Source: Cycas panzhihuaensis
Lineage: Eukaryota > Plantae > Cycadophyta
DNA: 64,000 bases
Direction: 5' to 3'
Assembly: GCA_023213395.1 (NCBI GenBank)
Contig: CM041465.1
Span: 193,695,741 to 193,759,740 of the forward strand
Below the pieces are notes generated by a model. The model ran no database searches. It was not told the DNA's origin and saw nothing but the letters and a program-made list of their open reading frames with translations. The position numbers and the translations under genes are program-made. Shown in pieces: positions 1 to 64,000 of the stretch (position 1 is its first letter; each line of letters opens with the position of its first letter).

Positions 1-1969
1 AGTAAGTGGCATTTTCCGTCCCTTCCCTCATTATTCTTCTTGTAATGGTTCTAAGGGTAGATAACTCTACTCAACACCTACCTCTTGGTTAGGTTAAAGA
101 CCTTGGCCTAAGGGTCTTATAATATCCTAGTAAGCTATTATTTCTAGCCCATCATGCCTGCATATTAAAGATTGTGTTCTAGGATTTAGACAACAGTTAT
201 TATGGGAATGAGCTTCCATGTACTTTGAGTATATTAAAAGATCCCTTCTAGGTATTCTTGAACCCATCTTAGTGAGCCATCAAATGTATGTTATCTATGA
301 TACACTAGTAAGTAGTTAGCCCTAGGAAGTTACTCTCCACATACCCTAAAGAAGGGACAATACTATTGTAGAGTAGAGCACAACCTCTACGATGGATATT
401 ATGTATGCCTAGGATCAATATATCTGAGGGCCTATAGACCAAACACTCATTTGAAGGTAGGAAACTACATCCATATATTTTTTTCTATAAGAGAGTCGAA
501 ACAAAGCTATTAAGAAGGGTTTTAATTAAGGGTCCAAGTAGGGTACGAAACTTTTGAACTAAATATCTGTGATCTAAGAGGGATTTAGAGGTATTATCTA
601 AATTGAATTTAATTAAAGGCAAAAAAATAAAAAAAACTTTAAGATTGAGCTAAGATAAGGAAAAAGAATAGCCTCTAAAATCATCATCCCTAAATAGAAC
701 TCTGATCTCAATGAGGCCATTACTACATTAGAGAAGAAATTGATGACAAAGTATAGGGCCTTATAGATTGACTTAAAGGAATGGAAGGCTAAGAGGACCA
801 CATTAAGGAGTTTATGATTAAACTAATAGACAAGGGTACCACTAGTAAGGATAACCCAATGAAAGAAGAGAACCACCCTTGCAAAGGGAAGGAAAGGATA
901 AATTTTCATATAGATAATGAACTCTTTGATAATAAACATGGGAGACCAACCTACCTCCTAAAGGTATAGCCAAAAGAATTCAATAATGCTAATGTTTAAA
1001 TTTAGGTATCCTAGATGGAGTAGTATTTTTGTCTTTATTAGGTCCCCAATGACAAGAAAATAGTAATAGCCTCCTTGTACATAGAGTCTGAGTCATACTA
1101 ATGGTACTAATATATAAAAAAAAGGTTAGTAGTCTCAATTATGGATGGAATAATTTCATGAAAGACTTGGAGACCTAGTATGAAAACACTTTGGATAATG
1201 ATTATTATATTCAACTTACAAAGATTTGACAGGAGGGGATAGTTTCAAAATACACCTCTATATACCAACATCTCTCTAAATGAGTTAACAACCTTAGTGA
1301 AGAGTAAATACTAGAATTATATATTAGTGGCCTTTAAGATGAGGTTTAATTATGAGCTTCACCTCTTGAACCTCAAATGATCACAAAAGCCATCAAGATA
1401 GGATACTATATTGAAGTAAAGAGCAAGGCATTCTGACAACCAATGCAACTATATACAAATAGAAGAATATAATCATATGCCCTAATTACATCATAGTCAC
1501 CAATTATTTACTAAATGAAAACCTAGAAAATAAACAAAAAAAGGTTAAAAGCTCTCTATTTCTGATGCAACTAAAAATAACATAAAGAATACCAATGTGT
1601 AAAGAAATAATTATTTATTATTGAGAACATAAATGAGGACACATTGAGGAAGAATATGCTTTAGAATAGTCATATGAGGATAGTCAAAATCTTCAAGGCC
1701 ACCAAAAGCATTAGTATATGAGGAGGAGGAAATAACAATAATTTCAATCCATGCTTTAGTAGGAATTACAACCCCACAAACCTTCAAAATCATTAGATAC
1801 ATTAAGAAATAAAGGGTGGTAGTATTAATTGATTCTGATAATACCTATAATTTTATTAATAAAAAATTAGATGAAGAACTCACTTAGTTTATATATCTAG
1901 TAAAAAAGATATAGGTCATGGTCACCCATGGAGAACACTACCATATGGGGGGAAATGCCACAATGTTTG

Positions 1970-2269
1970 TGTAACGAACCATTACACTAAAACCTCAAGG
2001 TATTAGTGAAGACCTCTTAGGTGTGTAACATCACCTCCCCCATAAGTCTTCGATGTCCTGGTGACCCACTCTTAGTGACCCACTCTTGGTAATTTCGTGC
2101 CTCATTAGGCCCTGAGTGAACACTGCTATGCTAATGTTCTACCGCCATCGTCCCCTCTAAGGTCGTCTCCTCTAAGAATCGAACCCGTGACCTTGGCTCT
2201 GATACCACATGTAACAAATTGTTACATCAAACCTTAAGGTGCTAGTGAAGACCTCTTAGGTGTATAACA
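1970..2269 (-). mobile_element. 300-bp TRIM (miniature non-autonomous LTR retrotransposon)
   Basis: TG...CA direct repeats at 1970-2030 (61 bp) and 2210-2269 (60 bp). tRNA-iMet PBS at 2195-2207 (minus strand TGGTATCAGAGCC). PPT at 2031-2041 (minus strand GGGGGAGGTGA). 5-bp TSD GTTTG (1965-1969) / GTCTG (2270-2274). It interrupts the host protease frame (GKCHNV|LTMGE). Confidence 0.95.
2177..2229 (-). promoter_or_regulatory. Putative split Pol III type-2 promoter of the TRIM (A box in LTR, B box after PBS)
   Basis: Minus strand reads TGATGTAACAA (TAGTGTAATGG in the other LTR), then the PBS, then AAGGTCACGGGTTCGATTC. The A-box T and the first T of TTCGA are 46 nt apart. Confidence 0.6.
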
Positions 2270-5200
2270 GTCTGACTCACCATGGGAGAGTTCCATCTAT
2301 CTACTTTAATGTTTGCCATCCTTGTAGGAGGAGTAGATGTGGTCTTAGGAGTTAAGTGGCTAAAAACACTTAGCACCTTTTAGCTTAACTTCCAAGAGTT
2401 GTTCATATGATTCTACTATGAGGGTCACTAGTATCAACTTAATGGAAATACCCTACTACCATCTCAAGTCATTAGTTCATATAGGATGGAGAAGTTAATA
2501 TGGAAGGGATGCATAGCCTTAATTGCAAGATGTTATGCTCTTATAAGACAAGAGTCCTAAGGTGAAATGACTCCATTCTATAACAATCACCTACTACCAG
2601 AATTACAGGTCTTACTCAGTCATCTTTATGTTTTTTATAAATGCCCTAAAGAACTACCATACAAAGAGAGTTGGATCATGCCATTAAACACATTATTGGG
2701 AGTAACCCACCTAGTGTACAATCATATAAATACCTATACCAATAAAAGAATGAAATTAAAAAATTAGTATGTGACTTACTAGCTACTAGAGTCAATCAAG
2801 AAATTAAAAGTGCTTTCTCTACTCTTACCATTTTGGTTAGGAAGAAAGATGGCTCATTTTAAATATGCATTTTCTATAGGGAACTGAACAAAATCATAGT
2901 TAAGGACAAATTTCTTATACCAGTTATTAATGAATTATTTGATGAATTGCATGGGGCTACTATATTCGCATCTTTAGATCTTCAATTAAGGTATCATCAA
3001 ATTAGGATTAGGGTAGAAGATGCTCACAAAATAACATTTTGAACTCATGAAGGCCTCTATGAGTTTCTTATGATGCCCTTTGGCCTCACCCATGTGCCTA
3101 TAATATTATAAGGACCCATGAACAAAATCCTTTGTCTATGCTTAAGGAAATGCATCTTGGTTTTATTTGATGACATCCTTATATATAGTCAAAAACTAGT
3201 AGAACATCTTCAATATGGAGACAAGGACCTAAAATTGTTGGAAGAAAACTAACTATATTCCAAAAGATCCAAGTATAACTTTGGAAAAAGGGAGCTAGAG
3301 TACTTAGGATACATTATCTCTCTAAATGGAATAAAAGTTGATCCAAGAAGATCATTATAATTTAGAATTAGCCCCAACCTAAGAACATCAAAAGCCTTCA
3401 AGGATTCCTAGGACTGACTAGATACTACCAAAAATCTATAAAAGGGTATGTGGGGATAGTAGCACCTTTGACATAGTTACTAAAAAAGGACTCATTCTAA
3501 TGGAAAAATATGGCAAGTAAAACTTTTGCATACCTCAAGGAAACCATGACCACTATAACTGTGCCAGTAATGATCAACTTCACAAAACCATTCATAATTA
3601 AATATGATGCATTAGGTCAAGGATTGTGAGTAGTGCTTATGTAAAAAGGACAACCCTTAGCATCTAAATACTAGAAGTTACAACCAAGGAATATGGGTAA
3701 GTCTACTTATGAAAAGGAAATGATAATAATCTTACACGTAGTTAGGAAGTGGTGCCAATACTTTCTTGAAGCATATTTCAAAATTGAAACAAACTGTAAT
3801 AGTATTAAGTACTTCTTGGACTAGAGGGTAGCTTCAAAGGAACAAAAAAATTTGGTTTTGAAAATGCAAGGATTTGACTTTGAAACCATTTATAAGAAAG
3901 AGAAGGAAAATAACTAATGCCCTTTCCAAGAAAAAGGAGAAACCCACATTATGCACCATCACATCTATTAGTCCCTCTTAGATTCCAAAAGTCTGGGTAA
4001 AATGGAAGCAATATATGGAAATCCAAAAAATGATCTAAGACCTCTGAAATGACTTAGAGAGTCATGAGGGATTTTCATAGTCAGTAAATATGTTATGGTA
4101 TAAAAATAGATTATACCTAAACCCATTGTCCAAACTCAAGGAAGGTATCCTTTGTGATGTCCATAACTCACCAGAAGTTGGCCACTCAAAATTCTAGAAG
4201 ACTTATCAAAGGATTAAATAATACTTTTATTAAAATGGGCTAAAATAGGATATAAAGAATTGGGTTATAAATTATGCCATATGCTATTAGCATAAAAGTG
4301 AAACCACAAAGACCCCAATATTACTACAACCTCTATGAGTGCTAAATTAGTATTAGGAGGAAATATCCATGGATTTTATCATAGGATGATATAAATGTAA
4401 TGACAAATATGTAACCTTTATGATGGTGGCTAGGTTGACCAAATATACCCATTTCTATGAAATTTAATCCACCTATACAATGAAATAGATAGCAAAAATA
4501 TTTTTGAGGGAAATACTCCTTGTGATTAGGATCCTAAGTTTAGTCAACACTTCTAGACTAATTCATCTAGATGCTCAGTACCTAATCATGAGCTCAGTGT
4601 ACCACCCACAAATAGGTGGATAAATAGAGGTAGTTAATAAGTGCTTAGAAGGATATCTTTGTTGCTATATCTCAGATAAGCAAAATCATTGGCATTGATG
4701 ATTCCATCTAGTAGAATGGTTGTACAATATAAGTTATCATATATCCACAAGGATAACCATGTTCTAAGCATTATATGATTATCCTCTACCACCCATCTAG
4801 AATTATGTCTTGGAAACCTCCAAGGTACAAGCAATACAGGAGCATTTATAACAGTAAGCTATAGTACTTTAGATACTAAAAGATGACCTTAATTTAGCCC
4901 AAAATAGAATGAAGCACCAAGTTGATAAGAAGTAAAGTAAGTAGGTATGCTATCTAGAACATTAGATCTATCTTCATCTATAAGCTTATAAATAGATGTT
5001 ACTCAAACTGAATACCAAGCATAAGTTAAGGCCATAATTTTATAGGTCATATTGGGTCCTCAAATATGTGGGAGAAGTGGCTTATATCCTAGATTTGCTA
5101 GCAACTACCAAAATCTATAATGTCTTCCATGTATCCTATCTTAAAAAGGTTATTGGCTAGTAAGTATAGGTACATACTAAGCTTCTACTCTTGGATGATA

Positions 5201-5407
5201 AAAGAAAACTCTAGTTGATAACAAAACAAGTCCTTAAGGAAAGAGTATGGTATTTACATTCTTAATAAATTAAGGAGTACCTTATCAAATGGAAACACCT
5301 ACCACAAGAAGAGTCTACTTAAGAGACTAAGCAGTTTATCTAGGAACATCTAACACTAGTCAATCTTTAAGGGTAAAGCTTTTGTTTTTTAAGGGGGAGG
5401 GAGGACC

Positions 5408-5739
5408 TATTATATACACAACCTCCTTACAATATAACTATCTTCTTCCACTATTTTTATGATGTATCTTCTCTCTCTCTCTCTCCCCCAACTAGTCTCT
5501 TATTTTTCTCTTATTACAATTATCCCACATGCATAAGTTAAGAATGATAAGTAACTCTAGTAGCCTTATATATATGTAGCTCCACTATTATAATAGACAT
5601 TAGAGAATATTATGACATTGTATAGTTGGGAGTCAACCCCTTGAAGAGGCCCATTATTATAAATTCTCTTTTGTAATCAATAAAGCTTCTTGAGATTTTC
5701 TTCGAAGTTGTGTTCTTGTTAATTGTTAGGATTATAACA
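5408..5739 (+). repeat. 3' LTR of gypsy A
   Basis: Directly follows the PPT, has a TATA-like tract at ~5567-5575 and ends ...ATTATAACA. Copia gag sequence follows immediately. Start approximate. Confidence 0.75.
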
Positions 5740-8700
5740 AGGTTGCCTACACTAATGAACTATAATGGAGCCCAAGGCACCATCCTAACCTCTCTTTTAT
5801 TAGATATTCATAGGTAATTTATTAATTCAAATGAACTTATCACTATTTAGGCAAAGTTAAAAGAAAAGTACAATAAGGTTGACACCACTCAAATTACCAT
5901 ACTTGAGCAAAATATGTATGACTTAAAATGTGAGGATTTTTTTAAAATTAAGCACTTTCTATTAAATCTTCAACTTATAAATATAGATCTAGGAAATTCT
6001 ACTAAAATAATTAAGAAAGGTAATGAAACCTTAACTATATCCCATGCAAAGGATAATGATACACTCATTTCTCTTATTATCAATAAACTTTTAAAGTCTT
6101 TTAACCAATATAATATTATTAAATAGGAGTGGGGGCAACCTCATATTTCTTTTGATCATCTTATAAATCAATTAGTTAAATACTAATATATGCTAGTTTA
6201 AATAGAAGATTAAAGATCATTCTCAAGCTCTGTTCTCTAACACCAAGCCATATAATAAATCAAGAAATCAAAATAAGTAGTGAAACAATTATAATAATAA
6301 TCCTAAATCTTAAAAATCTTATAGAAGATATACTTTAAATAATAATTATAATCAAAATTTTAAATATTTAGGAATGTCTAAAAACTAAAACTTACATTTA
6401 ATACCTAGATAGTTGTATCAAACAAAATATACTTCTAAACCACATTATAGTTAAAATATCAATTATACTTATTACCACAAAAAATAGCACATTATATATA
6501 TTTATAGAAATAGGTTAGTATATAAATCTTTGAAACCTTCCAAAATGATTTAATTAAGATCTCATGATTCCCTAACTACTTCTACTTCTATTATTTAACA
6601 TCTATGTCATTATCACTTTTGTGGATACTAGATTTTAGTACTTCCTATCACATAATAAGACATCTGGAGTATCTATCTATTTATCACCTAGGTTCTAATT
6701 TTAAAGAGGAAATCTCTTTTGGTAGTATTTTTCAACTAAAAGTTAAAGAAATAAGTAATGTAACTTTCAAAAATAGTTCTATAAATGATGTATTTTATGT
6801 TCTTGGTATGTTATCTATTAATGAAATTTACTAAAAAACCTTATGGTGGAATTTTAGAAAAATAAGTTTGTTATTAAATATCCATTTAATAAATTTAAAC
6901 CTATTGCCTCTAGACTTTCTAGTCATAAAATAGGCCTTTGTAGTTTAATAAACCTAACTTATTTAGCAAAAACTAAACTATTCACTTCATTTATAACTTA
7001 GTATGATCCTACCAATAGATTATGGCATGTATGCTTTGGCCATATAAGCTATGGCAAACTATATTTTTAAATCAACATGACATGGTTCATGGTCTTTCCA
7101 TTTTATCTACCATCTATGGTGTTCGTGAAGCTTACGTTTTAAGCAAATAACACATGGATCCCTTTTCTTATTATACAATGTTTTGAGTAAAATCACCACT
7201 TAAATTTATTCAGTAAGATATATATGGTCCTTTTCAAGTACCCTTGTATTTTAACAACAAATATTTTATAACTTTTATTAATGATTTCTCTATAAAATGT
7301 TGGGTTTATATGCTAAAAATCTAAGGAGAAGGTTTTAATATTTTTATTGAATTAAAAACTAATCTAGCCTTAAAATTAAAAATTTTAGATCAGATAATGT
7401 TAAAGAGTATTTAAGCAATGAATTTATATCTTTTTTGTAAAAAGAATATAATCAAATTTTGACATTTAATTACTTATAATCCCTAATGAAATGGTGTTCC
7501 TAAATGTAAAAACTATATACTAGTAAAAATGAATTAGAGTTATACTACATGCAAAAGCTCTAGATCTAAAAGTATAAGTTAGAGTTATTGCTTACTCCAA
7601 TTATATATTGAATAGGTTATCAACTAAAGCTTTAAATAATATTACAGTAGAACAAGAATGGTGTCGTGATAAACCTTCAATAAAACACTTTAGAGTCTTT
7701 AGTAGTATTACTCAGGTATATGTTCCCAAAAAGAAATGTCAAAAGCTTGATCTAAAAATTTCAAGGTTTATCTTCATTGGCTACAACAAAGAAAGTAAAG
7801 TTTATCAATTGTTAGATCCTATCACATATATTATTTTAATTAGGTATGATATTAAATTTGATGATGAAGAATATTTATCAAACTCTAATTTTGATCAAAG
7901 TTATCTTCCTATTAAGGACATTTTAACTAACATTATTTCATCTAGTTCATCAAAAGAAAAAGTTGAAAATGAAATTATTAAAAGCCTTGTAACATAAGTT
8001 TAAAATTAGACTTTATCTAAAATAGATAAATCTAAATTACTATCTTCTTCTAATCAACCTCCTAGAAATAAACAACATAACTGGGTTTAAAAAAACCCTT
8101 TCAGTTGCTAGTGTAGATATTGATAATTCATTAGATACTAGAAAAATTAGATCATAAAAACTAGAGGCTAACTTTGCCTTGATGGCTAAAGTAATGTCTA
8201 GTAATAATCTTAGCACCTTTCAGGAAGTTCATAACAATCCAATATGGAAACAAGCCATGCAAGCTAAATATAAGCCTTTTTTTAAAAACTTTACTTAGGA
8301 CTTAGTACTTTTACCTTAAAAAAAAAGGTTGGTAGACTATAAATAAGTTTATTGTACAAAGTATAATAATTCTAAAGGAGTCATTAAAAAACACAAAGTG
8401 TGCCTAGTAGAAAAAGGTTTCTCATAAGTATATGGTATCAATTATATTGAAACCTTTACCCTAGTTGTAATAATAAATACCATTAAGATTGTTATTTATC
8501 TTATAGCCAAGTTTGACTACCAAATCCATTAGATGGATGTAAAAAAGTATTTTTCTCAATGATGATCTTGATGAAGAAATTTATATATCTTAACTCCCTA
8601 ATTTTGAAATTGATTCTAACCTTGTTTATAAACTTAAAAAATCTTTATATGGACTTAAATAAGCCCCTTAGGGTTTGTATATCAAGATATATAATTATCT

Positions 8701-10153
8701 TATTTAAAATGGCTATATTAAATATATCAGTGATTTTAATCTTTACTTTAAATAAGAGAATAATAACATTACTATTCTAATTTTATATGTTGATAATATT
8801 ATCATTACCAGGTCTTTACTTTCTACTATTTTTCAGTGAAATCTATCTTTATAGATAAATTTAAAATGATTGACTTAGACCTTCTTCATTACTTTCTAAG
8901 CTTACAAATCTATCAATTCGATTCATTAGTTTCTATATCCAAATATGTAACTGACTTAATTAAAAGATTTAATATAGAAAATTCTAAACTAGATCTCACT
9001 CCTTTATAATTAAATGTTAAATTATTAACTAATTATCAAACACCTCCTTATAATCTAACTTTATATTATCAACTAATTAGAAGTTTTATATATCTAACCC
9101 ATACCCAATCAGATATTTCTTATATTATTACTTTATGTTCCAAGTATATATAATAACCACATAAATCACACTGTCAAACAATAAAATATATCTTGCAATA
9201 TCTTCAATGTATAGTTTAGTATGGTTTAACTTATAATTATTATAATGATGATCTTAAGTTAATAGGTTATATTGATTCCAATTGGGTAGGTAACTCTAGC
9301 AATCAAAAGTCAACAAATGGATATATTTTCTTTCTTGATTCTTCACCTATTATATGGATAAGTAAAAAGATGTAATCTCTTATATTATCTATAACTAAAG
9401 TTAGGTATCATGCACTAGTATAAGCTATCAAAGAATCTTTTTAAATAAGATCATTATTAAATAAACTTGGTTTATTTTTTACATCTTCCATTTAAATAAA
9501 AGTTAATAATTAATATCCTATTTCAATTATAACTAATCATATAACTCGTTATAGAACTAAACATATTAAATTATGTTAATACTTTATTCGTAGTCTTGTT
9601 AATAATGATACTATTAATCTTTTTTATTGTCCCATAAATTTACATATTATAGATATACTAACAAATCCCCTAACTAAATCCAAGTTTGTCAAATTATACA
9701 AGTTATTAAAAATTAATGAAGTCTTCATCAAAGTGGCATTGACATGTTGAAGTCTTCATCATTTTTCTTCTCCTTCTCTTTGTATTGAAGATAACATTAA
9801 AGGGGAATGGTAGAATAAATGTTTGTACATTAAGTAATGCTATCTTTAAAAAATTATATATTTATTTATTTATTATAGTAAATATTTATTATATGGATAG
9901 ATATCGATTATAACATCCTTGTATCATCACTCTCATTAAAAACATAAAATCTACTTCATGTAATCTTCTAGGAAAGAGAGAGAAGGAATAAGGTCCTGCT
10001 AAGTTTTATATTATGCATTACAATGTTAATATATATTACTATTCTGAGGTGATTTCTTTCCCCTTAAAGTGGTTTTCTACATATCCACATGTTATGCAAT
10101 ATAGATGTATGATTTGTATAATCAATTTCTTTTATCATTCTCCCTCTCCAACA
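5740..10153 (+). mobile_element. Ty1/copia B, degenerate; interrupted in gag by gypsy A
   Basis: gag 5740-6250 is homologous to the gag at 40090-40590. Protease WILDFSTSYHI ~6620-6660; integrase (LWHVCFGH) ~7020-7870; RT ~8230-9000; RNase H (GYIDSNWVG..KSTNGY) ~9260-9700; PPT aaaggggaa 9799-9807; LTR 9808-10153 (TG...CCAACA). Confidence 0.93.
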
Positions 10154-11230
10154 AAAAGAATGGGTGTTTCCCAAGGTAAAATACTTAGTCTAATAAGACC
10201 TTTATCAAGCAAATCTTATAAGTGTATCATTAATTCTATTAACTCTAAAGTAGTTAGGTGATTTAGTGCTTTAGATAATAGTTCCACTCTTGGCATAAGT
10301 TCAATTATATAGCCAACATATTTCATAGGTGGAATCCCTCAAAGTTCATTTGGAAACACATTCTTGAACCTTTGAATAATAGAAATATCTTTAAGGTTAA
10401 GTTCCTTGAGAGTTTTTTCCATATTAACATGAACTGCGTATGCTTAGTATCTTTTTCTTAAGTATTTCTTCACTTGTATGGCTTAAATCTATTAAAAGGT
10501 AGTTGGGAGTTTTTTCTCTTGAATGAGTGTAGGCTCCCCATTATTATTAAGATATTCAACTAACTTATTAGAGTAGATAATCTTAGCTTGATGTTTTTTC
10601 AACCATTATAAACCAATGATAGTATCATAATCTCTTAATGCCATGGCTTGAAAAGTAGTATAACTAGACCATAGCTCATATTTTAATGGATAATAAGGTA
10701 CATAATTAGTTATCTTTCTCTTGTTATATTATTTATGTGTGGAATCCACTTACCCTTATTCTTTGGTATTTTAAACTTATACTTCTCCATAATTTTAGGA
10801 TGTAAGAAGTTATGGATACTTTATAAATTAATGATTACGATGATATTTTTCCATGTATTTTTTCTTGGTACCTAAACCATGATAAATTAGTGATTAGAGT
10901 ACCTACCTTTGATTTTTACATGCATATGCATGTCACTTTCCTACTGAACTACATCTACTAGTATAGCTTATATTTTGGCATTATGAGCTCTACCTCCTAT
11001 TCCTAGTCTTTATAGATAATTATTAATAAAATGCCCTAGTTCATTACATCAATCACATATAACTTCTCCCAAATTTCTAGAAGAATTTATATATGGTGGA
11101 TTAAGCCTTTGATTGTGTTATGAGTGGTTGAATTCTCTCATTCCTTGATTAAACTAGGGTAACTTAAAACTCCTCCTTAGTTACCCTTAGCTTACATGGA
11201 TTTTTTTAATCCATGTAGCTTGATTATCAT
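10154..11230 (-). mobile_element. Ty3/gypsy C (Tekay-like): gag end, protease and RT start
   Basis: Minus strand shows a zinc-knuckle remnant (ICD*CNELGHF) ~11030-11060, a decayed protease motif ~10810-10845 and the RT N-terminus LLDKGLIRLSILPWETPILF ~10155-10215, where it is cut by copia B. Confidence 0.85.
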
Positions 11231-11752
11231 AGTTAGAATATATGAAATAATTATACAAGTAATATTTAATATTAATAATGTAGACACATACATAAATAAA
11301 CTTACCAAATACATTGACATTTATAATTATCCATGTAAACATCCTATTGGATGATGAAATAACTCTAGAGAAATAATAGGCTATTATGAGGTGATTATCG
11401 ATATAAATATATACACACACCACTTAAGAACTTGAAAAACAAGACGTATTCATTCCAATCATAAGAGGATCTCCATACTCTACCTCCTCCTATGGTTTTT
11501 CTTCACACTAAAATTTTTACATATAATTATATTATCTCTCTCTTATGGTGATTCTTATTAATGTATGTTTTTATCGTTGATACTTTATATTTATATCTAT
11601 TATATTATATATATGCATTCCTCTTGAGATAAATCATTATTTATATAAACATGTTATATTTTCATTCTATTATATTTATTATTTTACAATATGTTATCTA
11701 ACTCAAATTCTAAATTCAAATATGGTATTAGATTAAATTTATATTTCTAACA
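11231..11752 (+). repeat. 5' LTR of element D
   Basis: Aligns along its length with 24501-25029 and ends CTAACA before the PBS. Confidence 0.9.
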
Positions 11753-11795
11753 TGATATCAGAGCCATGGTGATGAAGGTACGAGGAGAAAAGTGA

Positions 11796-14700
11796 GTTGT
11801 AGATTACAAAGTAGAATCCATATTTGAGAGTTAATATCACTTCCAAATGGTTGGAAGTGTTAAAAAACACTAGGGAGATGTCCCCATAGTATAAATAGTT
11901 TTAGAGAGGTAGTAAATGCCTCTACTTAATAATTCAAATAATTAATAAAAAATTAAATAAAATAAATATAGTATTACCTTGGTATACTCACAAACAACTA
12001 TATATCAGCTCTAGTGTGCTTTAGATAGCTCTAAGTGGCTTTTAGAGGCTAAAGGTTTATGGGCACATATATTAAGGATGGTGGCTATTATCTAATATTC
12101 TCCCCCATAATGGCCATTGTATAGGACTCTAAGCTTATCCCCAAATTTGTGAAATTTGATCCTTTCTAATGCCTTTATAAATATGTCTGCTACTTAATCT
12201 TCTATACTATAATATGCTAATTTGATCTCACTTGCTTGAACTAACTCTTTGATAAATTGGTACTGAGTTTCTATGTGCTTTATTCTACCAAGAAACACAG
12301 GATTATAGGTCATCTAAATAGTACTTTGATTATCACACCATATTTTAGTTTGACCCTTTTGTTCAATCTAAAAGTCTTATAGAAGTCATCAAAGCCATAT
12401 TGTTTCACATATATTAGAGACTGCTACTTTATATTCTGCTTCAACTATGGATAGAGAAATAATATTTTGCTTCTTGGTGCTACAAGCTATGGCTACCAAA
12501 CCTATACTAAAAGTGTAACCTAAAGTAGATTTTCTATCATCGATGTCACCTACCCAATCTGAATTTGTATAACCAATCAATCTAAAATTTGATGAAGCTT
12601 TATAATATAGCCCATATTCTGTAGTGCCTTTAAGATATTATAAAATCTTTTTGTTTGCTTGCCAATGAGTAGTCTTAGGGTCTTGCATAAATTTAGATAC
12701 TACACTAGCTGAATGCATGATGTTTGGCTAAATAGAAGTTAAGTAAATCAAACTACCAATTAATTATCTATAAAGTGTAGGATTAATAGGTGCAAAATCA
12801 TTAAGTTTAGATAACTTGATCCTAATTTTAGCTATAGTTACTAAAGATTTACAATTGATCATCTTAAACTTTTGTAGTAAGTCTAAGGTGTACTTCCTTT
12901 GAGAGATGAAGATGCCATTTTTATCCTGCCATACTTCCAAACCTAAGAAGTAATGCATTAATCCCAAATTTATCATTTTAAATTCTTTACATATAGCTTC
13001 CTTAAAGTTTTACAAAGGGTGAGGATCATTTCTAGTATAGATAATTCCATCTACATAGAGCCCCATAATTAGAATAGAATCTCCCTTGATTTTGATATAC
13101 AAGTTTGGATCTAATTGAGACCTTTCAAAACCTTGATCTCTAAAATATTTGTTACTGAAGGAATACCAAGACCTAGGTATTTTCTTTAAACTATAGAGTG
13201 CTTTTTAAAGTTTATACATTTTATCTTCTTCCCCCTGACTTCAAAACTAAGAGGTTGAGAGACATAAATATCCTTTTTAATGTAGCCATTAAGGAAGGCA
13301 CTTTTAATGTCTATTTGATAAACATTCTATCCTATTTATGCTACCAAACTCATCATCATGCATATGGTTTCCATACGTGAAATAAAGGAAAATGTCTCAC
13401 TATAATCAATACCTTCTCTTTGCATATAGCCTTTGGCTACTAATCTAGCTTTATATTTGTCAATTGATCCATCGGATCAAAACTTAGTTTTATAAACCTA
13501 CTTAGTACAAATCACCTTTTTATTAGGAGGTAAGTCAACCAATTCCCAAGTATCATTCTTAACAATGGAGTTATATTCTTCCTCCATTGCCTTTTTCTAA
13601 GAATCATGTGTATTGGCCTCATAAAAGGTTTCAGGTTTATGAATTTCTATAAGTTGACTCATGAGGTTAAAATTTACCCTATGTGCATGAATAGATCTCC
13701 AATTATAGTTATTATCTAGGATGTTATCCATGTCATGATTTCTTTGAACCCTTTTTGAAAGTCTTTATGGTAGAGGTTAAGAAGAGATTCCCTCCCCACT
13801 TGATACATCAATTGTTTATCTTGATTCGTGCCTAGGTGACACATATTTAGACTTAGTAGAATCAAGATTTATTATTACACCATTCCCTTAGTTTTAAGCA
13901 TCATCAATGTGGTAGTAATCATCTTCTTAGAATTTAACATCTTGACTCATTATGACCTTTCGAGATTTTAGATTATAAACTTTGTAAGATTTTAAGGCAT
14001 CATTGTACCCAATGAATATGCATTTAATGCTATGATCATCTAACTTAGATCTTCTTTATTGAGGTATATGTGCATAAGCTAAGCATCCAAAGACTCTTAA
14101 GTAATGGATACTGGTCTTATATCTCATCTAAACATCTTTAGTAGTTTTCCATCTTAGTGATTTGGTGGTACACCTATTGATTAAATAGATAGTCGTGTGA
14201 ACTACTTCTACCCAAAATTCATGTTCTAATCTCATCTTTTAACATATACCTAGCCATTTTGACTATAGTATGGTTCTTCCTTTACACTACACCATTTTGC
14301 TAAGGAGTGTAGGGATTTGTAGGCTATTTCCTAATTCCATGATGAGTACAATAAGCTTTAAATTCATTTGAAATAAACTTTACCCTATTATCTAATCATA
14401 GGAAGAGGAATTTATGTCCACTTTATCTTTCCACATAGGTTTTGAAGTTGACAAAGTGTTGAAAAGCATCTGATTTAAATTTGAGGATATAAACCCATGT
14501 TTTCCTTGTAAAATCATCAATGAATGTAATAAAATATTTGGCTCTTACTAATGAGGGAATATCCATAGGACTATAAATATCTGTATATACTAATTTGAGA
14601 GGTCCTTTGACTCTATAACTATTGTCTAGAAAACTTTCCTTATGTTTTTTTCCAAGAAAGTATCCTTCACAAATACCTTTATCAATGTCAATATATGGTA

Positions 14701-17700
14701 ACCCAACTACCATATCCATCCTTTTTATTAATGCCAGACTTCTATAACTTAGGTGGCCAAATCTCTAGTGCCATGTGTCACTATCAAGCTTTATTAATAT
14801 TTTCAAAGTATAATTATCAGAAGGAGTAAGGACTAGTTTGAGGAGTCTATCCTTAGTTATTTTCCCTTTGGCTACAACCATCTTATTTCTTCTTTTGTCT
14901 TTAATAGTACATTCTCCATTATCAAATATTACCTTGTAATCCTGAGCCATCATCTATCATACAGATAAAAGGTTTTTCTTAAGGGTTGATACATAAAGTA
15001 CATCATCAAGGTATTTAGAGTTTCCTAATTATGTTTACCTAATTATGTTTATAACACTATGTTGCCTCTTTCAATAGACTCATGGGAGGTATCATCACTA
15101 AAGATAATTGATCCTTTTTTGGTTCTATCTAAAGTACTAAATGGATGCTCTTTATATGTTATGTGAGTGGAGCAATCTGAATTAATGTACTAATTATCAT
15201 CTTCATCTTCATGGGCAATGAAACTAGATAGAAAAAGATGATTATTTTTCCTTGCTTCCACAACAGTATTAACACTTCCTTTATTTGGTAGATCATATTT
15301 ACCAAAGTATTTATCTTCTCTATGGCTAACATGATTATAAAAAGTACAACAAGATGAATCTCTTCTACCAAAACCTAGGCTCTTGCTATGAGGATAGGAC
15401 TTATCAACATGAGATGGTCTCCCTATTTCCATGAGTGGAGCTTGAATCTCCCTTTGTCTATTATTTGTATAAGTAGGATTAGTCATTTGAGGTGGCATGT
15501 CCCCTTGACAATTTGGACAACAATAGCTTGTCCCATGATTTCTTTCTTTCCTTTGGTACCTATCATAACTAATATTCCTTAGTTTAGCTCCTTGTCTCCT
15601 TTGGTATCAAGTTTGATATTTAGGTTGCATTTCTTGATGAACATCTTATCTAGGGTTCTTGTTCCTTCCTTTTGGGGATTAATCCAGTACCAGCTTAAGA
15701 ATTAGATTGTATTCTTGCTTTAGTAGAAAAAACATATTTAAGAGATTCATTGGTATTTTGTTGTTTCTCTACTACTATTAAGAGATATCTTAGTTGATCT
15801 ATTTTTAATACACTTAAGTCTTTTGATATACTAATTCTAGTAGTAACCATTTCAAATCTCTTAACAACACTAACTCATCTCATGATTTATTCAACTACTC
15901 TTTGTTTAGTCAAAGTATCCCCAAGTGATCTCATCTAATTTACTATGTCTTCCACCTTTGTCATAAGATTGGTTACAGATTCATTTGGCATCATGCTATG
16001 ATTTTCAAACTTGCTTCTTAGGGTCTATAATTTTGATGAAGCAACCCCTTCATAGATTAACTGTAAAGTGTCACAAGCCTCTTTGGAAGTCACTGATTCA
16101 TTAACTCTTGGAAATATGTGGTCTTCAAGTGCACATAATATCAATATAAGTGCTTCACTGTCTTTCTTGACATTTACTTTATAGGTTAACTTCTCAAGAT
16201 CTATTGGGTTTTGACCTAATTCATTATACCCTATTCTCACAATATCCCATATTTCATGAGCTATGTGGATGGGTCTCATCCTCCTACTCTATTTTAGAAA
16301 ATTAAAACAATTAAATTTAGAGATAATCATATTATCAAAGTTAGATGCTATTATGTTTCAACTAGGTTTTGTTAAGTCCTTTAATAAAAATACCCCTAAA
16401 GATATAATTTCTAAACAAGGTTTGAAAAAATTAACCCAAAAATAAAGTTTTAAAGTTTTCCAAGCGTTAATGAGTGTCTTAGTCCCTATAAAGGCTTCTA
16501 GTCTCTAAGTCTAAGTGTCCCCAAGAGAAGCCTTCAATTGTTATACTGTCTAGTGGTGCATGCCTATAAGTGGAAAACTAGAGAGCTAATATATTAGTAC
16601 ATGAGATCTAAGCTTGATATACCTTTGTCAATAAGCTACTAAGAAGGTGTTAATATCCCCCTAATTTGTGTGCCTATTTTTATCAGTCTTATACTTAATA
16701 ATAGATCTAGGATTGATGGATTTGCTAACCAAGGCACTCACCCTCTCTACGTCTAGCCTTAGTCTCCAAACTCCAAAAATAGATAGGTTCTACACCTCAT
16801 ATTGCCACCTAATATGCTTGATAGCCAATGATATTCCTCATCTAATATGAGTAGGCTAAAGGTGTATGCATGGTGGTAACTTCAGGGGTCCTTACTATTC
16901 CCCTTACAAGGCTAGAAAAATAGGTGGTTAATTCAAGTGATTATCTTATTTAACATGAGAATAATAAATATTATGTATGGTCTTGCTTAAATAATAAAAG
17001 ATTCCTTTTGATATCAAGAAATAAATGAACTTAAGATAAGCAAGGCTAAACTTAATTTCAAATAAAAAGATAATCAATGCTTTAGAATTAACTCATTATT
17101 GAGAAATAAAATCAAAGATTAAACTATTTCTTTTCAATGGATGCAAATACGTAACTATTCTCTTTCAATTTTAAAAAATTCTCCTTGAACAATAGAATAA
17201 TTTGCTTGGAAAGAAGGAAATCTAAAAAATATATGTATGTTCTATCAATTAAATACACTAATGCAAAGATATCTTAACAAAGAAATATGAGCAAGATTTT
17301 CTTATGCAAGCTTTATCTTTCAAATGAAGAAACCCCTTGAAAGGTAACTTAAAATAGCTTTCAATGATAATGTATTCACTTTCAATGAGATTAACTTAAT
17401 GAGTTAATAACAATCTATAAGCAAATGAATTCAAGGAGATGATCTTTGTAAATGCTCAAATTCTCTTTTAATCAAGGAGATGCACCTTTAAAATGCTCAA
17501 ATACTCTTTTAAACAAGGAGATGAACCTTTCAATCTTCAAATACTTTTCAATCAAGATAGTTAATCAATATTTAAAACTAATAAGATTCTAAAATGAAGA
17601 TAAAACTTATAATCCTTCTCTAAAATGATGAATATAAATGGCTTATAATCTTTTGATCAAGGATATATATAAAAGGTCTTATAATGAAAGATGATGTATA

Positions 17701-20116
17701 TAAAGGTATAATGATATCCTTGAGTAAAAGGAGCCTTAAAGCTTGAAAGAATAAAAAACTATATGAATAATTTATGCAATGATACACTTATATGATTTCA
17801 AGAGATATGAGAGGCCTTAAGGCAAATAAAAATTCCTTTAAATTATGAAATAATGAGCTCAAGATGCATAAAATCAATTGCAAATATATCTAGATGCAAT
17901 GTGAGATGAAATAAAAGAGATTTCTTTTGTGGATTCTTTTGTAAACAAGGTGTACTTATTGAAGTAAATAAAAAGATAAATGGCCTTAAATAGACATAAA
18001 TAAAACTCCTTAAACAAGAAAAAAAGTCACTCAGATTCACTTTTAGATGTAATGAAAAGAAAATAATAAGATAATATGTACCCATTTATAGCTTTTGAAT
18101 GTAATAGGGATCCTACTACTCCAAAAGCTAAAGAGATGCTAAAAGGCTACAAAATAATTTGTAAATCTTATAAACATTAGCAAATATCATTAATAATTAG
18201 TTAGTATATAAATATCAATCAAGTATATTTAGTTAGAAAGAAAGTTTGGCTCAAAATATCTCCAAAAGTATCCAGCTAGAACTAAAATAAAGCCTTAAAT
18301 TTATGGATGTAAATGGCTTATACAATGATGTCAAAATAAGATGAAGCCTATTTTATTATGAAGAACTCTAAAAAACCTTTCTAAAGGTTTAGACAACTTG
18401 AGAAATAGAGTTGTAAAACTCAAGTTATTAATGAAGCAGTGAATAGACCTATTTATGATTAATAAAATATGAGTAATAAATGAAGGTCAACTTTGGCCTA
18501 ATCAAACTCTATAAAAAATGGCTGAAATCAATAAAATAAGGTCTCCAAGCTATAGATCTCTAAGTTAAGAGTCTAATGAATTTAACAATTTAAAATTTTG
18601 ACTCAACAATGTTGAGATATAACTGAAAACATAAATAGTCCTCTTTACATAAACATCAAAAAATAAAAAATAAATATATTAAGGTTTAGCCCTTTTTGAA
18701 ATAGGTTACTAGTCATATAAGGAGCCATGTGACTAGTGGCTATAACCCTAAGGTGGCCCTAGATCTTAAAAGTTATCAAATAAGTAATATAGTTTTTGAA
18801 AATATAAAAATATTCTAATTTAATTTATAAAGGATTGAAGTCCATAACTGTTTGGATCATATCTAGACCAAATGGGACCAGGGGCTGAGGATGAAGGGGG
18901 CTAATGCCCAAAACCCATGCAAAATTGAAATAGTAATCAAATTTAATTAAAATAAGGTAAAACTTTGTAAAATTTTTTTTTTTTTCAATGAAAATAACTG
19001 GTCATTGATTCAATGGACATACAAATAGTTTTCCATACTAAAATCAATTGAAAGAGTCATGAAAGCTAGTCATGAATGATTAGACAGTAATAACTGATGG
19101 TTTACAATGAAGATCAGTGAAAAAACATTCAAAAAATATGTATTTTAATTATAAAAACTATGTAAAAACTTATAGATGAGATCGCATGGTGAACGATAGA
19201 GTAATGGGCAAGTTTTTTCATAGAAATCAATAAAAAATAGCTTGAAAACTGATCAAGATTAATGTGGAGGGTACATAGAACATAGATCTATCAAATACAC
19301 ATAAAACAAATGATTTTAAGTATATAAAACACTTAAAAAGAATGGCCACAAAGTCGTATAGCAAAGGGAGGATGCAGAGGGCATTTTTGGCACAAAAAAA
19401 TGGTGAAAATGATCTTAAACCTAATAAAAAATATAGTGAGGAGGGGTACTATCAATCTTAGATAGAGATTGATGAGAAAATTCTAAAAAAAAAAAGGTTT
19501 TTTTAATATATATATATATATATATATAGTTGAAAAATGACATAAATGAAGGGTGCACAGATAGTGGTCACTTTAGGAGCTTTTTCTTCTCACTGGGGTC
19601 ACAAAACATGACAAAATTTGAGGGGTAGCTTCCTCTTGTTGATGCTAAGTTGCACATGAAATATCACTGTGAACAGATATCTATAAGCTGAGAATAAGCC
19701 TACCAAATATCAAGAGACCATAGAGGGTGTTGGGGTCGTATGATTGAAATTGGGCTAAAAAACTATTATGAATAGATTCTACAAGTTTAAAAGCACCTTG
19801 ATACCAAGTTTTGGAGAAAACCAATGAGAAACAAAGCCAAATAAGAGTTAATATCATTTTTGAAGGGTTAGCAGTGTTGAAAAACACTAGGGAGGTATCT
19901 CCATAGTATAAATAGTTTTGGGGAGGTAGTAAATGCCTCTATCTAACAATTCAAATAATTAATAAAAAATTAAATAAAATAAACATAATACTTACCTTTG
20001 TATACTTACAAACGATTACATGTTGACTCTCATGGGATTTAGGTAGTTTGAGGTGGCTTTTGGGGGCCTTAGGTGAATTGCCATACATGTTGAGGATGGT
20101 GGCCATTATTGCAATA
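11796..20116 (-). mobile_element. Ty1/copia E, full-length but degenerate
   Basis: LTRs ~11796-12097 and ~19809-20116 share the core tgtt(a/g)aaaaacactagggag...gatggtggc. PBS remnant (cttgatacca) ~19797-19806; PPT (ttctcccc) ~12098-12107. gag ~16350-15600, protease ~15190, integrase (YFITFIDDFTRKTWVY) ~14770-13950, RT ~13600-12700, RNase H (GYTNSDWVGDIDDRKST) ~12580-12130. Confidence 0.93.
19506..19528. repeat. (AT)n microsatellite
   Basis: Read directly from the sequence. Confidence 0.9.
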
Positions 20117-23100
20117 TGTGAGTTAAAAAATCTTGTGAAGATTGGTTGCAAGCCTATTAAAGCCATGTTGTAAAAGATCTTATATAGTAGGAAGAAACCT
20201 ATATGATCTAATTTGATGAGCTAATATGCTAATGACAAAGTAGTGATAAAGTTAGTGATAGAGCTAGTATACAATCCAATTTTGAGGTATGAATGATGAC
20301 TCAAAATTCCTAATATATCTATTATATCAATGGCATGTGACTGACATTCAAGGGCTAGAATAAGTTAATGAAAATTATTAGAGATCCAAATACAATGATG
20401 AAAGCCATATATAAGAGTGAAGTTAAACAAAGTTGCATGATCAAAAAGCAATATAAATGGTATGTTAATGCTAAATCTATATAGATAATTGATTTTAGCA
20501 TATAGGCCTATATACTTAAAACATATAGGTGTTAAAGAAATCCATTACATATGATGAAAATAAGAGAAACTATTTCTAATTGAGTTTATCAATATAGACT
20601 ATCCATCTATAGAAGTGACTAAGATTTTGTGAGACTATACATCTCACCAAATCTCATAATTAGTAGTGATAGATTATTAACAAGAGTAGAAAAACAACTA
20701 GTATCCCATAAGTATGCTAACAGGCTTATATAAGATTAGAAGTGACAATTTAAACTAGGTTTGAGGTATGAAAAGTAGCATGATCGATAAATATTGATAG
20801 GTTAAAATAAAAGATATGTAGGGAACATTGATTTGCTATGCATGTGATGAGAATATTAACAACAAGAATAAATAATATTATAAAGAGATTTGATTATATT
20901 ATGATGGTGTTATCATTTTAAAGGGCATGTAATATGTGGATAAAGAGCACATATTATTGATGCATAGTTTAATAAGAATATTAATGATATATATGTCATA
21001 TTATAAATCATAATATAAGATAGTTGATATGTGATACAATATTTAAAATCATTTGATAATTTGAAGAAAATAGATACGTGGCATATGTATTTGTTTATGA
21101 TTATACTGAAGTACATGTTTGAAGATTTATAAGCAAGGATTTTGATAGTGGCATACAACTATTCATATTAGAGTTTAAAGATCAATGTTCTGAGATTAAA
21201 GGATATGGATCTTCATTTAATGATGTAAGGGTTCAAGGAAATTCTATAAGGAAGTTGTTATCAAGAGTATTACTATGAGATGGATGATTGAGAATTAAGA
21301 AAAATCTCATGAGTTTGATACCTCTCTAATAATCAATACCTTACCAAAGAAGAAAGTAATCATTCACGTACTCAAAGTTTCCCTTAATCAGTTAACCATA
21401 GCAAAGCCAAGCCCTACATAATCTAAAGAAAGGCTACCTAAAATAGAATAAGTATCTGAATTGCTCTTATTATAAGTTTTATTTAAATATGATGGAGCTA
21501 TCTACATAACATGAAACACATCTACATCCCATAGAACTAGCCTAATTACCATGTATAAAAACTTGTATATAGAATCTAGCATGATACATATCTAAAGGCC
21601 TTGCTTGAGAGAACCATCTACCAAGAAAGATGTAAGCCTCCATGTAAATGTATCCCATATATAGACAAGTTATAGAGAAGTTTATAGATATCACTACCCA
21701 TAGCCAACACAGATCATAGTATATAAGAAAGCATAAAGAGATCAATCCATACATCTACAAAGAAAAATAGAAGAAAAACCTCTATAGACAATGCTATCAT
21801 ACATAATCACCTAAGTATATTTTCCACAATCCATGCTATTAATTTACCTCTTTTCACATGGAGATTACCCATAGTCAAATAGAAATTAAACACTATCATC
21901 ACATATAAAAATCATATATGGAGGTTATATAATTATCAATTTAAAAATTTACAGTTGCACATAGGAATTTTAATTTGAATTTAAAAAAATATAAATTATT
22001 TTTTGAATTTAATATGATTGATATTCATGTGAGATTCAAGGTAAAAATAGACATGAAAATTTTATTAATTAGATCTCTTTTTTTTTTCAATTATAAAGTT
22101 AAATTAACCTATATTTCATAATATTTCAAATTCATAAAGCCTCATTGTTATCTAACGAATGGTCACATAATGTCAACATATGACCAACAACCCAAGACAA
22201 GAAGGGATAAATATTTTTCTTAAGGATCACATAGTTTTTATGACACATTAGCATAATTTTGGCTACGTCTTTTTACTGGAGTATCCATTTTTCATATTGT
22301 TAGTTACATTAGAAAGAAAATTTTGAGATGGTCAAAATAAGTGATTTCAACACATATTTCATACACTAGATAATAGAGATATTAAGTGGTAAAGTTGATC
22401 AAAGTGCTCTTAATCTTATAAAAGATGTATTTTATGACCATTTTTAAAAAAGGAAAATCACATATTTTAATATTTTCAAAGGCTCCCAATATGATGATGA
22501 TCTTATTTTTAGTTGATAAAGAAAGAAAAAGGATGTTTCATTAAAAAATGAATAATTTAAGGTCCATTTATTATATTTAAAAGCTCATGAAAAATGAAAA
22601 ATACATTAAATGGGATATATTTAATGAGTTATTAATATAAAAAAATATTGATATGTTAGATATGAAATTCCCCTTGAAATTTTATGTATTTGTTGAAATG
22701 TAAGTGCATCATACTTCTTAAATGATAGATCACATGTTTATTGATGACAAATGAATGATTAGTGACATTTGATTAATGATGATAATGATGGTACCTGATA
22801 TTTGATAAAGGGCCTAGATCATTATTTATTAAAGAAATAAGTAGTTAGTTAAGAATTCCATTTGTTTATGAGATAAGGAGAAAAGTTTCATATATTGTTT
22901 ACTTAGCATACCTAATTAGTTATTAAATTTATCCAACTAATAATCAGTTGTTGAGATTATTCAACTAAAAGATAATATTTATTCATATTTGTCAGTGAGA
23001 AATTAGACTCACCATGTATGATAAGAGGCATGACAATATATTATTTATGTTACCTTATTATAGCTAACCTGTCTTAGCTAAGTAGTTCAGCTTGTTTTCA

Positions 23101-23399
23101 AAATTAGTATGTTTGAATTATTATTCATTAATGATGAGTGATTAATGATTACCAAAAAATAGTTGCTAATGTGTATAAGTGAGGAACCATATAAAAAATA
23201 TTGTATACTAGAGGTAAGTAATTTTTCATAAGCTACTCTTACATAGCACACTAGATTGTGTTTTTCTAACTTATACTCAAGAGACAAGATTATGCTACTC
23301 TTGTAACAAGTATCTAAAATAATTACCTAGAGAACTAGTGATTATAGAGGTTGGTTACCTATGTATTTTGGTAAATGGTTATTATTTTATATGGATCTT

Positions 23400-24350
23400 A
23401 TAATCAATTTGTTTGTTAAAATTATTGATAACTGGTTAATAGATGACGTTTTATAGTAACTTTATAAGTGAAGATGTTTACGAAAACACTTCATATATTA
23501 GTTGATGTTGATAATTAATGGTTGTTTTATAATTTATATTTATAGGTTAGATTTTTATACTTGGTTAGTATTGATTATAGATAACTATATATAGGTTGAC
23601 ACAGGTTATTGTAAGTTAATACTTATAGGAGATAAGCATGATATATTAAAAATATAACCATAGAATATTATAACCTAAGAATAATAAAATAGTATCATAA
23701 TATTAACATTATGGACTTAATATCAATCTCTTTAGATCTCACCTTATAGGTGTATTTATAATCATGTTTTGGGCATATATGAGATTATTTACCACACTTA
23801 CAACTAATAATATTTGTCTTTTTATGTTGACCAATTATGTGTGACCACCTATTTAGCTAATTATATTAAATGTATATTATATTCTAATACTCCCCCAGAA
23901 TACATATTTGGTTGTATACCAAGATTTTATTTGAGTTGACAATGCTTGGCCTTCGATAATACATTGGTAGGAATATTTATAACTCAGTGTTCTATCTTAT
24001 AATGTTAAAGTCAAACTTGTCAATCATAGATGAGTTCTTTGATATAGTAATATTTGATGTCAATGTGATTTATTTTTCTATGCATAAAAAGATTTTTAGT
24101 CATTTGAATTATATTTTGATTATTACAAAATATCACTATTGGTTCTTGTTGAGGTTGATATAAATCATCAAGATTTCTTCTGAGCTAAATTACTTATCTT
24201 CATATTGATTCAATTGCTTTGTATTCAAGTTTTATTGTAGATAAAGAAATTGTTGGATATTTCTTTGTGTTCTAGGATATAGATGTTGAACTAATGTTGA
24301 ATACATATCATAAAATTGACTTTATATCTTCAGTAATGACACATTTACTG
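23400..24350 (-). mobile_element. Ty1/copia 3' fragment F (RNase H, PPT, LTR)
   Basis: Minus-strand copia RNase H remnant (..ISLSTIKLEY..YCNNQ..NHIDIKYYYIKE..) ~24350-23930; PPT (tactccccc) ~23888-23896; LTR-like AT-rich sequence to the left with an uncertain outer boundary. Confidence 0.75.
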
Positions 24351-24500
24351 GTCATAGGCAAAAATATAAGATACAAATATAACTTGATATAACATGATAT
24401 AGATTATTTTATAGGTTATAGAATCTAATAGATATGAAGATAATGAAGATCAAGGAGATGAAGACTTGAATATTTGAAGACATCAAATATTAAGGGGGAA

Positions 24501-25029
24501 TATGAGAATATGTGATATAAGTGTATATGTAATGTTTAGTATTACTGATATAGACATATATATAAACCCACTCACCAAATACATTGAGAGGTGTGACACA
24601 CATACATATCCATGTAAATATCCTATTGGATGATGAAATGACTCAAGAGAAATAATAAGATACTCATGAAGTGACTACTAATATAAATATATATACACAC
24701 CACTTGAGCACTTAATAAAGGAGATGTATTCATTCTAATCATAAGGAGACCTTCAAACTCCACTTTCTCTTATGGTTTTTCTCCACACTGAGTTTTTCAC
24801 ATATAATTATATTATTTCTCTCTTATAGTGATACTTACTGATTAATATTTCTATCATTGATACTTTATATTCATGTTTATTACTTTATATGTGTACATTC
24901 CTTATGAGATAAATTATTGTTCATATATGTATGCTATATTTCCACTATATTATATTCATTACATCACATGTTATCAAACTCAAATTCTAAATTCTAATAT
25001 GGTATCAAATTGAATTTACATGTCTAACA
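24501..25029 (+). repeat. 3' LTR of element D
   Basis: Follows the PPT, ends CTAACA and is followed by the TSD ATCAT. Confidence 0.9.
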
Positions 25030-26884
25030 ATCATGAGGTATGTCATCATGATATTTATAGTAATTGGCCTTATAAATATCTTCTTTTAAGGTCTTTAATT
25101 CATAGAACTTAATTCTATTTTGGATGCTTTCACTAATGAACCTATGAGTTTTAACATACTAGAAAATCTCCATAAATTGACTCTTATATTTATCCACTAA
25201 CATCCTTCCTTACTTCAACTCATACATGGCTTCCATTTTCTTATTATAATACTGCTTTGAAAGATACTTTTACCTAAAATATTTGATAAAGTTACTCCAT
25301 CTTAATTCTCTATGATGAATGTTTTTTATCTTATTATAGTGATCCTACCATAAGGATGCTTTTCAAGTCAACTTATAAACAATATTTCTCACTTTCTCAT
25401 TGGAATTGAACTTGTTTAACCTAAAGTACTTTTTAATATTAAGTTGAAATACTTTTCATCACCTTCAATTTTGATTTTATTATTAAAATTAGGTGGCTTA
25501 TCTTTCTTATTTTATACTAAAGTGTATTCTTTCAACCCCTCATCCTTCTCATCTTGGCCTTAGAGTACTAGTAAAAAAATTTAGTACTAATAGATGTTCT
25601 TCACTATGATTTGGAGTCATTCTCTTGGTTCTCCTACTAGAATATTCTTAGTTTTATGGTTCTCATAATCCTCTTATTCTTTCATTCCTCTAAGTGTGAT
25701 GATACCACATGCATTTCTTATCTTGGTTAATGGTTTATTGAATATTATGGAACATTTCCTCATGGTTCTTCATAGTAGCATCATGCTTCCTCTTAAACCT
25801 TTTATTATCTTGTTTCTAGATTTTTAATTACTCTCATAAGCTAAGGATAACTCCCACTAAGTTAATCAAAATATCATCTCATGGGTTCTCTCCAAGCCTT
25901 GGAAGTTCTTTAGTTCCAACCTCTTCAATGTTAGGGTCTTCTTAACCTTTATGAACCATCTATTAATCATCCTGGCAAGTACTCTCTATTCTTATGTTGT
26001 TTTCCTACTTACCTCTATAAGTTGTTCTCAAATATTTAATAATTCCCTAGCAATGTGCTTGAACTCAACCTTGAATCTCTAATAGGTAATCTATTTTGAT
26101 AAGTTTCTACTTCACTTTTCACTTAGAATCTCTAATAAGTTATTTATTAGATATATATAGGCTTCAAACTTAGGCTCTAACACCACCTATAAAGGACCTA
26201 ATCTAACATAATCTTTGGCCATTTTTATCCCTCCTAACTAGAACTCCACTGAGTCAACCAACTAAGGTTAACACTAGCTATCCCATCTTAAATAGTAGAA
26301 TCCCTATTATAGTATCATTAGATTTACCTAATAGTCATAATAAGATCAAGTGGATAGAGCGCTTCATATTTCATTCCCTATAACCACTCAAAATGGTTTC
26401 TAATAATAGATTGTATTGCTCACAATAAAATATATAGAAAACTATAACAAATTAGTTTTCAAAAATCCATATTGAAATTAATAAGTTATGGGGAAGAATA
26501 ATGAAATTTCTTAAATTGATTTACTATTGAGACATTTGAATTCCCTAAAGGAAAAACATCCTTGAGATAGAGCACATGATATGAATGTTAAGGTATTGGT
26601 TAGTCTCTTAACATATATACTTAATTTCTTTTCTAAGACTCCTCTAGATATTATTAGCTTTGTAGAAGCTACAATAATATTTAAGCATCCATATAACTAC
26701 CCTAACTTCTTAATAAGATCTTAACACACTTCTTTGACAAATAAAAATATATTATTCTCATACCTTTATGTAGTAAACTTGTTAGTAACATCATACCACA
26801 TATAACTTCCTCTTAAATTGATCTCTTTAAACTATCTCATAATAATCTCCTATATGTTTTCTACCATGTAATCAAGGATATGAA

Positions 26885-27045
26885 TAAGGACTCACTTAAC
26901 CTAAATTCCATTCACATAAATAAGAGGGGACTCACTCAACCCCTAAAGGAAAAGGAGACTTACCTAACCCTATTTCCTTAAATGACCAAAAAGATGGGGA
27001 CTCACTCAATCTAATTTTCTCAATAAAAAGACTTGCTCAACCTTG
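26885..27045. repeat. Degenerate tandem motif (GGACTCACTCAACC, ~5 copies) in the LTR of C
   Basis: Copies near 26888, 26928, 26956, 26998 and 27030. Confidence 0.7.
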
Positions 27046-27390
27046 CTTTCTTTTACAAACACTAATTATATAATAATTAAATAGTCTAATGAGATTAAAG
27101 TAATAGTCCATAAATACATTCATGATATATTCCCATTTATTCTCTTACATGGGATCATGGAAGTTATCAAATAAAGAATCTATTATGGATTACCTCCTAT
27201 ATAATTTAGCTTCTAGGATGCCCAATATAAAAGAAAATTATATGTCATTAGCTTCTTTCTATTTTGGCAAAGTAAAATTCTAAGACATAGCTTTCTTTAT
27301 AGAACTTTAACTTACATAGTCTTTGTAAATTCTTTGTCCTTTCTTCCTTTGTCTCTTTTTACATCTTTAACTTCTCTTAAGCATATAATC

Positions 27391-27426
<36 letters not shown>
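27391..27426. repeat. Compound microsatellite (CT)10(AT)8
   Basis: Read directly from the sequence. Confidence 0.95.
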
Positions 27427-29299
27427 CCTTGATTATCACTATAATTATCCATGTAATTATTTTTTTCCATATCCTCGGTATTTCTTTTCATGTCTTTCCT
27501 ATTCATTTTTAACTATGTATCTCTTCAACTTTTAAGGCTTTTTGCATTCCTTCCACTTATCATAACCTTTGCAAATTAGAAACCTACACGCCAAATTATT
27601 TAATGGTCCTAATCTATTTTATAGTCCTTCCTATATGTAGATTCCTCTTCTTTAATTTTGCTTATCTCTTTCAATAAGAAATTGACTGCTTTACATAGTT
27701 CTCAAGATATTTCCACATGCCTCTTATTTAATGGTCATGATTACTTCATAAGTTACTACCTTACAAATACTTAAACCATTCTCACATCTTTATTTACCTT
27801 ATCTATGAACCAATCAATTGCAAAGTTGCTACAATGTTGCTATATATTCTTAATATAATAGTGGTACTTTACTCACATTTCACTTCCTAGTAGGATGTCA
27901 TAATTCCTTCAAAAATGCATGCATGCAATAGAAAGTAAGAAATTTTTAAAGAGAAAAGAATAAAAAAATAAAGCTTCATAAGAGCACTATTCTTTTTAAT
28001 CTTTTATATTCTATTTTTAAAAACTAAACTTTAGTTTTACAATACTCAAAAACATTAAAATTTAAGGCCTTTAGCCATGTAAAAATTCTAATTATCATTC
28101 CCAGGAATGATTTAGGGAAGAAGAGTTCACAAATCATAAACTTTATATTGTTTTTAGTAATTTTTTCAAAAGATCTCCAATTCACTCAAATAAAAATTGA
28201 ACTATGAATAACTAAATATGTAAGGGGCCATTAACCTCCTAATTACCCTTTCTTAAGCATAATTCATACCCTAAAATTTTACATCTTACCTTTTATTTTT
28301 GGACTTTTATATAGTTGAAATTAAAATGTGATTTTGAGGCCATAAATGACCTCTTCTTGAAAATGGTCACATATAGTGCAATGTAGTTGTATATAGTAGG
28401 TTTATATGAAAAGTTGTAGATATCATCCTAGACTTTAATTTCTATATGTAAGTTATAAAAAATATGTGGGTAATAAAGGAGATAATTTTAATATAGGTGA
28501 ATGTTTTGTATTAGGAATGTAGATACTCCCACATCACCTCCTCATAAGAGTACTAATCTTCCCTCTCTCTTTTATGTGATTAGCCCACTCATGAGTTGTA
28601 TCATATGTGGCCACTTATTCTCTAATCCTATGGTGGCCATGGATCTTGTAAATTGCCTACTTGTAAACTTTAATTTTCCTAAAATCCCATCCTTATGAGT
28701 GTACTTACTATGAAGGCCCCAAATATAGCCATCTGATCTCTAATCTAATGACTATTTCTTAACTCATAATTTTCCTACTTATAACCTTCTCATTTAATAA
28801 CTACCTTATTCCTTTGTAATTTGTGAGCTTTAAGTTACTAGCCCTTTGACCCATAAACACTCCACTTTAAAAGTTATTAGGTATACTTACTACTATATTA
28901 TATTTGCATGGATGCTCCCACTTCACTCTATAAATTTAAATTAGGATAACTTTCTCACCTGGGATCTATATTAGGACTTTTACCACTTATTTTGAAGTTG
29001 ATGATATCCTTTCCTATGCAGTGGACTCTTCTCATATATATTATAAATTAAATATAAAATATAATTCACTTAAGATACCATAAATATTTTGTACTTATAT
29101 TTACTTCTTTATAATATTTTTTCCCTTATTATTCCCTCACTCATATCATGTTCTCCTCTATATAATGTTATACTCTAAGAGAAATATAGTTATGTTTCTA
29201 TAGTAGAGAGAAAACCAAAATTACTTTATAAGATTATAAGTGTTAGGGTATATTCATGTATAAATAGAAAAACTCCAACCTTTGATAAGATCCTACAAA

Positions 29300-30250
29300 A
29301 TTAACAAGAAAGGAGGTGCATCCTTGTACGTTATGGAGTATGAAACAAATATATATATCACAAAAGGATCTTCTACTCCACTAAATAATATTTATTACAT
29401 CTATGATACTTTATGGAGCTAACCCTAAGTATGTTGAGTTTGGATCATTAAAAGTTGTCAATTGAATTGACAAATTTGATGTCAATAGAGGAATTTGAAT
29501 AAGAGATTTGTTGATATAGCTCTAATTTTAGTATTGATTACATTATTTTAGATAACCAATCTTAGAATTTACTAATTTTAAGGGATGGTTATGGTTGTCA
29601 CATAGTAGATATATATCTAATTACTTTGTAATTAACCATATCATTATCTATTATGATGGAAGTTTGTTTAGTTCCTAGCATTTTATCTTTTTCTAAAGAT
29701 TCCATGTTAATAATCAACACAATAAAGATGGATTCTTCTTCATTTTTAGAGAATAAGATCATCATGCATGAGGCATAATCTAGAAGAAGAGTTTTAGAAA
29801 ACCATATTAAGATTTTTTAATCCTTAATAGTATTCATACATCCTTAGAAAATAACTCATCAATCTTTTATATGTTGAGAGATGGAGGTTCTTGGATTTTG
29901 TCTCATGCTAATTAAGAATTCTAAATCATGGTCTCTCCATATTGAGACCTAAAGTAAATACAAGAATCTCAATAGAGTTCTATAAATATGGAAGCATAAG
30001 CTTTAGGTAGGTAATGATACCACTTCACAAATGTGACTTAAAGTGAATGATAGAAAAGATAAAGTCAAAGTTAATCTTCTTCATATCTATTAGATGTGTA
30101 ATAGTGAATGAGTTCAACAAATAGTCCTTAGGGTTATTTCTTAAAGCCCCACTAAATTTTAGGATGTCTTTAACCACCTTAATTATAAGATATTTCTAGT
30201 TTACTAAGTTTCTAAGTCCCTAAAAATGACAAAGATGTAGAGGAAGTTGT
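29300..30250 (-). pseudogene. Decayed Ty3/gypsy (non-chromovirus type) gag remnant
   Basis: Minus-strand translation ILKFSG..NPKDYL ... VKWYHYLPKAYASIFIEL resembles the retrotransposon capsid domain also seen at 63400-63700. Confidence 0.55.
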
Positions 30251-31566
30251 TGTATCTTGGTAACTCATTATGATAGTAAGAATAGGAAAAGTATATATAT
30301 GTGGAGGTAATCCCGTAAGTCTTATGGACAAATAGGATGATATTCTAAAATGACAATATACAAATCTTGTAACAAGCATAATGATAAATTGATAAACTGA
30401 AAATGTTTGATAATAGGATGTTTAAATAATGGAAAGCTATTAATTTAGCAATAAGAAGGGTGGATTAAAGGATAAAATTAAGGCAAATTTTTGGGTTTAA
30501 AATTTGGCAACATTTCTTTAAATATTAGTGATATTTCATACTATTGAAAGTAGAGATGGTTAGTAATTTAAAGAAACTACTAATTTGTAAGATAATAATG
30601 CTTGTATAAGAGTAAAAAGTATTAAAAGAAGAAAAATAAGGATCAATAATTTTTATAGAGAAGACAATAGATAAGAACCTTAGCTCACTTTCCTACCCAT
30701 TAAATGGGTATGAAAGCCTAAGAGAAGGAAAGAGAAAATATCATCAATATACTTTACTAGTTTGTTAGCTAAGTTTTATGTATATTTAGTATTAAACAAT
30801 TTAAATATTAATAAGGCATCAATTCTAGGGCATTCATATACACAATTAATAAATAATACATAAAATAAAGAGAGAAAGAGATAGGTATAGTATATACCTA
30901 GTTATTTACTAACATAATATACAGCTATCCTTAAAGGATATAACCTAGAGGTATTAGGATAGTACCCATCTTAGAGAAATATATAATTTATTTAGGTGGC
31001 TACATGTCAGATCCATTTTAATAAGAGGTGACACTTTTTAACAATTGATCTTAAGGTGCATGCCAACACCCTCATAGTCTTATCTATATTTTCTCTAGGG
31101 TGATTGACTTTGGAATTCATTGACACTACCTCTCTTATAGATCATTTGTTCTCTTCTTGCTTACTTTTTTTTTGTATGTTGTATTACCTCAAAGATACTA
31201 ACATTTGGTATCAAAATAGTTTACTAAGTGAACTATTGCTCTTAGTATGTCATTTCATCCATATTCAATCTAATTAGTTGGAAGTAAGTATTTATCATTG
31301 AGTCTATTTTAGGATTGAGTTACTACATCTCTGTATCTATCATTTTCTACTATGTAGTTTCTTGTAATACTCTATAGTGGTCTATCTTAGATTTGTCTAA
31401 TTAATTTTGTTTATTACCTAGTTTGATTCATCATAGAATTTATCTTTTTGTTCACTCTTTTGCCATCGTTATGGACTAATACTCCTCATCATAAGCTTTG
31501 ATTTGTGTTTTATATTTTTGCTAGTATTTAGGCTTATATTTTTATTTTACATTTAGCTCTTTCGTT

Positions 31567-31730
31567 GATTGACTATTGATAAGTAATATATCTCTACATT
31601 TGGATATTTCATAGATTGACTATAGACAAGTAATTTGTCTCTACATTTGGCTATTTCATTGATTGACCTTTAATAAGTAATCCATTATTATATTTAGATT
31701 GACTATTATTAAGAGATTCATTGTTGCATT
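31567..31730. repeat. 47-bp minisatellite, ~3.5 copies
   Basis: GATTGAC(T/C)...AAGTAAT units start at 31567, 31614 and 31661, with a further degenerate copy at 31697. Confidence 0.85.
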
Positions 31731-33079
31731 TGAGTATTCAATAGTTTTATTAATTGAATGTTATGCCCCTTTTTTTGTAGCTCCTATCTAACAACACATT
31801 GAGCCAACTAAGAGAGTTATACTTATTTGATAGGCTGTTGCACATGATTATGATTATTCACTCATTATCTTTCTAGTGTAAGATTATCACTCAACAATAG
31901 AATTTCATCATCCAGTGGTCATTTCATCAAAAGTAATGTTTATTTTATTATAGGTCTAATCTCAAGTTCATTTCATCAACACCTAGTGGTGTGTTGAGTC
32001 CCTACTAGGGCATTTAGACCATGTAGTGTTAGCAATGCCAATCTTATTTTTATAATGTAGGGTGTCTTTATACTTTATGGCTTATTATTGATTTAAGTAT
32101 GCCTTGGAAGTGAGGTAAGTTTAGGGCATCCTAAGTATTGATCAATGTTATTTTCCTAGGAGAGTCCACTTTGAGAAGGTATTCATTGAGTACTAAAAGA
32201 TACATGGAGGAGCCTAAGCCAAAAGTTTGTGAAATTGCTTATTTTTTAACATTTAGTATTGTCTTGAATCGAAAAATTTTAACCAATTTTCATATTCTTT
32301 TGATTTTTACTACCTTGTAGCACCCCTTCACTAATGTTGTAAGTCATATAGTAGAGCCAAATGCTTAGAATTTCTTTTTAAGAGGGCTTAACAATATTTC
32401 AATAGGTCAATTCTACTTTCAAGGACTTGTATTTGATTGAACAAGTATAACTTTTACATTTGGAGCCAATTTTTAAAATCAGTAGTTTCATAGTGATCTA
32501 CATTCTCACTTGATTAAAATAAGTGTTCATTCTCATTTGTTAGGCTTATGTCTTATGGACCATTAAATGTCTTAAATTTGATGAAATATTTTCATTGTTA
32601 TTTATGTATTAAGGGGTTTCATTAAAAATTATGGATCTATTTGTACTCTTTAGTCTCTAACTTTATCATAAACTATCAAATTTAGGTATCCTCTAAAACA
32701 TTATAATATTAACTAAATTATCTTACAAATGAATAGTAATTTAGCCCCATTTAATTTTATTTAGCGTACCTTTTCAAGGCTCAAATTTTACGCATGCTTT
32801 GTGGGCTTCTTATGAGATGACTCCTTAAGCAAAACATTGCATAAATATCTTATTGTAACTCAAGTTTAATACAAAAATTTACTATTTAGTGATGGTTAAA
32901 TCCTAATTAGGATACATGTACATGTTCTAGAGTTGAAGTGGGATAATTTATGGTGTGTTTGAGTGATCTTTACTTCTATTTTTTGGGTGCTTTCTTCCTC
33001 TTATCTTATCTTCCATTTTTCAAGTACCTTCTCTCTTCATTTTTCAATCACCTTTATTTTTAAGAATCTTTTATTCCTT

Positions 33080-35387
33080 ATGGCATCTTTTTCATTATGG
33101 ATTTTAGTATAAACAATATAATGATGCATACATTTTATGGCATAAATTATCTAAATTAAAGTAGGAGGATAAAACCCAAATTTATTTCTAAAGATATGTA
33201 GAACTTTTTTATAAATAGTTATGGTGTGCTTGGTAAAAATACCACTATAGACAAATTAAAGGACCATAAGGTGAATGAGAAGAAGGACAATGAAACCCTC
33301 ACATTCATCACTTTTATGTTAGAGGACCACATCTTTTCATAAATCAATGAGGCAATAATATCAAAGTAAACTTAGGACATATTGAAACTATGAAGGAGCT
33401 ACAGTAATAAAGATATAAAATTTAAGGAGTAGGTTTAAAAATTACCACATAAACTATAATAAAGGTTTAAATTATTTCATTACCAATATACAAGGACTAG
33501 TCAATCAAATAAGGGCCCTAAGAGAGGATATTAATAAGCAAAAGGTTGTTAAGAAAATTATAAGGAGTGTAGGAGAACTCAAAAAGTTAAAATGGTTGCC
33601 ACTGGTATAAAAGTATCTAAAGATATTATTACATTAAAAATTTATCAAATAAGTGGTATTTTAATACTTATTGAGGAGTCCTTTATTATTAGGGTAAGGG
33701 TTAGGCCTCCTTGTTAAGTCTAAAGTTCAAGAGAAAGAATTCAATCCCCCTATAAGTATAAATCAATATGCTAGGGAACAAATTTATAGAAACAAAGGAT
33801 AATTTCATGGAAACCAAGGATAAGGTTTCAAAAATCAAAGGCAAGATTATGGACCTTAAAACTCTAATGGTTGAAGATAAAGCCTTACATTAATAAGAAG
33901 AGGAACAACAAAATATCCTTATTGAAAGTGAAGTTGATACTTAGAAAATAACTAATTTCTTAAAAAGCACAACATAAAAAGAAGAATTACTAATACAACC
34001 ATAGAAGAGCCAAGGAAAAATGAGTGACTCTTCCTATCAAGACTTATGGATAATCAAGAAGATGATAGTTGGTACATTGATTTTAGATTCTCCACATATT
34101 TGACTTATAAAAGGAAATGGTTTGAGAAATTATATAACTCTCAAATAAGTAAGATAATATTTTAGAATAATACTACCCAAGAAATAATAGGTAAAGGGAA
34201 TTTATCCCTTTAAATAAATTTTAGAAAAACTAAATATATCCATGATGTATTTCATGTCCATATACTTACAAAGATATATATTTTTCATTTAGACAAATGA
34301 TAGAGTAGAAATATAAAGCAATCTTTGATGATGGGGACTATGTAATTAAGGATAAGTTAAAGAATAAATCCATAGTGTTTAAGTGCCAAATGATAAATAA
34401 TATATTATTCAAGTTAGTCATACCTCTTAGTGACATCTATGCCTTAAAATCATTTTTTAAGTTGGATAATAAGATATGGCAATGTAAATTATAAAAGCTT
34501 GGCCCTAATGAATAAGATGGACATGATAATTTGTCTACCTAATATTGAAGGTAACAAATGGATTTATAAAGGGTACATATGAGGAAAACAACAAAAGAAA
34601 GGTTTTCCAAATGATAATTATAGAGATAAGGGGTCATTTCAACTAGTATGTATAAATTTGTATGGACTAGTGGATGTAATAGCCCTTAAAAGAGTAAGAT
34701 ATTTAATGACATTTATTGATGACTATAAAAAAATAACTTAAGTATATTTTCTTAATTTTAAATCATAAACATTCCAACACTTTATCAACTTTAAGATGAT
34801 TATTAAGGGTTAAATTAGTGATAAGATTTTGATCCTTAAATTAGATAATAGGGGAGAATTTATCTCTAATAAATTCAAAGAATATTATAAATATTATAGA
34901 ATAAAGAAACAACTAACTAATCCTTATATCTCTTAATGAAATGGAGGAGTAGAGAGGGAAAATAGGATAATTGTTGAGATGGCTAAGAGCATGCTTAAAG
35001 ATAAGTGCCTTGAAAATAAATTTTGGCTAAAAGTTATTCATTCAACTATTTATTTATTAAATAAGTATACAACAAGGATAGTAAGATAGCCCACACCTAA
35101 AAAGACTTAGTCAGGGCACAAGCCTAGTATTAAACACTTGAGTATTTGGGTACATCGCATATGTTCATCTATTAAAATAAAAAGGGATAAAATAAGATGA
35201 TAAAAGTACTAAGTATATATTTATAGGATATAGTAATGCTTCAAGACCCTATAATTTATATGATCTTCATGTAAAGAATATCATCATGAGTAGCAATATC
35301 ATCTTCAATGAATATAATTTTTATCAAGGATATTTTAAAAAAGATAAAGGTAAAAGTATAATGATTGATATGGAATAGTGTAAAAGT
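33080..35387 (+). mobile_element. Ty1/copia G (gag-PR-IN), related to E; truncated by element H
   Basis: gag from ~33080, protease-region WYID ~34070, integrase (YLMTFIDDY..LDNRGEF..NGGVERENRII) ~34480-35310. Confidence 0.88.
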
Positions 35388-35789
35388 TCTTAGAATTTGA
35401 TCATATCTTTGATAACATTTTAGAATTTGATTACAACTCTAATACAATGTTAGAATTTACAAAAGTAAGAAGTATAATCATGTAAATCACTCTATTTTCA
35501 AAGTACACTTATGAAATGGCATTATATTAACCCATTGTGAAGAGAGTATATAAGATTTCTAATTGTTAGTAGTGTTGATGAACACCAGGGTTTAAAACCC
35601 TATGAGATATATACTTTCGAGGAAGGAGAAAAAACTTCTTAACCTCCAATTTAACATAATATAAAATAATGAACATACACAATAAACTAATCTTACCTTT
35701 ACTTACCATCAAGATGTAAGCATTCACACACTTCTAATGTGGGAGTTAGGTGAGGAACATTAACCCCATCATACTCCCCCTTAATGTGC

Positions 35790-36485
35790 ATCATGTTCAT
35801 CTTCTATTTTTCCTTGAACTTGTAGTATAGATGCTTTAGGAATACTTTGAAGAAGCAATTGTGCTTATGTCTTATAATTTCATTATCAACTTTGAAGTGG
35901 TCTTCAATTTATACCATTATCATTACCATATAGTCTTCAATAAATTATGGTCCAAATGTAGCTATGAGTTGCTTTAAATGAATATGAGTGCCTTCATTTT
36001 TTTAGTTTATCCTTTTGATGAGGATTAACCTAGTTAGATGTACATAAAGCTTCATCGAATGCATTATTATGTTCATCAATCTTATTCAAATATTTAACAT
36101 TGTATGCCACATTAGATTTTTCATCAAGAAATACTTATTCTATCATCTATCTAACACAAAATACATCATTAATATAGTTAAATTTACTTAAATCAAAAGA
36201 TTCTTCCCCATAAAGTAAATCAAGGGTATCCTAAATAGATTTAGATGCGTCAATATCATAAACATGATTAAGTATATTATCATCTATGGTACAAAGCATA
36301 AGTACTAGGGCTTCATTGTTCTTTATTAAGTTTTCTCTAAAGTCTAATTCATTTATTATGTAACCATGTTCTATGAATTTCTAAAGGTCATTTACAATAA
36401 AGTATGTTTTCAATATATATTTCCAAATCTCAAAATTTGTCCCATCAAATATGGAAAATCTAGTGTTAATATTAGTGATAGCCAT
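35790..36485 (-). pseudogene. Truncated copia-type gag ORF of element H
   Basis: MAITNINTRFSIFDGTNFEIWKYILKTYF..L*KFIEHGY..NNEALVLML..SKSI*DTLDLLY, followed by an unrelated D/E/K-rich tail. Confidence 0.8.
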
Positions 36486-37580
36486 TATAATCAATGAATC
36501 ATAACATATAATGAATTAAGAAGTATAACTCTTTAATCAATGCAAAATAGATGTTTTCTTTTGAGATGAGATAAACCTTTCAAAGGATATATATGAATCT
36601 TAAAATTTAGAAGAAATGTAATATAATGTAACATGTTTGAGATTTCAAATATTATAGATATGGTCTTGATTTAATTTGAATATGCCTTTCATATGAGAGT
36701 TAAAGAACTTAATATATATAAAGAATTTTTAAATGACTGCTTTTATAAATCAGAAATAACTTGATACTAAAGGAAAGTATATCCTTTTAATGAATGCTAT
36801 TTGTAGATTAATTCTCATAAGCCTTCAAAAGTAAGTTTAAAAGAAACAAATAATATACTTATACAATGAAGTGCAACTTGGAATACTTTTCAAACTTGAA
36901 ATTGAGCAAAATGATCTTCCAATTTTAATTTCTTATCAAAGATAAGCAGCCATCAGATGAGTCATATTAGATTAAATAATGTAAACTTTATGTTTTATTA
37001 TGTTTCTTAAGGTTATTATTTAGTCACGTCTTAAAAGTTGTTTAAGTGATTGTAATGTTGTAAACTTATGTTAAATATTAATTGATTTATGGATGATCGT
37101 TGAAATGTAGAACTACATTCCAACGAACCTCCATCCTATTTATTAATCTCCTAGATTCATGGAATTGGTTCCAGGAATCTAGGAGGTCTGTCCATATGCC
37201 TGACCAAAGGCTATTTTAGGGGGTTTGTGGTTTTGTATATTGGTTTTCATTCATTTATTAATAAAAACTTAGATTAGGAGATGGTTTTTCTTCCTTAGAA
37301 GGGGTTTTCCACCTGTCAACCCTGTGTACATGTGCATTGTCTCTTTCTTATGTTTCTCTTTTATTCCTATGATATTTTGACTGTGTACATGTGCCTATTC
37401 TATCATGGTATCAGAGCAAATAGAATCCCTTTCCACTTTACTAAAACCTTTGTCAAATTGAATCCATCCTTTTGAAAATCATATACTGGCATAACAGTAC
37501 CCCAAACCCCTTCCTACTCCCTGGAAGAATAATCGTACCACACTCTGATTACACCAAATCTGGTCCTGAGAGCAGTAGAG

Positions 37581-38212
37581 AAGTTCACAACATCAGTGTT
37601 TATCATTTATGAGTAGATTCACCCAAAGGATGCATTCAAACAGCAAATGATAAAAACTTGGAGGGTCGGGGATGTCCTCTTCTTGGTCTAAATACCACAC
37701 CACCATTTTTTCATCAGAAGGCTAGTGAGGAGATCACCAATTATAAACTGTGGTTATTATGCATGATGGGCTGCATTACGGAAGTTACTGTTTCAGTTTC
37801 TTGAAGCTAGAATGCAAACTGCCAGGGATACTCCTTTGCAAAAATAAGTACTTTCCCTTGGAGCTGGCTTTGACACAACATTCTTCCAACTTCAGGAAGA
37901 AGAGAAGGCCCCAACACTCTACGTGGAGCTAGATTTCAAGGAGGTGACTGGTAAAAGGGTAGCACTAATTGAGTTCCATGAAGAGCTGAGGAACAACATT
38001 GGCAAGATAGCACTCTACGTGGAGCTAGATTTCAAGGAGGTGACTGGTGAAAAGGTAGCATTGATTAAGTTCCATAAAGAGCTAAGGAACAAGATTGGCA
38101 AGACAACACTCATTTCACAAGAAAGAGGTTACTAACCTTTATCATTGTAGAATGTGTTCTTATATATTTGGAGCTAGATATAAGCTATATGGTAGTTAAA
38201 TGGGCTTTGAAG
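37581..38212 (+). pseudogene. LCMT1: Captured, intronless, rearranged fragment of leucine carboxyl methyltransferase 1 (PP2A methyltransferase; plant SBI1)
   Basis: 37704-38128 translates HFFIRRLVRRSPIINCGYYA*WAALRKLLFQFL..K*VLSLGAGFDTTFFQLQEEEKAPTLYVELDFKEVT.. 38129-38212 translates LLTFIIVECVLIYLELDISYMVVKWALK. 37581-37703 translates KFTTSVFIIYE*IHPKDAFKQQMIK/LEGRGCPLLGLNTTP. All are characteristic LCMT1 motifs. Confidence 0.93.
37915..38111 (+). repeat. 96-bp in-frame tandem duplication within the LCMT1 fragment
   Basis: CACTCTACGTGGAGCTAGATTTCAAGGAGGTGACTGGT occurs at 37915 and 38011. Confidence 0.95.
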
Positions 38213-38244
38213 ATGGCCCTGAGCATTGGATCAGAATAGAACTG

Positions 38245-38330
38245 TAGTCGCTCCATGCCATTGAAGACCCACAGTCGCTCCATGCCATTGAAGACCAGTA
38301 GTCACTACTCCAACGCCATCGCAGACCTAT
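38245..38330. repeat. ~27-bp tandem repeat (AGTCGCTCCATGCCATTGAAGACC), 2 copies plus a degenerate third
   Basis: Read directly; lies just right of the LCMT1 insert. Confidence 0.8.
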
Positions 38331-38479
38331 AGAAATCCTCGCCGCTGCCATGGAGAGAATGGAAAAATAAGGTAGGGTTTCATTGCCTTTACCCCCCCAG
38401 ACCCCAATTCCAATTAAATTTTAATTTTGTGATATAAATTAAAACAAACCCATCAGGTCTGCATTCTTAGGTTTTGTTT

Positions 38480-39740
38480 TATTTATTTTTTAATTTTTTA
38501 TTTAAATCAAAATTTCAATCCCCCCTTTATCACATTAATAAATCAATGTAAAACCTCCTTATTACATTAATAAATTAACTTAAAACTATTTTTTTAATAA
38601 ACCTTCAATTTATAAATAAAATTTAAAATCTTTCCCCTTTAATTAATTTTTAGTACGTAAAATCAAACCCCCCTTTATAATACTTTTGTCACATTTTGAT
38701 TTAATGAAACATTAACCCCACTTCATTATTATACTTTGATTTAAATCAAAGCCCCCCCCATTATACTTTACACTTTGATTTAAATCAAAGTCCCCCCCTT
38801 AAACACATTTTTATTAAAACAAATTCCTCCTCCCTTTTATAATACCTTTATTAAAATAAATTTATAAACCCCCCCTCAATAACACCCCCTCTTTTATCAC
38901 TTTGTTATTTAATCAAATCAAATCCCCCGTTAATTACATAATCTCCCTTACATTTTATTCTTAACTTTTTTTTTTTAAATTAACCCTTCTCCTCTACAAC
39001 ACTTTAATGATAAAACATTACCCCTCCCCCCCTTTGTTTTGTTTTAGTATTCTTTAATAAAACATAAGCTCAACCCCACTCTCTTTCTTCTTATTATGTT
39101 TATTTTTTGATTAAATTTTGTATTGTATACTTGATTGAAATCAAATACAATCTTTTTTTTGCCTTGATTCTAAGTAAATATATACCCTTCTATTACTCTT
39201 TAATGATTAAAATTAAGCCTTTGATTACTACATTTTAATGTTAAAAATTATTTCAAATTAATATAGTTAATTTTAAGAAAATTAAAATTAACCTTTTACT
39301 TATTATATTTAATCAAATCCATTCCTTTTATTATACTTTTTTTTCATATTTATTTTTCTCTAACACTTCATTATTAATTTATGAATTAACTTTTTCTTTC
39401 CTTTCACACTTAATCGATAGAGTTGAATTATGCCATTTAAGCCTTAAAATTACACATCTATTTCTTAAAATAAAAAGGGAAATAAAATACTTAATCATAA
39501 AGTTTTTTCTGTTAAGGGAAACTAAATACCTAGTTACAATTTTTTTTTTAAGTAAAGCATTTACTTTGTTAAGGAGAATTGTTTATTTTTTCCAAAAGGG
39601 ATTTGTTATTTTCAAAAAGGGGATTGTTTATTAAACAAGGATTTTTTTTATTCAAAGTAAAGGGGGACTATTTTTTCTAAGGGGGATTATTTTTCTAAAG
39701 AGAATTGTTTTTCAAAAATGATTGCTTAAGGAATTATTTT
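38480..39740. repeat. Low-complexity leader array with repeated C-tracts, then G-tracts
   Basis: Recurring (T)AAATCAAA..CCCCC(C)TTT units at ~38500-39080 and AAAGGGGGA(T/C)T units at ~39590-39700. Confidence 0.6.
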
Positions 39741-42700
39741 TAAGAAGTTTGTTTATTTCTATTTAAAAACATATGATTCTTTTTATTTTAAAATCAATTA
39801 ATGCATACTAAGATGATTTTGTGAATTAGATCTATTAACAAGATTAGTACTTTCACTAGGTAATTATTTTTTCAGTCACCTTCATAACTTTTTAATCTAC
39901 AAATAAACCTCAACACTCCCAATATGGCATTAATACCAGGGATAGTCACCTGCATTCCAATTCTAGTATTAACCAGCTTAAACTATGCCAACTAGAGGAA
40001 TCACATATCCCATCAGCTCAAACAGCAAAACGTATGGCAATATATGATAAGTGAATTCCAAAAACCAAAAGTAGATGCTACTGAGAGACTTATGGTATAT
40101 CTGATGAACTCAGATGCTGCATTAGACACCATATTAAACTCACTCTCACCAAAAATCAGTCGACAATTTTCTGAAAAAGATGACTTAGCCACTGTCTGGA
40201 AAAACCTTGGAAGAAAAATATGACAATGTTGATACACATCAAATAGCTATCCTAGAAGAGCAATTGTATAATCTGACTTTTGATGACTTTATAAATGTTG
40301 AGGATTTTTGAACTAAAATCCAATCAATTAATAAAGATCTAGATAACTACATTAAATCTAAAACCAAAGAAGGTGATATAGAAAAAATAACTACGCATGT
40401 TAAAGATGATGACACCCTCATATGTCTTGTAGTTAACAAATTACCAAAACACTTTAATCTTTACCAAGCTACCAGACAACAAGCTGGCAATCCACCTATC
40501 ACATTCAATCAATTGATAAACCAGCTGATTGAACATCAGACAATATTAATTAGAATAGGTGCAATAAAAGATCATTTACAGGCTTTGTTTTCTAAAATGT
40601 ACTTCTTAAAACATGAAGTAAGTAACTTGCTTGAAAGAAAGAAAGTTAAAAGATATATGTATGCTTTTTTAAATGAATACTTTAATGCAAAATAACTTAA
40701 CCAAGAAATAAGATCAAGATTTTGTTATGCAAACTTTATCTTTCAAATGAGGAAGCTCCTTATAAAAATAACTTTAAACAACTTTCAATGACTATATGCA
40801 CCTTCAATGAGGTTATTTCAATGAATAAATAACAAGATATAGGTAAATGAATTAAGGAGATGATCTTTTCAAATACTCAAATACTCTTTCAATCGAGGAG
40901 ATGAACCCTTCAATCTTCTTTCAACAAGATGGCTAATTGATGCTTAAAGCCAATAAGATTTAAAATAAAGGCCAATGTATAGCTTATAATCTTTTCTAAA
41001 ATGATGAATAAAATGGATTATAATACTTTTATCAAGGATGCATATGAGAGGCCTTATAATAAAAGATGATCTATATAAGGATGAAATGATATCCTTCAAT
41101 AAAAGAAGCTTTAAAGCTTGTAAGAATCGAAGAATAATAACTAACAACTTATGAAATATAATGTACTTATATGATTTTAAGAAATATGAAGGCCTTAAAG
41201 CAAATAAAAAATTCTTTAAATTATGAAATAATGAGCTCAAATTACATAATATTACTTGAAAATGTTTTTAGATGTAATATATATAAAAGGAAAGTGAGCT
41301 CTTTAGTTGGATTCTTTTATAAATAAGATGCATCTTTAAAGCATTCAAGAAGAAAAATAGCCTTAAATAGGCATAAATACTCAAAGAAAATTCCTTAAAC
41401 AAGTAAAAAAGTCACTTAGATTTACATTTATATGTAATAGAAAGAAATTAATAAGGTAAGAGGTACCCAATTATAACTTTTGAATGCAACAGGACTCCTA
41501 CTACTCTAGAAGCCAAAAGAGATGCTAAAAGGCTATAAAATAGCTTTTAGATCTTTTAAACACTAGTAAATATCATTAATAATTAGTTAGGATAAAAATA
41601 TCAATTAAATATATTTAGTTGGAAAGAAATTTTGGCTTAAAATATATTTAAAAGTGTCTAACTAGGATTGAAATAAAGGCTTCAATTTAAGGATATTAAT
41701 GACCTATAAAATGATGTTAGAATAAGATGAAACCTATTATGTTATAAAGAGCTCTAAAAATTATTTCCAGCAGTTTAGACATCTTGAGAAATGAAGCTGT
41801 AGAACTTAAGTTATTGACAAAATAGTGAAAAGACCTATTTATGGCTAATGAAATATGAGCAATAAATGAATGTCAAATTTAAAATAATCAAACTCTATAA
41901 ATAATGGTTCAAATCAAGAAAATAAGGACTCCAAGCTATAGAGATTTGAATAAACTTTCTAAAATTTTAAACAATTTATAAATTAGATAAATGGTTACTG
42001 AGATATCACAGAAATAGCGCAAGTATCTTTTTTTTAGGCTTGTGTGACATATGAAAAAATGGCAAACTAAGGTAGGAGTGCAAAACCCTAATGGGAGATC
42101 AAATGGACTTAGAATAAGATGAAGTTTTAGAGAAAGGGTTATAACGATGAGAGGTACCTAGTAGATATAAAAATTTTGAAAAATAATCTTATATTAAGGA
42201 GAATGAAGATGTGGAAGCCTAGGGGATTGCAGGAGCTCAACTAAGAAAAATAAAGCCTAAAACCACCTCAAATCTCTTCTAACAAGAATTAAGAATAGGT
42301 TTAGGACTTCCAAAATGACATATAAAGCTCTAACAAGAAGAAATAATTAATATTAGGGTTGTAGTGAATGAAAAATATGATTTTTCATTCGTTTTCTTCA
42401 GAAAACTTAGATCTAAACCTTAGATGAGTGCAAATAAGTGAATAAGCTACTACAAGTGGCTGTAAATGACTAGAAATATTGGGATAAATATGCACACTAT
42501 AGCTATAAAAATCTAAAGAAAACCATGATTAAATGGATTGTATGTATCAAAAGTAGTAAAAAAATAGCTAAATATTAACAAAAAACTATATAAAAATGTT
42601 AGTAAATTTTATAAAATTGATAAAATATTAATGTAAATGCTTGTCATGAAGTGAAATTAATGCTCTAATATAGGTGGTCAAGATCTGGACTCTAATACCA

Positions 42701-42897
42701 TGTTAGAATTGCTCAAAGTGCTCTAATATAGGTGGCCAAAATCTACGCTCTAATACCATGTTAGAATTTCATCACAACTTTGATACAATGTTAGAATTTA
42801 TAAAAGTAGTAGGTACAATCATGTAAATCAAGACATATTCAAAGTACACTTGTGAAATAGCATTATATTAACTCATTGTGAAGAGAGTACATAAGAA

Positions 42898-43453
42898 CTT
42901 TTTGGCATTATATGGGTATGAACTACCATCTCTTAGGAACTATGCCATAGAAATTTCTAGAGTTCAAGTAGTGGATGACTATTTACAACAAACCATAGAG
43001 ATACTTAAGATATTAATGGAAAACCTGAACTTAGCTTGTAACTAAGTAAAACAATAAGCATATAAATGAAGAAACGAATGGGAGTTCCAACTAGGAGATT
43101 GGGTTTATTTATGTTTGCAACCATGCAAGCAAACTTCATTTAAAAGAAATGGTAAACATAAGTTAGATCCAAAGTTTTGTGGGCCCTATAAGGTCCTTAA
43201 ATAAGTGGGAGAAGTGGATTATACCTTAGAGTTTCCTATAACATCTAAAATCCTTAATGTTTTCTATGTATCTAGTCTTAAAGGGATAATTGGATAACAT
43301 TTGTAAGTACAAACAAAATTACTAATACTCGATAATGAAGGGAGGCTCCAACTAATACTTAAATTAATTTTGGAGGAAAGGGTTAGGCACTTGTACTCTT
43401 AATACATTAAAGTGTATCTCATCAAATGGAAGAAATTAACATAAGATAATTCA
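42898..43453 (+). mobile_element. Chromovirus integrase C-terminus and partial chromodomain (family of A)
   Basis: ALYGYE..; WVYLCLQPCKQ; KLDPKFCGPYKVL; VYLIKWKKL. Homologous to 4750-5310. Confidence 0.88.
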
Positions 43454-44685
43454 TGTTATATAACATTCTAAGGTTAGCAGCACAAGAACATCCTATCACA
43501 TGGAGAAGGTTAAGGCTAAACCATAACCACATGACTAAGGAAGAGAAGGTTAAGAATAATTATTAATTTATGTGCACTAGCCACATAACTCTACTAATAG
43601 GATCACAGGGCCTGTGGGGCTACTAATAAGATGTTAGGATTAGTAGTCATTTTTGCCTATATAAAGCCAAATAATTATTTAAAAAAAAAAACACTTATGC
43701 TATTTTTGAGATTATGCAAGAGTATATTTCCTTTCGGTGATCATTAAGTTTCCTAACTTTCCATTGATGTATTTGTGTTTTAAAAATTATAATAAAAGAT
43801 CTTTTGAGATCTTAAATATTTTCCAAGGTGTTTTTTAGTACAACTTAAGGATTTAGAATGCTCCAAGTGGTATCAGAGCCATGTTTATAATCATGAGGAG
43901 CTATTCAAAAGCCAAAAAAAACAAGATTCTTTTTTTTTTTCCTTACCAAATCAAGTACTCTCTTTATCCAAGTAGAGATTGAGGAAAGGCCTTCTCTTAG
44001 TACTCTCTCCTTATAGAGATTAAGGAATATAACCTACACCATTCAAGAGTCATAGAAGAAGGGAAATTCTTTTCCCATAGGTAATGTCTAGCACTTCCTT
44101 TTGCCTTCTTTGTGTTTACTTGAGTTCAATTATTTTATTTCAATTTTTGTATTGCAGGCATTAATCCAAGGGTAGATAACTCTATTTTGTACCTAACTTT
44201 CTCCCTCGTATCCTTTATTTCTAGGTAGATAACTCTTTATGCTAGCTACCCAAAGTAGTTAGGTAAAGACCTTGCACCGAGGATCAATAAACATCATATG
44301 GATCTATCATTTTGGCTAAGCATACCATGGCTTTTTTGGCTCTTATAAGAAATACTAGAGACAACATTCTTGAACCAAGCACTAGATAGAACCTAACTAT
44401 AGAACTACAACTCTATGTACCCTTGGGTATATAGGAGAACACCCTATAGGCCTCTTTTCTCCATCCTAGCATAGGTAATCTTGCAATCATTTATCCTCTA
44501 TAGTGCATAGGTTAGTAGTTAGTGCTCGGAAGTTATTCTGGTTGAATACCTTTATATGATTGTAGACCTTATAAAGATAGTTATTCCTTTGTAGGTAATA
44601 CCCTGAGATATTGGGTTAAGCTACAATATTAATAGAGAAGTTTATTACAAAGCCTATATAATCAAACATGTCTCTATTAAGTGTC
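43454..44685 (+). mobile_element. 5' LTR, PBS and leader of a chromovirus related to A
   Basis: LTR 43454 (TGTTATA) to 43865 (..CTCCA); PBS TGGTATCAGAGCC 43868-43880; leader blocks at 44165-44670 are homologous to 50-450. Confidence 0.85.
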
Positions 44686-45290
44686 TGTTAGGCATCCCTT
44701 GTTAGATAATGTGACAACAATGGTTTGAAGGCTAAAATTTTAATAGGTTGGTAATGCGGTTTCCCCTCTAAACCTTCCTCATGGGTTCCAAGGGGGACGG
44801 GAGCCCCCCTTGGCTAGGGGGGTGTGGGGGGCATGGAATTCCCCCCACAAGGAGAGGGTTCAAGGGAAATAAACCCCAACCCAAAAAGATAGCACTCGAA
44901 AGTATATTAAATTGTAAAGAGAATTAGGGTCATTTGTTCAAAATACCCTAGATTCTACGGTCGAGATTTGTGCCTTGTATGACTCTCTCACGTAGTCTAA
45001 TTTAGGGAAATTTTCATCATGTTGATGGTGTTCAATGTATTATATGTACTATGAGGAGTTGGGTGGCTGGTTGTTGTTGCTATGAGTACTTTATTATAGA
45101 TTGTGTATATTTTCTCCATTCCTTGACAATAAAGATTGATACCTTTCCTATGTGGATGTTTCCCTAGCATACTGCTAGGGTTTTACCATGTTATATCAGG
45201 TGTATATGTGATGCTTGGCTTTCTTGTTTATTTTATTATATTATCTATGGTTTAAGAACTTACATATTAAATTTTAGTTTTGATTCCTAT
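44686..45290 (+). repeat. LTR-like segment with a GC-rich G/C-tract core
   Basis: Begins TGTTAGG, has G/C-run hairpin-like motifs at 44780-44880 and a polyA-signal-like CAATAAA at ~45128. No TSD found. Confidence 0.5.
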
Positions 45291-46015
45291 AACTAGTTGC
45301 AAGAATAGTTTAGATCTTGGTGGTGATTTTAGGTTATTAAGACCTTGTCTTCTCAACATCCCTAAAGGTAACATCGAGCATGTGATGCTACAAGAATAGC
45401 CTATAAAGTAAGGGTTATAACTTTCTAAATATTGATCATATTTAAAAATAGCCTAAATAGGTAAGTTAATTATAAAAAAAATAAAAAAACATCCATAGTA
45501 AAAAAATTACCACTAAAATTCATATATCTTATTTTGATTAACATGTTGTATTGGTCATTTTGCAATAGGTTAGTTTCCATATATAATTTTCATGATTAAT
45601 GATACCTAGGTCGCTTACTTGAAAACTAATATTAAAATTTATCTATCCTATTTTAATCACCATATGGTACTGACAAAGATTTACTAGGTTAGTTTTAATT
45701 GTTAACTTTTAGGAAAAATGACATATAGGTACCATAAGGGCCCCACTAGCACATATTCTTGATTATAACTCATGTACCTCATTTTGATGAGTTCTTTACA
45801 CTTATCCTAATACATTAGGTGGCTTTATTTTCTTAAAATTTAGGATCAACAATCTACAACACCCCAATACCCCTATTTCCCCTTTTTCCTTGTCCCTTTT
45901 CTCATACATCCCTACCTTTTTAAACCGCATATTCTATTTAGTCTATCCCACCTCTATTATTCTCTTCTTATTGCTACATCCCACTTCACCATATCTATTT
46001 CTTATTGACTTCCAT

Positions 46016-49000
46016 GATGGCACCAACCAACCAAGATGAGTATATTTCTAATTTAGAAGTTAATGTTGCATCACTTTAAGAGAAGCTAAGAAAAATAGTT
46101 CATAGAGTTCTCAAGGTAGCTCACCAATATGACACAATAATTTCAAGCCTTTAATGCATATATATCATCAATAGTTATGTCCAACACTTCCAAAGATGAT
46201 GCCTCTTAGAGTGGAGTCCCACTACATACTTTGTTTGTCAACCAACTTTTAATCACAAAATTAATATATTCATCTTTGACCCAGACCTCAACAAAGATGC
46301 TACTTACACCCACATTAACAAGTTGGACTTCTATATTTTGCTTAACTTGATGTCTTGGACTAATCAATTGATATTCACTTCCATTTACATAGAGGGTAAA
46401 GCACATCACTAGTATAAATGGTGGGCTTGGGAATACCATGCCACCCAAACATAGGATGTCTTCTATAAGTGTTTCTTTGAGAAATATAAAGAAACTTAGA
46501 GTTAATCACTTTTTAGTTGGTTTACCTAGCTTAGATAATCTACCTTAGTAGAAGCCTAAACAAATGAATTTCAAGACCTTCATAGTTGAGTCACTCAATA
46601 TATTGATATGAAAATACTCATTAAAACCTATATAGTTGGACTAAAAGATCACATAAAAATATGACTCAAAACCATCTCTCCTCTCAACCTTAGGGATGCC
46701 ATTAATACAATAAAGCTAATGGAAACAAAATTTGTAAAATAACAAACAATCAACTTTAGAAGAGAATCAACATGGTCTAGTCATCTAAGGCAATCTAATC
46801 CTTACAGGTCCCTAAGGTTATGATCAAATAACTACATAGGACAACTAGCAAAAGGCGTAATAGAATGACCAATAAAACATTTCCTAATAGAAATAACATT
46901 AGTAAGAGTTCCTAATTTTAAGGTAAATAGGTACAGGGTAACTAGCCTCTGCACTTAATGCACAAAAAAATAATATTCACCATCAACCCTAATTTTGATT
47001 TAGAGGATGAAACTAGAGAAGAGTCCCTACTAGAATCCCCTTACCCACTTAAACCTAAACCTACCCCTAAACCTTCTTTATCCACTGTTTCCTCCTTTAC
47101 TTTTCCTAATGTACCATGCGTAAGAGGGACTCTAAAGAATATACCTATCACAATCTTAATTGATAGTGGTGCATCACTCAACCTTTTTGATATTGAAGTC
47201 ACCAAATAGTTAAACCTCTATACTGAACCAAAAATAGGATTTAATTGCTTCCTCCCTAGACATTATAGCCTCCAATATGCTAGAGTTATCTGTAATCTTC
47301 AAGTTTAGATTGGCACCTATCACCTCTTATATGACTTTTATGTCTTATCTATTGGAGGCTCAAATGTGATATTTGGCATCTAATAGATCAAGACCTTAAG
47401 CACTTATAGTACTAATAATGCTCCACATAATCAATTTATAATGTCTAAAGACTAATTTAGACAAACTCATAAATTATATGGTCTCCAATCCCCACCTAAC
47501 AAATTGATCTCTCCTAAATAAATGAGTTAGCAACTTAATGGGAGTCTTAATTACATTGTTAGAATCAATAATATTTAACCATAACCAAAAGTCCATCCAG
47601 ATATCTAATTAATCCTTAGTAAGTACCAATCTATTTTTAATCCTCTACTAGGAAGCCCTCTCCCTGATCATGGACTCTCACATTACTGAATTAAAGCATC
47701 CACATAATCCTAGACATGAATATTATCTAGCCTAGTAAAAGCCCTTATACCACATTAATTATACTCATTCAAAAAAAAAGAAAGTTCTGTTTAACCATGT
47801 GTCAATTATAGAGAACTAAATAAACTCACCATTAAGAATAAATTTCTAACCCCCTCCCCAACCCTCCCCCCCACCCCTATAAATTGATGATATATTGGAT
47901 AAAATTCATGGGGCCATGTTCTTATAACTTGACTTATAATCAAGATATTACTAAATTCCTCTTACACTTGAGGACAAGCATAAAATAGCTTTTCAAACCT
48001 ACTAAGTCATGTCCTTTAGGTTATGTAATGTCCCTGCTACCTTTTAAGCCTTGATGAATAAAATATTTACACCCTACCTTCACAAATTTATCCTTATTTT
48101 CTTTGATAATATCCTCATCTATAGTACTACCATGACCCTTCATGTCTAACATTTGGAGTATACCCTATATATTCTTGAGTAAAACCAACTATATGCCAAA
48201 ATATCTAAATATAAAATTGGCAAAATAGATTTATAATATATACGGCACACTATATCTATGGAAGGTATTAGAGTTGATCCTAAAAACATCTCAGTCATAT
48301 ACAATGGGCCACATTGGAAAACCTTACTCAATTATGGGCTTTCCTTAGATTAATTTGATTTTATCATCACTTTGTCAAAAATTATATTGTTATAGTAGCT
48401 GCTTTGACAAACTTGCTATTCAAAGATTCATTCTAATGGTCACCTAGCACTACCAATGCTTTTAACCATCTAAAAATACTAATATCCTCTATGTTAATCC
48501 TCATCATCCCCGATTTCTCACAACCTTTTTAGATAGAATGCAATGCCTCTAAAGTTAGGATAAAAGCTATCCTTGTGCAAAATTCCCATCCCACCATGCT
48601 TGAGGGCTAAAAGCTCAAAGACCATGAGTGTTGCCTTTCAACATATTAAAAGGAAATGTGGGTTATTCTCCACATAGTAGATAAGTAATGCCAATATCTA
48701 ATTGGTTTTAAGTTTACCATCCTAACTAACCACCATAGCCTCTAATGCCTACTAGACCAACTAGTTTTGTCAGAAGAATAAACCAAGTGGTCGATAAACT
48801 TCAAGTTTTTGACTTCTCAATTACTTATAAAAAGTGCAAGGACAATGTGGTCATGGATGCTCTTTTTAATCTTCCATCTAACCCAGGAATTGAAGACATC
48901 TCCCTCCTATAACCCTCTTGGCTAGATGGCCTTATCTATAGTAATGAATTACAAGATGACTTTACCATATGGACTAATAAAGTCTAGAATCATAAATACT

Positions 49001-50340
49001 AGACTTTGTATAATAATTGCCTTCTATATTAAAATTACATTTGTGTCCACACAGTATCACCATTTATCTCTTGCATCCTAGCTGAATACCATAATAGCCC
49101 CCATGGAAGTCATTCTAAGTTTGATAAAACATATTGTTGAATCTCATTAGACTTTTACTGGCCCCACATGAAGCCCACTATCCTCATGTATGTCTCAGAA
49201 AATGAATCATACCAATTGAATAAGATTAATACCAAAGCCTAACCCAATCTCCTTCACCCATTAAAAATTCCCCAAGGTAAATGGTAAGATATTACCACGG
49301 ATTTTATTATTGGGCTACCATTATTTATAGGCTGTGACTCAATCTGGTTCATCATTGGCTACTTAACTATGTATGCTCACTTCTTCTTAATCCATACCAT
49401 TTGTAAAACCCCTTGACTGATTGACCTTTACATCCAATTTATCTTTTGTTTTCATAGCTTCCCCTCTACCATTATTTTTGATCATGATCCAAAATTCACA
49501 AGCATATTTTGGTAAGAACTTTTTCAAGCATTTGACACCTCTTTTAATATGAGCTCATTATGTCATCCATAAATTGATGGCCAATCTGAGGCCCTCAATA
49601 AAACATTGGAAACATACTTGTATTATTTTGTATTAGACTATCAAAATTATTAGACTTCCTAGTTGGCACTAATAGAATATTAATATAACTCCTCCCATCA
49701 ATCTTCTATTAGAATGACCCCATTTATGGCCCTTTATAGATATCCCCTGCCATCTCACCATACATTGGTGACTAATCTTTAAATAGTTAGAGCACAAAAA
49801 AATTATAAGGCATGGATTAAATTTTATATACTCTGAAGCAAAACCTTGTAAAGACTCAAAATCAAATTAAGTAATTGATTGACTATCACCAATCTGATAG
49901 AGTATTTATTGTGGGTGATTTGGTCTTCTTTCATCTCCAGCCCTATAAGCAATAATCCCTATACCATCAGAAATCCCACAAGATAGGCCCTCATTACTAC
50001 AATCCCTATAAAGTTCTCTAAAAAATTAGTGAAATCACCTATGCCATTGACCTCCTCATTAACTCTAAAATTCACAATGTCTTTCATATGTTCTACTTAA
50101 AGAAGTACCTTAAAAAAGATTATGTCTATCAAACAACCTTTCCCATCCTTTAATACAAAGATGTCCTTATAATCCCTCTAATAGGCATTCTAGCTTCTCA
50201 CCAGTGTTATCTCTAGAATAGAACCATTTCTAAGTATTTAGTATAGTGGGCTTATTATGACCTTAATGAAGTAATATGGGAGTCATAAGAATTTATCTAG
50301 CAACACCTACACCTTCAAAACTTAAGGGACTCAACATCTT
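46016..50340 (+). mobile_element. Ty3/gypsy chromovirus gag-pol (second family), degenerate
   Basis: gag from ~46016; protease ILIDSGASLNLF ~47150-47190; RT (IHGAMF.., FFDNILIYS) ~47750-48400; RNase H (IECNASKV..) ~48500-48870; integrase (ITTDFIIGLP) ~49080-50100; chromodomain KYLV*W..VIWE ~50230-50285. Confidence 0.92.
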
Positions 50341-53300
50341 AGAATCGCTTCTATGGGATGGAAACTACACCTGGTTAGGATTAGGACTATCGATAGAAGG
50401 CTCCGGCGTAAAGGGGTCAATCCAACAAGTAAAAGGAAGCACCCAAATAATACATCCGTGAGTTATAACGCAAGTTCAGGACCTATAAATAGTGCACAAC
50501 TTTCTCTAGGTAACTTAGTCTTTAATTCTAGAGGGTAGTGTAAGCAAGGAATATCCTCGGCTACCCAAGTAACCTCAAAATAGGGGTCTTTCCACCCTTT
50601 GATGGCCAGAAGGGGAAGGCAAGACCCAACGAAGAAGCGGATCCTCATGGAAGATGAAGGGATGTAGATGGGATGTGTGTAAGTATGTGGTGAGAGGTAT
50701 CCATTCATAAGGGTGGTGTTAGACAACCACCTTACGTGTGAAAACAACCCAAAGGAGGGAGTGATAAGGTTATAAGTTGGTATAGGTATGATGGGGTAAA
50801 AGGAGAAGATCTTAGGGGATGAGTCCTCCTCAAACTAACCCACCTAAAGGGAGTGTTGGAGGAATAAAGAATAGTGGTAGAAGAAGTTCCCACCACTCTA
50901 TGTATGAGGGAGTCTACCTCCTATGTGCAATAATGGAACAATGACTAAATGTTTGTGTATGCAAATGAGAGGTAAGTGAAGTATGCATATGTGAAAGATA
51001 ATAAATACACCTTTTTTTTCTCATTTTCTCTTAAATACAAATCCTCGCTCTCATTCCACTTTAATCAAGGGAAAGGGAAAGAAAAGAGATAAACTAATCA
51101 ATCATACAAAATGTATGGTAATGACATAAACCCTAGGGGGTTGTATGCAATCAAACGGAAAGAAGAAAGGGGATATCTCCTATCAAATGCTCTTTTCTAA
51201 AGTGTAAGTTAGTATGCAAATGAATGGTGAAAGTTGGTTCTCTTTTACCTTTTTCCTTTATGTTCTTTTCATGCAAATATATGAACTAAAAAAAAGGCAA
51301 AAAAAGACCTACAAAAGGAAGGCAGTGTACTTGGAGAGATGATGTAGCTGAAATAAAGTTTTCATCTTGTGCCACACTTGCTTCTTCTTTTCCCTCTCCC
51401 AACACACGAGCGACGTAGGGGCTCCCTTATCTCCCCTAAAACAAAATGAAGAAAGCAAGAAAAAACATAAAGGAAAAGGAACTATACAAAGGCTGAAGTA
51501 ACCAAGGAAAAGAAAAGACAAGAAACGTACCCAGATTATTGTAATTTATCCTTCTTTGTAAATGACATGATAAATCTGCAATCACAAAGATTTTCTAGTC
51601 TTTTCCAAGGGGTTGTTACAATGCTGAGAAAATATATGCATATATATAATTGTAAAATGCTAAAAATACTACAAGTTAAAGTACTTCAAGTTAAGTGATC
51701 TTCCAACCTAAGAACAACTCTACATCTCCCAAAAACCAATAACACAAGATAAGGTATGGGGGAGGTTAGCCTCATAATGGCTAACCCTCCAACAAGTGCA
51801 CCTCCACGCTGCCCTTAGACATAAAAGATAATAGGTTGGGATAGCCTAATGGTAGCAAATAATAGGAGAAATAAACAACACAAGGTTTATAAATATTGCC
51901 TATATTGCAAGTGTGCTACGTACAATAAATTGTAACTTTAACCAAGCCCAGACCCAAGGTGGATGAGAGACAAAAAATTGCTAGAAAAACTGCTCAAGAG
52001 AGGCACACAAGCTTGGAAACATTGCAACAAGGGGCTACATACACTGATATCTAGCGTTGGCCAATTCTTAGAGACTCCCTGGTGGCTCAAGAAAGGCACA
52101 AGTGGAAGAGAGGAAAGAGGAGAAGGGGGTTGCCCTTTAGGAGCAGGCCTAGTTGGGTATGGAACCCACCTTGGCTCTTTTTTCTCACTCTTTTAGATCC
52201 TCTCTCATAGTCTCCTTGGAAAAAACTAGAAGAGGGTAGGAAGATGAAGAGGGAAGAAACAAAAGAAACTGAGGGACTACCTCCTGTATATATTAGAGAA
52301 TAAAGAAAGTAAATATATTCTCAATGATCTTACCTCTTATAAGATAGTTTAAAGGAAAGAAATGGAGTAAAAGTAAGATAATACCTTTTGAACTAAGTTA
52401 GAGACAGGTCTACCCATGAAAATAGTAGGAAATAACAGATTTAAGGTACTTACAGAGGGGTCCTTAGGAGGATACTGCAACCTAGAAACAAACTTGCTGA
52501 AACTTGTTAAAAGGCTGTGGAGGTGAAACTTAGAGTGAATCCTTACTTGAAAGATCTTGTTAGCGAGCCTGCTACCACAGATCTAAGCTAAAGAGGGTGG
52601 ATCTTAGGCTGGTGCATAGGGAACTCAAGTGTTGTAGGGCATTCATGCAGAAAACTGCATATGGAAGAAGGAGAAGAGAGGAGAGTAAGTGGAAGAAGAG
52701 ATGGAAAATGAGGTTCTTTTGGGCTTTATACCTAACACTAGGATGAATGGATGATTAGGGTTAGGGTAGGACCTAGGGGAAGTCGAAGCCATGTGGCAAT
52801 TTCATGAAAAACGTGAAATTTACCACAACAGATTTTAAAAAATATTAAGTGAAAGTCACCCCATGGCAAACTTCGTGGTACCATGACATTTTCTATAGTA
52901 CAGTGATAGATACAAAAACATGACAAAAATGGGTACCTAGGAGCCCTAAAATAGGGTACCCCAGGCCTAGGAGGGGTTGGCCCTCTGTCCAGATGGTTGG
53001 GGACAGTCATGTGAATAGGATGACCTAAACCAGATGGGGTACCAGAGTGACAAGATTCCTACGAAACTAATAACTAGAATAAAGATGTAACAATCACACT
53101 TAGTGGGGTGTTAAGGGCTGTGATGTGGTAAAGGGGTATGACGGATCACATGGGTCAAGTAATGCTTAGGACAACATGGAGGTGCATAGGAGGGTTATGG
53201 AGTTCCATGGGGATGCATGTCCCACTGATCATCATAGGCTGAAAGAGTATCAAACAATATGACCAAGCAACGGATGTAAGATGATTACTCAAATGTATCA

Positions 53301-53949
53301 GTCAGCCATGAAATGAATGGATGCTTTGGTTTATCTTTCTATAGAAGTAACAAAGGTAAATGCTAGAAATATACCTATACTTACCTGAGTTGACTTGCTA
53401 TGAACTCATTCCTTGTAGCTGGGAAACACTGCCCCCTTGGCAATAGAGCCTCGCAACTTAGAGGCATAATGCAATAGCGAATGTTGGCAACACAATGGTA
53501 GTAGCACATATATATATAAATAATCATAACAATGGTGTGAGCCAAGGGCAACGATGAGTGTTGTGGTAGAGTGCGTGGGTGTGGAGGCAAGGGCGAGACA
53601 ACATAGGGGCTGCTTATGTGTCATCGTATAGACATCAGGTAATGATAAGGGATGAGGGGTATGCCCCCATTATAAGAATAGGATGGATGGGTGGTGAAGA
53701 CCATACATAAGACCATACAGATCTTATGAACAAGGAATTATATACAGACATAAATCTAGAATAACAAGAATTATGTGCTAAGATGCTAAAGTAGAGTCAA
53801 GGAAACGAACCTAGTAGTCGCCATCATTTAACCTCATTAGTGGCTAACTTTCAGAGGTGTGAACAAATCGCGATGTAGAGTGCAAGATGACCTAAGACTT
53901 GGGTGAATGGACGACGAGACAAGTATCTCAAGGTGGGTCGCTAAGGAGA

Positions 53950-54801
53950 GGAAGGCGACACTCAAGGACTAGATGAACCAAGCTGTCTACCTCAACGTTG
54001 AGAGCCCAAGGGATGTGTCAGATGTCGATAGATAAAAAATAAGCCAGTAGGGACCTGGTGGTCGAGGCAAGGGCTCTTAGGCATGGGTACCACACCTATA
54101 GACCTGGGTGAGATGGGACACCACAATCTGAGAGACGTAAGGAAGAACGATGGGTCCATGGTGGAAGCGGAGTGCATCAGCAAGGGCCTCAATAACAGTT
54201 ATGTACTCAGCTTCATTATCAGTGGCCTCAAGAAGGAAGATCCTGGAATGCATGAAGTCATAACCAGAAGGGTCACAGAGAATCCACGCGACAGTGGAAG
54301 GGACAGGGTTGCCATGACTTCCGTCATCAGTGAAAATGAGTAACACTATGACAAAAGGAACGGGGTCTCAGTAGAGAGAAAAGTATTGATGGGACCGGTG
54401 AGTGGAGAGGACTCAACAATGTGAAACCATCATAAAGGAATTAAGTGGCTATCGATAAAAGGCCATGAAGGGAAGGAAGATCTAGAAATAAGGCTACCTA
54501 AGGGTGAAGAGGACTATCTGGTGGACGGGGAAAGAACTAGCAGTGAAAAGGCCCCTTTGGGATGCCAAAAGATCACTTAAGTAAGCGAAACACGGTCCTA
54601 AATGGAGGGCATGCTTCCTTTGCGGGCCTTAGAGGCACGAACAGGTAGCAAAAATGGATCCAAGATGGTTAAATGAGCCAAATGAGTATAAACTTGAGCA
54701 TGCATAGGAGTGGCATGTAAAACGAGGTAAAAGGGGCCTTGCAAGGCTAAAATGGGGGGTGCCATAAATGCACTCAGAGGGTCAAGAAGAAAGAAGGCCA
54801 T
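53950..54801 (-). pseudogene. Stand-alone archaeal/plant-type RNase H1 (aRH) accessory ORF
   Basis: Core at 54346-53960: IFTDDGSHGNPVPSTVAWIL..ATDNEAEY..IEAL..SQIVVSHL..YRC..YRHL..NVEVDSLVHL. There is an upstream ATG at 54801 and a TATA-like tract at ~54914-54919. Confidence 0.85.
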
Positions 54802-56459
54802 AGAGACGAAATCGGAGACAAGCTCAGAAAGCAAAGATGATCTGGGAAGAGAAATGGTCTCAAGGGCTATTGTAGTAAGAGAAATAGAAGAGGTGCCAGT
54901 CGAGGCCCCCACCTATATAAGGAAACTCGATGAAAATAGAATTCATTTTCACGAGCTCATGAATGATCTAGAGCCCTTCTCCTTACGTAGCAGAGCACTG
55001 CATAACTTCGAAGGCACACAGGAAGAAATCAGGCTGTCAAATTAGGATGCAGAGACAGCCAGTAAGACTAGAAAGATGAGATGGAGATATCGAGACTAGA
55101 TCCAGTGAGTAGATCGCTCGTTCCCAGACCCATTTTGTCATTTAAGTTTTGTAGCATTTTATCATTTTTAAATGTAGTTTTGGGCTCCTTATGGGCGAAT
55201 AGCAATTTTCTGGAGTCTAAATTGGACCCAACGAGAGGGGGGATTGGGGCATTAAGTAGCCTTAGTCCCAGTGGGCCTGAGTGTGATCCACCTAGGGAAA
55301 AAAAAATTAATTTTCAAGTAGGAAACCCCCATTATATGGGGGTGATATTAGCATCGCAATGAAGATCACGGTGCTGCAATTTTTACCACAGGGCCACTAG
55401 GATTAAGCTAAAATCTTAGTGGGCCCCATATTAAATTCTATAGTACCACAAAATTTAGCATGGTGCGAAGGCATATAAGCTAAAAAATAAAAAGACGGCC
55501 TAAAGAAGAGCCAAATCTTAATCAGAGAGGAATGAGGGGAAGTCTTGAAGGCAAGAAAGTGGGTTTAAATAGATTTTCACTGGTTTCTTGGGTGTTTTGT
55601 AGGCAGTTATCGTGGTGGACAACTGCGAGAATATAGGAGTAGCTATGCTTAGCTTTATTGAGATGATGTCTCAAGGAGACCGATGAGTGTTAGGGAGGTG
55701 TGGCCTATTGAAGGCCATCCAATGGACATTATCTCACATTGGGATTGATGGAGGTACGCATTCCATCTCCCCGAAGTGGGAGACAACACAGCCATACCAA
55801 GAGATGTTATGATGATACTGGGAGTACTGGTAGTAGGAGCACTAGTGTCACTAAGCACATTGCCTAGCAATGACATTGCACACAGGGAGGTAGCAACCTA
55901 TTTAACGGGTTAGGACTAGTGGGAGAGGAGAGGCATACCAGTTTAGAGTATGATCATGTCCAATATTCCTCGTGTGAGGAAATTGATTACACTGTGCATT
56001 CTGTTCTAGATATCCAAAAAATAGAATTATAGGGATATACCTGGTGGGTGGATGCACACGGTGAGGAGATGCAAGGATGGGCAGAGATTAGACTGGGCCA
56101 TGTTAATAGCAGTAAACTTGGTTACCCAGTTAGATGCCATCAGGATGGTTGGGAGAGGAGGACTATCCTACATCATGCTATTTCAATGTTAGTTCTTTGA
56201 TCATTTTAGAGCAATGGCACTGCTCGAAAGGCCACACTTGATTTTAGCATGGACTCCCATGGTCCACAAGTGGAAGACTTGGTTTAGGGGAACCGAGGAC
56301 TAGGCATATATCAAGCGTTGAGTGGAGGCTACATCACTAGACCTCGTCACCATGGTAGACTATACATCATATCTATATAGAGGGGTGAGGTGGCATAGTG
56401 ATGATGAGGAAGGAGGAGTAGGAGGTATCCCTAGTGAGGGAGATGATGACAATGGAGAT

Positions 56460-56612
56460 GATGGGGGTGATGGGGTTAGCCCATCGGGAGCATCAGGTGG
56501 AGAGGTGAGTCCATCAGGGACCACAAGAGGAAAGGTACAACCATCAGAAGTAGCAAGAGGAGAGGCAGGTCTTTCAGGGACTGCAAGGAGAGGTGGAGCT
56601 TCCTGGACACTA
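56460..56612 (+). repeat. 27-bp (9-codon) tandem repeat in the PMD ORF linker
   Basis: GDGVSPSGA / GGEVSPSGT / RGKVQPSEV / RGEAGLSGT / RRGGAS units in ORF 56322-56618. Confidence 0.8.
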
Positions 56613-56796
56613 GTTTAAAAGCTAAGGATAGCAGGGAGAGCCCGAGCAGTAGCACCACCAACAGAGAAGGGTGGAGGTGCCTCGGCAGGCCAAGCAGTCA
56701 AAGAGTTGGCACCAGAGGAGGAAGAGGTACCAGTAGTAGGGGGAGGACCCAAGGAAGAGGTGATCATCCGAGTCGGGGAGTTAGCAGTTCCAGCAG

Positions 56797-56916
56797 GTGA
56801 GATCCTACCTTTACCCATTGTCTTTCGATCACCAGATATCTAGTTACAGTACTTTGTTTGATTTGTTAGGTATGGATATATATACATACTAACACATGGC
56901 ATGTTGGATTTTGTAG
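56797..56916 (+). other. Putative spliceosomal intron in the PMD ORF
   Basis: CAG|GTGAGA donor, T-rich interior, TACTAAC branch site ~56888-56894 and TTTTGTAG acceptor, flanked by purine-rich coding-like sequence. Confidence 0.6.
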
Positions 56917-58265
56917 GAGTGGTGGACATCAGGAGGTTGGTTAAGATAGTAGTCTGAGAGATGTTCTCCAAGGCCTACAAACAACCTCCTATCCACATAG
57001 GAGAGGAGCCACGGTCAGCAGGGGATCACATGGTAGCGTTCACCTCTTTAGTCAGGGCCAGAGATATATGGGTGGAAGAGTCCCAAGAGCATGAGGTATG
57101 AGTGGGGCAGATACGGGGAGAGCTAGATACAACTAAAGTGGAGAGAGATGCTCTACAATGCTTGGTCCAGGCTCTAGAGGCTTAGGGAGGAGTAGGCGGT
57201 GATGCAAAGAGCCACATCAGGATAGTGGTACTAGAGGAGCAGCTCTGAGGAGTGGAGGGCAAGAGGGATCATATCCAGGCATGATACGATTAGTTGGTAG
57301 ACCAGATGGCATTAAGGTGATTGCAGAGCATGACATATACCCGCACAACGACGATGGCCCTGAGGAGGCCTCAGGATGAGGAGAGCAAGGTAGGGAGCTC
57401 CTAGAGGTATAGGAGGAGTATGGGAGGCATGTGGTCCCTGAGAGAGGGATCACATAGTCTAGGAGATGATACCCCAAGAGCCAGAAAGCACTAGAGAGTA
57501 GGATACAATAGATTTTTATTCGACATGGGAAAGCACCAGACCTCCAAGGAGTCACCATATGTTGCCACATGATTATATTCCTCCCTGCAAGGATTCTAGC
57601 TTCCCGCAGATGATGTACCATACCATTTATATGATATGACACTTGACGATTTTATGTATACAGATAGGGCCATTAGCACTCTATTTGATATATATTAATG
57701 TGTATGATGACACATGATGATGGATGTTGTTATGTTTGCTTTTATGTATATGCATGTTTGTATATGTATGAGGGTGCACAGATGCACAACGAGCTATGGA
57801 TCATGATGTTTTGAGTTGATTATTATATGGTTTATGTTAGAGGATTATTTGAGCTACATACACTTCCTTTCATAAAGGGCCATATTCCTAGTAGGCGCAC
57901 ACACGATCACCATGAGCAACGATGATGGATATATGTGAGGCTAGGAGGTAGGGTGACATACATGTCCATATAGGAGCATAGTGGGATATGCAAAGGAAGT
58001 GCTAGTGAGATGGGAGTGATAATACTCCAGTATGCCATCCTAGTTGAAGAGTGTTTCTGGGTTAAGGAGTGATAGGGACAACAAACCCAATTAGGAGGAC
58101 AAGGATCCCAAAGAAAGGGGGACAAGAGGTTACGCAAGAGGAAGCCAGAAAAAGTGAGAAAGGCCATCCTAGACCACCATTCCACCCATGATTAGGAGGA
58201 ATGGAGATGCACCTAGGGTGGTAGTTTAGGCTCATTTTAGAGCATAAAGAGAAGAGTGACATAGT

Positions 58266-61200
58266 CATGTATAAAAATTTTTCAGGAATTTCCCATTAAT
58301 GGCCTTCTCAAATTCAAGGCCATCCAAGGTGGTGATCTTATAAGCACCATTCCCAAGACTCTCGAGAATGAAAAAGGGGTCAACCCACTTAGGTCCAAAT
58401 TTGGTCAGGCAATCATGGAGATATTCTAGTTTGAGGACATGGTCCCTGCGATCTAAAGGATGGGAACAAAGGTGTTTATCATAGGTCCTTCGTGCCCTAG
58501 CCTTAGAGGCAAGGTTGGCTTAGTAAGCAGCCAAGTACTTCTCATCCAAGGCCTCAAGGTCCAAGAGGTGAGCCTAGTGGATAGAGTCCTCATCGATGAG
58601 ACCTTAGAGAGAGACCTGTAATTGAGGAATCTCCACTTCTAATGGGAGAACCACCTTCGTTCTATAGACTAGGGAGAAAGAAGTCATTCCTGTAGCCGTA
58701 CGAATAGACTATGATACACCCATAGAGTGGAAGGGAGTTGGAGATGTTAATCTCTTTGATATTAGGCTATAGTCTTTTTTAGAATATTTATAAGAGTTTT
58801 TTTAAATGATTTGACTTGATTATTGGCCTAGAGATAGTAGGGAGAGGAGGTATTGTGAGAAATATTAAATTTCTTGCAAAGCTCATCCATCTCTTTATTA
58901 CAAAAAGGAGTCTCGTTATCCATGATCAGGACATCGAGAACTCTAAAACGACAAATGATATGCTGGTAGATGAAGATGGCTATCATCTTACTAGGAGTAG
59001 TGGTCAAAAGAATGGCTTCCACCCATTTAGTAAAGTACTCTATAGTAGTCAAGATGAACTTGTGCTATAATGAAGAGGGCGGGGATATGGCCCTAATAAA
59101 GTCTAACCCCTATTAGGAGAAGGGCCATGTATATATGATGGGATGAAAAGCCTCATAAGGTAAGTGGGTGATATTGGCATGCTCCTGGCATCACCGACAT
59201 CTTAGGGCATAGGCATGGGCATCCTTAAAGAGGGACGACTAATAATACCCCATATGGAGGATCCTTTGGGCCATGGATTGGCCCTCGCAAATGTCGTTGT
59301 GGCATTCACGGAGTATTTGGTTCACTTCGTTGGGGGTGACATAATAAAGAAGGATCCCATCAAAGGATATTTTACACAATACTTCACCCATAAGGAATCT
59401 TGCTAGCAAAGAGTTGAATACGAGACCTAACTTTGTTGTTAGCTTCAGGTTGATACTGCTACTGAGCGAGGTATTGTATAATATCCCCAAACCACTCACT
59501 ATCAGCAAGTGGATGATGAGGAGAGTCCTAAATAGTCAGGATGGGCTCATCAGGCAGAGAATCATCAACAGGAACATCTAAAGGGTTTGGGATAGGAGTG
59601 TTAGCGACCTGCTCGACCACTACCATCTCCTTCTTTAACTTCTTATTAATGATTTAGAGGTCAAATTCCTGAAGGAGGATGACCCACTTGTCAGTCCTAC
59701 CTGTCAGGTTGGGTCAAGTGAGCAAATACCATAGGGGGTTGGATTGAATAACCACTCGAGTGGTATTCCTGAGTAAGTAGTACTTGAACTTCTTTATTGC
59801 ATATACCAAGGAGAGACACTCCTTCTCAGCGAGGGAGTAGTTGAGTTCAACAGCCACAAGGATACAACTAATGAAGTAAATGGCCGTCTTGGTTCCTGAA
59901 TCGTTCTCCTAGGCTAACATGACACCTAGGGACTCATCAATAGTTAAGATATAAAAGATGAATGACCTATCAAAGAGAGAGGGTACCAATGTCGGGGCAG
60001 AAATGAGGGCTTCCTTAAGTTCTTCGAAGGCTTGTTGGGCCTTAAAAGACAAAATGAACAGGGCTCCATTCTTTAATAAGTTGGTGAGCGATTTGGCATT
60101 TATGACAAAGTTCACTAAGAAACGCCTAAGTAATCCAAGCCTACCTAAAAATGACTTAATCTATCATTGGGTTTTACGAAGTGGCATATCAAGGATGGCC
60201 TTGACTTTGTGAGGGTTAATTTGGATCCCTTGTTTTAACACAAGGAAACCAAGGAGTTTGTTAGCTGTCATGGCAAAAACACATTTAAGAGGGTTGAGGC
60301 TCACATGGTATTTGCAGCATCGTATAAAGATGGCCTGCAAATCAGAAGGATGATGGGCTCTAACACGTGAGAGACCCATCATATCATCCATGAAGAGCTC
60401 CAAAAATTTATTGATAAGATCATAAAAAATGAATTACATCACCCTTTGGTAAGTGGCACCTATATTCTTTAATCTAAAAAGCATCACCTTATAGGCGAAA
60501 GTACCCCACGGAGTGGTGAAGACCATCTTATAACAGTCTTTAAGAGAGATTAGAATTTAGTTGCAGCCAGAAAAGTTATCCATTAAGGACATGATTTCAA
60601 AAATGATGGTTCAATCAATAATTTAATCAATGAAAGGAAGTGGGAAGTTATCTTTAAGACATGTGTTATTGATGTCATGGAAATCAACACATATATGGAT
60701 TGTCCTATTCTTTTTAGCAATGAGGATAATGTTAGACACCCACTTAGGGCAGTCAATGGAAGTGATCAATCCTATATTTAGAAGTTTCTCAACTTCCATT
60801 TTAATAGTGGCTGAGAGCTTAAAGTGAAGAGGGTGTTACTTCTGATGCACTAGGCGAGCACTAGGAATAGTGGTAAGGTTGTGGGTAATAATTGAAGGGT
60901 CGACTCCCTTCATATCAAAATAGTCTCATGCAAAAACATCTTGAAACTCTTAGAATAGAAGGGTATACTCCACTTCTTTAGGAGACACATTCTGCTCCCA
61001 CCTTAATGACTTTTCCTAGGGCAAGGACTATGTCCTAAGTTTCCCCCATGCACATGGCATTCCCCTCCTCAAAGTGAAGGGTGGCTCGATCAACAGGAAG
61101 GGATGGAACAAGAGATGGAATTGGGTTAGTGAGAGAAGACCCAATTGCCAAGACCTTCTAGTAGCCAAGCCTATGGTGACCAGAAGGAAGGTTGGGTGTA

Positions 61201-64000
61201 ATACCTGCTAAGTGCTCAAGCAGGGCTTCATCATTCTCAAAGTAGTCCACCCCATGGATGACCACACTTTAAGAAGATGAAGGGAGAAGGGAAGTAGAGG
61301 CAGTAGGACCATTATGGTCATCACACTGCTCGATGTACCTGGAGGACTCCGTAGAAGAGCTAAGAAGAGGTCTCCCACAAGGGACAATGGGAGGCTCCCT
61401 AACTTCATTACCTATGTGCAGTAATGAAGGGGAAGACTTAAGGAGTGCTTGATCAATATGGGTGATGACATAAGACACAAGAGAAGAACTAGTTTCTCTA
61501 ATAAGGGAGGTTCCAGATCGAGATCTAGAATGAAAGAGGTGCCTCGTACTTATGCCTAGAAGGGAGACAGGGTAAGGGAGATCCTCATCCTCACCATTGG
61601 ACTCATCGTCGCTAAGTATGGCAAGGTACCCATAACTTCTGAGACCAATAGGGGTGAAATGCATGAGGTTAGAAGAAGAGGATGAAGGGTCTTCTTCCAA
61701 AGGAGATGAGTCAGGGATGTTAATAGAACAAGAAGAGGCATGGGTAGAAAGGCCTTTCTTGCCTTTCACTTCACCATGAGATGCTTGATAGGATTGACAT
61801 GGTTGTTTAGTAGGAGGAAGATCACATGAGACTACTCTCATTCACCCTTCATGGAGAAATTTAAGTTGTCCCCAATGGGACAAGCACACGGCTCTTATCT
61901 GGTTGATCTATGGGCATCCCAACAAAAGATTGTAGTTGACATCGACGTCGAAGACTATAATATCAGTGAGGGTAATCTTGTCCTCAGGAGTAAAAGGGAT
62001 AAACACCGATCCCAAGGGTGTCTTTTCGCTACCATCGTAGCATTGACACTACCACGGAACTGGCTCTAAAGTTGATATGCCAAGCTCTTATATAACATGC
62101 AAGGGCATGGTATTAATGGAAGAACCATTGTCAACAATGATTCTCTGTAAGGTACAATCAGGAGTATCAATGGTAATAGTGAAAGGGAGGTGCTATTTTT
62201 GCTTCCTTTTGCTAGCAGGGAGAAGATCATTAAGATCAAAAGAGATGACGGGCTCGCGACTTGGGGTGACACCCAAGGCATAAACAGGAACGCCACCTGA
62301 TCCTAAGGCCTCCAAAAGTAACGTGCGTTGTTTAGGGTAGCTCCTCAAGATATCCATTATGGACATTCCAGTAGCCATGGTATGAAGCTCATCAATGACA
62401 GGGAAAGGCTTCCACTTTATAGTGGGTTAGGGAAGAGCCCTTTGAAAGTTGTAACGACTGGGATACATAGGAATGGTTTTGGGGAGTGCAGGGACTTCTG
62501 GAAGAGGATTAAAGTGAGATGTGGATGAAAAAGCATCGTTTACCATTTTGATCACTTGAGAACGAGTTAAGGCATACAATGGAGTAGTCTCAAGCAACTG
62601 AATGACCTTCTTTCCCTTATTCTAGGATCGCGAAGGTGAAGGGGTATATCAGTTAGAGGAACCCAAAGAAGAGTATGAATTCTTCACACCCTACCTTTTA
62701 GCTTGTGAAGGGCGAGGATTTAGAGACCTTCCTTAGTTCCAGTTATTCTTTTGTTGGGGGTTTTGATCATGTTACCCATGTTTAGGGAAGGTCTAGGTTG
62801 GGCCTAGATACCCATTTGGGGGAAGACTCGCATTATGGAGCAGCTTTAAGATGCTGGGCCCAACACCCTGAATCATCATGAAAGCACTCCCCATGGATGG
62901 AGCACCACTTCTTCTCAAGGGAGGAATCAGGTTTCCTCGCTTGAGAGGACTGGGTATTACCACCCTTAGAAGGAGCAGCTTGGGAAGCCTGGTGAACTAG
63001 CTTGTTAGATGTGGGGGATGAAGGAGCTTAGAGCTTGAGCTCCTTCATATCATATTCAAATAAACGTATGGTTGAAGTGAGGGGATCTAGAGTCTTCTTA
63101 GTAGAATGGCAAGAGGACCTAGCTAGTTACTAAGCTTTGGTTTCTTGTGGTGGTGGAGGTGTCTCATGTTACTGTGAGGACTTTAGAGGCTTCTTAAGTC
63201 CAGCCTGGATCTCAATGGCCTTGAGTGCCAAATACTTCACTATGGCAGAGTCATATATAGTTGCCCCTATCTTGAGGACTTCTACATGGACTTTTGGATG
63301 AAGGGCATTAACAAAAAGGTCCCTCTTTAACTCTTCAGGCAAAGTTTCCTTGATGGAATAAAAAAGGTCAGGGAAATACCTCACAAAGTCACGATTCATT
63401 TTATCATGACCTTATTTAAACAAAAAAAGGGATTTCATCCCACTCTTAAATGGATGAGCCGCATCAAAATATTTGATGAATTCATCCATGAGCTATTGGA
63501 ATGAAAAAACAAAATGCGTGGGTAGGCGATAAAACCACTTGAGGGCATCGCCTTGAAGGGATCACAGAAATAGTTTCATGAGGATGTGGTCATAGGCGTA
63601 GTAGTTAATGTATGCCATAAAGAAACTATGGACAAGCTCCGCTGGGTCCTGCGATGAAGTCTCGTCGAATTTGGGGACTTCAAGAGGGTGAGGCAGTAAG
63701 TTAGTTCTTAACACCTCAATGGATAAGGGGGTTGATTGATAGTCCATAAAGGGACATGCCCTTGACTGGACCATGGGATCAATAGAAACTAGAAATGATG
63801 GTGGGTAGGTTTGTCCAAATCCTCCTTGGAGGGTTTGGTTCGAAAGGGGATGTTGTCCTCCCACTACTTGGTGAGGAGGAATGAATCCCACATTTGAAGG
63901 AACCTATATGGGAACAGATAAGTGTGATGGAACCATCCCTCCTGGAGAGAATTCTCCTTCTTGAAAAGGATCTTGAGGGAAAATGCCTTGGGAAGGAGTT
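58266..64000 (-). pseudogene. gag-pol of the Tat-lineage element
   Basis: Capsid (EVPKFD..DPAELV..LMKLF) ~63700-63200; protease IIVDNGSS ~62120-62145; RT (WVSNIILIAKK, FTTPWGTF, ELFMDD) ~60950-60100; RNase H (ESLGVMLA, NYSLAEKECL) ~59990-59650; integrase (EYFTKWVEA, MDNETPF) ~59350-58300, ending INGKFLKNFY. Confidence 0.95.

Follow-up and report, generated by a model that had tools for sequence, protein, structure and literature searches.

The plus strand at 37572-38205 of the window (the whole 64,000-nt stretch of DNA analysed here) carries an intronless LCMT1 pseudogene fragment that appears to lie inside a decayed plant copia-type retrotransposon; the fragment is identified by profile, structure and protein matches. 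The LCMT1 sequence is present in permuted order, with residues 215-258 (maize LCMT1 numbering) placed first, followed by residues 50-157 and then by residues 190-215, and the two outer ends of the insert abut in a linear mRNA. Plant LTR retrotransposons are well known to capture gene fragments; the unusual part here is an exact circular permutation that is common to relatives.

Homology searches were consistent in assigning the insert to LCMT1. The stop-free piece at 37848-38135 matched the Pfam family LCM (PF04072) with 26.8 bits at a cut-off of 22.3, and it matched the human LCMT1 structures 3o7w (residues 79-121, E 4.3e-5) and 3iei (residues 95-137), with the structure alignment covering the SAM-binding LGAG.DTT motif. 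An exhaustive phmmer search returned 81 proteins at E ≤0.001, in which plant LCMT1 reached a best E of 7.6e-17 and an identity of up to 68%; the matches that were looked up are leucine carboxyl methyltransferase 1 of maize, pigeon pea, Phtheirospermum and Escallonia. Maize LCMT1 (P0007, 357 aa, Pfam LCM) was used as the ruler for block positions, and its tblastn search (best E 6.7e-33) placed residues 208-264 at 37551-37720, residues 51-166 at 37707-38084 and residues 190-215 at 38129-38206. The original prediction of LCMT1 sequence in permuted order, downstream block first, is therefore borne out by tblastn with P0007, with Pfam LCM and the human structures supporting the identity. A three-frame translation of 37300-38400 also contains the strings quoted in that prediction. 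Elsewhere in the window, a weak LCMT1-like tblastn match at 320-406 on the minus strand (RGCALL.., 45% over 29 aa, E 0.017) was considered as a second LCMT1 copy and taken as probably due to chance at that E value.

The first segment of the insert, block B (37572-37702, plus strand), encodes residues 215-258 and reads AVEKFTTSVFIIYE, a stop codon, and then IHPKDAF..NLEGRGCPLLGLNTTP; it was delimited by tblastn and by contigs 12 and 14 of sequencing run X15, and it contains, besides the one stop codon, a 1-nt frameshift in an A-run near 37652-37656. Block A1 (37703-38125, plus strand; residues ~50-157) follows and reads HFFIRRLVRRSPIIN..LGAGFDTTFFQLQ..YVELDFKEVT..ISQERG, as supported by Pfam, PDB, tblastn and X15 contig 12. 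The last segment, block A2 (38126-38205, plus strand; residues ~190-215), reads LLTFIIVECVLIYL..VVKWA and was recovered by tblastn and by X15 contig 12 at 38126-38203. LCMT1 residues 1-49 and 259 to the end are absent from the insert, and no A-run was found at either of its ends. Over the whole insert the LCMT1 reading frame is broken by several stop codons, the 1-nt frameshift and the loss of residues ~158-189, and the insert is a pseudogene fragment and not a working gene.

Contigs of four public runs were mapped onto 36400-40400 at 80% likeness. Run X15 comes from a related plant and its type on record is only a guess; it comprises 37 million letters of contigs with an LCMT1 depth of ~16, and on the basis of these two values it was taken to be a transcriptome. 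Its contig 12 (978 nt) carries the LCMT1 sequence in the order of the linear message: letters 382-694 correspond to 37703-38015 (20 differences in 313 letters, 6.4%), letters 806-883 to 38126-38203 and letters 884-978 to 37572-37665. At the joint from 38203 to 37572 the alignment goes back 632 in the window, with 2 letters (GC) that fit either side, and the parent mRNA is continuous across ..GTAGTTAAATGG/GCAGTAGAGAAG.., which places the turn point at residue 214/215. As the outer ends of the insert abut in a linear mRNA contig, 37572-38205 represents exactly one turn. This agrees with the one complete turn that had been proposed, the ends meeting with a 2-nt overlap, and the matches are accordingly permuted and not collinear. 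The limits first given for the insert, 37581-38212, are corrected to 37572-38205; likewise, the idea that the insert ends at WALK stands as far as the abutment is concerned, but its final letters, LK, belong to the next, unrelated fragment. X15 contig 14 maps to 37640-37702 and then continues into sequence absent from the window; it is linear mRNA continuing beyond block B. X15 contig 13 (497 nt) maps to 37640-37727 across the inner joint with 1 difference, but its match ends 25 letters past the joint, an overhang too short for bridging; it may have been transcribed from an element-borne copy.

Exon borders were inferred from mis-predicted LCMT1 proteins of other species among the 81 phmmer matches, using breaks in their homology to P0007. 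Such a break arises at the exon border when a gene model runs on into intron sequence or leaves an exon out. Recurrent breaks were located at residues 36/37 (4 proteins), 65/66 (8 proteins), 94/95, 110/111, ~129, 152/153, 188/189, 239-245 and 273/274, with the borders around the exon of residue 258 (239-245 and 273/274) found in two proteins each. At least five of the inferred exon junctions (65/66, 94/95, 110/111, ~129 and 152/153) are crossed by the insert without intervening sequence, and the insert is thus derived from spliced RNA, as had been argued from its uninterrupted frame. The inner joint at 37702/37703 links residue 258 to residue ~50. According to the inferred map, residue 50 lies ~13 codons inside the exon bounded by 36/37 and 65/66, residue 258 lies inside the exon bounded by ~239-245 and 273/274, and none of the three LCMT1 breakpoints (residues 258, ~50 and 214/215) falls on an exon border. 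With both of its sides exon-internal, the inner joint gives no support to canonical back-splicing as its source. Comparison of the joint with the inferred exon borders thus went against one of the origins originally considered for the insert (circRNA, circularised cDNA or a double template jump): a canonical back-splice between residues 258 and 50 is not supported, whereas a double template jump or a circular cDNA would fit.

Additional scars were found inside the insert. Positions 37915-38010 are tandemly duplicated at 38011-38106 (96 bp, 88-90% identity), and CACTC is present at both junction partners of the duplication. Divergence is 10-12% between the two duplicate copies and 6.4% between insert and mRNA; on these values, the 96-bp duplication may be as old as the capture itself. 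At 38125/38126, ~95 nt of mRNA (residues ~158-189) are missing, and X15 contig 12 has 111 letters between 38015 and 38126, ~16 of which correspond to 38110-38125. A clean exon skip was considered as the cause of the ~95-nt loss and rejected, as the right edge fits the inferred border at 188/189 but the left edge lies ~4-5 codons past 152/153.

The same joints were observed in DNA of related organisms, with 3-7 contigs per site. One contig of run X4 (organism C) covers 37667-37808 at 94% and bridges the inner joint, a contig of run X1 (organism A) covers 37674-37866 at 89% and reaches 29 letters past the inner joint, and an X4 contig at 38089-38242 bridges both the deletion joint and the right end. 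Joints that are common to relatives point to a single old capture, since inherited or amplified, and not to an assembly error. Relatives also carry deletion variants, in which 37600 is joined to 37745, or 37656 to 37714 or 37716. The retained parts of these variants in organisms A and B had depths of 100-240, compared with ~5 per single contig, suggesting that the deletion derivatives are multi-copy and form an amplified subfamily. Organism A additionally holds, in X1 contig 7, a collinear intronless LCMT1 piece equivalent to 37704-38014 with 85% identity to the window, and an X1 contig joins 38198 to 37588, in the order of A-end to B-start and 19 nt shorter at the joint. In this organism LCMT1 was probably retro-copied more than once, leaving a separate processed pseudogene, or else a multi-turn copy was made.

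The element that surrounds the insert is recognizable from its 5' side. The 3' part of a 5' LTR was located at 36967-37405 (plus strand), to which X15 contig 9 maps at 36967-37417; its left limit is approximate, possibly near 37041, and it ends in ..CA directly before the primer binding site (PBS). This LTR part had a high depth in three DNA runs (thousands to tens of thousands, as summed contig depth). The PBS itself, TGGTATCAGAGC at 37406-37417 (plus strand), is an exact 12-nt match, which we take to be of the initiator-Met tRNA type that is typical of copia; PBS-type 12-mers with at most 1 mismatch occur 5 times in the window, versus 0.18 expected. Downstream, a copia-type gag remnant was detected at 39996-40220 (plus strand; PF14223, Retrotran_gag_2, E 1.2e-5) by a weak match of 25.3 bits, below the cut-off of 27, and this remnant had a depth of tens of thousands. 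The suggested placement of the insert between PBS and gag is thus probable, with the exact PBS on one side and this sub-threshold match on the other. The stretch from 37472 to ~39100 is low-copy (depth 16-240) and stands between the high-copy LTR and PBS on one side and the high-copy leader and gag on the other; the leader thus contains ~1.6 kb of lineage-specific cargo. Tandem repeats are present in the cargo region at 38244-38303 (27 nt, 2.2 copies) and at 38716-38798 (39 nt, 2.1 copies), the latter followed by ~700 bp of AT-rich sequence with C-runs.

No 3' LTR was detected when the window was compared with itself by BLAST (word sizes 11 and 7), and no pol domains were found in stop-free pieces of at least 40 aa at 40.7-41.3 kb, with no such pieces onward to 42.7 kb. 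The element is presumably truncated or gag-only, and the insert would have had its place in one intact element. The post-gag sequence at 40623-41984 is 77% identical over 1.4 kb to 17198-18597, which belongs to a second element in the window, and the leaders and LTRs of the two are unlike. Farther downstream, a Ty3-type integrase SH3 remnant was found at 43070-43201 (plus strand; PF24626, E 1.8e-7), with further PBS-like 12-mers at 42747-42758 (minus strand) and 43868-43879 (plus strand), indicating that other elements abut or truncate the copia element near 42.7-43.9 kb.

Fragments of other transcripts flank the LCMT1 sequence within the leader. On the left, 42 nt at 37506-37547 match an unrelated X15 transcript contig. 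On the right, 38200-38242 is a fragment of another host transcript, with an inferred minus-strand orientation; two X15 records match it from 38200 to 38241 and 38242, respectively, and have the same upstream sequence. The right end of LCMT1 and this fragment have 6 nt, ATGGGC, in common, and the minus-strand frame of the fragment, FYSDPMLRAIFKAH, may resemble a GH5 endo-mannanase motif. Stop-free pieces from either strand of 37406-37600 and 38191-38434 had no Pfam match, and 36500-40500 had no Rfam match. The flanks of the insert also resemble each other: AATCTGGTCCTGAG at 37557-37570 (plus strand) and its partner AAGATGGCCCTGAG at 38210-38223 share 11 of 14 letters (shuffle p ~0.015), a suggestive likeness that may reflect a return of the enzyme to the same donor. 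A target-site duplication was rejected for this pair, as the right copy does not adjoin the insert and the likeness stops at 14 nt.

With about even confidence, we propose that the LCMT1 mRNA fragment entered the copia cDNA by microhomology-guided template switching in the virus-like particle; that this occurred by the route of Bs1 and of LTR-mediated retroposition is likewise an evenly balanced judgement. During minus-strand synthesis, reverse transcriptase (RT) would have entered the LCMT1 mRNA at ..AAATGGGC (38205), coming from a neighbouring captured RNA with ATGGGC, and would have copied block A toward the 5' end of the mRNA, slipping twice on the way to produce the 96-bp duplication at CACTC and the ~95-nt skip. 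At codon ~50, within an exon, RT would then have dissociated from the template and resumed at codon ~258, nearer the 3' end of the same mRNA molecule, to synthesise block B until it reached the start of its own first pass. At this point the template would have been consumed by RNase H, or held in a hybrid with RT's own product, and a change of template would have been forced. Such a self-collision would yield exactly one turn without a circle, and the resulting chimeric element would have been inherited, with its derivatives amplified. Within this scheme, we infer the direction in which synthesis ran, the sequence of steps, the re-use of a single molecule and the role of RNase H.

Switching on a linear mRNA was favoured over a circular template for these reasons: the inner joint is exon-internal, the right end shows microhomology, foreign fragments form a chain around the insert, and further slippage occurred within it. 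The exon-internal inner joint fits a jump by the enzyme and not splicing, and the leader is a chain of pieces in which 37506-37547 and 38200-38242 match other transcripts. Moreover, the shared joints and the depths of the variants in relatives match secondary retroposition with common switch points. Against this account, at least three switches and the re-use of one molecule are needed, whereas a circle needs two switches, and the exon map is indirect, being built from mis-predicted proteins of other species. We also know of no earlier case in which a linear template gave a product of exactly one turn.

The main competitor is a template that was itself a circle, either a non-canonical circular LCMT1 RNA closed within exons or a partial cDNA circularised by end joining, which we consider possible at a distinctly lower level of confidence. 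RT, or a DNA-repair or integration step, would then have entered at ..TGG/GCA.., completed one round and left at its own start, a course of events that we hold equally tentatively. The narrower claim that the copia RT read once round a covalently closed host RNA, or a circularised cDNA, and that the copy became part of the element's own leader appears slightly more doubtful again. Exactly one turn with a 2-nt overlap is what a circle would most simply be expected to give, and two switches would suffice. The insert lacks an A-run at its ends, as do the mouse circRNA-derived pseudogenes, which are likewise found among LTRs (PMC4897178), and X15 contig 13 crosses the inner joint at 37640-37727 with 1 difference, although by no more than 25 letters on the far side. 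However, residues 258 and 50 both lie inside inferred exons, which goes against a canonical back-splice, and that reverse transcription was prone to switching is already evident from the surrounding short fragments, from the microhomology of 6 nt and from slippage inside the insert. Exon-internal circles are rare and are often reverse transcriptase artefacts; the X15 joint contig, diverging after its 25 letters, is more likely a transcript of an element-borne copy.

A collinear A-B capture could instead have been reordered later at the DNA level, through an A-B-A-B duplication with two deletions, unequal recombination or break repair, and this we regard as unlikely. The region did undergo tandem duplication and deletions, relatives show further deletion variants (37600 to 37745; 37656 to 37714 or 37716), and organism A has both the collinear intronless piece (37704-38014, 85%) and the joint of 38198 to 37588. 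Conversely, this history would demand two independent truncations at the same mRNA position within 2 nt, for which we estimated a chance of ~5 in 700, and the collinear X1 piece (85%) is farther from the window than the mRNA is (94%) and so is not a direct precursor; furthermore, the turn point is exactly where the insert and the neighbouring transcript fragment overlap by 6 nt. It is very improbable that the permutation arose from faulty assembly or alignment, or that the likeness to LCMT1 is due to chance: although one assembly supplied the window and decay of the element is advanced, independent DNA contigs of related organisms show the same joints, and significant matches were obtained in Pfam, PDB and plant LCMT1 proteins.

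Serial switching on a linear mRNA, the preferred reading, has parallels in known systems. Tan et al. (2016, PMC5131818) report a median 6-bp microsimilarity at the switch points of LTR-mediated retrocopies, and this study together with the work on maize Bs1 describes microsimilarity-dependent switching, multi-gene chimeras (maize Bs1, Drosophila) and secondary retroposition. The Bs1 literature (Jin & Bennetzen 1994; Elrouby & Bureau 2001, 2010) adds that Bs1 copies share switch points. Compared with these cases, the insert is similar in being a copy of a spliced partial host mRNA inside an LTR element, with pieces of several transcripts in a row and with copies in relatives that have common switch points, which suggests secondary retroposition; the 6-nt microsimilarity at its right end equals the median of 6 bp of Tan et al. 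In contrast to the collinear fragments described in these papers as far as consulted, the halves are swapped here and comprise exactly one turn. Likewise, the cargo here lies in the leader behind the PBS, no part of an ORF was replaced and no hybrid ORF survives.

Pseudogenes derived from circRNA in mouse and human were defined by Dong et al. (2016, PMC4897178) through a back-splice joint, from the end of the last exon to the start of the first, and the same authors point out that non-collinear joints are possible when reverse transcriptase crosses nearby ends of linear RNA. The insert resembles these pseudogenes in being retro-copied host sequence with a non-collinear joint, without a poly(A) tail and in association with LTRs. 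It differs in that its joint is exon-internal on both sides (by the inferred map), its host is a plant and the copy resides in the element's own leader. Complex insertions in Triticeae have been ascribed to retroelement recombination errors (Sabot & Schulman 2007, cited in PMC13317346). The insert is also similar to the products of intramolecular template switching in retroviruses and retrotransposons (deletions, duplications and 'deletion with insertion'), where jumps at short homologies give duplications and deletions, comparable to the 96-bp duplication and the ~95-nt loss seen here. Unlike such errors, a jump beyond the point of entry combined with a forced stop at that point would lead to circular permutation of the cargo. 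To our knowledge, circularly permuted cargo arising from a jump past the entry point and a forced stop has not been described as a class of product, and a literature search of limited scope returned no description of permuted cargo in a plant LTR element.

Overall, the insert is a natural fossil of the behaviour of a retrotransposon RT on co-packaged cellular RNA: either RT returned to a single molecule, where its first pass put an end to the second, or it circled once. It also serves as a warning that a non-collinear genomic joint, the criterion used for circRNA-derived pseudogenes, can arise without back-splicing.
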